Assembly (NCBI GenBank): GCA_017654855.1
Contig: CM030333.1
Span: 5,146,001 to 5,210,000, forward strand
From: Podospora anserina
Lineage: Eukaryota
Length of the DNA: 64,000 nt
Direction: 5' to 3'
Both the position numbers and the translations under genes were made by a program. The notes beneath the pieces were generated by a model that was given only the letters and a program-made list of their open reading frames with translations, made no database searches and was not told the origin of the DNA. Below, in pieces: positions 1 through 64,000 of the stretch. How positions within the stretch are numbered: position 1 is the first letter of the stretch; each line of letters opens with the position of its first letter.

Positions 1-559
1 TTTCACCACCTGTGCTGTTTTGCATGAACTACGCTTGGACGAATTCGGCATTGATCAAGATGTTAGTGCCAATTTCGACAGATCACCCACATGTAGGTAC
101 CTTAGGTACCTTGTGTCAAGAGCACAGCTACCTGCTGGTAATAAAGAAGTCGGTTGTTCAGTCTTCGACGAGTTTCTTGTTGGTTATGTCCACTGCACTG
201 GGCCGTTGTGCCAATTTGTGGGGAAGTGCTTCAAGGAGTGGGTAGAATCGACGTTAGATGACAGGTGCTAGAATCCGGGGCATGACCAGCAAACAGAACA
301 GAATCCACCCAGAAAGGAATCCACAACCAAGGGGTTGCATTACAACCAGGTCCTCATGTAACGCAGGGACCTCCATTGTCTCGCAAAGGACTGGAGTTGA
401 ATGCCTGGGCCAAGGATAAGGGGCAAATTCCGCTCCCTCCGAAGACCCAATACCACCTAGCTGGCAATGAACGGATTGGCATGTGGAAATCTATATAAGC
501 ACCTTTGTCGCCCAACGGAGGAAATTGATCCCAACCCTCTTGTTTGACCAGGCCTGTAA

Positions 560-1589
<1,030 letters not shown>

Positions 1590-1786
1590 GTTGTTGGATT
1601 TGACCTTGGACGTTCTGGGGTGGGTTCTCACCATGCGGTCTCAAACTTCGATGGACAGTAAGGGAAAGTCTGTAAGGTAGATAGGATAAGGGGACGCCTC
1701 ATGCTTCATGTACATAATTGCACCCTGGCATGCCATCACGGTATGTGGTACAAATACTCGTTTTCATCATCAAAAGCTTCGATCGA

Positions 1787-1806
1787 TGTGTGTGTCTGTG
1801 TGTGTG
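1787..1806. repeat. Imperfect (TG)n microsatellite
   Basis: tgtgtgtgtctgtgtgtgtg. Confidence 0.7.
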
Positions 1807-2702
1807 CAGAATCCTGATGTTTTGGACGGGATGCCCTGGTGGGCTGAGATGTCGAGAGATTGAAAAGGCTGTCTGTGGTGTGTGTAGCTGGGGTGTCTGC
1901 GGTGTCAACGAATAGGATGAGTGGTAAGAACCTTGCATCTTTGCCCTACAGTCACACCACCGTCGCCTGCTTTCTCCTCAGGTCCAACCAAAATGCCGAC
2001 ACGGTGAGACAGGAGACAGGGCTGTGTCTCTGATGCCCTGGTAATATAAACACAGCTGGTAGGTAGCTAGATTCACAACATCGTCGAAATGGATGGCCGG
2101 CCGAGTGTGATCAGGTAAGCTCGCATCAAGCCAAAGAGGGAAAAGGCATCGAGGCGGTACATCAGGAACCTCGCCGCTATTTTCCCCGCACAAAGCGACC
2201 CTAAAAGCCCACACCGCTTGCCTCGTTGAGATAAGGCCCTGTTGCCCTGAAGAGTGAGAACCAAGGATTGACCAATGGCGGTCTTGGCCCGTTCGCCATC
2301 GTTTTCTTGGCCTCCCCCTGCAAGAATTCCACCGGTCTCTTGCCCTCGATCGAGGACCAAACCAAGTTCGGACCATGACAGCAGAAGCGGGGTCGGCAGT
2401 TCAGCCTATGGGTTGCCATTGGTGATGATGGGTGATCTGGTTCCTGCGGTCTGCCAACGGCCAGCTTTGAGAAGCGTCACGTTGGCGCCCACGGTACCGG
2501 AGCTGAAGGGGGTGCTCGGAGAGTAAAAGAAGGACCGGGCTCCATATTTTGATCCTGTCCTTTTCCCTCGCTCTCAACCGTTGCTGACAGCCAACCTTTT
2601 CTGCCCGTCCACGACAGGGTCAACCCACCATCTGTGTCCTTTCACCGATTCACTAGATGCCAGCACCCTGCGGCTCATCAACGTGGTCGACAGCAACGTA
2701 CA

Positions 2703-4004
2703 ATGGCGAATAATTCCCCCCGTCGACCCCCATCGGGGATCAAGGTCATCGTGGTCGGAGCTGGCTTCGCGGGTCTTGCTGCGGCCATTGAATGCGATCG
2801 GAAGGGCCACTCCGTCACACTGTTTGACAAGGTCGATAACATTGAAGAGATCACCAGGATCGGCGATATCATCTCTTTCGACCCGAATGGCTCCGTTGCC
2901 TTCGAGCGCTGGCCAGGTGTTGTGGATCAAATGGAAGCCATTGCCCGCCAGACTAAGCACATTGACCTATATCACCACCAAGGCAAGTTTGTCACGCGGC
3001 AGGACTTCTCCCACGAGAAGGCATGGGGAAGAAGGATCAATGGCCACCGAGGGCAATTGCACAACATCATATACCGACATGCTGTGGATCGTGGTATCGA
3101 CATCCGCCTCGGGAAGCGGGTCGAGGACTACTTTGAGCAAGACTCGCCCCCTCAGGCCGGTGTGGTGGTGAACGGAGAGCGCATCGCGGCGGACGTGGTG
3201 ATCGCGGCCGAGGGAGTGAGATCGCGAGGGAGGAAGATTGTGCTCGGTTTTGACGAAAACCCAAAGTCGTCCGGGTACGCCGTGTACAGAGCCTGGTTTC
3301 CGGCCGACCGGGTGCGCAATAATCCTGTCATCAAGCATCTGGTTGAGAATGGCGACACGCACCAGGGCTTCATCGGGCCGGACATCCACTTTCTGGCCTC
3401 CACCATCAAGAACGGGACCGAGGTCAACTGGGTCTTCACCCACATTGACGATGGGAATATCGAGGAGTCATGGCAGTTTCCGGGAAAGCCCGAGGAGGCG
3501 CTCAAGTATCTTGAGGGGTGGTGCGATGTCGTGCATGAACTGGTCAAGGCGACGCCTGATGGAAGACTGATAGACCATAAGCTGGTGTACCGGGACCCCC
3601 TGCCGACGTTCATCTCACCCAAGCGGCGGATTGCCTTGATTGGCGACTCTGCGCATCCGTTCCTGCCCACGTCGATTCAAGGAGCGAGCCAGAGTATCGA
3701 GGATGGCGTTGTATTGGCGACCTGTCTAGAGCTCAGCGGTAGACAGAACATCCCGCGAGCTCTAAAGGCGTACGAGAAACTTCGATACGCACGAGTACAT
3801 CGGGCACAGGCCAATGGCCCAAAGATGAGAGAGAGGTGGCACAAGGCAGACTGGAATGAGGTGTGGAAAAAGCCAGAGATGATCCACCTCATTCGGGAAA
3901 CGTGGCTGCTGAATTTTGATGCCGAGAAGGATGCATATGACAGGTTCTCCAGTGTCCTCGAGGAGTTGGAGAGAGATGAACAGCAAATCAAACCAAGGCT
4001 GTAA
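2703..4004 (+). CDS. FAD-dependent monooxygenase (salicylate hydroxylase / MAK1-like, group A), intronless
   Basis: VIVVGAGFAGL (GxGxxG), DG-type motif ADVVIAAEGVRS, GD motif ALIGDSAHPFLPTSIQGASQSIEDG; first ATG at 2703. Confidence 0.93.
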   Translation: MANNSPRRPPSGIKVIVVGAGFAGLAAAIECDRKGHSVTLFDKVDNIEEITRIGDIISFDPNGSVAFERWPGVVDQMEAIARQTKHIDLYHHQGKFVTRQDFSHEKAWGRRINGHRGQLHNIIYRHAVDRGIDIRLGKRVEDYFEQDSPPQAGVVVNGERIAADVVIAAEGVRSRGRKIVLGFDENPKSSGYAVYRAWFPADRVRNNPVIKHLVENGDTHQGFIGPDIHFLASTIKNGTEVNWVFTHIDDGNIEESWQFPGKPEEALKYLEGWCDVVHELVKATPDGRLIDHKLVYRDPLPTFISPKRRIALIGDSAHPFLPTSIQGASQSIEDGVVLATCLELSGRQNIPRALKAYEKLRYARVHRAQANGPKMRERWHKADWNEVWKKPEMIHLIRETWLLNFDAEKDAYDRFSSVLEELERDEQQIKPRL

Positions 4005-4269
4005 ATATGCTTTCCTTGCTTGTTTGTATCCCGGTGTCGATGAAACGACGGTCGAGAGATTTTCTTATTAAATGAACATCTAGGTAGCGAACTGTCTCGC
4101 GGTAGAAGTAAAGCCTGGGGTGATGGTCCTATGCCAAGATTGTAGCCCCTGAACCCCTGATTTAACCCTGAACCCCTGAGAAATGGTGGAGAATGATGTA
4201 AACCCCACTCTAATTTGTAGAACAATGTAGGTGAATACTACTACTATCTCTTCTGATAAATAAGGTGCG

Positions 4270-5241
4270 TTAGCGAACTCCTCCCAGGGCCCCCATTGTC
4301 ATGCCTGCCAAAACCGGCATCGCCATCGTCCATGACCTTGCCAACCCTCTTCCCTCATATTCTTGCTCAGGCTTAGACCATCTGCCACCCGCAAACTTCC
4401 CACAGCCGTAGCCCCCATAACCAAATCCATACATCTTGGACCCTGGTCTGAGATATCTGCCCTTCGGCTTGCTATAACCATATTCCGACTCGTCGTAGAT
4501 AATCTCGTCGAGGTAAGGACTGATCGGCTTGGCGTCGGCCACACCTGGGAATGTGTGACCAGGTGCCTCGAGATACATGTGCGTCCTGTTCTCGTCCTTG
4601 CCCAAGAACGCTGGGCGGGAGGTGTGCATGGCGGTGGCCATCCCCCTGCGGAGGATGCGATGTTGACGGTACATTTCTTTCTCCTTGAGAGCCCTCTCGG
4701 CCCGTGCTGAGACACGCTCGTCATGTGTCGTACCAGTAAGTGTATCCTTCAGCTTTCTCGCTAACGAGCGCTTTCCTGAGGTGTCACTGCTCTTGGAGTC
4801 AGAGCCAGAGTCGTCCGTTGGTTCGTCAGACAAGTCATCGGCGCTGTCCAGAACCGTCTCGGAAATTTGAAGACGGACCTTGTCCTTCTCTGCCTCGTTG
4901 AGTGACGAAAGAAATTCGTAGTCGTCATGTGGATGGTGCCAGATGGATCTGGGGTTGGGGTTGTAGTTGGTGTCAACGAAGAACTGGTGATGCGTGTCTG
5001 GATCAAATTCCCTAACCCATCCAGAGGGAACGGGGCGAAGTTCGTCTTCCATGCTGCGGCGGGCTTGCATTGGAATGGCGTCTTTGTGTTGGAGTGCTGT
5101 GGTTGTTGAGATGGTCCCGGAGCTGGTTGAATTGGTTTCGTTGTTGCCAGAGAGCGACGACTGTAATGCTCCAGAGTGGATTGCGGGTGGTGAGCCTCTT
5201 TCTACCTTGGTGCTGCTCGAACGTGATGGCGATACAGACAT
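4270..5241 (-). CDS. WW-domain-containing protein
   Basis: PVPSGWVREFDPDTHHQFFVDT...PRSIWHHP WW-like motif; S/T-rich N-terminus and G/Y-rich C-terminus; ATG at 5241 in cacaATG context. Confidence 0.8.
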   Translation of the reverse strand: MSVSPSRSSSTKVERGSPPAIHSGALQSSLSGNNETNSTSSGTISTTTALQHKDAIPMQARRSMEDELRPVPSGWVREFDPDTHHQFFVDTNYNPNPRSIWHHPHDDYEFLSSLNEAEKDKVRLQISETVLDSADDLSDEPTDDSGSDSKSSDTSGKRSLARKLKDTLTGTTHDERVSARAERALKEKEMYRQHRILRRGMATAMHTSRPAFLGKDENRTHMYLEAPGHTFPGVADAKPISPYLDEIIYDESEYGYSKPKGRYLRPGSKMYGFGYGGYGCGKFAGGRWSKPEQEYEGRGLARSWTMAMPVLAGMTMGALGGVR

Positions 5242-5854
5242 TGTGGCACTTTTTGGCAAAGGCGGGAGGGGATATAAGTAGAGATTTACCCGAAACACAC
5301 AGGCTGGAATGCAGTTGGCAAGCAGCTGTAGTAGCATGTGAAGAGAATAATCTGAAAAAAACTCGGGCGGTTGAAGTGAGTAAGATTCAAAGCTTGAATG
5401 CGGAAGAAGGGACACACCTGCTTGTTAGTGTGCTCTGGAAGCCAATCTGACATGATAGCAGTCAGACGTCATGTAGCTGTCAAATCACTATTGCATCGAA
5501 AGTGGGTTTGGACACAGAACTACTGCAAAGCCAGTGCTGGCTCATGTGAGCGACGAGCCAGCTGCGCATATAGTCTGGGACTCGTCTACATTAATTCGCG
5601 ATTGGAAGTCAAAATGGTCGTGTTTGCAGAAAAACTTTTACATAAATATGTGTATCAAGAAAGAGATCGAGGCCCTTCAAGGCATGCATCCTCCGGTTCG
5701 AAAGTCCCTTCCCATAGCACGTGAACATTGCGCAAGTCCGTTCACTATGCTAGCATACAGAATAATTAGTACTCCATTGAAGTCAAATACAACGTACAAT
5801 AACTATCACCTCACACCTTCTTTTGTCCACGAGGTGACCAGGTACCCTACCTAA

Positions 5855-6817
5855 TTATATTGCCTGCCTTCCCCTTACGTTGAAGAGCTCATACTCGTCA
5901 CTGGTATTGTCGGTTTCCGCCATCATCAAATCGGGATGCCTTCTCTCCTGCTGCCGACCTGCCTTCAGCATCCCAGGGCTTGCCATTCTATGATCTCTAT
6001 CCACCCTGATTTCACCAAGTTCGGAAGGCGTTACATATCTCGGTCTGATTCCCGGAGCAGCTTCTTCCACTCTGCGATGCGGCAGGGGAGCTGTGTGTAG
6101 GACGTATACACACTGAGGACAGTATCCATCGGTATTGATATTTCTGTGACGATGGTGACACCCTCTACACCAACGCGCGTGAGGATGGGCATGAGAATGT
6201 AGAAGCCTGTCTCGCAGTGTGGTGCCAAGGGCCACTCGGGGTTGGGGTGGACCCTCGCCAAAGACCCGGTTGTACGAGATAGGCCGGAGGCTATGCCGGA
6301 CACCGTGAGGTTGCCTCGATGGTGATGGCGGTGGAGAGTGCCGCGTCCGGACGTAGCGGCATCCTGGGCTTGGGGCAACCGGTGCACCAGGCGAGATGCT
6401 ACGAAAATAAGGTCGGTCGTGATCCTCTCCTTCGACACCCCCAATGATAGCCCGAACAGGAGAGGGATTGCGGAAGGGAGGAGAGTGGCGTGTGGGCGCA
6501 AGCGGATGTGGTGGATATGTTTTCAGCTGGTAGCCTGCCTCACGAATGATCATGCTGGCGCCTGGGGCATTGTATATGATGGTGTTAGAGGATTCGTAAG
6601 CGGCTTCCGGGGGTTGCTCCATGTGACCCAAGTTGACAATTACCTTCACCGGGCGATCGGAGTCCCTACGAATCGCAGGAATAAGGCGGTGAGAAAGAAA
6701 AGCATCGATGGCATCCAATTCGGAGACTTCACGTGTCACAGCGTTCCCGATGTAGGGCGCCGTCTTGCGATAGGGATAATGCCTTGCCCCATATGGTTCA
6801 GGTCGGTGATGTGCCAT
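5855..6817 (-). CDS. Hypothetical P/R/H-rich protein with small CxxC...CxxC motif
   Basis: 320-codon ATG-initiated ORF; WCRGCHH...GYCPQCV; no family recognised. Confidence 0.6.
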   Translation of the reverse strand: MAHHRPEPYGARHYPYRKTAPYIGNAVTREVSELDAIDAFLSHRLIPAIRRDSDRPVKVIVNLGHMEQPPEAAYESSNTIIYNAPGASMIIREAGYQLKTYPPHPLAPTRHSPPFRNPSPVRAIIGGVEGEDHDRPYFRSISPGAPVAPSPGCRYVRTRHSPPPSPSRQPHGVRHSLRPISYNRVFGEGPPQPRVALGTTLRDRLLHSHAHPHARWCRGCHHRHRNINTDGYCPQCVYVLHTAPLPHRRVEEAAPGIRPRYVTPSELGEIRVDRDHRMASPGMLKAGRQQERRHPDLMMAETDNTSDEYELFNVRGRQAI

Positions 6818-7112
6818 GGCTTAGGCTCAAGTGGGTGGGTGAAAAAGGACAGAGAGCGAATTCGGGCAAAAGAAAGAGCTGTTCAAAGGGGCCAGGAGGG
6901 GCAAATGTAGGGGTACTACGCAGTCGAGCGTGTCAAGGGTAGCTACCTATATTCTGTCTCACAACCTAGAGTAGTACAGCGAAACCGGACAGCATCTTCC
7001 GTGAACCAAAGTCTTGCGTGATGAAGTGTGTATTTCTTGTCAGGGCCTTTCAGTTGATTTGAGCTGTATCTAAGAGAACATGAGCAAGGTTACCATATCC
7101 TCTTTCTACCAT

Positions 7113-7764
7113 CTAACCTTGAATTTCAATCTTGCGAGCCCCCGTCTTTTCAGCCTTGGGCACGAGGATATCCAGAATGCCTTGGTTGAATTTGGCCTTC
7201 ACCTTGTCTTGGTCGATGTTGTTGGGAAAGTTGAAGACGCGGGAGAACTCTCCAAATGAACGCTCGCTCAGCCAGTACTTGGGTCCCGAGGATCTATCCT
7301 TGGAATCTTTGGTGTCCTTGGAATCCTTCATCTTCACTTCACTGTCTTTACCTTTGGCGCCTTCTATCTTCTTGGATGAGTCGGAGCTGCCCAGGCGAAG
7401 CGATGGGTCACCTTCCTCGTGCTTGCGTTCGGTGTGGCCACTGACAACCATGGTCTGCGGGCTGGGAGATACAAAGTTAGGGATGGGTTGGGAAGAAGGG
7501 GAAAATGGGGGAGGGGTACTCGGTAAATCGAATTTCGACATTTTCAGGCGAGACACCTGGGAGCTCCCCTTGCAGGGTATAATCTTTGTCGTGCTCGGTG
7601 ACGTCGAACTTTGGCGAGAAGTTCTGGAGGCTGGTGCTGCTGTCGGCATGGTGACCTCCGAGCTCACGGGCGTACTTGTCGAAGTCATCCAACATGCGAA
7701 AGAGTGACGAGAAGCCAGGCGTTGGAGAATTGGCGTGGGAGATGCGGGGGTACCAGAGAGACAT
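7113..7764 (-). CDS. hsp30: Small heat-shock protein (Hsp20/alpha-crystallin, Hsp30-like); exons 7764-7520 and 7461-7113
   Basis: FSPKFDVTE..YTLQGELPGV and YWLSERSFGEFSRVFNFP..IDQDKVKAKFNQGILDILVPK; intron 7462-7519 (gtaccc..ctaac..cag) restores FTD-PQTM. Confidence 0.93.
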
Positions 7765-8049
7765 CTTGGGCGGAGTTCTGTTTGAGATCCTGGGACCGGT
7801 GATGCTATGTGCGAGCCGGCGGGTAGTGGCTGACTTGGGAGCTCTTGAGCGGAGAAGAGTGGGAATCTTGCCGGTAAAAGTGCGCGATGACTGCATGAAA
7901 CCTTGGCTGAAGGGCAGGTTGAAGACAGCCTATCTTCTTACATTTGGCAAGCAAGCAGACAGCTATATACCAGCTCTCGTCTCTCCTCGTCTGCTTTGAC
8001 ATTCCTCTCGGTTGATGGTCTCCGTCATGTTGGCTGTCCCCTGGCCTTG

Positions 8050-8059
8050 TTCTCGAAGC
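8050..8059. promoter_or_regulatory. Possible heat-shock element upstream of the sHSP gene
   Basis: gTTCtcGAAg (nTTCnnGAAn) about 285 bp upstream of the ATG, beyond a TATA-like site near 7963; only two units. Confidence 0.35.
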
Positions 8060-8937
8060 GTTTGATGCGTAATGTGGTCGTCGTGACGATAAAATGAACT
8101 GACCTGGACGCGCTGTGGTTGCTCCATCTGAAATCCCAACGCTGCACAGACGGGACCCACCAAGAACTGAATCCGACCGTCGCCGCCCGGAGGACGGGAG
8201 TGGAGACGGGAGGCTCCGGGTGTGAGGCCGGATGCTATCTGGCCAGTTCCGGGAAAGAATACTCTCTGGACCGATTAAAGACCCATCCCCTCAGCAGTCA
8301 AAGACAGCGGAGAAAGTCCGAAAGAAGTGTGATGTGATTGGATCTGTGGAATGACAGGGCCGGACCTTTTCAGCCGACAAGCCCTGGTTTTGGTTACGGT
8401 GCTAGCTCGAAATAAGCAGCAGCTAATCTGTAAAGGGTAACGTGGACTTGTAACAGTGATGTCATAGGCAACAATCCTTGGATGCTGCCCGTGGGATGCC
8501 ACCCCGCAGTTTGACCACCGGGGAAAGGGCGGGAACCTCTTGGTCCTTGTACCAGCTTTTCATTTTCTGCTTGCTGCCTCGAGTGCCTCTTGATCCGTAG
8601 GTGGTACGCACTGATCAGGGAAGGGCTTGTTCCCCGCCGAGCTGCACATCCACCGATCACCCAGCCAGTTTGATGACTGAACCTCCCCACACTCCCATTA
8701 TTCATCATTGTGCAGGATTACCACCAAACATCGTACGATTCTTGCATCCCCCAGCTTCTCGACTGCCCGCTTGAGCCCTCTCCCTCCAGCGCGACGGGCG
8801 CACCAGCCCACACCGCACCTCACCACCCCTCCCCGACCGACAAGTAGAGCAGTTTCCAGACTGCCGCAGCGGCCCGCTAGGTAGCCCACTTGCTCCGGCC
8901 CGGGCTCAACCAGTCAGGTCCGTTTTTCGGCTTCAAG

Positions 8938-11478
8938 ATGGCCGACTTTGCTGGTGGAGGGACTGCCCCCGCCCATCCAGACCTAGGTCTTCTTTTTGAT
9001 CTCTCGCCTCTGCCTTCGCTCCTCCTTTCGCCCTCGTGGCGCATCACCAGAGCCTCTGCGCGCTTCCTCGAAGAATGGAACCCCTCCCCCGAGGCCTGCG
9101 TTGGCCAAGAACTGCTGGCCTTTGTGCAGAACCAACTCTCTCCATCCCCCGTCCACCTCAAGTTTCTCACCACGGCCATCGACGATGCGATTGCCTTGCG
9201 CACAGAGCGAACCTCGATGCTGATCAACACGAGGCGCTCCGTTTCCTGGAGGGCACGTGTGATACCGTATTTCAAGGGCGATGAGCTTTTGGCCATTGTC
9301 ACGGAGTGGCAGAAGAACTTGTTCACAGACGACGAGGTCCAACCCGGCCTCTCCACCGATGAGGCTTTCCGCATCCTTGTTCAGGCAGTCAAGGATTATG
9401 CGATATTTCTACTCGATACCACAGGCAACATCGCGACGTGGAACACGGGCGCTGAACTCCTGAAGGGCTACCGACGGGATGAGATCGTCGGCAAGCACTT
9501 TTCTGTTTTTTACGGCAAGGAGGATCTGGACAGCAAGAAGCCAGAGATGGAGTTGGAGATCTGCATGCGCGATGGCAGAGTGGAAGACGAGGGGTGGCGC
9601 TACAGAAAAGACGGCAGTCGGTTCTGGGCCAACGTCGTTATCACGGCCGTGTACAAAAACGGCGTTCATGTGGGCTTTGGAAAAGTGACACGAGACTTGA
9701 CGGAGCGCAAGTCAGCCGAGTCTCGACTAATTGCTGCCTACGAGGAGAGTGAGAAGCTCAAATCCGACTTTTTGGCCAACATGAGCCACGAGATTCGCAC
9801 CCCCATGCACGGCATGCTCTCGGCATGCGCCTTGCTTCTGGACACAAGCCTCTCGTCGCGGCAGCGCGACATTGTCGGCATCATGGACGAGTCAGGACAG
9901 GTGCTGCTGCAGGTTATCAATGACATCCTCGACTATTCCAAACTGGCGTCTGGGAGCTTTTCCATTCACTCGGACATTGTCGGCATCACGAGCATTGTCA
10001 CCTCGGTAGTACGAAGCGTGCAGGCGACATTGCCCCCATCTGTGCATTTCGAAATGTTTCTGGCGCCAGACCTCCCCAGGTCGGTGCAAGGCGACCCTCT
10101 GAGATACCGACAGATACTGCACAACATTGTTGGAAATGCCGCCAAGTTTACAGAAAAGGGCAGCATTCGGGTCAGGGCCGGCGTGCAGCGAGAGGACCAC
10201 GACAGCTATATGGTCATGACCGAGGTGACAGACACCGGCATTGGTATCCCCGAGGCTGCCGCTGCAAGCCTTTTCACGCCTTTCACCCAGTTCGATGCAA
10301 CCACAACAAAACAGTACAAGGGCACTGGACTCGGTCTGTCCATCGCCAAGTCATTGGCCGAGTTGATGGGGGGGAGCATCGGGTATCGCCCCAACCCCGA
10401 ACGGCACGGCAGTATATTTTGGTTTACGGCGCGGTTCAAAAAGATCAAGAGCCTTGAGCAAATTCAAGACTGGAAGAGCAGGTTGGTCCGGAAGGGCGGT
10501 GCAATTCTGGCCATGCCCGAGGCAGACGTGGTTAGCTTGCGACAAAAGCTGGCAGAGGTGGCTTCCATCAAGAGTCTACTGCTGGTGGAAGACAATGTGA
10601 TCAACCAGAAGGTTATGCTCGGTCTCCTGAGGTCTCTCGGCTTCAAGATCACTGCGCTTGCCTCCAATGGGTCCGAGGCGGTGAATATGGTGCGGAGCAA
10701 GCCCGCGGCCTACGACATCATCCTCATGGACATCAACATGCCCATTATGGATGGCCATCAAGCTTCCAAGGCGATACGGGACGCAGGCATCCTGGTGCCC
10801 ATCGTCGCCATGACAGCATACGCACTCAAGGGCGATAGGGAACGCTGCCTTGAGCACGGCATGAACGACTATATCCCCAAGCCGGTCGACAAGAAGTATC
10901 TCATCAAGGTTCTAGCAAAGTGGCTCCTACAAATGAAGGACTACAGGAAGATCTTTGACGAACAAATGAACAAGCTACGAAGCTACGAATCTTTGACTCC
11001 GAGTGCGAGGGGCCATGTTGCCGATCGTCTCCAGCAACTTTCATTAACTGTCCAGGGCGAAGAAGGCGAAGGAGGCGGAGCCGCCACACCATCTGATCGG
11101 TCGGTGGAACACAAAGACCAATCTGATTCCCATGGAGCACAGTCGTCAGACGACACCATCAATGTGGTCAAGCCTACCTCACAAGAGGAGCACCAGCACA
11201 CCAGCAGTATGGTATCTTCACCGCGTTTCGAGCCACTTTTGCCGCCAGTTCAGCTCGAAATGCTGGACTCCACCCAGGACATTGGCCTTATGGTGACTGG
11301 AGACATCGCGCCAAACGCTCGAGGGTCACAAATCTCCGCGGAAGCTGTCGATAGTGGAGGAGACACAGAGAATAGCACCAGCGGGACAACTGCCACCACA
11401 CCTTTAGATCCACCACTGGACTCGGACAAGAGCACTGCCGATACCACACATAGGGGGGCAGCCACCCTGCTACCATGA
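8938..11478 (+). CDS. Hybrid two-component histidine kinase (PAS/PAC-HisKA-HATPase-receiver), intronless
   Basis: PAS DYAIFLLDTTGNIATWN...RKDGSRFWANVVIT; H-box FLANMSHEIRTPMHG; N, G1, F and G2 boxes (NAAKFT, DTGIGI, FTPFTQ, GTGLGL); receiver LLVEDN..DIILMDINMP..KP. Confidence 0.97.
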   Translation: MADFAGGGTAPAHPDLGLLFDLSPLPSLLLSPSWRITRASARFLEEWNPSPEACVGQELLAFVQNQLSPSPVHLKFLTTAIDDAIALRTERTSMLINTRRSVSWRARVIPYFKGDELLAIVTEWQKNLFTDDEVQPGLSTDEAFRILVQAVKDYAIFLLDTTGNIATWNTGAELLKGYRRDEIVGKHFSVFYGKEDLDSKKPEMELEICMRDGRVEDEGWRYRKDGSRFWANVVITAVYKNGVHVGFGKVTRDLTERKSAESRLIAAYEESEKLKSDFLANMSHEIRTPMHGMLSACALLLDTSLSSRQRDIVGIMDESGQVLLQVINDILDYSKLASGSFSIHSDIVGITSIVTSVVRSVQATLPPSVHFEMFLAPDLPRSVQGDPLRYRQILHNIVGNAAKFTEKGSIRVRAGVQREDHDSYMVMTEVTDTGIGIPEAAAASLFTPFTQFDATTTKQYKGTGLGLSIAKSLAELMGGSIGYRPNPERHGSIFWFTARFKKIKSLEQIQDWKSRLVRKGGAILAMPEADVVSLRQKLAEVASIKSLLLVEDNVINQKVMLGLLRSLGFKITALASNGSEAVNMVRSKPAAYDIILMDINMPIMDGHQASKAIRDAGILVPIVAMTAYALKGDRERCLEHGMNDYIPKPVDKKYLIKVLAKWLLQMKDYRKIFDEQMNKLRSYESLTPSARGHVADRLQQLSLTVQGEEGEGGGAATPSDRSVEHKDQSDSHGAQSSDDTINVVKPTSQEEHQHTSSMVSSPRFEPLLPPVQLEMLDSTQDIGLMVTGDIAPNARGSQISAEAVDSGGDTENSTSGTTATTPLDPPLDSDKSTADTTHRGAATLLP

Positions 11479-11912
11479 TACGAGGTTCAATACCTCTTTC
11501 CCTTCTTCCTTGCGTTCTCTTTACTTGTTGTTTCTTCCTTTTTCCCTCTATGTTTCTTTTTGGCGCGATCAGGAGTTGACTATATGGTGCTTAGTGTACT
11601 TTGGCAAGCAGGCAATAACTTTTACTGCATTGATACCTATTTCATTTCTATTTTTGTGGGAGCAAGGGGGTCGAATTATTGAGTGCACTCGGTGATCGCA
11701 ACAATGTCTGTATGGATATGAAGTAGCACGCGGTGGTGATTCGGGACAGGAGTGGTGATTTGGCTTGCCTGAAAATGGCGAGACGTGGGTTTATGCAGCG
11801 AGTCTGGAGTTGTGGGCATCTAGATAAACAATACGAAATAGGATGTAGGGTGAAATAGTAACGATAAGGTATATTATCTCTACGGCAACATACTCCATGT
11901 ACAGTATAACAA

Positions 11913-11949
11913 TTTTTTTTTTAAAAAAAAATAAAAAACTTAAAAAAAA
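11913..11949. repeat. T10/A9 homopolymer and A-rich low-complexity tract
   Basis: Ten T followed by nine A, then taaaaaacttaaaaaaaa. Confidence 0.8.
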
Positions 11950-13111
11950 CTTGCCGAATGGACTTTCAGCGAAGGATACCTATCAAGCTTCTGATTGAGT
12001 TGGCTGCATGTTGCTGGACTACTACGCTCAGCCTCATCTCGGAGGCTAGGTATCCATCAGGCCGCAGATCAAGATCTGTATTAACCCACGCTGTGGTTGA
12101 AGCTGCGGCTCGCGGGCTTGGAGTTATGCAAACTGAAACAAGTGATACACGGAGCATATTAGTACCTGTTTGGGAATATGGAAATGTGCTGTTCAAGATC
12201 TGGCCTGTCGTGAGCTGAGGGGCGATGCAAGGTTCTTTTAATGTTTTATGGCCAGGCTGTGGCCGTTTACTCGGCACAGAATTGAACAGCACAATAACAC
12301 CCGATCAGATGGTTATATTGTGTTGGTTGGAACTTTGTGTCGGGCCCAATCCCACAGAGCAGGTCTCCGTCGGGTGTTGGAATGTTGATGGCAGTGCTTT
12401 GAGCAAGAAGACCCCGATGGGGAAATATGTGGGTGAACTGGGAAGTGTGTGGTCAGCTTACTTAGCGGCGCTAAAAATACAAGATGGGACGAAATTATGC
12501 CAGGAGCCATGATGTCTCCCTGTGGCACCATCCATATATCTGACAGCGGCTGAAGGTGAGTGGCCAAGAGCGGCGATCCAATCTTTCTTCAATTCTTTCA
12601 GTGAATGTGGATGCAAATACGTGTCCGTATGGTGAAACAAGTTACCAGGCAAAGTTGGATTCTCTGAAGATAGTAGGATGGGTGGGTTAATCATTGGGAC
12701 TGTCGCCGACAGTGAGCGCATCGCGCCATCCTGGGAAAGCGTTCAGAACTAGTGTGACCCTCAGGGCCTTTGCTGTCTGTTGACTGAACTCGGACTTGGG
12801 CCTTATTTGAAGGCCAGGTGCATCATCGTCGTTGGCCCTCATTTTGTGACAGACCATGGAACATGGACCGTTTTCTCAGTCCTATCCCCATTTTGGCGCG
12901 CTGAAATTGTTGGAAATTGTGTCCATATTCAAACATAACAAGTTGTATATAAGCCCGGGTTTCCGACGAGAGTGTGCCAACGTACTTGCGTCAACCATCT
13001 ACCAATCTTTTCCCTATCTTCCTCACATTCTTGACCCCAGCTTTCTTCATTTCCTCTCCGCCGGTCGGACCGCTAGAGTGTATAAGACTTTTCACCCCTT
13101 CCGCCATCACC

Positions 13112-14503
13112 ATGCCGGGTCCCCTCATTGCTTTGATACCGGCCATTGCTGGCGCTACTGCACGCGCAGCAACTCCCGCAATCGGTAAGGCAACTGCTCA
13201 AAGTGCTGCCAAAGGCGCTGCCAAAGCCGCACCCAAGCCTCCTGCACCCAAGCCTGCTGCTCCCAAGCCTCAGCCTCCCAAGCAGAACAACCCCCCCAAG
13301 CCCAAAGACGACAAGAAGCCCGAACAAAAGAAGGACGACAAGAAGCCTGAACCAAAGAAGGACGACAAAAAGCCCGAGCAAAAGGACGAGAAAAAGCCCG
13401 AGCAAAAGAAGGACGAGAAAAAGCCCGATGACAAGAAGCAGGATAATAAGCCTGGGCAGAAGAAGGACGACAAAAAGCCCGATGACAAGAAGCAGGATAA
13501 TAAGCCTGGGCAGAAGAAGGACGAGAAAAAGCCCGATGACAAGAAGCAGAATAATAAGCAGAAGAAGCCTACGCGTGGCTGTGAGAAGAGGGAGGAACTC
13601 ACAGAACAAGCTCTCGACACTACTTCTCAAGTCATCGATCGCATCACGAACCGCCCTGGCCGGGACGATGATGCCACCTCAGATTCTCTCAAACTCGCAG
13701 GGCCCAAGCCCAGGAACCCCGTGGTGGCGCCCAAGGCTCCCAAGGCCGGTGATGTACTTGTCTCCCTTGCTGTTAAGAACAACGGCCAGGATTGGTTCTG
13801 GTTCGTCCACCACCCTACCGAGACCAACACAGGCATGACTATGCATGCCGAGGGTACCATCACCAAGGGATTTACGGTTAAACTCACACGCAAGACCACC
13901 GTCGAAAAGCTCGAGTCTGCCACGGGCACCAAGTCACTCGAGCTGATCAAGCTGCAGTGGGTTGAGAAACGTTGGTGGGACGAGGACATGTTCGCCCCCA
14001 ACAAGGCTGCCAAGGCGGAGGCTCCCTTTGAGACAACCGCGTATGGCGTAAAGCCTCCCACAGTGACCGAGTGCGCTCCCGTCAAGGAGACCGCCACTGA
14101 GATGGCCATGGATAGGATGACCGCCCGTATCAAGCGCAAGGACGACAAGACCTGGGTCCTCGAGTCATGCGAGGCTCTGGTCCGTGCCGGAGCCCTCAAG
14201 CAGAACGTCTTGACCTTCCTTGAGAAGCTCAAGGACAGCTACGGCACCCTCGGCGGCAAGAAGCCCACCGGCCCCAATGTTAGCCCGGCCAACCCTGGCA
14301 AACAGCCGATCTGCGGTACTCCCAGCAGGGGCGGAGATAGCCTCCCTACTAAGACTAATAGGCCTAATACGCCGAGCACACCTGGGAATGCTACACCGCG
14401 TAAGACTGGGAATGCTACACCGGGTAAGCCTGGAAATGGCACTCCAAAGAAGGGCGTCACTGGAAAGCCTCCTGCCATCAACGCGGCTGCTGTCAACAAA
14501 TAG
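13112..14503 (+). CDS. Hypothetical protein with K/D/P/Q repeats, a central globular domain (DUF6540-like by pattern) and P/T/G/K repeats at the C-terminus
   Basis: ATG at 13112 in caccATG context; strong codon bias; WFWFVHHP..GMTMHAEGTITKGFTVKLTR and TWVLESCEALVRAG. Confidence 0.8.
   Translation: MPGPLIALIPAIAGATARAATPAIGKATAQSAAKGAAKAAPKPPAPKPAAPKPQPPKQNNPPKPKDDKKPEQKKDDKKPEPKKDDKKPEQKDEKKPEQKKDEKKPDDKKQDNKPGQKKDDKKPDDKKQDNKPGQKKDEKKPDDKKQNNKQKKPTRGCEKREELTEQALDTTSQVIDRITNRPGRDDDATSDSLKLAGPKPRNPVVAPKAPKAGDVLVSLAVKNNGQDWFWFVHHPTETNTGMTMHAEGTITKGFTVKLTRKTTVEKLESATGTKSLELIKLQWVEKRWWDEDMFAPNKAAKAEAPFETTAYGVKPPTVTECAPVKETATEMAMDRMTARIKRKDDKTWVLESCEALVRAGALKQNVLTFLEKLKDSYGTLGGKKPTGPNVSPANPGKQPICGTPSRGGDSLPTKTNRPNTPSTPGNATPRKTGNATPGKPGNGTPKKGVTGKPPAINAAAVNK
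13298..13570 (+). repeat. Coding minisatellite: 24-27-bp KKDDKKPEQ-type units followed by about 2.5 near-identical 54-bp units
   Basis: aagcccgatgacaagaagcaggataataagcctgggcagaagaaggacga repeated from 13421 to about 13559. Confidence 0.9.
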
Positions 14504-14870
14504 TGGGCATGTATCGCCTCCTAGCGCAATATTTCCATTTTTATGTTTTGGTTATTTAGACGGTTAGAATACAATGGTGGTGAATCTGGGCGTTCTCTGG
14601 TAGAAACAGGCGCTGTTCTTCCATCCTTTCGCTATGTCTGGTTGGTTTGCTGGTAGTGTAAATGGTGTCAGAGTGATAAATTGAGCTAGTACTCAAAGTA
14701 TATGCAACGAAGTCTCCCCCATTCCGTGCCGAATGTTACCTGGATACTGTATTGGTATTGCTGATGAGAAAAGGAGGACACGGAGCTGACCCTAACCCTC
14801 ACCGGCCCCCTTGAATCGCCCCTGACGAATTTCCGAATCCGTCATCCCTTCAAATTCCAGTGACATTGAC

Positions 14871-16352
14871 ATGAATAGAGGGGTCACCCGGTATTCTCCT
14901 CCAAGATTGATACTGATGCCAGCCCAAAACAACATGTTCCTGTCACGAACACAAACACCAGAGTGCAATTGGCCGATACTCCCCAACCAGCCAGCTCATA
15001 CTCACGTGAACGGCACATTGTACTGCTGGAATAGAGACCTTGACACTTCATACTGGATACACGAGCATGCCTTTAGCTGTCTCAATTTCGATAGCCAGAA
15101 CTGCGTGTGCCCGCGCCTCAAAGCAGACCCCGAGGTGGCCGGAATAGGTGTACGTGATGTTGAATTTGCGCTTGTTGGCAGCTCCATATACATTTCTAAT
15201 CAGCTTTCCGATGAGCTCTAGGTAATCCTCGCCTTCTTCATCACTGCTTTCCTGACCGTTATCTCCACGATATTCACCCTCCTCCTCACTCGCACCGATG
15301 GCCCCTTATCTCCTGACGGAACCTGGCCGCCTCCATCCTCCCCGGCCCACCCTCCCACTCTCAACAAGATCAATCATGTCTCAAGACAATACATTGCCAG
15401 ACCATTCGTTGTCTTTCTTCACTCTCATGGAGTCAACATTCCCGTCATAGCCACCTGCGCCACCGAACTCGTTATCTCCCTCTCCGACACCCAGCTCGTC
15501 ACCGGCCTCGCCGTGCTCGTCGGTGCGCTCGCCTCCCTGTACCGCAGCGACCACGATGAACCAATGTCGGTCTATCATTTCACCGTCGCCTCTGACCTGG
15601 CCTGGTTCTCGTCCACCACACATCTCTCCTCGCTGCTGGTTCTCCGTTACCACCCACGAATTTCGGCCAAAAAGGGCCACCGACCCACTCACATCCGGCC
15701 CTGGACGGTGCGCCTCCCGTTAACAATACGACTTGTCCTCATGGCTGTTTTCGCCGCTCTTCTCTTCTGGGCCACCACGCTGGGGGGATACGAGTGCTGG
15801 TACAGCATCATGGCCTGCCCCGCCAAATGTACGCTGACACACCCCTGGGGCGGCGAGCCGGAGACGTGGGTGGCGGTGAACACGGTGCTGATTGTGCACG
15901 GCTACTCGACGCACATGCTGGAGCTCTCGGTTACAGCGAGGAAGTACTGGCTGGATCATCTGAGGCCTCATGTTCTTACTCGGGACAACAAATTCCCTGT
16001 GCCGAGGCTCAAGCAGGGCCTTGTCGGGATGATGGTCTCGACAGCCAGGATGCTCTTGTTTTGCTTCTGGAACGCGTTGGGGTCGGATTTGTGTGACGTG
16101 CTCGAGATGATGGTTTGGTTTGCACTGGGATGTTTTTGGATTGCCGAAGATCGAAGATGGGGGCAGGCAGAGATGGAAGGAGAGCATCGACAGGCGGAGA
16201 ATCGGCTAGGGTATGGGCAGCTAATTCCCATCGTCTTGTTATTACTGCCCCTAATAGCGCTTGTTGAATCCTACGCACACCACTCGGAAGCAGACAAAAA
16301 GAAGAGGTTTGGGCAGTGCAGTTGTGGTGGCTGTGAATGGCACGGATGCTGA
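14871..16352 (+). CDS. Uncharacterised multi-pass membrane protein; intron 15150-15221; start could be a later ATG
   Basis: ADPEVAGIG|VILAFF, LSDTQLVTGLAVL, SVYHF..DLAWFSSTTH and LGYGQLIPIVLLLLP motifs typical of a common fungal membrane family; the gtacgt..ctaat..tag intron keeps the frame. Confidence 0.8.
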
Positions 16353-16508
16353 GTGATCTCAAGTACCTTAGGACGGAGGAGCAAGAGAAATTTCATATCC
16401 GTATTGGTCGTAACACATAACAAGATCTACCTCTATCCCATGACCCAAACAAAAACACAACCACCATAGGGGGTATCAAGCAACGCCGTATATCCTGTCT
16501 TGTCCATC

Positions 16509-18137
16509 TCAATACCAAGCTGACTTCTTTCCGGCCTCGATGCTGTCGACGATGGTGCACTTTTCCGTCTGGCACACCTTTTTCCGCTCCAGAAACTTCC
16601 ATTTGGGGCCTAACGGACCGGTGATGTAGTGATACTCACCAAAGAGCCTCCATTGTCGTTCGTCACTGAGAGGATAAACATCATCACCCCAGTACCCATC
16701 AAAATGGAACCAGGACGTTGGTGCTTCTGGGTTTGACGACGCAGGCTGTAAGCTCGTTCGGTTTCGACCTGCCGGGACTGCGTTGGATTCCTCGTGATCA
16801 ACCTCGTAGTCGTACCAATAGGCGTAGTTGTTCAGTGCGGGATCCCAGAGTGGACCCTTGTCGGTGATGTCCTTGAGCATCTTGAAAGGCAAGACGTATG
16901 GGTGGAGCCCAGGATTGGCGTACATGGCATGACTTCCAACAGCGGAGTAGATAACTGGACGAGCCGGCTTACCGTGGTTTTGGGACCGCTTCTCCATGGC
17001 GTGCCACGTGTATGCCTTGCCGCCGGCATGCTCGCTGAGAAACATGGCCCGTGGAATACCGTTCTGGAACCGGACCATGCAGTGCTCCCAGTCGCCAACG
17101 TGGTTGCCAAACCTGATGTTGAGAACCGTCTGCCCTAGATTGTAGCTGTAGAAAAAGAACCAAAAGGCATCCAGGATGCCGGCTCCTTTGTCGACAAGGA
17201 CCAGGACGGCAGGTGCCTTGGAATACCCGCTGGCGTCGGGCTTGCCTTTCTCCGGAAAGCTACCAACCATTGGCCGCTGAGCAGGTGAAGCCCTTCGCCG
17301 CAAGCCTCTCCCCAGATTCTTGGGCGCGGCTATGCGGTGAGGTGGGTGTTGCTTGTCTGCATCCCACCAAGTCGTTCCGTCATCTGCTCTGCGAGGCTGA
17401 CCGTCGTGCGAGCCCCGGTCCGCTCCATTATTGCCATTCTTGTCGTTATTGTCATTGCCATCATCGTCGTCGTCATCATCGAAAGGGGTTGGAACCCCCA
17501 CTTGGCTGTGTAACCAATCAGGCCTGCTCTCGACATCATCAACGCTGGTGAGAAAGACAGTCCCATTCTCCCCGTTCAACTGCCCCAGATTGTCCAGCGC
17601 CAGGTCTTTTTTCCCATTCTCGCCATCCCACGAGGACTCCACCTTCATGTGCTTGACATGCTCTGCAATATCCGATGGCCAAAAGTTCTCACCAGAGTAC
17701 AAGTGCACCAATGGGGCATTATCCAGCACAAAGTCGGGTACCGCTCCTTTCTCGACCACTTTTGCCTTCATCTCTCCGCCTCTCCTCTTCAGATCGGCCT
17801 CCATCCAGCCCTCCTCTTGGTCCCACGTGTTTTCAAATTCCTCCTCGCCTTCCCACGCCAAAGCCAGCTTTCGTAATTCATCCATGACGGCCTCGCCCAT
17901 GCCGTGGGACAAGGCTGGAGCATCCCACCGTATGTGCTGAATCCCGCATAGGCCCAACCAACGACAAGCTTGGCGGTCGAGGAAGTTGGGCGAGGAATTG
18001 ATCCATTTCTTGTCTCGCTCGGTCTCATTTTCGTCAGGTTGCGTGGGCTTGATAGCACGGGGAACAGCCCAAAGGACGAAAATGATGCTACCTAAGAAGG
18101 CAAAAGTGTATGAGAGGCGGCGGATGCCGTAAGCCAT
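16509..18137 (-). CDS. VPS62: Vacuolar protein sorting 62-like protein
   Basis: N-terminal TM segment; APLVHLYSGENFWPSD, DAFWFFFYSYNLG, GNHVGDWEHCMVRF and PVIYSAVGSHAMY. Confidence 0.9.
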   Translation of the reverse strand: MAYGIRRLSYTFAFLGSIIFVLWAVPRAIKPTQPDENETERDKKWINSSPNFLDRQACRWLGLCGIQHIRWDAPALSHGMGEAVMDELRKLALAWEGEEEFENTWDQEEGWMEADLKRRGGEMKAKVVEKGAVPDFVLDNAPLVHLYSGENFWPSDIAEHVKHMKVESSWDGENGKKDLALDNLGQLNGENGTVFLTSVDDVESRPDWLHSQVGVPTPFDDDDDDDGNDNNDKNGNNGADRGSHDGQPRRADDGTTWWDADKQHPPHRIAAPKNLGRGLRRRASPAQRPMVGSFPEKGKPDASGYSKAPAVLVLVDKGAGILDAFWFFFYSYNLGQTVLNIRFGNHVGDWEHCMVRFQNGIPRAMFLSEHAGGKAYTWHAMEKRSQNHGKPARPVIYSAVGSHAMYANPGLHPYVLPFKMLKDITDKGPLWDPALNNYAYWYDYEVDHEESNAVPAGRNRTSLQPASSNPEAPTSWFHFDGYWGDDVYPLSDERQWRLFGEYHYITGPLGPKWKFLERKKVCQTEKCTIVDSIEAGKKSAWY

Positions 18138-18798
18138 GTTGATGTTTCTGAGGGTGGTGAAGGACTCGAGATGGGGGAAATGTAGGAATGTGGTGTCACC
18201 GCTGCTTCACGTATGCAAGTCCGCATTGGGTTGTTAGGTAACAAATAACCTGGGATTGCTAAGCACCAAGCCGCCAAACGGAGCGGGGACGCAGGATGAC
18301 AGGATGACAGGATGAGGCGCAGAGATGGGAATAAAGAGTGACAAACCGGGCCGCAGAGTGCGCGGGATGAGGGCATCAACCATACTTGGGAGGAAAGAGA
18401 AGAGGAAAGATGGAAAAGGCGAAAAAAAAAGGACCAACAATGGGACAACAAGTCAAGGCATGCAGGAATCATCTGGCCCTGGGATATCCGGGAGTTGGGG
18501 TCACAACCTAACGGGAAGCCGGGAGCCCGGCAGGGTCCACGCACGTCAGCCAAGACTTGTACTGGTACCTGTGTCGCAGCGGCATCTCCACTGATGGATG
18601 GGTACCTGATCTTCTACTGCTCGAAACTCTTAGCGCTGGACAGAAACCGGAAACCCCGCCGCCAAAACCCATTCTGGGATGACAGGCCCCACCCACCGCC
18701 TGTTCACAGGGCAATGCCAAGGATCTGCGACCTGGATGGGCTGGGAGGACATGGCTAGGGTGCTAGGTATGTCATTAATCATGTTTCTCGCTCCTCCA

Positions 18799-20032
18799 TC
18801 ACTCGAGCTCGTCCCATCTCCGAGGTGTCGGCTGGTTCTGCAACACACTCCCTGACTCGGTCCTGTGCTGTGTCCCTACTCTCGACAGCGCCGACGTATC
18901 CCTCCGAACCAACGTTGTCCTCCTCGCCCTTGTCCTAGGCCTCCTGCGCCCTCCCGATCCTCTGACAGGTCCATATGGCCTCTGCTCCACCCCCAGCCCA
19001 GCCTGTATATTGTCCCTCCTCTTTTCTCGAAGGCTCATGTTCCTCTGCTGGTCACGATGCAGTTTCCTCCTTCTCATTTCCTCGGCTCTGTCCTCCACCA
19101 TAAGTCGGTTCTGGTGCGTCTCCACTGATGTGATGGTCACTTCGTCCGTCTCGTTACGTTTGCGCTTGAGGGAGATGAGATCCTCGAGAAAGTGCGCCTG
19201 CGGCTGCCGCTGCCCGCTCTTGTCGCCGCCGACATGAACGTAGATGCCACCGTTGCGCTTGTACCGAGCTGGCAAGTCTTCCTCTTGAGAGTCAACCCCC
19301 ATAGCATCGTCCTGCTCTCCATGGCCATTCGCAGGGTTCTTGTTGCGAAGAGTGGTCTCTGTAAAGTTGATTCTGCACGCGCTGGCCGCGATCAAATCGA
19401 TGTTTTGGTTCAAGTTCCTCAGGGCGGGCAGAGGGACTTGTTCGTCGTGGGGGGTGAATATCATCTCGGTGCCAATGTTTGCGCACCATGAACCGCGAAA
19501 CACGTGGTTGCGGTATGATACCAAGGGCCTTTCCGAGTGTAGGTTGAGTATCTGGATCTCTTCGGCCGGCACATTGGTGTTGGTCGGCAACTCGATGTAG
19601 TCTCTATCTTGTCCATTGTCGAGTTGCAACCGGGGATCGACTGGCGGCTCTGTCGGCGCTCGCGGAGGCTGCAGCCCGGAATTGTCGCGCTTGTCAGCTT
19701 CTTCCCGCTCGGGTGGTTCGTTATCATCGACATCCTTGTCATCAATGAAGGCCGCATTCGAGGCTTGGGGCTCGGCGGCATTGAACAGTGGGTTGTACCA
19801 AACTCGGTAGCCCCCGCGCGTGTTATGGATAATGTCGTCGGTTCGGCGCTCGAGAAAGTCGCGGACAGAGAGATCGAGGGTAATGTAGTAGGTCTACGGA
19901 AGGTGTCAGCGTGTGCGACTCACAGGATTTCAGTCGCCGACATGCCTCTTTCTCGGTAGCTGAGTACTCGAATTCCCACTCGTCCTCGTTCTCTACCAGC
20001 AGAGCGTGGTTAGCCTCGACCTGCGACGGCAT
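18799..20032 (-). CDS. TFIIIC subunit-like protein (triple-barrel domain); exons 20032-19946 and 19893-18799; GC-AG intron
   Basis: EDEWEFEYSATEKE|TYYITLDLS; EIQILNLHSERPLVSYRNHVFRGSWCANIGTEMIF; open frame 19893-18799. Confidence 0.8.
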
Positions 20033-20415
20033 TGCGTTGCGCGCGAGATGTTGCTGCTGAATGAGAGTTGAAGATGAATTACGGGGGGTTGTAGGCTTCG
20101 CGGATGGTGTGAAGTAAGGTAGCCTGCCAAAGTACGGCCTGCTGTTCAGAGTCGACACTGTGACAAGTCTGCGGTGAGTTGCTTGGTGGCTTCCGAGGTC
20201 CCGTCTGGGTAATGGGAGACTTGCAGGGGTCGCAGCTGAGCTTCCGATGGATTGATTGTCAAAAGTTAGCGGTCAGCATTGGCAGAACGCTGCGCGTCGA
20301 ACCCGGCATGCCGATAGCGGGGAAACTTGGGCTTATCGCGTGGACCTAGTGGTGGGTTCCGCCATGAAATGCCCCGCGAATATTTTGAATCACTGCCCTG
20401 AGGATCACCAGGGGT

Positions 20416-20422
20416 TGACTCA
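20416..20422. promoter_or_regulatory. Gcn4/CPC-1 (cross-pathway control) site
   Basis: Perfect TGACTCA about 90 bp upstream of the HIS7 ATG. Confidence 0.7.
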
Positions 20423-20511
20423 TTGGATAGGTATTCCCGTCGTGCCCTTTCCCACAGACAACATCACCTTGAATCGTCTCGAAGCCTCCCTGGTTGCAGT
20501 CGCAAATCAAA

Positions 20512-22233
20512 ATGCCAAAGGTTTATCTTCTCGATTATGTCGCCGGCAACGTGCGCAGTCTTGTGAACGCCATTGAAAAGTGTGGCTACGTGGTCGAGTG
20601 GATCCGGTCGCCGGAGGATGTCCCAAAAGCAGAGGTATTGTGTGCTCGCCCTGTGGGAGAGGAGGATAGGGAATACTGACATGCTGGGTATCGCACGTAG
20701 AAACTGATTCTGCCTGGTGTCGGACACTTTGGCCACTGCCTCTCGCAGCTTTCCGCCGCCGGCTTCCTCCCCGCGATCCGAGCCCACATCGATGCCGGCA
20801 AGCCGTTTATGGGCATTTGCGTCGGTCTCCAGGCACTCTTCTCCAGCTCAGCCGAAGACGCAGACTGCCCAGGTATTTGTCTCATACCAGGAAGTCTCGA
20901 TCGATTCGACGACAGTGTGAAAGCTGTGCCCCATATTGGCTGGAACAATGCTTCCTGTCCCACGAATCCAAGGCTTTATGGCTTGAGCCCAGATTCGAAA
21001 TACTACTATGTGCACTCGTACAAATACCCCTACGTCAAGGGCGAGCTGGAAAGCCATGGTTGGGCCGTGGCAACAGGCACATATGGCACCGAAACCTTCG
21101 TCGGCGCCGTGGCTAAAGGAAACGTCCTGGCCACCCAGTTCCACCCCGAAAAGAGCGGCGTCGCCGGTCTCCGAGTGATCCGATCTTTCCTCGACGGCTC
21201 GGGAGCGAAGGCGCTGGCCGAGCATCTCCCACAAGAAAGCAACATCGCTGCCGAACTCGTTCCCAAAGATGGCCTTACGCGTCGTGTCATTGCCTGCCTC
21301 GACGTGCGCACCAACGACCAGGGCGATCTCGTTGTTACCAAAGGCGATCAGTATGATGTGCGGGAAAAGGGCTCTGATCGCAACGTCCGCAACCTCGGAA
21401 AGCCGGTTGAAATGGCCAAGAAGTACTATGAACAGGGTGCTGACGAGGTCACGTTTCTCAACATCACTTCCTTCCGCGACTGCCCCGTCGCCGACCTCCC
21501 CATGCTCGAAATCCTCCGGCGCACTTCCGAGACAGTCTTTGTTCCTCTGACGATCGGTGGTGGCATCAGGGATACCGTTGACGTCGATGGAACCAAGGTC
21601 TCGGCCCTCGAAATAGCAACCATGTACTTCAAATCTGGCGCCGACAAGGTTTCCATCGGCTCAGATGCTGTCATTGCGGCCGAGGAGTATTACAATGCTG
21701 GAAAGACGCTGTTTGGAAACACGGCCATCGAGCAGATCAGCAAAGCATACGGAAACCAGGCCGTCGTTGTTAGCATCGACCCCAAGAGGGTTTATGTGCC
21801 GAAACAAGAGGCTACACGCCACGCCACTCTCAAGACAAAGTTTCCTGGGCCAAAGGGAGAAGAGTACTGCTGGTATGCCTGCACAATCAAGGGGGGTCGG
21901 GAGACGAGAGATCTGGACGTGGTGGAGCTCACGCAAGCCGTCGAGGCAATGGGCGCGGGCGAGATTCTTCTCAACTGCATCGACAAGGACGGCACAAACA
22001 GCGGGTTTGATCTCGAGCTGATCAACCAGGTCAAGGGGGCTGTCAGGATACCAGTCATTGCTAGCAGTGGTGCGGGAAATCCTGGACACTTTGATGAGGT
22101 GTTTAGGGAGACGACAACCGACGCCGCGCTGGGTGCCGGTATGTTCCATAGAGGGGAATATACGGTACAGCAGGTGAAGGATTATCTGGCCAGCAAAAAT
22201 TTGGTGGTGAGGAAATTCGAGGGGGAGTTTTGA
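20512..22233 (+). CDS. HIS7: Imidazole glycerol phosphate synthase HisHF; intron 20635-20700
   Basis: [17 protein letters not shown] and QFHPEKSG (glutaminase); [23 protein letters not shown] and [17 protein letters not shown] (cyclase). Confidence 0.98.
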
Positions 22234-22587
22234 GATGTGTACAGTTCTGGAGAAAAGCAGGTGAAATTCAAGGTAGATAGCAGCAAGCAATCAGCGTGTA
22301 AATGATTGAAAAAAATGTATATACTGTGGCACTGGCCGCCTCAACAGCCCTCTACCTAGACGCGAAAACCTGTCACAGGACATCACCCTCCGTATTCATT
22401 TTTAAAATGACAAAAAGAACACACATGCAATTTTTCTCCGTCGTGAGCTAAAAGGAAGTGGTATAGAACGATGCCGCCTCAAGTTCAGAAACCCCACTGA
22501 ATCAGGTCCTAGCTGAGCTGATGCATCGTCTTGGTCGTAAGAAGAAAAAAACCCAAAGTCGGAAAGAGAACTCCTGGCGCCCACCCC

Positions 22588-23582
22588 TTAAAGCTCCATG
22601 CCCATGAAAAGCCACTTGCTACTAATCACATCGTAACCCGAGGACCAAAAGTCCAACGTCGTCAAGGAAAAGCCAGCCCACTGCAGGCCCTTGGTCAAAG
22701 GTTTGGCGTCTTCTTCTTGGATGCATCGCTCAATGGCAATCACCATGTGTGAGCAACCAAGCGGACCATCGGCCAACTCAATCAGTGCCACCAGTCTGTT
22801 TCGTGTCAGCAAGTCTGGAGCAACACAGCAAGAGGGTCAATGGGGGGTCGACATACGCCTTCTTCAAATCCCTGCTCACCACATCGCGGTCGAAAAAGAC
22901 AAACAGGGTTCTGGATTCCACCCCGTCCTCCTCACCAGCAGCGACGTTCTCGGCAAGGAAGGCTCTGAACGAACACCCGCCGGCGTAGTCCCATATTTCC
23001 ATCCAGGCCGGAATCCCCGCTCCAGCGCCTGCGGGTCCCATAGTGTACGAATTCAAGGGACAGTCTTCGGGCGGAGTGAGCTGGGAAGCATACTGGTTCC
23101 GAGTATTGGAATTGTTGTTAAACACCCCCATCAGGACCGAGACCTGCCTCGCCTCGCTTCTCTCACCCAGAAACATGGCGCGCAGCGTCTCGCAAAAGAA
23201 CCTCTCACATTCTTCCCTGATGCGAAGTGTTGCCCCCCCTCGTCGGCGTGCAAACTCGTGGTTGCCGATGCTAGTATCATGACCACTGCTCTGCTTGCGG
23301 CTGACATGACTCCTCGCCTTGGGAGTCAGCGCAAGCTCGTTGTTGGTCGTGATGGCCGCGAGGGGGGGGCTTGATGGTGGCGATGGCAGTCCCGTCGAAG
23401 GGACCTCAGGAATACCACTCGGCCCCTGCGAGCCCCGTAGTGCAGTAGTGGAGGCCCTTGAGGGAGGCGAGAGACGGGTCGACGAGGTAGCAGCTGGCGA
23501 GGATATTGGCCTGACGGAGAACGTCCTCGCCGTAGTAATTATTACTATTACTGTTACTATTGTTATGTTTCATTGGCGCCAT
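22588..23582 (-). CDS. OAZ1: Ornithine decarboxylase antizyme; ORF1 23582-23406, +1 ribosomal frameshift at UCC-UGA, ORF2 with intron 22796-22856
   Basis: ORF1 ends WYS-stop (TCC TGA at 23411-23406). The +1 frame reads EVPSTGLPSPPSSPPLAA..IREECERFFCE..EIWDYAGG..LFVFFD..DLKKA|LVALIELA..LQWAGF..WLFMGMEL. Confidence 0.95.
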
Positions 23583-24352
23583 TGCTTCTAGCCACGTTGG
23601 CTGCTTGGGATAGCTCTGGGAGACGAAAGGGTGATGGAGGAGGGGTTGGTGCTGTAAAGCCGACTGGGAGAGAGGAAGGCCCAAAAAAGACGGATTAGTC
23701 GGTGTGCAAAAGCGAATCGTTGGTCCGGTGAAAGACGTCTGTCTGATGCTGGTCAAGATGGATCGCGAGAATGGTTGGTTTTGGTAGGTTATGCAGTGAT
23801 GTAGCTAGCAAGCTGTCGGGGTTGGGTGGTGTCAATCGCAGAGATTATCGCTGTCGAAACTGTAGGGGTATTCCAGGGTTTTTGAGGAAGAAAGAATGGG
23901 GAGATGGTTTGGGTTTTGTGAACCTGGAAATCTCTGGAAGGCCAAAGCGGCCCAACGATTCGCCATTCAAACAACGAAAGGTGGGGGTGCTTGGCGCCAC
24001 TTGGCAACCAAACAGATCCCATCACGTGGTGCTCAGGGTGGGGCAGTGGCGGACTGCTCGAGAGCGGAAAACTCGCATCTCAACTCACTCAGCAGCGAGA
24101 TTTAGTCATCATGCACCGTATACACAACATAATTATCAATACAAGACCGGACTACAAGGCTATTGTTGGTCACAAAAACTACCTTTCGCATTCCGGGACG
24201 GTGAACCGGAAGACGGATCTGGGGTCAGTTAGACTAACCGGCCCGGATTGCACGATCGGCGTCCGGTAGGCGGTCAGACCCACAGGGCCGACACCTCGAA
24301 CCCCTCGGGCTCGGTCCTAGATTTGACGCTCAATCACCCTGTTCTGCATTGA

Positions 24353-24380
24353 GGTTCTTGGTTCTTGGTTCTTGGTTCTT
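24353..24380. repeat. (GGTTCTT)4 tandem repeat
   Basis: ggttcttggttcttggttcttggttctt. Confidence 0.85.
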
Positions 24381-24864
24381 GTTGTCTATGCAGATACAAA
24401 CTTGCCTTTTCTTATTTCAACCATTGTGAAATGGAAATATGCACCTCGGTAGCTGTGAGTCCGCTCTACCATTCCCGTCAGTGTAGATTGCGGCTCGCAA
24501 TGGACGAGTTAGAACAGACTCAAGTCAACCAACACAGGAGCGCCACGGCTGAATCATTGGCTCATCTGTCGGCTATGCACTCTCAGAGGTCGGTATTGCA
24601 TTGTGGACAGTGCAAGACACACCTGTCGAACCGTGACGCTCTTTCTGCTGAATCCAACGGTTGCGCCTTCTGGACAAGAATTGGATGCGCTTCCCGAGTG
24701 GCTAAGTAGGTAGCTGAGCAAAAGCAGGTCTTCCGATCTTGACGACCTCTCTGAACCTGTCGAGTCCTTTGTTCTGTTTGCTCTCTTTTCTCTGTTTGCA
24801 CAACCTCGACTCGACTGGACAATATAAGGTATTATTGTGATCACAGGATAGCCGGGCTGCGACG

Positions 24865-26277
24865 ATGGCAACAATGCCCAAATCAGTCATCATTGTGAGC
24901 ACATTGACTTACCAAAACTCCCAGTTCATACATCTGAGCAGCCATATCTAACGTCCAGCCCAGGTTGGCGGCTCCATCGCTGGTCTCCTCCATGGCATCT
25001 ATCTCAAACGTCATGGCGCCAACGTGATCATCTTGGAACAAGATCCCAACCCCAGGCGCAGTAGCCACAATGCCGGCATCTGTTTTGGTCCCTCGGTTCA
25101 GGAATTTCTTCGCTTATACAATGATACGGGTATTCAGGCTTGCCAACCAGCTGTCGTTACCAGATTAGCATACCGTCAGAACCTGTATTGGAGAGACACC
25201 GGTATCGTCAGACACCTCACCAGCTGGGGTGTGTTGTATCGGATCTTGCGAGCCAACTTTGACGGATTGGCGTCTGACGCTGTAACCATCCCGCCTCCAG
25301 CCAGGGCCGGAGATGGCCAATGCAGCTATCTCCCTGGTCAGAGGGTGACGAGCGTGCAGAAGACATCAGATGGTGTGGTTGTTGGGTATCTGGGCGAGGA
25401 TGGAAAAGAGAGATGTTCGGTGGCTGATCTGGTTATCGGGGCTGATGGCCTACATTCGACCGTCAGGGGCTTATTGAATGCCCCTGTGGTGAAGGAGTAC
25501 TCCGGATATGTCTCCTGGAGAGGAACCGTCTGCGAAGCCAAAGTGTCACCTGAAACGGCCAGGTATTTTCAAGATCGGACAGTGCTCAGTTTGCTGAAGA
25601 GGACCTACATTGTATGGTAAGTCCGCCAGTCTGTGTTGACATCAGTTTCATGCTAGAAGATCTAGGCGCTGATGTTGTTACTATATAGCTACATAATCCC
25701 GCCCGATTCCGGATCCTTTGCCCCTGGCACCAGGCTGATAAACTGGGTCTGGTATTGTAACCTTTCTGAGACCCCTGAGACCAACTTTGCGGAACTTTTA
25801 ACGGACACCAATGGACACCTCCACGCCAATACCGTTCCTTCCGGACTCGTACGGGCTGAGATTTGGAAGTCTCATCTGGCTCACATGCTTCCCTTGATAC
25901 CAGGCCCCTTTGCAGAACTCTTTACCCAAACAGAGCAACCATTTATTACCAAGGTGAATGACGCTCTGTGTTCGAAAGCAACATTCTTCGACGGGCGGGT
26001 CTTGCTGGTGGGCGATGCACTGGCTACCTTCCGGCCTCACTTTGCCCTTGCAACAGAGCAAGCCGCCAGACATTGTTTAGGTCTTGCAAGAGTGTGGAAG
26101 GGGGAGATCTCATTGCAGCTGTGGGAAAGGGAGGCTGTTGATCATGCTATAAAAATCTGGTTAGGAAGCCGAGTGATGGGGGCAGGACTCTTGCGGGGAT
26201 GGGTTGAGTTTTTGTTACTGGCTTGGAAGTACGTGGTTTTTTTTGCAAGATCAAAACTAGGCTGGAATAGAGTGTGA
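24865..26277 (+). CDS. FAD-dependent monooxygenase (2,6-dihydroxypyridine hydroxylase-like); introns 24895-24963 and 25617-25688
   Basis: SVII|VGGSIAGL, ADLVIGADGLHSTVR, YSGYVSWRGTV, INWVWY and LLVGDALATFRPH. Confidence 0.9.
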
Positions 26278-26789
26278 AGGTTGATCACCTTGTCTCTCGA
26301 CAGATATCATGGTAGGTATTACTGTAAACATCAACCTTGAGGTGGAGGGGCTCTCCACACGTGCAGATGTCACCGGCACTTGGAGCAGGGATGACCCCGC
26401 ATGACCACCTGGTTCTCCCACAACTGCTATCGATAAGCCACTGGAAGGCGGGGATCTGTGTCAGGTGGCTCCGTTTGGGTACCAAGGATGTGCACGAGGG
26501 AGATGACTCGTCCAGGGCATAGAAATGGGATGAATGGCAAACAAGGTGGTGATTTTAAAAAGACGCTGCTATTCTTTGCTCATTCTTTACAGTCTTGCAA
26601 GACAAACTACCGAACTGCCGTCTTATTGTTCGTAGTGTAACGTACGCTAAATGTGGTGATATTGTTGACCACTATCACCATATCACCTAGTATCATCGGA
26701 CTTTGCTCCCGTGCTGTTTTCTCTTACAATTCTCGACCCTTCAAACTTCTCTACATTTGTGGTTCATACAAATTCGAAACAAAATCACC

Positions 26790-27539
26790 ATGTTTGGGGA
26801 GCTCATCGCTCTCAACCGATCATCCCCTTCACCGCCCCAACCAAACTCCTCCAACCCCAAGTTCCCACGCTACCTTCTGCCTTCCTTGGCCTTTACCCTC
26901 CGTCGACGAAAACCTTCCTCTCCCACAGAGTATCTAACATTGCCAGACAATCGTTCATCCAAGCCAAAGAATAGGCTTGGTCGGACTTCTCCCTCCCTCA
27001 TTCGCTGCCTGTCTTGCCGCTCCCATCTTGCTTTTCACTCTCAGATCGTATCCAAAGGCTTCCATGGACGCCACGGCAAAGCTGTTCTCGTTGCCCCGAC
27101 CTGCCCCTCCTTTCACGATGGCAGGAGCCCAGAACAGAGCTTCTCTTCGCCCAATCTGGGTTTGAACAACATCCGGCTGGGACCCACGGAAAAAAGGCAA
27201 CTGGCCACTGGTCCTCACGAAGTTGCCGATATCTTTTGCGCCATATGCGAGACAAAGTTGGGATGGAAGTACGTCAAGGCGGATGAACCGTCTCAAAAGT
27301 ACAAGGTTGGAAAGTTCATACTGGAGGTTGTGCGAGTGGTTGTGGAACAGGGACTAGAGTTTGAACCGCTGGAAAGGGTCAGTAGTGGAGATAGGTCCGG
27401 GACCGAGGGTGTGGCAGGTGTCCTATTTGACTCGGACGACGAGGATGAGTGTGAGGAGCTGTTCAACGGCGTGTGGAACGCCGAGGATGTTGCGGCAAGG
27501 CGAAGGGTGGATGTAGGGCTGGAAAGAGGACACGAGTGA
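26790..27539 (+). CDS. Yippee/Mis18-family zinc-binding protein
   Basis: CLSC..QIVSKGFHGRHGKA..RQLATGPHEVADIFCAIC..LGWKY..QKYKVGKFILE; ATG at 26790. Confidence 0.9.
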   Translation: MFGELIALNRSSPSPPQPNSSNPKFPRYLLPSLAFTLRRRKPSSPTEYLTLPDNRSSKPKNRLGRTSPSLIRCLSCRSHLAFHSQIVSKGFHGRHGKAVLVAPTCPSFHDGRSPEQSFSSPNLGLNNIRLGPTEKRQLATGPHEVADIFCAICETKLGWKYVKADEPSQKYKVGKFILEVVRVVVEQGLEFEPLERVSSGDRSGTEGVAGVLFDSDDEDECEELFNGVWNAEDVAARRRVDVGLERGHE

Positions 27540-27769
27540 ACGTGAAGTTCTCTTGGCCAGATGAGCTGCTTATGGCCTACAGGTAGACCCAAGGGCGCGG
27601 CACTTTTCTTCTTCTTTGGGATGATACCCTTTCTACATATATTGGATCAGATAGCAACAGCAATACTCAGATTGATGGCGCATCCGGGGGATATAGAGGA
27701 AAACCAGGTCAGAGAATAGAATGATATTGGCAGAGATTTTATTGAAAAGTTGAATGACACACCAAGAAC

Positions 27770-29425
27770 CTAGTTTTGAGGCTCCTCGGCAACATAGTGC
27801 AGGTATGCGCCCAGAAGCTTGATGCCCTCAATATAGTTCCGCTTGTCGAGCTTCTCGTTGATGGAATGGGCACCATCCGTCGAGCTACCCATTGGCAAAA
27901 GAAGCACATTCTTGCCAGTAGCCTGCTCAAAAGTGAGCGTCACCGGAATAGAGCCGCCCTCGCGAGTGAAATCGGGCTGAACGCCCCACACCCGCTCGGT
28001 AGCTTTGGCAGCAGCCGAAAAGTTCCAGTGCTTGGGGCTGGCCACCCACCAGTTGCCGCAGTGCTGGGGATACACCTTCATTGTGTTCTTGGAACCAAGC
28101 TTCTTGAAGACATCCTCGACGTACTTGGCCACACACTCGTTGGTCTTCTCGATCTCCATGTTGGGCACCGTGCGGATGGAGAACTTGCCAATGACCTTGG
28201 CGGGAATGACCGTCTTGGCACCAGGAGCAGAGAAGGCACCCTCGACACCGTGGATAGAGAGCGAAGGGTTGCGCCAGCGGGCCATGAGCGTCTTCTTTTT
28301 GTCATCGAAAATGGTCGTCTTGCTACCCAGAGACTCATAGAGGGTCTCCATGGTGAACGAGATGCCATCGTAGAGACCGTCCTCCTCGGCAGTAAGGGGG
28401 GCAACTTGCTCAGCAATGCCAGGAATCTGAATCTTGCCATCCGTGTCCACGAGCGAGCCCAGGATACGCACCAAGTCGGTCATGGGCTCCTGGGCTGTGC
28501 CACCAAAGACACCGCTGTGAAGATCAGCGCCGGGTCCGGAGACTTCAACACTGTAGTAGTTGCACCCACGAAGGCCGTATGTGAGGCAAGGGCGCTCGGT
28601 TCCGAGCCAGTAGTTGTCGCTGATGCAGACGGCGTCGGCATCGGCAAAGTACTTCTTGGCCTCGGCGTTGATCAGATCGTCCAAACCGTCGGAACCATAC
28701 TCCTCCATACCCTCGAAGCACATAAGAAGGTTGACGGGGAACTCGATGCCGGCGGCCTTGTGAGCCTCGATAGCGTTCAGCCAGCCAAGCACAGGGCCCT
28801 TGTCGTCCGTTGAGCCACGCCCCAGCATGCGGCCATCCTCCTTGACAGTCAGCTCAAAGGGCTCCGTCTCCCAGCCATCCTCCTTCTCGGCCGGCTGGAC
28901 GTCATAATGGCCATAGACCAAAATGGTGCGCTTGTTCTTGTCACTTCCGTAGCGGGCGAGGACGACGGGGGGAAGGTCGAGGTCGGTTCCCTGCTGCTTG
29001 CCCAGAGGACGAAGCTCGGCCTGGGCACCAAGCTTGTTCAGCTCATCGGCGAGCCAGTGGCCCATGCGGACGACATCGGGACGACGGGCGGCTTCGGACG
29101 AGATGGAAGGAATGGCAATGGCCTGACGGAGACGCTCGATGAAGGCATCGGACATGTCGTCGACCTGCTTGAAGTAGCCATCGAGTTGGGGTGCCATTTT
29201 TCTTGCTTGGAGGTTGCGGATAGCTTCGGTTAGATACGGTCGGGAGCTCTGCAGCTGAGATCTGGCAGAGGTGGTGTTGGGGAGAAATGGGCGGGTGGTA
29301 AAGCTGCGGGAGGTGGGAGAGGTGATGGAAAGTCGAAATGGCCTCGCCAGCAAACGATAACGAGGGGCGCTTGAGGAGAGCAAGCTGACTGGTAGAGAGA
29401 GGGGAGAGAGGGGTGTGCGGGGCAT
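27770..29425 (-). CDS. DUG1: Cys-Gly metallodipeptidase (M20A, CNDP2/Dug1); conserved core starts at ATG 29197
   Basis: YGHYDVQPA, GRGSTDDKGPV, EGMEEYGS, DLHSGVFGG, REGGSIP and DGAHSINEK. Confidence 0.95.
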   Translation of the reverse strand: MPRTPLSPLSLPVSLLSSSAPRYRLLARPFRLSITSPTSRSFTTRPFLPNTTSARSQLQSSRPYLTEAIRNLQARKMAPQLDGYFKQVDDMSDAFIERLRQAIAIPSISSEAARRPDVVRMGHWLADELNKLGAQAELRPLGKQQGTDLDLPPVVLARYGSDKNKRTILVYGHYDVQPAEKEDGWETEPFELTVKEDGRMLGRGSTDDKGPVLGWLNAIEAHKAAGIEFPVNLLMCFEGMEEYGSDGLDDLINAEAKKYFADADAVCISDNYWLGTERPCLTYGLRGCNYYSVEVSGPGADLHSGVFGGTAQEPMTDLVRILGSLVDTDGKIQIPGIAEQVAPLTAEEDGLYDGISFTMETLYESLGSKTTIFDDKKKTLMARWRNPSLSIHGVEGAFSAPGAKTVIPAKVIGKFSIRTVPNMEIEKTNECVAKYVEDVFKKLGSKNTMKVYPQHCGNWWVASPKHWNFSAAAKATERVWGVQPDFTREGGSIPVTLTFEQATGKNVLLLPMGSSTDGAHSINEKLDKRNYIEGIKLLGAYLHYVAEEPQN

Positions 29426-30582
29426 GGCGGATGAGCAGAAGGTGTTGAACCGCTCTAGTTTGGGCCGGCACCGTCAGCTTCCATCAAGCTTCGAAAAGCC
29501 CCGCACCCCACAACAAGCCAATCCCCTGCGCTAAACTGTTTGTGGAAGTTAACAAATCCGCTTGATCCTCGCCCCGGGCTCACACGACTTGGAGGCATTT
29601 ATTTGTGCAGCAAAACCTTGCAAGACACATCCAAATATCTCGATGTCATCTTAAGGTTTGAGGTGATGCATGCGATAGGTTACCCCAAGGTTTATGGGCG
29701 GTATCCCATCACTTGGTGACCATCTCAGGCACCAAAGCTCAGGTTCCACCCCAAAGTTGAACGATGATCTGAGGAGTCGCAGCACAGAAAACACGGGAAT
29801 TCGATTTCTGACTCCCCATGTTGCCGGTGGCAGAAACACCATGCCTTACCTACGCAATAAAGATGTCGAATATCATTTTAGTTTCGAGAAGACAAAAAGG
29901 CTGTCACATCATGTGTAGAAGGCCTTAGGCCGCAAGTTCAATGATACCTGTCCATCCTACTTGCGTGAAAAGCTACCAAACAGTTCGACTTATCGCTTGA
30001 AATTTTGCTTTATATGAGCCGCGAGAGAATTATCTTTATGCTTTGAGGCATTGAAGCAAACAGCTGGCAATTACGTTTCTGTCCATCTTCAGTGCAGATG
30101 GAAGTTGGCATGTGGTGGTCCACTTGAAGTTCAAGTGGGGCCGTTACCCCCTTTCCATAACCCCTATCATTGCCATAGCAACGTGTATTGTGTCGCCAAA
30201 CCGTGTTTGGCTCAACCTTTGTCGTTGAATGCATTACCTGGAAATTTCCTGGTCACAGAGCATGAAACAAATATTTGCAACATCGTCAATTCATCCCGTT
30301 CCTTTTGCGAGACGATGGTTGGCCGATCCACCGCCCCAGAAACCGAGCTACTTTGTACTATGTAAAAGAAATAAGAAGAGAAATAGCAAACAAGTAAACA
30401 CACTCCTCCTTATATACAAAAAGCTTTGGGAGTGCCAGTTATCACTGGTTTGTCTAGAATTTCCCGACTCACCCATCTGTGTATCATCCCTCATCCCTCA
30501 TCCAAGTCTTTCCCGGGTAAGTCTCCTCCAGTCCCGATCTAAAAACAGACCGCCAATCTTCCTATCCAGAAGTGGAAACGAT

Positions 30583-31947
<1,365 letters not shown>

Positions 31948-34900
31948 TTTGTCAGAGTTGGACCGGGTAGGACTGGAGAGGTGAGATGATGATGTTGAGG
32001 ATGAGGGTGAGAAGAAAAGAAGACCATCATGAAGGGGAGGGTGTGGTCATATTTATGGTTATTGGGGCCCATTAGATCCAGGAAAACGCCATCTTTGCCA
32101 TGTTGACGGGAGACAGACGACCTTCCGGTTTCGTTTACCAGCACGTCATGCTGGGTAGGTAGGCCAAGGGTCAACGTGGGGAGCCAGGGAGGCGCTCAAG
32201 GTTCGCATACACAGAACTGCTGGGTGGTTGACATCGCGGCGGAGAATGAACGACAGCAGTGGGAGGCAGCAGTGAGAGTGGCCACACCATCCAGCAGCGA
32301 GCAGCTCGCGGCTGTGAACAAAGCTCTCAGCAGGGGGAAGGATGAGGGACAAATAATACACCTTCCCACTTTGGTTTGCTCAGCCGTCCATGGCTACGCC
32401 CAACTACGCCCCGCAAAAGAGAGCGGGTGCTCCCGTGGTGTAAGGAGCCAGGTAGCTTGAATCTACCTGTCTATTCGGGGGCAAGCCGGTAGCTTGCCCA
32501 TCGGCGCCAAGTGTGGTTAAGCCCTCAGACGTCGACTACCTTACGGATCGGGTTTAACTCACCAAAGTGCCGATCTTGCTGTATGTAACTGGGGGCAAAA
32601 GGTACCGGTGCCCAACGTCTCGACGAGGAGTCCCTGCAAGTGAGCCTGGGCGTCTATGTAACCGGCTTCGAGAAGCGCTGGGCACAACGGTGGCAGCTTA
32701 ACACAACCACTGATATGATGCGAGGGGATAGCATGGTACCAGGACTGGACTCAAGACTTGCCGGCCATCTTCTTGACCAACCCTATCGATATTAACTAAG
32801 ACAACTTCGACATGGCACGAGCACAGTCGTTTCGGAAGTTTGTCTTGGTAGCTCACATGTTCCTCGATATCTCCAGATAGGCCGTTGCACTGCATTCACC
32901 ACAGAGCATGTGGTAGGATTGTGGCGATCACCTTATCTCTCGATGCCACTGTGGGATGGTTGAGGACGTCTCTAGACCTTCTAGAAGTTGTTCACAGTGG
33001 ACAGGCCTGGCTGGTGGCGTTCGTTAGTTTGAATTCAGGTCTGACTTCAAGGCTGATTCACAGCTGGTCTCCCCACGCTTGAACCTTTGGACGAGATACC
33101 GTGCTAATCGTGGTGATTGTGCCAACAGATTCGATGACAAACTGAAGGGATCCCAAATCTCCAGAGACGATTCGGGAGGTTTGGGGGAGTTGGTCATGCA
33201 GACCATATCTCGATGTAACCTTGTCAAGGGTGTCCGCTATGGCGCGATCGCATTGGTCCATCAACCTGCAACAGACCAAGCTTGACGAGTCCTGATCCGT
33301 GCAGACGAGCGGCAAGGAAGCCGACGTCCTCGGGAGTGGCGGCGATGAAAGTGGGGTGTCTGGGGAAAGGTGAAGGGGACTTGCCAGAGACTGCCATCTA
33401 CCGATAGGTCCGTGTTCGCGTGCGCGGTGACCGATGTTTTGTCGCACGAGCTGGGCAGGTGGTATTGAAGAACTGAGGTCATTGCTGACTAGTCAACTCT
33501 CAAAACATTGTTTTTGGTCAGTTGAGGACCCTCTGGGGCTCCGAGGTAGTTTTGCTTAGCTATCGAGGGTTGCTTGGTGTCTTGGGCCGTCCCAATCGCT
33601 AGGTTCTGTCATCCCAAGTCCCGACTCCCGGGTGTTTTGGGTAAATTGACTCTTCTTTGTTGCGACGCCGACTTGTTGGTCGAGACCAAGTCGGGCACTT
33701 GAATTCGCTTTTTACCTCTTGGGTGTTCCTGCAGCTGCCAGCGGCAGAGTGCAAGAAGCAACGAGAATCAACCCCCCACGGGACCATATGCAGCCACACA
33801 TCCACGATATCTCATCAGACAGACAGCGAAGATGAAGTGAGGTGGTTGGAGGGTTGGAGGGGTAAGGGGCAGAGGACGAAGAGGGGGAGAGTGTGGGGTG
33901 GTGGATAACTTGGCGGCCGGTGAACATGTGCTTACCCACTCTCACTCCGCTAGCAATCGCCCATGACACCATAGCAGCCGACATGGATCATTGCCGGCCC
34001 TTATCGTGCTCGCCTTCCATATCGGGTAATTGCCAAGTTCCGTCCACCTGTGCCCTGTTCTCAGTTAGTCTGTCGTCCGAATGTAACTGGCCTCGCTGGC
34101 TTACAATTTCCGAGGCATGATGAGGGGATGCCATCAAGGTGTCTCGAGTGACTGTTGGCTAGCAGTGATCTGCATTTGCGCCTTCCAGCAGCTCTTGTTT
34201 AACTTCCGCATTCAGGACCGCTAGCCGATGTTGTGATACCTCCGACCTGACACTACACGCATTACGGACATAACAGGTAAGACTGCGGGATTACCATAGG
34301 TACCCAGCATGTCGATGGGGTGGCTTTCGATAGTTAACCAGCCGCAGACTGGGGCAACGTGCAGGTTACACACACCATTGGTCTCGACTCAAGCCACTTC
34401 CCCTGAATGTCATCCTACAGCCATCTCCCCACGACCTAGAACCCTCTACATCAGCTTCCTATTGCAGCTGCCGATAGAATCATCTTCACGAGCTATCGAT
34501 CGAATTACCTACCTTGTAGGTTCTATTTTTGAAGTGCTTGGTGGGGACATGAATATCGCTGATCACCTTTGAAGATGTTGATTACAAGGGTATTGGTAGG
34601 TAGGTACCTTGCAGGTTACCGCCGACCACCATTTGATATCACCTGTAGGTAGCTATGTATGTCTTGGGAAACCCTTTCGTCATAAAGTCTATCAACCCAA
34701 GACACGATATACCTCAACTCCTGCATGCCTCTCCCGACCAGTATACCACAGTGGCATTGGCTTCCCCACCATGGGACAAAGTCTTTGCGGCTGCTCATAT
34801 CGGTAAGGCTGGCTGCATGTTCCCATTATAGGCCCCGTTCTGCCAAGTATGATGGCATAACACGCAGTGTATCTGTGTCGGTTGCGGGGGCAAAACCTCA

Positions 34901-37251
34901 ATGTAGAAGCTAGCAATGTGATGAGAGGATAACGAGGGGTGATTCCATCGTCCAGACCTTGATGACTCCCCGCGGCACCTCAGGGATCGATGATAGGACT
35001 GTTGTAGTCACCAAAGGTGGGGTTACTACAATGCATAGCTTGGTATTGAGCAATCATGTCCATTGCCTCTTGCTGGTCTTTGACCTGCCAAACTTGAATC
35101 GCAAAGCCTGGGTACGTGGAGTATGCCCAATGCACGAAAAACGCGCAAAATGCCCAGGTATGTGTTAAGCTAGGTTTCGGTACAATGATTAACCAGACTG
35201 AGACACAAGGGCCTTGACCAAGGATTGACAGTGTCAAGTAGCAGTCAGACTACTGCACCAAACCATGAAGAAAAATGAGCAATGCATGCCGCCATTGCTT
35301 TGACCGATGGTGTATAAAGGTACCTTACCCTATGGAGTGGCACTCCACCAGTCTCTTCACGGACAGAATCGATATTCGTCTTCCCATGAGCCGGAGCATT
35401 GGTCATGCAGTAGTCATTTTCCCAGCTCCTAACTACATGGACGGGAAGAATTCCACTTCCACTTAAAGAATGAACATATGCAGAAAATAAAAATCGAGAA
35501 GGGCATATCTTGAGAGATTTACTGGCCAACTGATGATTCATTGTCTCGGTGGGTGCTCTTGAACCGTTCACTCCAGCCAGCTACTCATTTGGAGCCAATA
35601 GCCCCAGCGGATCCAAGACACCTACACAACCAGGTCTTCTAGATCAATTGTCATCTATGCCCTTAAAGCTACGCTTTCATTGCATCTTCTAACTTCGGTA
35701 GCATGAGCTTTTGTTTCTGAGTCTATTCACTTTCTTTCCGATAGATGAGCTCAGATCTCCTAACCCTAGTCAGCAACTGGCGGCAGGAAGGAGGATGTTT
35801 ACGTTACTTAGTTATGCCTAGGAGAAGACATTCGAGAAAAGACTTGGTAATATCGTATTAAGGTGAGTCGTCTATTTCTGTTTCCATTACAACGATGATG
35901 GCTATCGTGCTGTTGGAAGAAACAAAATGCAAGGGAACTTTTGACCCGCTTAGCATACATGCATAGTGTTCGCCTACCTACCTTACTTACTATCACCAAT
36001 CCAATGATGGCGGCTTCTATTCTTTACATAGGTGCCTGTTTCTACAAAGGGTATCGTGGGGATTACCTATGTCACTAGGCGTGTTTAGGCCTTTCGAAGA
36101 CCTTTCTATGTGAGTAATCTGCCCTAGTTATTTAGATTTGGTGAGTTCTTGACGGGAACCGTCACAATGGATAGGTACCTTCCCAACCTAGAACACCGTA
36201 GATGTCTGTCTTGGTTTGAATTACGGTTTCAATTTTAAACTCTGCAGCGCATATAGTTCAACATTAATATGTGCTGAGTTCTTGAACCCAGACGGTTGAT
36301 TTGGGGCATGAAATTATAACTGCCTATATCTAGACTCAAACAGCACCTAATCCACCAACTGGTTCCACTAAGCTTACTAAATCCCTCCTTCTACCTTCAC
36401 TCATGTGTTATTATAATTCAAGCCTTGCCTTTCTGTGCTTTTTAACGTGTCTTAGAGTCAGGTTTCTAGATCCACAAATTGCTTGAAGCATCATACGAAA
36501 GAAGACGGTCTTATTCGACGGGATAAACCAGTCTGTACGCTCGTGAGGAGCTTGGAACCGGCAAGACCCACCCTTATAAACCCAAGGACTTATAGGATAT
36601 AAAACAATATACTTAAATTGTCAGCTCGGGTGTTAAGTTGAGCAGAGTACCTGTCTACTTGTGCAGGAGAGGATACCGCCATGTCTTTAAATGCCTTCTT
36701 TTGTCTAGATACGAGAAGTTGCAAAAGGGTTCCACGTACCTAGCTACCCCAGAGAAAATCAGATTCATCGTCCAGAACGACTAAACCTACCATCACGTAG
36801 GTAAGGCTATTCATACCTCATCTTTTTGATGGCTAGGTACCTGGTTAGTAGATAAGATAAGGATTTTCACATTGGTTCGAGAACCTTGCCGCCCTGAATC
36901 TGACAGCTTGGCACCATCACATTGCAGCCAACAGGAAATGTCTCCGCCAATCGTAGGGCGCAGAACTCTGACCGTCGTGCATTTTCAAATCTGTTCCAAT
37001 CAGGCGGGACAGTGGCGGTTGCACCCATGTCTACGGTTTTTTCCTTGCCGCTCATTTTTGCACCACGAATCACCACACCCTCGCGCGAAGAAAGCGTGCC
37101 CAGAGTACCTAGCAGCTACGTCGACACCTAGCACTATCATGGAAAGTGCTCGTGGTTCGTAGCAAGAACATAATTGTCTTGTGTTGCAAGTATCTGTCAT
37201 GATTATCGAGGGCATATGTGCGTACATCCTGTACCTAGGTAGGTATGATAG

Positions 37252-39941
37252 ATGCTCATCAACCCCAGTCGCCTCTTGTGTGGCACAGAGAACTGGATTG
37301 GGCACAAACCATTTTGCAGTGCCAGCACGTGGGGTTTCCTTGGCCATGTCTGTCAGCCCCCAGTTGAGATATTCCCCGCAGTTCCACAAGTTAACCGTAA
37401 CCGCGTGGGACTGTCCGCAAGCAACCTTCTTGAAGCCCACAGTTCTCGGTTATCCCCAGGTGTTTGGATGTCAATATTTACGGCATCGCGTCAGGGACAA
37501 ACACCTAAGGGAACAATGTTTCGTCAGGAATTCGAAACGGGATCACGGCAACATGATCTGCAGAGAACCACACCGACTCCTGCAAAAGCCGGCTCTCGAG
37601 AGCTGACATCCGGAGCATGCATTCCCCCGGAAGAAGGGTCTGACGCTATTTTTGAGAAGTCATCTCGACACGAATGGCCCTCAAATCGTACCCTGCAACA
37701 TCAATATGATGAGCTTGCCACACCCAGTTCCACAATTGCCGAGTTTGGAGATAAAGCTGCCAGATTCATCGTTCCCTCAGCCACTGTTCTAGTCGATCAT
37801 GTTCACCGATCCTGGAACGATTCGCGGGATGGATCCCGTTCTGCCAGTATCAGCAAATCGCGCTCCAGGAGCTCTTCAAACCGTCATCCCCATGAGCGAA
37901 GACGTGGGCGCGGTGAGAGACGGGAAGGTAGCCGAGATAGAAGCATTGCATCTGTTTTGTCCCTCGCTGAAGAAGAACAATCGCAAACCAGCACGCAGAA
38001 GCAGCATCGTCATGCTAGGAGTCAGGTGCCAAAGAGTACGTCGGTGGAAGCAATGCGCACCGACGAGAAAGTCGACCGGTTTCTCAAATCTATGCGGCCG
38101 CACCAGTCCCCAAGCCCTCCTCAGGCTTCTCAACTTGGAAAACCTCCAGGATTCGAAAAGCCGAGCGGGATCGACAGCCTCAGTGATCTAACAGCTGAGA
38201 ACAAGAGTCTTTATCAGCGCGTTGCAGCACTTCAGCTCACCGAAAGGGAGCTGTTGGCGGAAAACCAAAACCTGATACGACAGGTGGCCACTTTGAATCA
38301 TCAGCTTGCTGCGGCAGTGGAAGAGCTAGAGGCATCAAAGCAACAACAGGGTATTCACAATCAACACTGGCACAGATTGTTCGCAGAGAAGGAGGATCAG
38401 TATCAAAGTCGGATCCATGAATTAGGCACTCAACTTGTCGAGCTTTCGAGCACCCACCCAAACCCCAAAAAGTCCAGACCGTTGGCTTCAAATGATGAGA
38501 TAGCAACTTGGTTCACTGATCAAGACGCTGCATGGAGAGCGTGGGCTAGGGTATATGGGCACCGGGATCCCAGTAGATTGGTGGACGGGCTACATCCAGC
38601 ACAGTTACAAGAGATATGTGCCGAGGTTAGGGGTTTTGTGCAGCTTACGAATCTGGAAAGGCTGCCGGTTGCCATCTTGCATGGAGGAAAAGAAGCTGCC
38701 CATACGCTTTTGCAGGCCATGTTGGCCAATTTCTTTTGCGACGAAGTTTTGGAAAGCCCTTATTGGGTATTCACGGCAACCTCTTTGGGTACCTTGGAGA
38801 GCCCTAGTGCCAGCTTACCTCCACATGCTCTGGGCTCTGTGAGCGAAGGGTTGAAAGTGAACATGGATGCATTTGGCAGCGGAGGCAACAACGTTGCCGG
38901 TGTTCGGGAAAGTGTTAGGGGCTCTGGCTATGGCTCCGGCTACCAGGTGCCCAAGAGCCCAAAGTATCCACCGCCGTTGATTATGTCCATGACACATTCC
39001 TTGGGGGCAGGATGTGCATCCATGCTAGGGTTGCCCCTGAAGGGTGACATGGAGAGGCTGCAATTCATGCTGGAAGATTGTACGTTGACTGCTTCATCTA
39101 CCTACCTTACCCGTCATTCCCTGCTGACCTCAGGACCTACACAGCCCAAGATCCTTCGCCCTACTCTCAACAAGCGCATTGGCGAGCTCACATGATGCGG
39201 TTATTTGCGACAGGGGGCATGGCTTTGAGCCCTTCTTCCTCATCTTCGACATGCTCAGCATCCTCCTCCCGACAAGCGCTCATTGATTCACGGCTGAATT
39301 ACGCTCGAAAGCTCCGTGACAGATTTTTGGGAGGTGCAGCTCGCTTTTTGCTCCATGACCAGGATGCTTTGGGAATTGAACGGCTTGAAAGGGTATTGAC
39401 TGAAATGATTGACGATGCATTACGATTCTCATGCAAACTCTGGAGTCGGCCTGGAGGAATTCGTTTGAAGAGGTGGAAAGATCTACCCGAGTTCAAAAAC
39501 GGGTATAAAAACGGCATGAAATCCGTCAAGATCTGCCAGGCTCAGGATAAGAGCTATACTGTGCTGAGGCAAACAATGGCCGACCCCGGGAAAGACGAGG
39601 AGAAGGAGGACGAGAACGAAGGGAGACCAGTCATCATGGTTGTCCAGCCAGCTGTAGAGGCCGTTATTGACACCGGTCATAGCGAAGCACCATCTCTGGT
39701 CTGGCTCAAGGCAAGGGTGATGGTTGCTGCACCAGTTGAGGAGCCCGTCCCTGGCAGCGGTGCTAGTGACGCAGGGTTTGCACCCTCGCCGGTAACTGCG
39801 AGAGGCGAAGCATTCTTTCCACCAAGCAGATCTGCCGGAGAAGCCGACAGACCCTCACATGCGTTCAAGAGTAGCAAGTCAAGCGAGATATTGTCTGCTG
39901 TTTCATATGTTGGACATCCGGTCGGGGAGAAGAAAGTGTAA
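37252..39941 (+). CDS. Hypothetical coiled-coil protein; intron 39080-39144; true start uncertain (possibly later, e.g. 37517)
   Basis: 647-codon ORF spliced to a second long ORF by gtacgt..gctgac..cag; heptad-rich LTAENKSLYQRVAALQLTERELLAENQNL. Confidence 0.75.
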
Positions 39942-40382
39942 CTTCAGGAGGCGGATGAAGAGTCTAGAGGATCTAGGTAGGTACGTAGGTAGATATAAAT
40001 AACCCCAGAGAAACTTCTGTCCCAAATATTAACACCAACCCATCAAATCAAGTAGTACCTGCCTACTAACGTATTTTATAAGCGAGTCGTGGGTACAAGC
40101 GAGCCGTGGGTTCCTTGGCGCGACGCATCCTCTCTCTCCTAAACATCATTCTTTTCCACAACCTAACATGTCTCCCCCTTCAAAGGAAGCCAGAGTAATC
40201 TTAGCCCTTAAAGCTCTTCAAAACAACGAAGAATTGAAGCTTAAAGCCATAGCTAAGCTCTATAGCGTACCACCTTTAATACTCCGTGACCGACGCGCTG
40301 GCAAGCCTGTACGACGCGATACTACGCCCAAATCGCGCCGTCTCACAGATTCCGAAAAGAAGACTATTATTTAATATATTAT

Positions 40383-42643
40383 TGTGACGAACCCCTGTAC
40401 AGAACCTCTGAAAGGGATACGGGTTGAAGGTAACTTCTGACAATTGGTTTGGTGCAGCTAAACAGTGCACAACAAGATGTCTCAATGTAAACATAAAATA
40501 ACGTGCATGATAAGCGAGCGACGCAGACAAGCGAGCGACGCACTCTCCACCACCTTACTATAACTATCCTCAATTGCTAGACCACAACATTAAGAACCAA
40601 CTACAATTACGTCAGAAACAGCTGAATCAGACCCTTCTGCAGCCTCCTGGCAAGTGCGGGAATTATGGCCAGGTTTGCCGCACACACTATAGCACTGAAC
40701 CTTCGTACGAGCCCCCCTGGCACTACCGCTATCCAGCTATATTTCTTCCACTGCCTCCTCACCCACGGCCTTCTAGTCTAGTAGATCCTATGCATCTTAT
40801 ATAGTAAGTAATCCTCCGAGCCGTATATATATTTTTTTAGCTCTCCGGCGCTTATTTAATATTTTATTAGTTTTACGGAGCGAAGCGTTCTTTAATTAAA
40901 GGAGGGCTACTTAATATATTATAACTATCGTACCTTTAATAAGCTAGTCTATAGTAACTAATATCGAAGTCGGGGAACTATTTTAATAATTAGTAATACG
41001 AATTTTAATAAACGTTAATTATAAATTAGTTTTTCGGGGGTTTTATAGTATTTAAAATATTTAAAGTAATACCGTGTCCGGCTTTAAGGATAAAAGTATT
41101 AACGTATAAAGCTTTATATTTAATTTAAAAAATATTTTTTTTAGATTATATAGTATAAAATTAATATTTATAAAGTTATTTTATATATTTTTCTCCGTTA
41201 TAAAAGTAAAGAAAGTTTTACGGAAAGTATAAAGGAACTCGAGCTTACTTATATAATTAATATATATATATATTAAATCCTCGATTTAGCGGCCGTACGT
41301 TTACTTTAATAGTTTAAAATAACCGATATCGAGTAGCTAGAGAAAGTAAAAAAAGTATAAAGGTATATAAAGTATAATAATATTACTTTACTAATAATAA
41401 TATTTAAATTTAATTAAATAATAATTTTTATAATTATCGAGGATTAATAACCGGTATTTACCCTTTATACGAAACGCTATATAATAATCGAAATATTTAA
41501 TTTAATTTAAACTTACCGGATTAATAATTTAATTATTATTAATAATTACAATATATTAAATAAATAGTAAATTATATTCGGTATATTAATTAATAAAATA
41601 ATATTATATAATTAAAATAATAAAGGGCGGGATAATTTAATTAAAAATATTAATTTTTTAAATTATTATTATTTATTTATAATTATTAAATTAAATTAAT
41701 TTTACTTTATTTAAATCGTTTAAAATTATAATTATTATATTTACGAAAATAATATTTATTATAAATTTAGTTTCGTTAAAGTTATAAATATTATTATTTA
41801 TAATACTATATTTAACTTTAATATTCTATATAAATATAAACTATTTAGTAATAATTTTTAAATCCTTATATTTAACCCTTTAATAATAATATTTACGTAT
41901 AAAACGCGTACGGAGCTATAACTAACGTTTAACGAAGTTATAGGCCTAACGTTTATTAATAAAAAGCGCGTTACATACGTGTAATAATTAATTAACTATA
42001 TCTTCTATACTATTTAATTTAAGTAAGAATACGCGTATAGATAGCTTAAGGACGTATTAAACTATCGTCTTTTCCTCTAGATCCGTTAAATTACGTAAGT
42101 TAGCCGGAATATTGCGTTACATTAGTCGGCCATTACGCCTATAGCGAAGGGTTACTTCTGGAACGTTATATAACTTAGCTATAGTGCGGATACTAAGATC
42201 CTCCTTATTTTAAATAGCTTCGAGGGTAAGAAGAAATCTCGCTTCTTTTAAAGGGCTATCCATGGTTATTAGTAGTGAATTGGAGTAAAAGATATTAAAG
42301 AGACGCGTTGTGGTAGAAAGTACGTCGCTCGCTTATCTGCGTCGCTCGCTTATTATGCACGTTACCGTGAATATAATTATGAATTGCATACTGCGGAACT
42401 ATTTATAAGCTATTTAGTTCCTCCGTATATATAGACCTAATGCCAAGCCTGGATCATTCTGTTTTTCCCCGGATTATAACCGACTCCTAAGGATCATAAG
42501 TGATTCCTAGGAATCGCTCATGATTCCTTTATGTCCCGGATGATCCACCTTTTATTGGTCCATCCTCCTTTCTCTTAATTAGCTGCGTGCCTCCTCTTCC
42601 CTATTAGTTATTCTTTGCGGGTGTCCACATTATATTCGTGACA
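40383..42643 (-). mobile_element. LTR copy A (about 397 bp net), interrupted by the inner DNA transposon
   Basis: Ends tgtgacga...tcgtgaca; 40383-40500 is the inverted, lightly mutated equivalent of the 3' parts of LTRs C and D; shared TATA motif at 42416-42437. Confidence 0.85.
40501..42362 (-). mobile_element. Inner full-length (1862 bp) Fot1/pogo transposon, RIP-inactivated (Pat-like)
   Basis: About 53-bp TIRs (acgtgcatgataagcgagcgacgcagac...) differing only by C>T/G>A; TA duplication at 40499-500 and 42363-64; transposase from ATG 42263 (MDSPLKEARFLLTLEAI*..) with TAA/TAG stops. Confidence 0.95.
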
Positions 42644-42872
42644 CCAGTTCCTCCGTATATATAGACCTTAGGACCGTAGACCGTTGACTTACAGACGGTC
42701 CTCGGTCCACTCCTAATTGGCCGATACTGGACCGTGGACCGTGAGCTCCGCCGCGGTCCCCGGTCCCCATCTGATTAGTCCGTTTGCCCACCTGGACCGT
42801 GAGCCCCGCTCGATTGCGCGGTCCAGTCCTGATTGGTCCGTCGTGGCCCCACTGTCTTCCAGAACCGTAACA
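42644..42872 (-). mobile_element. Partial LTR copy B: variable half plus TATA motif only
   Basis: Ends ccgtaaca (tgttacgg on the minus strand, the same start as LTR C); TATA motif at 42646-42667; GGACCG/CGGTCC repeats. Confidence 0.75.
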
Positions 42873-43199
42873 CGTACCCCAAACCAGTACGACAATATAT
42901 CCTATACTATTTTGTGTAGCTCGTTTAGACGATTCTAATAATAGTTTTTTTTTATTTTTTTAGTAAAGAAAATCTTATCGGATCGTATAACTAAATTCTT
43001 AACGGATCCTACCCCCTATTTCTAAAGTGAAGCGTTTTTTTTAGTGCGTTTCTTAACGGATTATACTACAATCCATCGGAGAATAACTGATAGGGAATAG
43101 ACTCCAGGTAATCCAGTTTACGCCAAGAGAGGCAGGGTGCTGCCTCGGGTATACAGACGAGAGGTACACGTTAAATAGCGAGATCTCGGGAGGAAGGGT

Positions 43200-43516
43200 G
43201 GCACTATGGTGGTGCCCAAGCCCAGATTGCGCGCTACATTTGCGATAGAAAGTTAAGCGATATTATTAGATGGCCGAGCCTAGGGCATTAGCTAAATAAC
43301 GGAAGTACTATTAAAAGTATACTTAATAAAATACTAAGAAAAACGGAAGATAGGAGGAAGCTAGGCGGGTATGGTTAAAGGACTTCGTATTGGTGGATAA
43401 TCCGGAGTAGGAGGACGCTCTTAAACGATATAACCGCCTAGGAAACGATTCGCGGCCCTTCGCGGGGGCCGGTAACCTTTAACGGACCACAAACGGTATT
43501 TTCGGAAGTATTAATA
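43200..43516 (+). mobile_element. Fragment of the gag-pol junction of another, related gypsy copy; left boundary approximate
   Basis: 43430-43516 aligns to 45101-45185 (ataaccgc.taggaaacga...aacctttaacggac). Confidence 0.7.
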
Positions 43517-46500
43517 TGTTACGGACCTGATATAAGTGGGGAGCGCGGGGCGCGACCGTCTAACCACTGGAACGGAAAAGTAAGGAAGTCGGATTATTAC
43601 TAGTGCTAAGGGTAATAATTACGATTATTATTAATCTTCGATAAACGACGAGTAATAATTAATATTATTACTAATAATAATAGTAATAAACCGGTCTATA
43701 TATACGGAGGAACTGGCTAATATAGATAGATAGTTCCGTAGTATATAATTTAGCTTATATTTACGGTATTTAGTATTTATATTAAGATATCTTATTATAC
43801 ACTATTTAATTGCACCGAACTAATTATTAGAAGTTACCTTTAACTAATATCCCTTTTAGAGGTTCTATATAGAGGTTCGTTATACGTTATATACTTACTT
43901 TAAATTTATTATAGATAAATTAAAGGTATTAAGATAATATTATAGCCGGAAACGTTAGTATTTAAAGGGGCTCGACCTAACCTACTATCGATTAGCTTCT
44001 CGCTTATATCTAAAAGCTTAAAAATAAATTACGCCTTTTATATAATATCCTTACGCAAGAAAACGCTATACTTTACTAGGAGATTAGTACCTTACGTAAG
44101 GAGGGAGAGCGTACTAAGCTCGAGGTACCCGATCGCTATAAAGGTGTGAAAGGAGAGTTAGGAGGATTTTTAATTTAACTTAAAGCTTACTTTAGATACT
44201 ACCCTTCTCGTTTCCTAGACGAGGAATTTAAAATAGTATACGCCGCGTCTAGGCTTAAAAATAAAGTATTTACTTAGTTCGAGCCGATTTTAGAAAACTA
44301 CTTCGATAATAAGTATAACGAGAGGGAAAATATTACGAAAAAATACTTTAAATTGTATAAAGATTTTAAAAAAAAAATTAAAAAAGTATTTAAAGAATAT
44401 AATAAAGGTAAGCGTACCTAAAAGCGACTAACTAACCTTAAGTAAACTCGATTTACTACCGATTATACTATAATATTTAAAATAAATATATTCCGTAATA
44501 TAATTAACGATAAAGGATTAATATAATTTTTTTATAACAAGCTTAAAGAAGAACTTAAAGATAAGCTATATCGAATAAAGTAACCGGAGATTATCGATAA
44601 ATATATTATAATAGTAATTTATATTAATAATTAATAATATTAATACCGTAAAAAACGTAAAAATATATATATATAAGGACCCTATTACTTTAACGATAAA
44701 AGGAAAAAACGGTTATACGGGATTTACGTTTTAGAAACTATATACGTAAAGCTTATAGAAATTAATATTATTTAATAATAAAAGTTATAAAATTAAAGTA
44801 AAAATAATTTTAAATATTTTAATTATAGTAAAGTAAAATATTTTAAAAAGAACTATAAAGTATCTAAGGAACTCAAATAGAAAAAAAAGATTATAATAAT
44901 TATTATATTAAAGGAATTAAAAATTATAAAGGTTATAGTTATCGGGTACTAATAAAGTAAAGTAAAGAACTACTATCGGATATATATATAAAAGAATATT
45001 AAGTACGTAAAAAACGGAAAATAAAAGGAAATTAAGTAAGTATAATTAAAAAACTTTATATTATTAAATAACCCAGAGTAAAAAAATACTTTTAAATAAT
45101 ATAACCGCTTAGGAAACGACTTACGGCTTTTCGCGGAGGCTAATAACCTTTAACGGACTATAAATAGTATTTTCGTAAATATCGGTGTAAAGCGAAGGTA
45201 TAGAATAATAACCCGGTATTTGTTAGCGAGGTCGCTACTATATAAGAAGGAAATAAAAAAGATAAATACTTTTAAATTATAGTATAATAAAAAGATATTT
45301 AGGTAATAATATTAATAAACGGAGGTATAAAGACGAATTTAATTTCGTTATAGTTTGTATATTAAATTAGGATACTATAAAAAAAAAGAATAAATCGTTA
45401 TATAAAGATTATTTTTAATATAAAGAGTTTATAAAAAAATATTACCTTTAGATATTATAGTTGAAGGAATAAATTTTTTAATTATATTTAATATTATAAA
45501 TATAGGACCCTAGAAGGATATAATCCTAAAATAATTATAGTATAAAGATTATAATTTAAATATCGATTAGAAGGATAATAGTTATTTATAATTAAAAAAG
45601 TTTTAAAAGTATTTAATTAACGATAGGAAATTAGGCGTACGTATAGAGTAAAGTGTAGGATAAGTATCCTCCATGGTACTACCGTAAAAAACTTAAAAAG
45701 TAATAGTATATTTTATTAATATAGGTAGTAAAATCGAAGAAGTAAAGTTAATAACGTTAATAGAGATATCGGAGGTTAATAAATATATTTATTATAATAA
45801 TATAAAAAAAAGTAAGAAAAAAGTAATATTAATAAAATATCGAAGATATTTAGCCTTTACGGCTAAGTATTTAGAGGGACTTTTAAAGCGAAGGCTATAG
45901 GATTACGAAATTAAATTAAAAGAAGGAACTAAGTTACGGCTATTTAAAGTTTATTATACTAATAATAAATAGAGTAAAGAGTTATAGAAATATTTAAATA
46001 AGAATTTAAAGAAAGGATATATTAGGGAATCTATATCGTTAATAAGATACTTCGTATTCTTCGTACTAAAAAGGATAATAATTTATAATTATATATAAAT
46101 TACCGTTAATTAAATAACGAAACGGTAAAAAATAATTACCCGCTACTATTAATATTTAAATTATAGAGTTAATTAATTAAAGTATAATACTTTATACGTT
46201 TAAATATATTTATCGGGTATAGCTATATATAGATTAAAGAAAAAGATAAATAAAAAATAGCGTTTCGTATACCTTATAATTATTTCGAATATCTCGCAAT
46301 ATTATTTAAATTAATTAATACGCCTATAACGTTTTAATCTTTCGTTAATTATATAATCCGGAAGTATTTCGATAAAATAATAATATACTATCTTAACGAC
46401 GTTCTTATTTACTTACGTACGCTAAAGGAGTATAAGCGATACGTATGAAAGATACTCGACGCGTTATATAAAACCGGATTTTTAATTAATAAAAAGAAAA

Positions 46501-46525
46501 GTAAGTTTTATATATAAAAAATAAT

Positions 46526-47157
46526 TGTTAATGTGTGGGTACTACTAAGTGCCCTACTTACTGCCCTACAGATTAATATTACAGTGGGCAATACTGCTAT
46601 AAGCAGTAATAGAACTTCCCGGCTTGGATCCCTTTAGAATATTCTTTACAAGGGACCCTTAAAGGCTTACAGAGCTACTGTGGCCTAAGGCTTAGTCAAT
46701 GGATACTAAAACCTTCCAAAGTAGCTACAGGCTTACGTAGTAAGTTGCCACAATAGTGTGATTTACAGGGCACCTCTGCTACCGAAGGTTCTATAGATTT
46801 CCGTGAGTCTACACTAGACCCACCTAAGCCCACCAAATACCCCAAAGTGGTATAGGGGCTTCCAGGGCCTACAGGACCCACAGTAGGCCTACGAAGGCCT
46901 ATATATAGACCTCTCCTCTCTCCTGTAAAATAGTTCTCTTTCTTTCCTTAAGGGCAAAAGCTTAAGGCTAAGGCCAAAGGCCAAAGCCAAGGGTAATAAA
47001 GGCAATTCTTATTCTTTATACCTCACTGTATTACAGTGCTTTACCTTCCTTCGGCACTGCCGTCGTATCCTCCCGCTTCCGCTTGTGCACTACTATATTT
47101 TATAGCAACCCTATATAGGTTCTATATTATAGGCCTATCAGGGCTTACCAGCTAACA
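46526..47157. mobile_element. Solo LTR of a different family (632 bp) at the RT/integrase deletion breakpoint
   Basis: tgttaa...gctaaca termini; internal TATA-like cctatatatagacc near 46898; higher GC than the flanks; flanking 5-mers do not match (ataat / gaaag). Confidence 0.75.
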
Positions 47158-47787
47158 GAAAGGATACGGAAATACTATATTATTAAAAGGCTCGAGGGAC
47201 CTTGCTTTCAGGGGGGAGATATAATATTCCTTTTTATACGTAATTTACATACTAAAAGATTTAATAAAAAGCTAGACTATAAGAGAGTAGGCCCGTTTAA
47301 AATTAAAAAAAAATATTAAAAACGGTATTTAAATTAAAGCTATTTAATACGATATATTTATAGTTATATACTTTTTATATTTTACTTTTGGAACCCGTAT
47401 TACCAGTAAATAAAACTAATATATAGGTAATAGCGGAGGACGAAGAAGAAAAGTATAATATAAAAAAGATACTGGATTTACGGTTTAATAAAGGTTAATT
47501 AAAGTATTTAGTTAATTAGTTAGAATACCCGACTATAAATAATTTATCGGAGTTAAAGGTAAATTTTAATTACTTAAATAAGTAAAAAGAATTCTATTAG
47601 CGATACTTAGACCGACCCAAATATAAACCTAAATAAAAGATCTATATTAGAATTACTTAGAGAAGTAACTTTAATATAAAAGAACCTCGATAAGAATCGA
47701 ACCTACGCCTTCGACGTAGTAGTCGACGTACTATACTACGAGGTTAGAAGGTATAAGGGGGACTAAATATAAGTAGCGCTACGCGCT

Positions 47788-48471
47788 TTAATTACCTTAG
47801 GAAGGGGAAGGCGCGCTAGCGGCGGTATTTTAGGCGGTTAAAAAAGAAGGACCGGCTACGCTAAGATCGAGGGAAAGGTTAAGCGGCTAGTCGAAGCCTG
47901 AGGAAGGATCTAGGAAAGAGAAATCGGAAGGTATAGTAGGGGAGGACTTTACTACGGGACGGTTCCGGGGATTTAGAGAAGCGGGGGCCGGAGGAGAAGC
48001 GTCGTTAAATGACGAGGCAGACTATGCGGCCAACGCGGCTTCCTCCTACTTAATACGCTCCAGCTCTTCCACACTATCGAGGCCACGAAAGACAGCCGTA
48101 ACTATCCGCTTAAACTATATTCGTTTCTATAAACGTAAACGGTTAATTTTTTAATTTAAAGCGGTACGTTAAAACTTAGTTTTTACTATCTCTATCTTTA
48201 ATTAATTATATTAAATCATAATTTTACGGAGCTATTAAACGGATAACCTACGAGCGTTATAAAGGGATTAATTATATTATATATAAGTAGCGTAACGCTT
48301 GGAAACGGAAGGGGAATTTTTATAAAAAGAATTATATTTTTTATAAAAGAAATAAGTACGTTTTATAATAATAGTAAACCGTAGGACTATAGTAAATAGC
48401 TCGTTACAATCCGTTATTTTCGAGTACAGAAGTTTAGTACCGGGTCGCGCCTTACTTATATAATTAAATAT
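47788..48471 (-). pseudogene. RIP-inactivated antisense accessory ORF of the retroelement: Zn2Cys6-like cluster, coiled coil and acidic tail; ends approximate
   Basis: Single frame with only TAA/TAG stops; TAT/TAC codons spaced x2-x6-x9-x2-x7 at 48354-48259; RLRL*KR..RGLDSVEELER. Confidence 0.75.
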
Positions 48472-50148
48472 AATAAAGCGTAATGAATAAGGAAAAAAGA
48501 AGAAAATTTATAAATATTAGCGGACGTAGGAGAGTAAATTAAGTCGACGGGACTTCGGCCTAAGAGGGGGAGCGTCGTATTACGGCTTAACACTTAGCGG
48601 GGCACAGGCGTACTGCAAACTAATTATTAAAATAGGATTAAGGACTAATTAAAATAAAATTATTAAGATCGAGGATCGATCCAAAAAAATTAATCCTAAA
48701 ATAAATAGTATCGATGGGATCGATATTCGAGTCTATCGATCCAGGACGGTACTAGGCTTAATACAGGGTCTATATATACGGAGGAACTAACTAGCGTAAA
48801 TAAATAGTTCCGCAGTATATAATTCCACAATTATATTTACGGTATCTTATATTTATATTAAAATATCTTATTATGTACTATCTAGCTATACCGAACTAAT
48901 TATTAGAAGTTACCTTTAACCCGTATCCCTTTTAAAAGTTCTATATAGAGGTTCGTCACACATAACGGAAAAGAATATATAGAGTAGCTTTATAGGTATT
49001 AACTTTATACTATACGATCCAGAGAGGGTGCCTTTTAAACTAGATATTAAGCTTCGTACGCTAATACCCCCGACCTTACGGCTTAGTACTACGTAACTTT
49101 AAGTTTTTTAGATACTATATAACCCTCGAGAAGCCGAATCGCAATTAACGTTTATTAAAACTTATATTATTAATTATTAAAATAGCTTCCTAATTTCGAT
49201 ATTAATTACTATAGATTAACTTACTAAGGGTATAATAGCTATAATATATCGAGTGGCTCTCTTCGAGTTAGAGGTCGCTTCGCTCTATAAAGCTAACAAG
49301 GTATTAAGTAAACGCCGGAAAGCTAAAAAAATACGCGTACGTCTCGGAGGATTACTTACTATGTAGGATATATACGATCTACTAGATAATAAGGCCGTAA
49401 GTGGAGAGGGAGTGTAAGAAACGTAGCCGGATAGTAGTAGTGCAGGGGGGTCTTATACGAAGGTTCGGTGCTGTGGTATGTGCGGCAAGCCTAACTATAA
49501 TGCGCGCACTTACTAGGAGGCTAGAGAATTATCTAATATATTTATTATAGAGGAAATTATAGTTAGTTACTAGTATTATATATAGGAATTAAGGATAGTT
49601 ATTAGTAGGTAAGGGAGAACCCACGGCTCGGTTATACCCACGACTCGCTTATAAAATACGTTATAACCTTTTGCTTAGAAATTTATGTCTCACCTTTTCC
49701 ATTATTCTCCGATGAAGGAACCCGGCTTCCGCCCCCCTGAACCCCTGAACCACCCCTGAGCCCCTGAGCCCATAAGCCCTGCCAAGGCACGGCCCTGAGC
49801 TATAGGCTCCTAACTTTAAGCAAGTTGCAATTCTGTGCTTAGTTGAAGATTGAAGGAGGGGAGGACTTTCTGTTAATTTTAAATAGAGCCTGGGATGGTG
49901 TGCTGATCGATGAACGATGAATAGAATGGTAGAACCTGACGATGTATCTAGATATTTGACACAGTACACCCAGATATAAGAACTGTTACCCAGGCTCTGA
50001 GACTAACAGGCCATTCTGCATGCACTCCGTCATCAAGTTTTGTCCCTCTCTGCATGTAAGGCACTCCAAAATCAACTAATCCAGCTGGTCATTTTTAGAC
50101 ATTTCCGCGCTGGGGGTACTGCTATCGCCAGTTTGATATATCGTACGC

Positions 50149-50580
50149 CTTATCGAGAGCCCCTGATTGGCACCCGATAACATGAATACAACCCGGAAAT
50201 ACAAAACTCGAATCCTCAAGATAAGGGCATGCGGCTTGTCGGAGGGCGGAGCAGCTGCCAGTGTCATTTTCCCTGCCACGCACAGAAACAAATGCCTTCA
50301 CCATTTCCCCGGACTGATCCTCATGCCTTCCTGGAGCCCCGCGGAGATGACATCTGCGCCTCAAGTACCGACAGCTTTCACCATCAAGCAACGTTCCGGA
50401 CCCAAACCAGATGTTTTATACAAGATCAACAAGCCCCTGGCGTATCTTTATCTTTGCCAAGCCCACCTGTCCTCCTCGACCAATGGCCATTCTCACCTCA
50501 GCCCCTAGCACCGAAACAGATAAGCTACCCTGGTCTGCGACCGAACTTGGCTGGGCTTGCCCAGGAAAAGAATAGATAAG
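50149..50580. promoter_or_regulatory. Nitrogen-regulation promoter: GATA (AreA/NIT2) cluster plus NirA/NIT4-type site
   Basis: cttatc 50149, cgataa 50175, agataag 50219, tttatct 50447, agataag 50518 and 50574; CCGCGGAG at 50339-50346 is the reverse complement of CTCCGCGG (consensus CTCCGHGG). Confidence 0.7.
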
Positions 50581-50921
50581 GCTGACCTTGTTCCGCCACG
50601 ATCTCGGCGTGGGGTCACGAGCGCACAGTTCACGGCAGCGAAAAATGGCGGAGATGTTTCTTTTCTCTCTATCTGGCGTGGACTTCCCGGAGATCTTTGA
50701 AGCAGGGAGACATATCGAAGGCTGCTCGTTCCAAGAAATAAATGACTGGATTCAACCTCTCCAAAGATATCATGACTCTTTTCGGCATTCGGGGGCACCT
50801 CACACTCGACCTCAGCTCCGTTAGCGAAGCCTTTTCATCACCTTGAGTACAAACACAGCCGCGACTGCAACAACATATCAATCTAATCAGGGACCACTTC
50901 GGTATCAAAAACACCGCCATC

Positions 50922-52607
50922 ATGGGTTTGAAGGCCTCTTCCTTATGGGAACGCCCAGTGCTTAATTCGGTCAACAAAAAGGCCCGCAGCGTGCCTATTT
51001 TGAACCCAGTCGACCCGCATGGCCGTGTATTTTTCTTTTCGTGGATGGGTTTCATGCTTTCATTCTGGGCGTGGTACACATTCCCACCTCTTGTTGGTTC
51101 CCCATCGTCTCTTTTCTTCATGCAGAGGTGATATTAACCAGGAGAGCACAGTTGACTGTCACAATCAGACAAGACCTTAACCTCACCAAGGAACAAGTCG
51201 CCAACTCCAACATTGTTTCTCTTGTCGCCACTCTTGCAGTGCGATTCATTGCTGGTCCACTATGCGACCAGATTGGCTCCCGGAGGGTGTTCAGCTTGAT
51301 TTTGCTAGCAGGAAGTGTGCCGATTGGCTTGGCACCGTTGATCAAGGACGCAACTGGTCTTTACATCATCCGTTTCTTCATTGGAATCCTCGGCGGGTCG
51401 TTTGTACCTTGCCAGGTGTGGTGCACGGGATGGTTTGACAAGAATGTGGTGGGAACAGCCAATGCCCTGAGCGGAGGTTGGGGAAATGCTGGAGGTGGAA
51501 TCACATACTTCATCATGCCTGCTGTGTATGACTCTTTGAAGTACCGATGGGGGCACAGCTCTGGGCAGGCTTGGAGGATCACCTTTGTGGTGCCGCTCGT
51601 TTGTCTGATCATCTGTGGACTGGGGTTGCTGTTTTTGTGCGATGATACGCCAATGGGGAAGTGGTATGTTGATCTCTTCTCTGCTCGTGAATTCGTTTCT
51701 GGAAGGTGTTTGGTCTGACAGTTTGCATAGGGACGATAGACATCAGCATGTTCAGGAGAACCTCAAACAGCACGGCGTGCAAGGAGAGATTGTGGCCGTT
51801 CCAGGTACCATCACTGGCCAGCCCCCAATTCTCTCAGCTACCCCATTAGCCGACGAGGAAAAAGGTGAGAAGCTGTCTTCTTCTGAGAAGAACAGCATTT
51901 CAGCCTTTGACCACGAAGCCTCACTGTCAAAAGCCGAAGCCATCGAAACTGCGCAAGGTGAAACCATCGCCAAACCCACTGTCAAGGAAGCAGTCTCTGT
52001 GTGTTTTAGTCTCCACGGCCTCTTCCACGTCGCGACGTACGCATGCAGCTTCGGTGGAGAGCTTGCCATCAACTCAATTCTCGCATCATACTACCTGAAG
52101 AACTTTCCCACGCTAGGTCAAACCAATGCGTCAAACCTCGCGGCAATCTTTGGCTTTCTCAACTTTATAACTCGACCGCTCGGTGGAGTTGTCGGAGATC
52201 TGCTTTACAACTACTGTGGAAGAAGCCTTTGGTTGAAGAAGATCTGGATCCACGTTTGCGGGTTGATGACGGGGGTGTTGCTCGTCGTCATTGGCATATT
52301 GGATCCCCACCATTTGCCTACCATGGTTGGGCTCATAATCGTCATGGCCGTCTTCCATGAGGCCGGCAATGGTGCCAACTTTGCACTTGTCCCGCATGTT
52401 TACCCCTATGCGAACGGCATTCTATCCGGGCTCACCGGAGCTGGTGGAAATCTGGGCGGCGTGGTCTTCGCAATCATCTTCCGCTTCATGGATGGCGGCA
52501 GTAACTACGCAAAGGCATTCTGGATCATTGGGGTGTGTCACATCGTCTTGAACCTAGCTGTTTGTTGGATCCCACCAATTCCGAAAGGTCAGGTTGGCGG
52601 CCGTTAG
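50922..52607 (+). CDS. High-affinity nitrate/nitrite transporter (MFS NNP/NRT2, CrnA/NrtA-like); introns 51093-51151 and 51664-51730
   Basis: FFFSWMGFMLSFWAW, GTANALSGGWGNAGGG (nitrate signature), YACSFGGELAIN, RPLGG and GAGGNLGG. Confidence 0.96.
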
Positions 52608-52869
52608 GGTCTACCGCCTTGGAGAGTATAGAGTATCGCAGCTAGCCCAAATACTGTTCATGCTTCGTTGTTCTATATTGTAGATTCTGTGGGAAGGCAC
52701 GATGGGCCCACTTGTGGGTGTTTAAATTGGCGACTTTCGGAGCAAGAGATAGCAGAGAAAGACAACAATCTTCATCCCCTTCAATTTGACTACTTGATAC
52801 CATACACCTTGTGATAAGAACCCACCTCACTGAACCACAATTCCTGACTTGAAGTTCTACCCTGGCTAC

Positions 52870-54829
52870 CTACTCCTCCTGGCGTGTCATGGACACGGCG
52901 TATGCAACCAACTCCACAGCCGTTGCCCTTCCTTGGCTGTCCAGTGTGAATACAAAATGGTCTTGTGCTTGCAGCATATAGGTTGCGCGGTCCAACTGCC
53001 CCCATGTGACACACAAAGACTGGGGCGGCAACAGTTGACTTTCTATCAAGGCAATCGTCTCAGGAGTAGCAGGCTGTGCTACAGACCTCCACGAAGCGTG
53101 GCTGTCAGTCTGTACGGTGGTTGGGTAAAGTCGAAAACGCAGCGGGCTGTCGGTCGGGGGAACTGGGTTCGGGACGAAGCTGAGTCCGGACCACGAGCCA
53201 ATGACATCCACACCCCTAACAATCCACGAGCTTATATTGAACCCTGGACCATCATCCAGTGTCAGAGTGATGCTCGAATTTGTCAGCTCGTCTCGATAGG
53301 TTCCGCCATGTGTGAGCGCAGCCTCATCCTTGCCGGCTTCCTCGATACCGGGCAAGAGAGACTCTAACAGTTTCGAGAATATGATCCTGGTATCGATGGC
53401 GGTTGCTTCATTCTCCACGAGTGGAGCGGCGACCAAAATTGTGGCGACAAGATCATAATCCGGAATCAGAGCAAAGACTGAATTGTAAGTAATGAGACCA
53501 CCATCTTTGGTATAGAGCTCAATGAGACGGCCATCTGTCGTGACGTTGCTGATTCGGTAAATCTCCCATGGCGCACCAATCAGAGTACCCAAGGAGGATG
53601 TTTGCGACAGCGGCTTGAGCCATTTTCGTGTCTGAGTTGCTGACAGTCCTACATCGTTTCGCAGTATGGCCTCTCCAAAACGTGTGAGGTCATTGATTGA
53701 AGAATAATACCCGCCACCGCTAGTAGATTATGCCTACCGTCAGTCAACTGTACGTAATTCGGCGTCAAGAGAAGGTGTCTGTAAGGTACTTACGGCTCTG
53801 CATATCCAAGACTGGCATTCCACCAAATGTCATCGGTGGGAATGAAGCCAACAGAATCGTCTGGCTTGGTGGCAAAAGTAGATGTCATGTTGAGTGGTGC
53901 CCAGACTTCATGCTGCACAAAGTCCCTGAAAGACCTGTTTGTGGCAGACTCGAAAGCAAAACCGAGAATGGCGAATCCCGCGTTCGAGTAAACAGCGTTT
54001 GGGGAAAATGGGAGCTGGACCGGAGCCCGTTCGCCAAATCGTTCAAAAAACACTAGGAGGGCTTGTCAGAAGCTGAACAAGGAATCAAGTTAGGTGCTTG
54101 AAATCACGAAGTACCTGTCCTGTCGCATTCGGGGAGACCCAAGCCACCTGAACAGCCCAGAAGCTTTGATTTGTTTACAGGGGGAAATCCGTATGGTGTA
54201 AAGTTCCCATATGGAGTATAATCGAAGATTACTGTGACAAATAGGTAGTGAGTATGCTATTCATATCTAGCTCTGTCACGTTTCGTTTTGAATGTTAACT
54301 TACTGTCTGCACCAATACCTGACAAATGCGATGCCAGAGCCCCAAGAGTAATTTCGTCCCAGGGAATAGTCCAAATGGGGCTTTGCTCTCTGGCTTGCCC
54401 GTTCAAAGCCAGCAGCTCAGGAACATATTTGGTGACTGGGTCATCGAGACTGACACCATGGAGGCGCAAAAGGCCCAAAACGGGAAATATCTTAGAAACG
54501 CTCGCGATGCGGAAAACGGTATCGGAGTTGACCTCCTGGACACCACGAGCATCACGGTTGGGCGGACTGTACGCATACTCGAGGATGTAGTCTTTTTCAT
54601 GGATAGACTTCAGACCAATTGCCACGGCAGAATGGTTGAATTGAGCAGTGTAAACGTCCAAAAACCGCTGGAGTGTAGCCACCGAAGAGGCAACTGCCGG
54701 ACTGCTGCTTGCATGCGTCGGAGGAGGGAGGACGGGACCTAAAGGTGGGCAATGTTCCCTAGGTGCTGCCCATGAAACTCGGATGTAGGTAGTGATCGAA
54801 ACGAAGAGTAAAAGACTGATGGGCTGCAT
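52870..54829 (-). CDS. Secreted beta-lactamase/transpeptidase-like serine hydrolase; introns 54232-54303, 54053-54114, 53720-53793
   Basis: Signal peptide; HCPPLGPVLPPP; SxxK in FRIASVSK; YSN in VYSNAGF; GGGYYSS; YTKDGG. Confidence 0.9.
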
Positions 54830-55310
54830 TTTCTTTGCAGTCTAGGGAGCTAACTCTGGCCCTGAGTGTTATCAGACTGCAGTGGTGCTCTAGTCTTGTA
54901 CACGGATGTCCAAGTTGAACATTTCGCGGAGGTGGATCTCCTCGGCTAGCAATATAATGTGTTGGTTTAATCTGACTGGTGATCTCGGACTTTTCGTTTG
55001 CTGTGAAGCAGGTCAGTCGAGTGCGCTGACGACACTCTTGTGCCAAGCATGGCTGAGTGATGACAATTAATTAACTCACAGCAACGCTCTGCATCCCTGG
55101 TTAAAAGCCCAAGAGACACGTAAAATCTGCCTAATTGGGGTTCAAGGATTGTCGGATGCAGAGTTTGGAGCCGTCACAGCCACAGAGGTGAAGCGTCATG
55201 GCCAGGGCTATCGGGTACTCGAAATCTTCAGAAACATTTTAAACGTTGGATTGGCTACCCTGCAAATTTACTTTCCTCCACATGGAGATCTCGAGCCCAG
55301 AATATGGCGC

Positions 55311-57245
55311 TCAATGGAAAGCATAAACACGTAGGCTTGAACCCTTTGGTATTTGATTGACAGCCCAGGGGTCGACACCATCAAAGCAGCAGCTGCCAAT
55401 GACAGCGTAATGCTCTACTCCGATCACCGGGCCGTGCATTGGCAAGCGGTCAAGGTACTGGGGGTGCTTCTCACCCGGCTCCTGAAGAGACTGACGGCCG
55501 TTCAGTTTGAACATTAGATCCTCATGAATCCCCTTCTCCTCTTCTGGCTCGACCTTGACCGGTCGTACTACTAGGGCTACTTGACACCCCAGAATGTTCA
55601 CAATGCAGTCCTCATTCTGAGCCTGTGCTGGAACTAATCCAAGCTTTCCGTCATGGGTTGTAGCAAGTCGACGTCCATCTAAGCTGCTCGCGGTCGCTTT
55701 GGGATGTAGGTATGTCCACATGATGTACATGAGATCGTTGCTTTCGCTGGTGACAAAGATGCGTGACTTCCCCAGTTGCCCTTCGGTCCATGTTCGAAGA
55801 GATTCGATAAACTGTTCATGTTGGTGTGGGGGATCAGTTGGGCATGTTACCGGAAGGTGCTCAAGAAATCGAGCCCACTCTTCAAACAGCCCCCTGCACA
55901 ACTCCAGGTGTTCCTCCTCGCGATTCCGAATACTGACCATTGCATGCTGGCCGCTCGAGTCGCCCCTGTAGTAAACTCCTCCAGTGCTAATGTAGAGAGC
56001 GGCAATCTTGCTGACCGTGTCTTGGTAGCTAACCATGCCTTGGAGGTCAAGAGTAGACGACATCGGAAACGTAGCACTGACGTCCTTGATGGTGCCCACA
56101 GAGTGTCCCACAAGTCCAAGAATATTATGCTTTTCGAGAAAGAGGGTTGGCGCTAACAATACCCGCGCATGACTGAGTTTGTTGCTCTTGTACATTGGCG
56201 CACAAGGGGATGGCACCATACGCCAGTCAGGAGCCCAGGTTGGTATCTCGCCGTTGGTCACTCCGGCTTGTTGATCGAGTAGAGTAATAAGGGTCTCCAC
56301 GTCCTCAGTCTCCAGGATGTAAAACGCCATTCGGGCAAATACATGCCCCAGAGCAGAACAGTAATCAACGGGTACGCTTTGTGCAACATTCCACTGGTCA
56401 GAGGCAATACCCAGGTGAGCAAACACAAAGTCCCTCGCATCTGTGGCACCCAGACCACGTCTTGCTTTGAGAAGAGCGAGCATGTTGCCGGCATTGTTGC
56501 CTCCGCCTCCGTTGATGTATGATCGATTCATCCTGTCCAACATCCGCAACGGCTCTTCCCCATCATCGGGCTTCCCTCTACTCAGAGAGTTTGGACCATT
56601 GTGCAAGAGAAGGTGGCAAAAGTCCTTCCAGCGAACACGACGGCGGCCGATTTGGACCCAAGGATCGCGAGACAGGATGAGTTCCTGAAAGATCCACACA
56701 CGAAAGAACCATGGCCTGTTGAGAATCTCAAACTTGGCTGCTTGAACTATTTCGTGTCGTTGCGATTGGTTCCAGCTGGGGTAGAAATTCATTGACGAGT
56801 GAGGAGCTGACTGAAGCACCCTGTCTGTTTCCGGGGTAGAGGGGCCGAGAAAGATGACTGTGTGACCTGCAACCCTGTAGATAAGCCCCATGAGGCCTAC
56901 TTGGCTATTGCGCTCTGGAATGTTGGTTTGGTCGATGCAAAGGGCATCGGCCCAAATTCGACGTGGGCGGGTGTCATCGCGCAGGTCTCGCAGGGCAGCA
57001 GCAAGCGTTGCTGTTATCGTGAAGACATGACCGGAAAGAGTCAGCGTTCCTGTCAGGGTGGGATCACCCCACACATAAGAGAGGGCCGTATAAGCTTCAA
57101 TTAGTTCATAGTCACAATCCTCGAGGGTTGTGTGGATGAGCGTGCCGCGCAACTCTTCATCCTGGTCTTTGGAAGGCTCCAAGATCAGAAGTCGAATAGC
57201 ATTCGGTGAAGACAAATGCTGATAGCGAAAGGTTCCAGGGTCCAT
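55311..57245 (-). CDS. HET-domain protein (HET-6-like), intronless
   Basis: IRLLILEP, YTALSYVWGDP, IWADALCIDQ..ERNSQVGLMGLIY, PWFFRVWIFQE, ATDARDFVFA and PTWAPDW. Confidence 0.95.
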   Translation of the reverse strand: MDPGTFRYQHLSSPNAIRLLILEPSKDQDEELRGTLIHTTLEDCDYELIEAYTALSYVWGDPTLTGTLTLSGHVFTITATLAAALRDLRDDTRPRRIWADALCIDQTNIPERNSQVGLMGLIYRVAGHTVIFLGPSTPETDRVLQSAPHSSMNFYPSWNQSQRHEIVQAAKFEILNRPWFFRVWIFQELILSRDPWVQIGRRRVRWKDFCHLLLHNGPNSLSRGKPDDGEEPLRMLDRMNRSYINGGGGNNAGNMLALLKARRGLGATDARDFVFAHLGIASDQWNVAQSVPVDYCSALGHVFARMAFYILETEDVETLITLLDQQAGVTNGEIPTWAPDWRMVPSPCAPMYKSNKLSHARVLLAPTLFLEKHNILGLVGHSVGTIKDVSATFPMSSTLDLQGMVSYQDTVSKIAALYISTGGVYYRGDSSGQHAMVSIRNREEEHLELCRGLFEEWARFLEHLPVTCPTDPPHQHEQFIESLRTWTEGQLGKSRIFVTSESNDLMYIMWTYLHPKATASSLDGRRLATTHDGKLGLVPAQAQNEDCIVNILGCQVALVVRPVKVEPEEEKGIHEDLMFKLNGRQSLQEPGEKHPQYLDRLPMHGPVIGVEHYAVIGSCCFDGVDPWAVNQIPKGSSLRVYAFH

Positions 57246-57584
57246 ATCTTCAAAATTGACTGTTGGCAGAAGATATACCTCCTTTGTAGTAAGTTATCGT
57301 ATTTGCCCACACTTGGGCGTCGATATCAGGCATCGACGCACTGACGCCTCCTCTGCTATTACCCCTACTCGACATGCCCCACTTTAGCGTGGGGTTTCTG
57401 CTCCACAGCAATAAGATCATGATTTCTGTTTTCACCCTATAAAGATAGTAGATAGCCTCCCTTCGTGTACCTCACATACCAGTTTGCTCTGTATTCATAC
57501 ATGTAGTCAAAATAACACGAATTTGCACCAATTCCGGTCCCGCGATTCCATGTTGGAGTACGGAAGTGCCTGTATTGTTCTGCT

Positions 57585-59083
57585 TCACCGTGGCACTTCA
57601 TGACCAGCCCAGTGACACTCATGGTCTCCCGACCCACAGATCCACCACCGTCTCTTCTTTTTGGGCAATGGCTTCTCACACGTTGCGCAGAGTATTCTCC
57701 TGACAAGTGTCTTGGCCAACATCTTCTGCTCCCTCTCTTCCTTGATCTCACGTATCCGGTCTGGCTGCAGTTGGGAGCATCCCTGGCACAGATTTACAGC
57801 CTCTTGAATGGTATTTGTTTGTTTGAGAGAACATTTATCATGCTGCAGGGAAAGATTTGTGGGGTTGAAGGCAGCTGAGAATGCAGCAGGTTTCGAGGAA
57901 CTTTTCACGAGATAGCAGCTCGTGCAGATGGCGTAGCAACCAGTGATGTGGCACCTCGTCCGCGGAACAGGGATTCCTTTGACCATCGCCATGCAGTCCT
58001 TACGAGTGTCAACGCGCGTGACAAGCCATGCCTTCGGGGTTGACTTACTTTGCAGATGATGGCATCACAAGCCCAGCACTGGCTTTTGTTTTCGCCGCAG
58101 CATATCTTGGCCAACATCTCGAGATGCTGCGCGATGACGAAGTCTTGCGATTTGTCCTTGATAACGCTGATCAGGTCCGAATAGTGGGGATGCTGTTCAA
58201 TCTGCTTGGAAATCTCGTCCGTCAGATCTTGATCTCGCTTTTTCACCTCTCCGAGCTCGATGTCTGTTTGTTTTGACGTCTTTCTAACAATACGTATCGT
58301 TAGATAGATTGCGTAGCGGATAGCATTAGGAAGGTTAACCCAGGGTAACAACAAAATGCCTTGAGCAAGGATGAGGACGCTATCATTCGTCATTAGCTCA
58401 ACTTCAAGTTGTTGTTGGTGACCAGATGACTTTGCACTTACATTGTTACCGCTGCCATGACGTGAATTGCGATACCCCGTCGACAAGCTGTCCAGTTGTC
58501 ATTGTCTCTGTATGCAACCCTGATTCCCGAAATGAATTTGGAATTTTGATAGGATGGCTGGCTGCAGTGGTTCATGTTCCAGGGCACGAAGGTGCTACTG
58601 ACGGCAACCCCAGCTATCAGAGAACCCGCCACCATAAGATCGGTAATAAGAACGTAAAGGTAGAGGCTGCTCCTTGTTCTCTCTTTTCCTGGTGCCTTTC
58701 GCTTGATGCATCCCAGGAGAATCCACATGAGAAATGTCCAAACAGCCGAGAACACGCCCTGTCACTGTTAGATGTATTCTCACGCGTTGCTTTTGCAAGA
58801 CTGCACGACTATAGCGACTCACGACAATTGCCAAAATACCATAGCTAGCGTTTAGGCGGTCCAAGTATAATTGAAAGTCTCTGGGATAATGCCGGTTCCG
58901 AATTGCAACGTATAATCTTGCTGCCAACGCTGCTGAAATTGTGTAGGGGATTACACTCAGAAGTCTGAGTGTAGAAAGGGCGGTCCGATTCCGTAGGCCC
59001 ACAATTGTAAGAAATAATATGAAGGCTGAAAACACAGAGTGTGCAATGAGGTGATCGTAGATCACTTGGACTTCTTCAGCCAT
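57585..59083 (-). CDS. Multi-pass membrane protein with C-terminal Cys/His-rich putative zinc-binding region; introns 58759-58822, 58380-58441, 57999-58048
   Basis: Several hydrophobic segments; canonical donors gtgagt/gtaagt join four ORF pieces; CWAC..IC..C, CTSC, CQGC and CATC..WWIC..HECHW..H. Confidence 0.75.
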
Positions 59084-59570
59084 GTCGCCGACAAGGTGCC
59101 AACAGGTATCATGGAGAAAGAAGTTACATGGCAGAGGTTTCTCAACAACACTCTTGTGGTGTGGTCTGGTCTCTTGCGAAAGACGGCAGATATCCGCCAG
59201 AGCCTTGTGCGGGGAACTCCAGTTTCTGGGGCTGTGCCAGGGTTCACGACGCCCGGTAACGCTGCAGGCTCAATTGACGCTTTAGTCACCGATATTCCCT
59301 TTCGGGCATCCAGCACACGGCAGCGTGGGAGCAATGCCAGTCCGCCGAATCTGCCCTGGCTTGCGCTATTGCACAATCTCTGGTCAGCTATGTCACTGGT
59401 CCTTCAGCCACTGGGCCTTAGGTTTACATGCCAATCTGGCTTTTACACTCACCCAGGTTACTACCTGGGTAAGCATGTCGATCTTGTGATAACGGAGACC
59501 TGTACTTTCATTCTCCAACACTCTTCGATACTCTGTGCCTGTCCAAACACCAACTCGTTGATCCGAGAAA

Positions 59571-61106
59571 ATGACGCTCGCCTGTCGAAACACTCAAGAA
59601 GTCCTTCACAATGGCAGCAAAGCTGTCCTTCGCACTTGCATCAACAATACAATAAACCCACCCTACCAGTCTGCCCGCAACCCTGAAGAGGAACCCGTTA
59701 TTCCAGACACCACCGTATTTGAACAAGACAATGCGTCGCTTCCACTAGCCCACGCTGAACGACTCCCAACCGTCGCTGAATGCGCCATTCACCTCGAGCT
59801 TCTCGAGACGCTCTTTCATCTGCGCCAACAAATTCTTCAATCTGGGGATATCGACAAAACGATGGGCACAACTCCAAATCGCCAAACAAAGACAGGGTAC
59901 AACGGTGACACCAAGACGTTCAAAGATGACACTCTTGAGTCACGCAGGCAAACCAAGTGGCCGAGATTTATCGAGTTTGCCGTCGTTAGGTTTCTGGATT
60001 GGCGTGCTCGGCTAGCCAAGGAGGGTGATAAGGGTGATGCGTTTACACTCCCACCGCTCGACGTCATTATGGTGTGGCACACGTTCCTACTGAACCCGCT
60101 GTTGTTCAACAAGCACTGCCGCACCGAGAAGCTTTACGAGTTTCCATTGCCGTGGCAAGCTATCCACAAGTGCATCAACAACGGTGACTGGTCTTTTGCC
60201 CCCCAGGCAGAAGCTGGTGCTGATTCCCTCAGCTTGTTTGAACTCTTTTCCACCTGGGACTCGTATCTGGCAGACCAAAGAAGCGATGTCAAGTCCAAAC
60301 TCAGCCTTGCGTCGATAGGGACAGACTTGTTCGACACGACCCAGACAGACTCAGCCTCGGCTACTCGTACCTCCAACTTCCCTTCAATTTTGAGCTCTCT
60401 AACGTCGTCGTCGACCAGAACCCAAAAGCCACAACATATAACGAGGGAGGATCTGGAGACCCTACCAGCAACAAACCCAGTCCGCGCCCACGTTGAGATG
60501 TTCCTCTCCGTTGATGTCAACCTCGCTCGAGAGCTCAAGGCTGCAGTATTGCGCCAGAACTCCTTTGTCGACAAAATGCACTCTCACCTATGGATACGTA
60601 GCCCCTCTCTTCAGGACACACTCGCTCGATCACTCTCACGCTACTCACAATTCCTGCTTTTGATGAGGCGAAACCGTGGAAAGATGATGGTTCCCACGCT
60701 TGACATTGATTTAGCATGGCACACACATCAATGTGCGGCATCCGGATATGTCCAAGAGACCAAGAAGAGAGTGGGGAGGTTCGTCAACCATGATGACAGT
60801 ATTGGGAAAGGGGACTTGGACACGGGGTCCGGAGAGACTAGACGGCTGTGGCGGCTTCAATTTGGCGGCGAGTATCATATTTGTGGTTGTTGGGATTGCG
60901 AGATGCTGACAAGTGAGATCGAGAAGGAGTTCAAGTACCGTGGTGGAGCCGATGACGAGGATGAAAAATATCAAATTGACATGCAGGCAGTGGCAGAGAG
61001 AGTTGACAACAAGGTAAGGTTTTATCGTGCGGTTGAGGCAGCTAGGAGGAAGGGTCATGCACTTCCGGTCATGCCGAGGTCACAAAAACCCGAAAGAGTG
61101 TTATAG
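59571..61106 (+). CDS. GRDP/DUF1399 (glycine-rich-domain-like) protein
   Basis: PTVAECAIHLELL, LPPLDVIMVWHTFLLNP, RQNSFVDKM, VPTLDIDLAWHTHQ, VNHDD and CGCWDC. Confidence 0.85.
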   Translation: MTLACRNTQEVLHNGSKAVLRTCINNTINPPYQSARNPEEEPVIPDTTVFEQDNASLPLAHAERLPTVAECAIHLELLETLFHLRQQILQSGDIDKTMGTTPNRQTKTGYNGDTKTFKDDTLESRRQTKWPRFIEFAVVRFLDWRARLAKEGDKGDAFTLPPLDVIMVWHTFLLNPLLFNKHCRTEKLYEFPLPWQAIHKCINNGDWSFAPQAEAGADSLSLFELFSTWDSYLADQRSDVKSKLSLASIGTDLFDTTQTDSASATRTSNFPSILSSLTSSSTRTQKPQHITREDLETLPATNPVRAHVEMFLSVDVNLARELKAAVLRQNSFVDKMHSHLWIRSPSLQDTLARSLSRYSQFLLLMRRNRGKMMVPTLDIDLAWHTHQCAASGYVQETKKRVGRFVNHDDSIGKGDLDTGSGETRRLWRLQFGGEYHICGCWDCEMLTSEIEKEFKYRGGADDEDEKYQIDMQAVAERVDNKVRFYRAVEAARRKGHALPVMPRSQKPERVL

Positions 61107-61139
61107 AATCTTTGTTTTGGTTTACTTGAGGTATTTCAT

Positions 61140-62704
61140 TCAATTTCTAAGATTCAGTACCGATGTTTCCAGAACCAGTTCACCTAAACTTGTGTTCAAG
61201 GATGAGGAATCGTCCCAGAGCTGCGTCGCCAGCATCTCCATGCGCTCAATGTACGCCTTCCTCCTGTGGGTCGAAATATCACAGAACAACAACTTTGCAA
61301 ATTCCTGTGGTGATACCTTGACCGCCTTGAGTGTCGGTACCACGATTGTGGACGCCTGCGAAAGCGCATCGTCCCCCTGGACGGACGGTAGGTCGACGAG
61401 ATGCAGCTTGAGCACAACGATGTCTCCCAAAAGATGAAATGTTGGCAAACGGAGTGGCCAGGACTTTGAATCACGCTCTGCTGTTGCTGCGGAACTGTTG
61501 AAAACCGGTGGCAGACCGTGGCGAGATCGATAAAGGTCGACAACTGACTGGAGATATGGTCCGTCTGCTCGGGATATCATGTCGTACTCATTGACTATTG
61601 ACAGCAACACACCAATGCTGGAGCTGTCTTTACAGATGTCAGTGAGGCTAATGCTGGTAATGGGCGGTGACCCGAAGGTGACGAGGGAGGGTTTGCAGTT
61701 GGAAACTGGCACGGCGGTTAGCAAACATTGTGACTGGACTTGCTCTGGGGTGTCACTTGCTCCATGGATCGGGGTTTTGCTGGAATAGAAAGTGGAGAAA
61801 CACAAGAGATGCTACTGCACCTCCAGCAGAGTGGCCAGTGAAAACGATGTTGCGTATCTTTTCGTCTGCAAGCAGTTGCTGCCTGACGTCTGCGGTAACG
61901 GTGGGTATCATGTCGTGAGCACAGCCGAGGAATCCGGCATGGGCCTGGACATTGACCCGCTGTCCCTTTGAGAGTATCTTCTGGTTTCGTGTAAGCATGG
62001 TGTTAGTCTTGCGGATGGTTGGAACATACGAAAAGTGTGCTGGCATCCTTGGGCTTCCCATTCATGTTCACCATGTGGTCCATGACGGTTGCCGTTCCTC
62101 GAATGGAGACTACCAACGTTTTCCCACTCCACCCTGGAATCGGGGTGAACGGGATCTTCCACATTGAGTAAGCCTTGACGGTACCCATCGAGGACGGGCT
62201 ACGGTGCAGCACAGGTTCGATATCGAACCCCTTGACACCAATTGGTTGTGTCTGATCGTAGACCATAACCGCACACTGGCAGGCCGCTCTAATAAGCTCG
62301 CCAGTACCCGGAGAGCTGGCTTGTCAGTGGTGACTTTGCTGCTGGCGCTGTTCAACTTACCAGGACCACTCCTCCCCGGCATTATCCTGTAGGGAGGAGT
62401 CTGTATACCTCTCCGCTTGTTGGCAGAGCTGGTCTAGGTGATACTGTAGCTCATCTCCAGGATCGCCTATCATTGTGTCAGTACTGGTGCCATAGCTCGA
62501 GTCACTATATGGCTTACCTTCATCTCCGAGCCGATCAAACACAAAGTCCAGACCTGCAGTCAGGTCGGCCACCGCAGCGCATGCTGCTACGGAGGCTTGC
62601 ACCGAGGCCAAGTTACAGTCCGACATTGAAGCCGATTCAGTGACAGTGGACTTTGCAGATGCTTGGATAGTGCGCCGCGGCAGAGCCTTTCGAATCCACG
62701 CCAT
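61140..62704 (-). CDS. Class-3 lipase-like alpha/beta hydrolase without signal peptide; introns 62316-62360, 61981-62029, 61706-61760 (GC-AG)
   Basis: LVVSIRGT, AHAGF, VFTGHSAGGAVA (GxSxG), LVTFGSPP, VNEYDMISRAD and C-terminal THRRKAY. Confidence 0.88.
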
Positions 62705-63133
62705 GTTGATGCTTGGTGTCTTGCCAGAATCTTGATCAAGCGAGTTTGCACGGGAATCCAATCAGTCAGAAAACCAGGGACTTATTAATAACGGCCATTC
62801 TCAGATGCATTAGTGCAAGGCATTCATTGCCCGAGATGTATGGAGGGTGGAAAATACCCATGCACAACCGACATAACCAGGGCAGCTACGACGCCCCGCA
62901 TCACCCAGCACCATTATCGGTATTCGATTTCGACAAGGCACTCTGCCGTGGCAGTGCATTTCAGCTGAACTGCGGGGGGGTCACCAGACCACCGAGCTAC
63001 CAATACAGCAATAGATACACATTCTGACATCAATCCAGTCATACCTAGAGGGTCGAAATACCTCCCTTCACCTTGCTTGCTATCGTCTTCAAGGTTGTCT
63101 TCTAGGTTCTGAAGCTCATGATATACCCTTACG

Positions 63134-64000
63134 ATGACGTCTCTGCTGAGTCGTATACTGCCCGCTGCCACCCAAAGCGCTTCATCCTCCAGCGGAAGTC
63201 ATGTCACTGATGCTCCAGAGGTCCCCCGCGTCCAAATTGGGCCCGCGGCAAACCACCTTCGAGATGCCATGATGGTCATGTACTGGGCTGGCGTGAGACG
63301 AGAATTGCCGCATATCGTCCAGACACTTCGAAAATGGAGGACTCGAGACGAATACTCAACGACGGTTCACCCCGACGAAGAGGACCGCTACATTCACGGC
63401 TATGAAACCTTTCTTGATCAAGTCAACCACACCTCTCGCGGGTTTTCCGACAGGTATCGCAAGCTTCCAAAGCTCAGAGACCCGGCGGAGGAAAGAGATG
63501 CCGATCGAGTGCCGACATACTCGGAAGCGCTTGAGGACCGAGGTTGGGACATTTACTCGGAACTGCAGAGCTCTTCCATCCGTCGCTCCATAATGATGGA
63601 CCTACAAGACCGGGAAGTGAAGGGGGAGGACGTGGTACATCGGCGAGCACGGATGCTACTCCAGTCCGCCCAGTTTCTCGACATGGACAAGATCATCGAG
63701 TACCGAGATCCAGAAGCGCTCATTACCTTTTGGAAGCAACCTACGCCCTCACAAGTTACGGTGTCATCCTACGACGAAGGACATATGCCGATTCTTGTTC
63801 CTCAAGCGTGCGACTCATGCAGCAAGGCAATAAGAGGGTCGATCTTTCGAAACATCAAGACAGACCAGATGATTTGTGAAGGTTGCTACCGGCGAGACTT
63901 TTATGGTCACAAGGACATCACCAAAGTGTATAAACAGTGCTGTCTGCGGAGAGCTGTGTCCGCCGACGATAGCCAGGAGATCTGCAGCTGCATCGATGTA
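63134..64000 (+). CDS. Hypothetical protein with ZZ-type-like zinc finger, truncated by the window end
   Basis: Open frame from ATG 63134 to the window edge (absent from the ORF track because it has no stop); CDSCSKAIRGSIF...ICEGCYRRDF..H..KQCCL..ICSC. Confidence 0.7.
   Translation, partial: MTSLLSRILPAATQSASSSSGSHVTDAPEVPRVQIGPAANHLRDAMMVMYWAGVRRELPHIVQTLRKWRTRDEYSTTVHPDEEDRYIHGYETFLDQVNHTSRGFSDRYRKLPKLRDPAEERDADRVPTYSEALEDRGWDIYSELQSSSIRRSIMMDLQDREVKGEDVVHRRARMLLQSAQFLDMDKIIEYRDPEALITFWKQPTPSQVTVSSYDEGHMPILVPQACDSCSKAIRGSIFRNIKTDQMICEGCYRRDFYGHKDITKVYKQCCLRRAVSADDSQEICSCIDV

Follow-up and report, generated by a model that had tools for sequence, protein, structure and literature searches.

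The closest described counterpart of the gene reported here is brtn, the antisense gene of the Boty-like elements of Botrytis and Sclerotinia (Zhao et al. 2011, Virology 417:248; PMC8365987, PMC7264820, PMC4227169, PMC5987419). As far as these descriptions go, brtn is an extra gene located between pol and the 3' LTR of a chromodomain-bearing fungal gypsy element, and it runs antisense to gag-pol. The present gene shares this arrangement, whereas the hosts differ: the Boty-like elements reside in Leotiomycetes, while the named members of the family studied here all come from Sordariomycetes. The two are likened by position and orientation as described, and not by protein sequence. Among the species-named matches of our searches neither Botrytis nor Sclerotinia occurs, and no match carries the name BRTN.

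Antisense ORFs between pol and the 3' LTR are also on record for the plant Ty3/gypsy elements Grande, RIRE2, Retand and PvRetro13 (PMC7264820). In that account they resemble the present gene in position and orientation, in being found in most copies of a family and in being suspected of a regulatory role (PMC7264820). The account assigns them to non-chromovirus lineages and reports no clear similarity to known proteins, in contrast to the Zn2Cys6-like cluster that is recognisable in the family described below; what the antisense extra ORFs of LTR elements do is treated there as an open question (PMC7264820).

The locus under study lies in the window, the 64,000-nt stretch of Podospora anserina DNA that was analysed here, and had been proposed in an initial annotation to be a retrotransposon-encoded antisense gene for a Gal4-like regulator. 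Retroviruses likewise possess antisense proteins transcribed from the 3' LTR, such as HBZ of HTLV-1 and ASP of HIV-1. The window family has in common with these an antisense gene beside the 3' LTR, a small protein, a helical region of the dimerisation type and basic stretches; a shared domain, bZIP included, was not found among the Pfam matches listed for the window family, and the comparison is one of analogy only. The initial annotation further held that the gene falls outside the canonical gag-pol-chromo model. It is indeed additional to gag-pol, but an antisense gene in this position had already been published in 2011 with brtn, as far as the descriptions of that gene go.

The host element is a RIP-ruined chromovirus

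The AT-rich block at 40.5-50 kb of the window bears a RIP signature, with a GC content of 0.32, a TA/AT ratio of 1.42 and a (CA+TG)/(AC+GT) ratio of 0.36, as compared with a GC content of 0.51 and an index of 1.27 in its flanks. Stop-masked six-frame translations of the block matched a reverse transcriptase and a Tf2-type integrase SH3 domain in Pfam, both on the + strand. The element at 43518-48961 (+) is shown to be a dead Ty3/gypsy chromovirus, ruined by RIP and internally deleted, with an LTR pair, gag, reverse transcriptase, integrase SH3 domain and chromodomain in chromovirus order (Table 1). RNase H and the integrase core, for which approximately 1.1 kb would be expected, are missing or unrecognisable in the window copy, both by Pfam and by tblastn with the pol proteins of L001 and L014, two of the metagenomic loci described below. 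Following the reverse transcriptase remnant, these tblastn alignments skip to pol residue ~1027-1056.

The LTR repeat pair 43693-43885 / 48767-48961 is 86% identical. For the parts of the LTRs upstream of this pair, a transition-tolerant alignment scored 85, compared with 48.1 ± 8.1 for shuffled sequences (maximum 78 of 500). On the basis of this alignment, of the junctions between polypurine tract and TGTTAC in L001 and L011, and of an alignment of 11 upstream regions in which the polypurine tract forms a conserved block, the LTRs were placed at 43518-43885 and 48578-48961. In other copies the sequence after 48956 continues like that after the 5' LTR, into the internal region.

Table 1 Features of the window element and its antisense gene
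Feature	Position	Strand	Evidence or remarks
5' LTR	43518-43885	+	Starts TGTTAC; only the last ~195 nt are high-copy in the source organism
gag remnant, RIP-mutated	44116-44631	+	tblastn with L014 gag residues 37-208, E 2e-19
Reverse transcriptase remnant	45835-46514	+	Pfam RVT_1, E 1.5e-8; tblastn with L001/L014 pol residues 238-477
Integrase C-terminal SH3 (Tf2-1 type) remnant	47152-47313	+	Pfam SH3_Tf2-1, weak (E 0.018); tblastn E 2e-10
Chromodomain remnant, end of pol	47373-47600	+	tblastn with L014 pol residues 1100-1162 at 47373-47552; translation read by eye
Antisense accessory gene, RIP-inactivated	47788-48471	-	Start ATG changed to ATA; 16 stops; six Cys codons changed to Tyr
Ser/Pro-rich linker and aromatic-acidic C-terminal tail	47791-48021	-	Complement of a purine-rich stretch of the + strand
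Long helical (coiled-coil/hairpin) region	48022-48240	-	Most conserved block of the family (alignments A2 and A4); coordinates derived from residue numbers
Six-Cys cluster region	48259-48354	-	C-x2-C-x6-C-x9-C-x2-C-x7-C with Tyr read as the family Cys
First purine run	48489-48506	+	On the antisense strand a CT-rich tract 18-35 nt upstream of the start of the small gene
Polypurine tract	48562-48572	+	5 nt before the 3' LTR; collinear with the polypurine tract and TGTTAC junction of L001 and L011
3' LTR	48578-48961	+	Starts TATTAC, the RIP form of TGTTAC

Remnants of a pogo/Fot-like DNA transposon, with weak DDE_1 and HTH_psq matches, were found at 40556-42245 (-) and 48962-49607 (+), the stretch directly after the 3' LTR being an inverted copy of 40556-41201 (75% identical). 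Just before the 5' LTR, positions 43302-43511 are 71% identical to an internal stretch of the gag region (44967-45182), which suggests that the element may have inserted into an older member of its own family. On the minus strand, two short stretches at 42395-42437 and 42646-42667 repeat, in inverted orientation, the initial 22-43 nt of the high-copy LTR segment starting at 48767; three tandem units with a spacing of 58 nt follow at 42677-42841.

The antisense gene is recovered by homology

The minus-strand frame is present as the initial annotation described it, running from 48471 to 47788 with the translation given and with six TAT/TAC codons at 48259-48354. Statistical arguments do not single this frame out. 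That its stops are exclusively TAA or TAG is true but not distinctive, as TGA accounts for only 3 of the 105 stops over the six frames; RIP turns TpG into TpA everywhere, so that TGA is depleted in every frame. The frame contains 16 stops, and the other five contain 12, 17, 21, 17 and 22. Similarly, the spacing pattern of the Tyr codons can be confirmed at 48354-48259, but a second match, at 41728-41832 in AT-rich junk, occurs within the same 9.5-kb RIP block, and Markov simulations with the same dinucleotide make-up yielded a mean of 0.12 pattern matches per block of this size. These arguments do not discriminate, and it is homology that carries the case.

We used the stop-masked frame as a phmmer query against 1.84 billion representative proteins (50% clustering). 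This identified 55 fungal proteins at E <= 1e-3, seven of them at E <= 1e-10, with the best match (E 3.3e-14, 196 aa) aligning collinearly over query residues 5-199 and target residues 5-193. The frame was thus a real gene before RIP. When aligned with 36 homologues (alignment A2, 37 rows including the window frame), the six window Tyr residues fall in columns with Cys in 29-33 of the 36, which bears out the proposal that the Tyr codons were once Cys codons and that less mutated copies have Cys at these positions. The remaining rows mostly have Tyr in the Cys columns and appear to be RIP-mutated themselves. Of the 16 window stops, six coincide with columns in which Gln or Trp occurs most often, among them a Trp column (34/36) and a Gln column (32/36), and the first codon of the window frame, ATA, aligns with Met in 27 of 30 sequences. 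Conversely, tblastn of family proteins against the window placed all 71 of 71 matches at 47791-48501 on the minus strand. It follows from these Cys, Gln, Trp and Met columns and from the tblastn placement that the frame, its limits and the Cys reading are right. The frame is conserved among copies, as seen from the 55 homologues and from the 11 metagenomic loci in which it is open; to judge by its mutations, the window's own copy is non-functional.

All species-named matches are 'hypothetical proteins' of Sordariomycetes, annotated as free-standing in, for example, Fusarium, Trichoderma, Gaeumannomyces, Cytospora, Monosporascus, Staphylotrichum and Corynascus, and elements with the antisense gene occur in at least six orders of this class. 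The family proteins measure ~170-240 aa. A basic N-terminus is followed by the six Cys, then by a long and strongly conserved helical block, a linker rich in Ser and Pro, and a tail with aromatic-acidic motifs. A profile search of proteins returned 13, with 8000 candidates scored; protein searches with the N-terminal 60 residues of family member P0013 and with the divergent L014 protein recovered nothing beyond the query itself. Two members, P0004 and P0020, both extend beyond the usual stop into a common 25-residue C-terminal tail, which is probably a read-through into conserved element DNA.

The antisense gene is linked to pol and evolves under constraint

Metagenome contigs were scanned with a profile of the closer family members, yielding 14 loci (L001-L014). 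In 11 of these (L001, L003-L008, L010, L011, L012 and L014) pol domains are found directly downstream on the opposite strand, a count that takes in both intact loci and stop-masked degraded ones. In L009 and L013 the right flank is missing, and both are joined to gag across an LTR, while L002 has no informative flank; none of the 14 contradicts the linkage. L001 provides the clearest layout, with the small ORF (195-836, +) convergent with a 1227-aa pol (-) that comprises protease, reverse transcriptase, RNase H, integrase, SH3 domain and chromodomain, and with gag before pol. The same layout is seen in L014. In L001 and L011 a pair of LTRs encloses the ORF, and the ORF tail overlaps the final pol codons by ~110-190 nt in L001, L014, L005 and L006. 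The window shows the corresponding order, from the chromodomain (to ~47600) through the antisense ORF and the polypurine tract to the 3' LTR (Table 1). The gene is therefore retrotransposon-borne and antisense between chromodomain and 3' LTR, as the initial annotation had supposed, with the same arrangement in 11 of the 14 independent loci, and its homologues are indeed linked to retroelements. As a separate observation, positions 1-2261 of L014 are repeated at 6195-8455 (period 6194 nt, 99.96% identity), which reflects an element in tandem or circular form, or else a loop made through the LTR during assembly.

A dN/dS below 1 had been suggested as a check on the gene, and values of 0.21, 0.07 and 0.26 were obtained for the three pairs with dS < 1. 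In all 55 pairs of the 11 locus ORFs pN is smaller than pS, and the variability at codon positions 1, 2 and 3 of the locus ORFs (0.305, 0.247 and 0.448, respectively) is highest at the third. The protein is under purifying selection, with dN/dS of 0.07-0.26 in the unsaturated pairs. The identity between small proteins tracks that between the SH3-chromodomain regions of pol (Mantel r 0.70, reached by 2 of 720 permutations), and over this small sample of 6 loci the correlation fits a long co-inheritance of the small gene with pol. By these sequence comparisons, the antisense gene is shown to be a conserved component of a lineage of Ty3/gypsy elements.

Upstream region and possible expression

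The initial annotation placed the 3' LTR about 100 bp upstream of the gene. With the LTR beginning at 48578 and the gene at 48471, the distance is 106 nt, in good agreement. The window and 8 of 10 loci have a CT run of at least 10 nt, corresponding to the polypurine tract on the strand of the gene, at a distance of 89-127 nt upstream of the gene's start; L005 and L009 have a run below the 10-nt threshold, which nonetheless aligns in the upstream-region alignment. A second, CT-rich tract, 15-43 nt upstream, is present in the window as well as in 6 of the 10 loci (L001, L003, L005, L006, L009 and L014).

An A/T-rich, TATA-like element was observed ~60-80 nt upstream of the start in L001, L003, L005, L009, L006 and L013, and four of these six loci have the motif CGCCAACA in common at this distance. 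The TATA-like element together with CGCCAACA may constitute the core promoter of the small gene.

Among Logan contigs of the source organism, a 151-nt contig (X18, depth 3.6) covers positions 47846-47931 of the ORF tail with 14 differences from the window, and because of these differences it derives from another copy. It is strandless and its RNA label is a guess, so that it is a weak hint of expression at most. None of the sequencing runs behind the matching Logan contigs is recorded as RNA, and in two runs guessed to be RNA, most of 47.3-48.7 kb is uncovered by Logan contigs.

The protein combines a Zn2Cys6-like cluster with a long helical block

The Zn2Cys6 consensus is C-x2-C-x6-C-x5-12-C-x2-C-x6-8-C. 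In an alignment of 36 family sequences (A4), four of the six Cys are invariant and the other two are present in at least 90%, with a spacing of x2, x6-7, x8-9, x2 and x7. The spacing agrees with the Gal4-type assignment made in the initial annotation; otherwise the likeness to the Gal4 family stays sub-threshold: the Pfam cut-off is never reached, and the basic residues between the second and third Cys are mostly absent. In a search with the Pfam Zn_clus model (PF00172, gathering cut-off 21 bits), the best family member scored 16.0 bits (E 0.013). Sub-threshold Zn_clus matches were obtained for 5 of 20 members at E <= 1, for 16 of 36 at E <= 10 and for 1 of 10 locus ORFs. Zn_clus is the Pfam family matched by most members (16/36), and no Pfam family was matched above its cut-off by members of the antisense protein family. 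The bZIP domain is absent from the per-protein Pfam tables and from the 25 families listed of 110.

In GAL4, basic residues between the second and third Cys contact DNA. The family consensus after the second Cys is E-x-x-G-x-x and thus not basic, although a few divergent members, such as L013, are more basic. We refer to the domain as Zn2Cys6-like, and refrain from assigning it to the Zn2Cys6 family, on account of the sub-threshold matches and of the E-x-x-G after the second Cys.

A sequence profile search of the PDB returned Zn2Cys6 matches to Cep3 (E 0.8) and LAC9 (E 5) only. The top rows of this search were TAL-effector repeats (E 4e-4, summed), made up of eleven 1-5-bit matches to one short motif after the sixth Cys; as no single repeat is significant, we take this likeness as chance or as a repeat artefact. 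In the Atlas, the nearest cluster (score 0.93) carries the automatic name 'Zn(2)-C6 fungal-type domain-containing protein', and an Atlas search with residues 1-50 gave scores of 0.81 or lower.

An AlphaFold2 model of P0013, built with the family alignment, has a pLDDT of 83 and contains two short helices at the Cys-x2-Cys pairs, followed by helices 50-100 and 106-127, which form a hairpin (pLDDT >90). A Foldseek search with the full model ranked LAC9 first and GAL4 second, both weakly (E 2.7 and 3.1), and superposition with VIA gave Z 2.6 for LAC9 and Z 2.0 for GAL4 (1.9 Å over 32-33 residues). For a model of the N-terminal 74 residues (pLDDT 78), 18 of the 19 Foldseek matches listed of 22 are Zn2Cys6 DNA-binding domains, at E 1.3-9.9, with entries for Pho7, PUT3, GAL4, HAP1, AlcR, LAC9, Leu3 and PPR1. 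VIA with this domain reached Z 2.0 at most, for CYP1. A wide VIA search with the N-terminal domain found nine chains at Z >= 2 and no Zn2Cys6 chain among them, and a wide search with the full model found only generic long-helix matches (Z ~6). AlphaFold2 may merely reproduce a fold learned for this Cys pattern. Homodimer prediction for residues 1-135 gave a score of 0.02, which speaks neither for nor against a dimer.

The window family shares with the Gal4-type modules (GAL4, LAC9, PUT3, HAP1, Leu3, Pho7, PPR1 and AlcR), which are its top structural matches, the spacing of the six Cys and, in the predicted models, the arrangement of two short helices from the Cys-x2-Cys pairs, a short linker and a long helix. 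It departs from them at the DNA contacts, where Gal4-type proteins have Lys or Arg and the family, below the Pfam cut-off, has acidic residues or Gly. The loop between the third and fourth Cys is longer (8-9 residues), and the protein, of only ~200 aa, is encoded by a transposon and is devoid of the fungal-specific middle homology region.

The initial annotation described a heptad-rich helix and a D/F/L/W-rich tail after the cluster, and both were found, as a long helical segment followed by a Ser/Pro-rich tail with aromatic-acidic motifs. The helical block includes a basic stretch of the RLRKQKK type and is better conserved than the cluster (A4). The purine content of the + strand at 47800-47999, opposite the tail, is 0.67-0.74.

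Possible function of the antisense gene

The explanation that accounts best for these data, and that we consider probable with moderate confidence, is a dead chromovirus with a conserved third, antisense gene, whose product would be a zinc-binding nuclear factor that binds nucleic acid and tunes the element. The element carried gag and pol and, as a third gene, this one on the other strand, located after pol and before the polypurine tract. Its protein of ~170-230 aa would act as a nuclear, oligomeric factor that tunes either the element's own transcription or the surrounding chromatin. By analogy with brtn and the retroviral antisense genes, the promoter would be located in the ~100-nt spacer between polypurine tract and start, together with the adjoining 3' LTR read backwards. 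We regard an element-encoded putative nuclear regulator as the most likely reading because of the protein architecture, the position by the 3' LTR and the constraint at the protein level.

A serious rival reading, though on balance we think it the less likely one, is that the element-borne gene is real and its protein serves as another kind of cofactor and not as a transcription regulator. Such a cofactor might bind or export element RNA, help in packaging, tether integration or counter host silencing, and the Cys cluster would then be a structural or an RNA- or protein-binding zinc module. The missing DNA-contacting basic residues of Gal4-type domains speak for this, as do the Zn_clus scores, below the cut-off in 36 of 36 members, and the fact that the best-conserved part of the protein is the helical block with its RLRKQKK-type stretch and not the cluster. 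Roles of this sort are known for accessory proteins of other LTR elements, CERV of Cer1 being described as acting in RNA export (PMC10309623). Against it, the fold search with the N-terminal domain yields almost only DNA-binding Zn2Cys6 domains among the rows listed (albeit at E above 1), and the order of cluster, short linker and long helix is that of Gal4-type DNA-binding modules.

A more specific form of the regulator is a transposon-encoded, sequence-specific Zn2Cys6 transcription factor that binds its own LTR and switches between sense and antisense expression, as a fungal counterpart of retroviral HBZ; this we view as doubtful. On this reading, zinc-cluster modules may have passed between such elements and the large family of Zn2Cys6 regulators of the host.

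Far less credible is the idea that the antisense RNA itself is what matters, for example by supplying double-stranded RNA that restrains the element, with the open frame incidental. Antisense transcription as a regulator is discussed for the plant antisense ORFs (PMC7264820), but dN/dS values of 0.07-0.26 with the third codon position most variable, six Cys that are invariant or nearly so, and a frame open in 11 loci all argue against it.

Copy numbers in the source organism bear on yet another explanation, namely that a single insertion, of a host gene fragment or of an unrelated small element, took place behind pol in the window copy. In Logan contigs of the source organism (genome ~38 Mb), depth over 47661-48717 is only ~4-12x single-copy, compared with ~140-265x at 46453-47207 (~250x at 46.6-47.2 kb) on one side and ~160-190x at 48718-49019 on the other, and some contigs link 47613 directly to 48772, all of which would suit a single insertion. 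However, the low depth over the ORF also fits a small subfamily with a variable U3, since the LTR really begins at 48578, and the layout is the same in 11 of 14 unrelated loci with saturated dS. The ORF also co-diverges with pol (6 loci) and lies inside LTR pairs (L001 and L011). We hold a single insertion to be highly improbable. Contigs ~80% identical to the window cover 48050-48514, and one contig spans 48531 into the LTR, which points to a small subfamily with the same arrangement in the source organism. At 46453-47207 and 48718-49019 the other copies differ from the window mostly by A>G and T>C changes and are on this ground less RIP-mutated.

A chance frame with a chance Tyr pattern in AT-rich, RIP-mutated DNA, for which the unremarkable stop count, the general scarcity of TGA, the expectation of ~0.12 patterns per 9.5 kb and the second match in junk might be cited, is rejected with near certainty by ~195 residues of collinear homology (E 3.3e-14) with Cys at the Tyr columns.

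Implications

The window family is a well-supported addition to a known but little-studied class of element-borne antisense genes. Our literature search, which had most subscription journals outside its scope, found no work linking such an antisense gene to a zinc cluster. Annotations of fungal LTR retrotransposons usually stop at gag-pol; here a lineage of these elements has a conserved third gene with a zinc-cluster-like and coiled-coil architecture. The family also illustrates that genes can be recovered by homology from heavily RIP-mutated DNA. It is a source of mis-annotation as well, because transposon genes of this kind may be counted as host regulators. As the family offers a candidate DNA-binding module and many intact natural members, the question of what such antisense genes do becomes directly testable.
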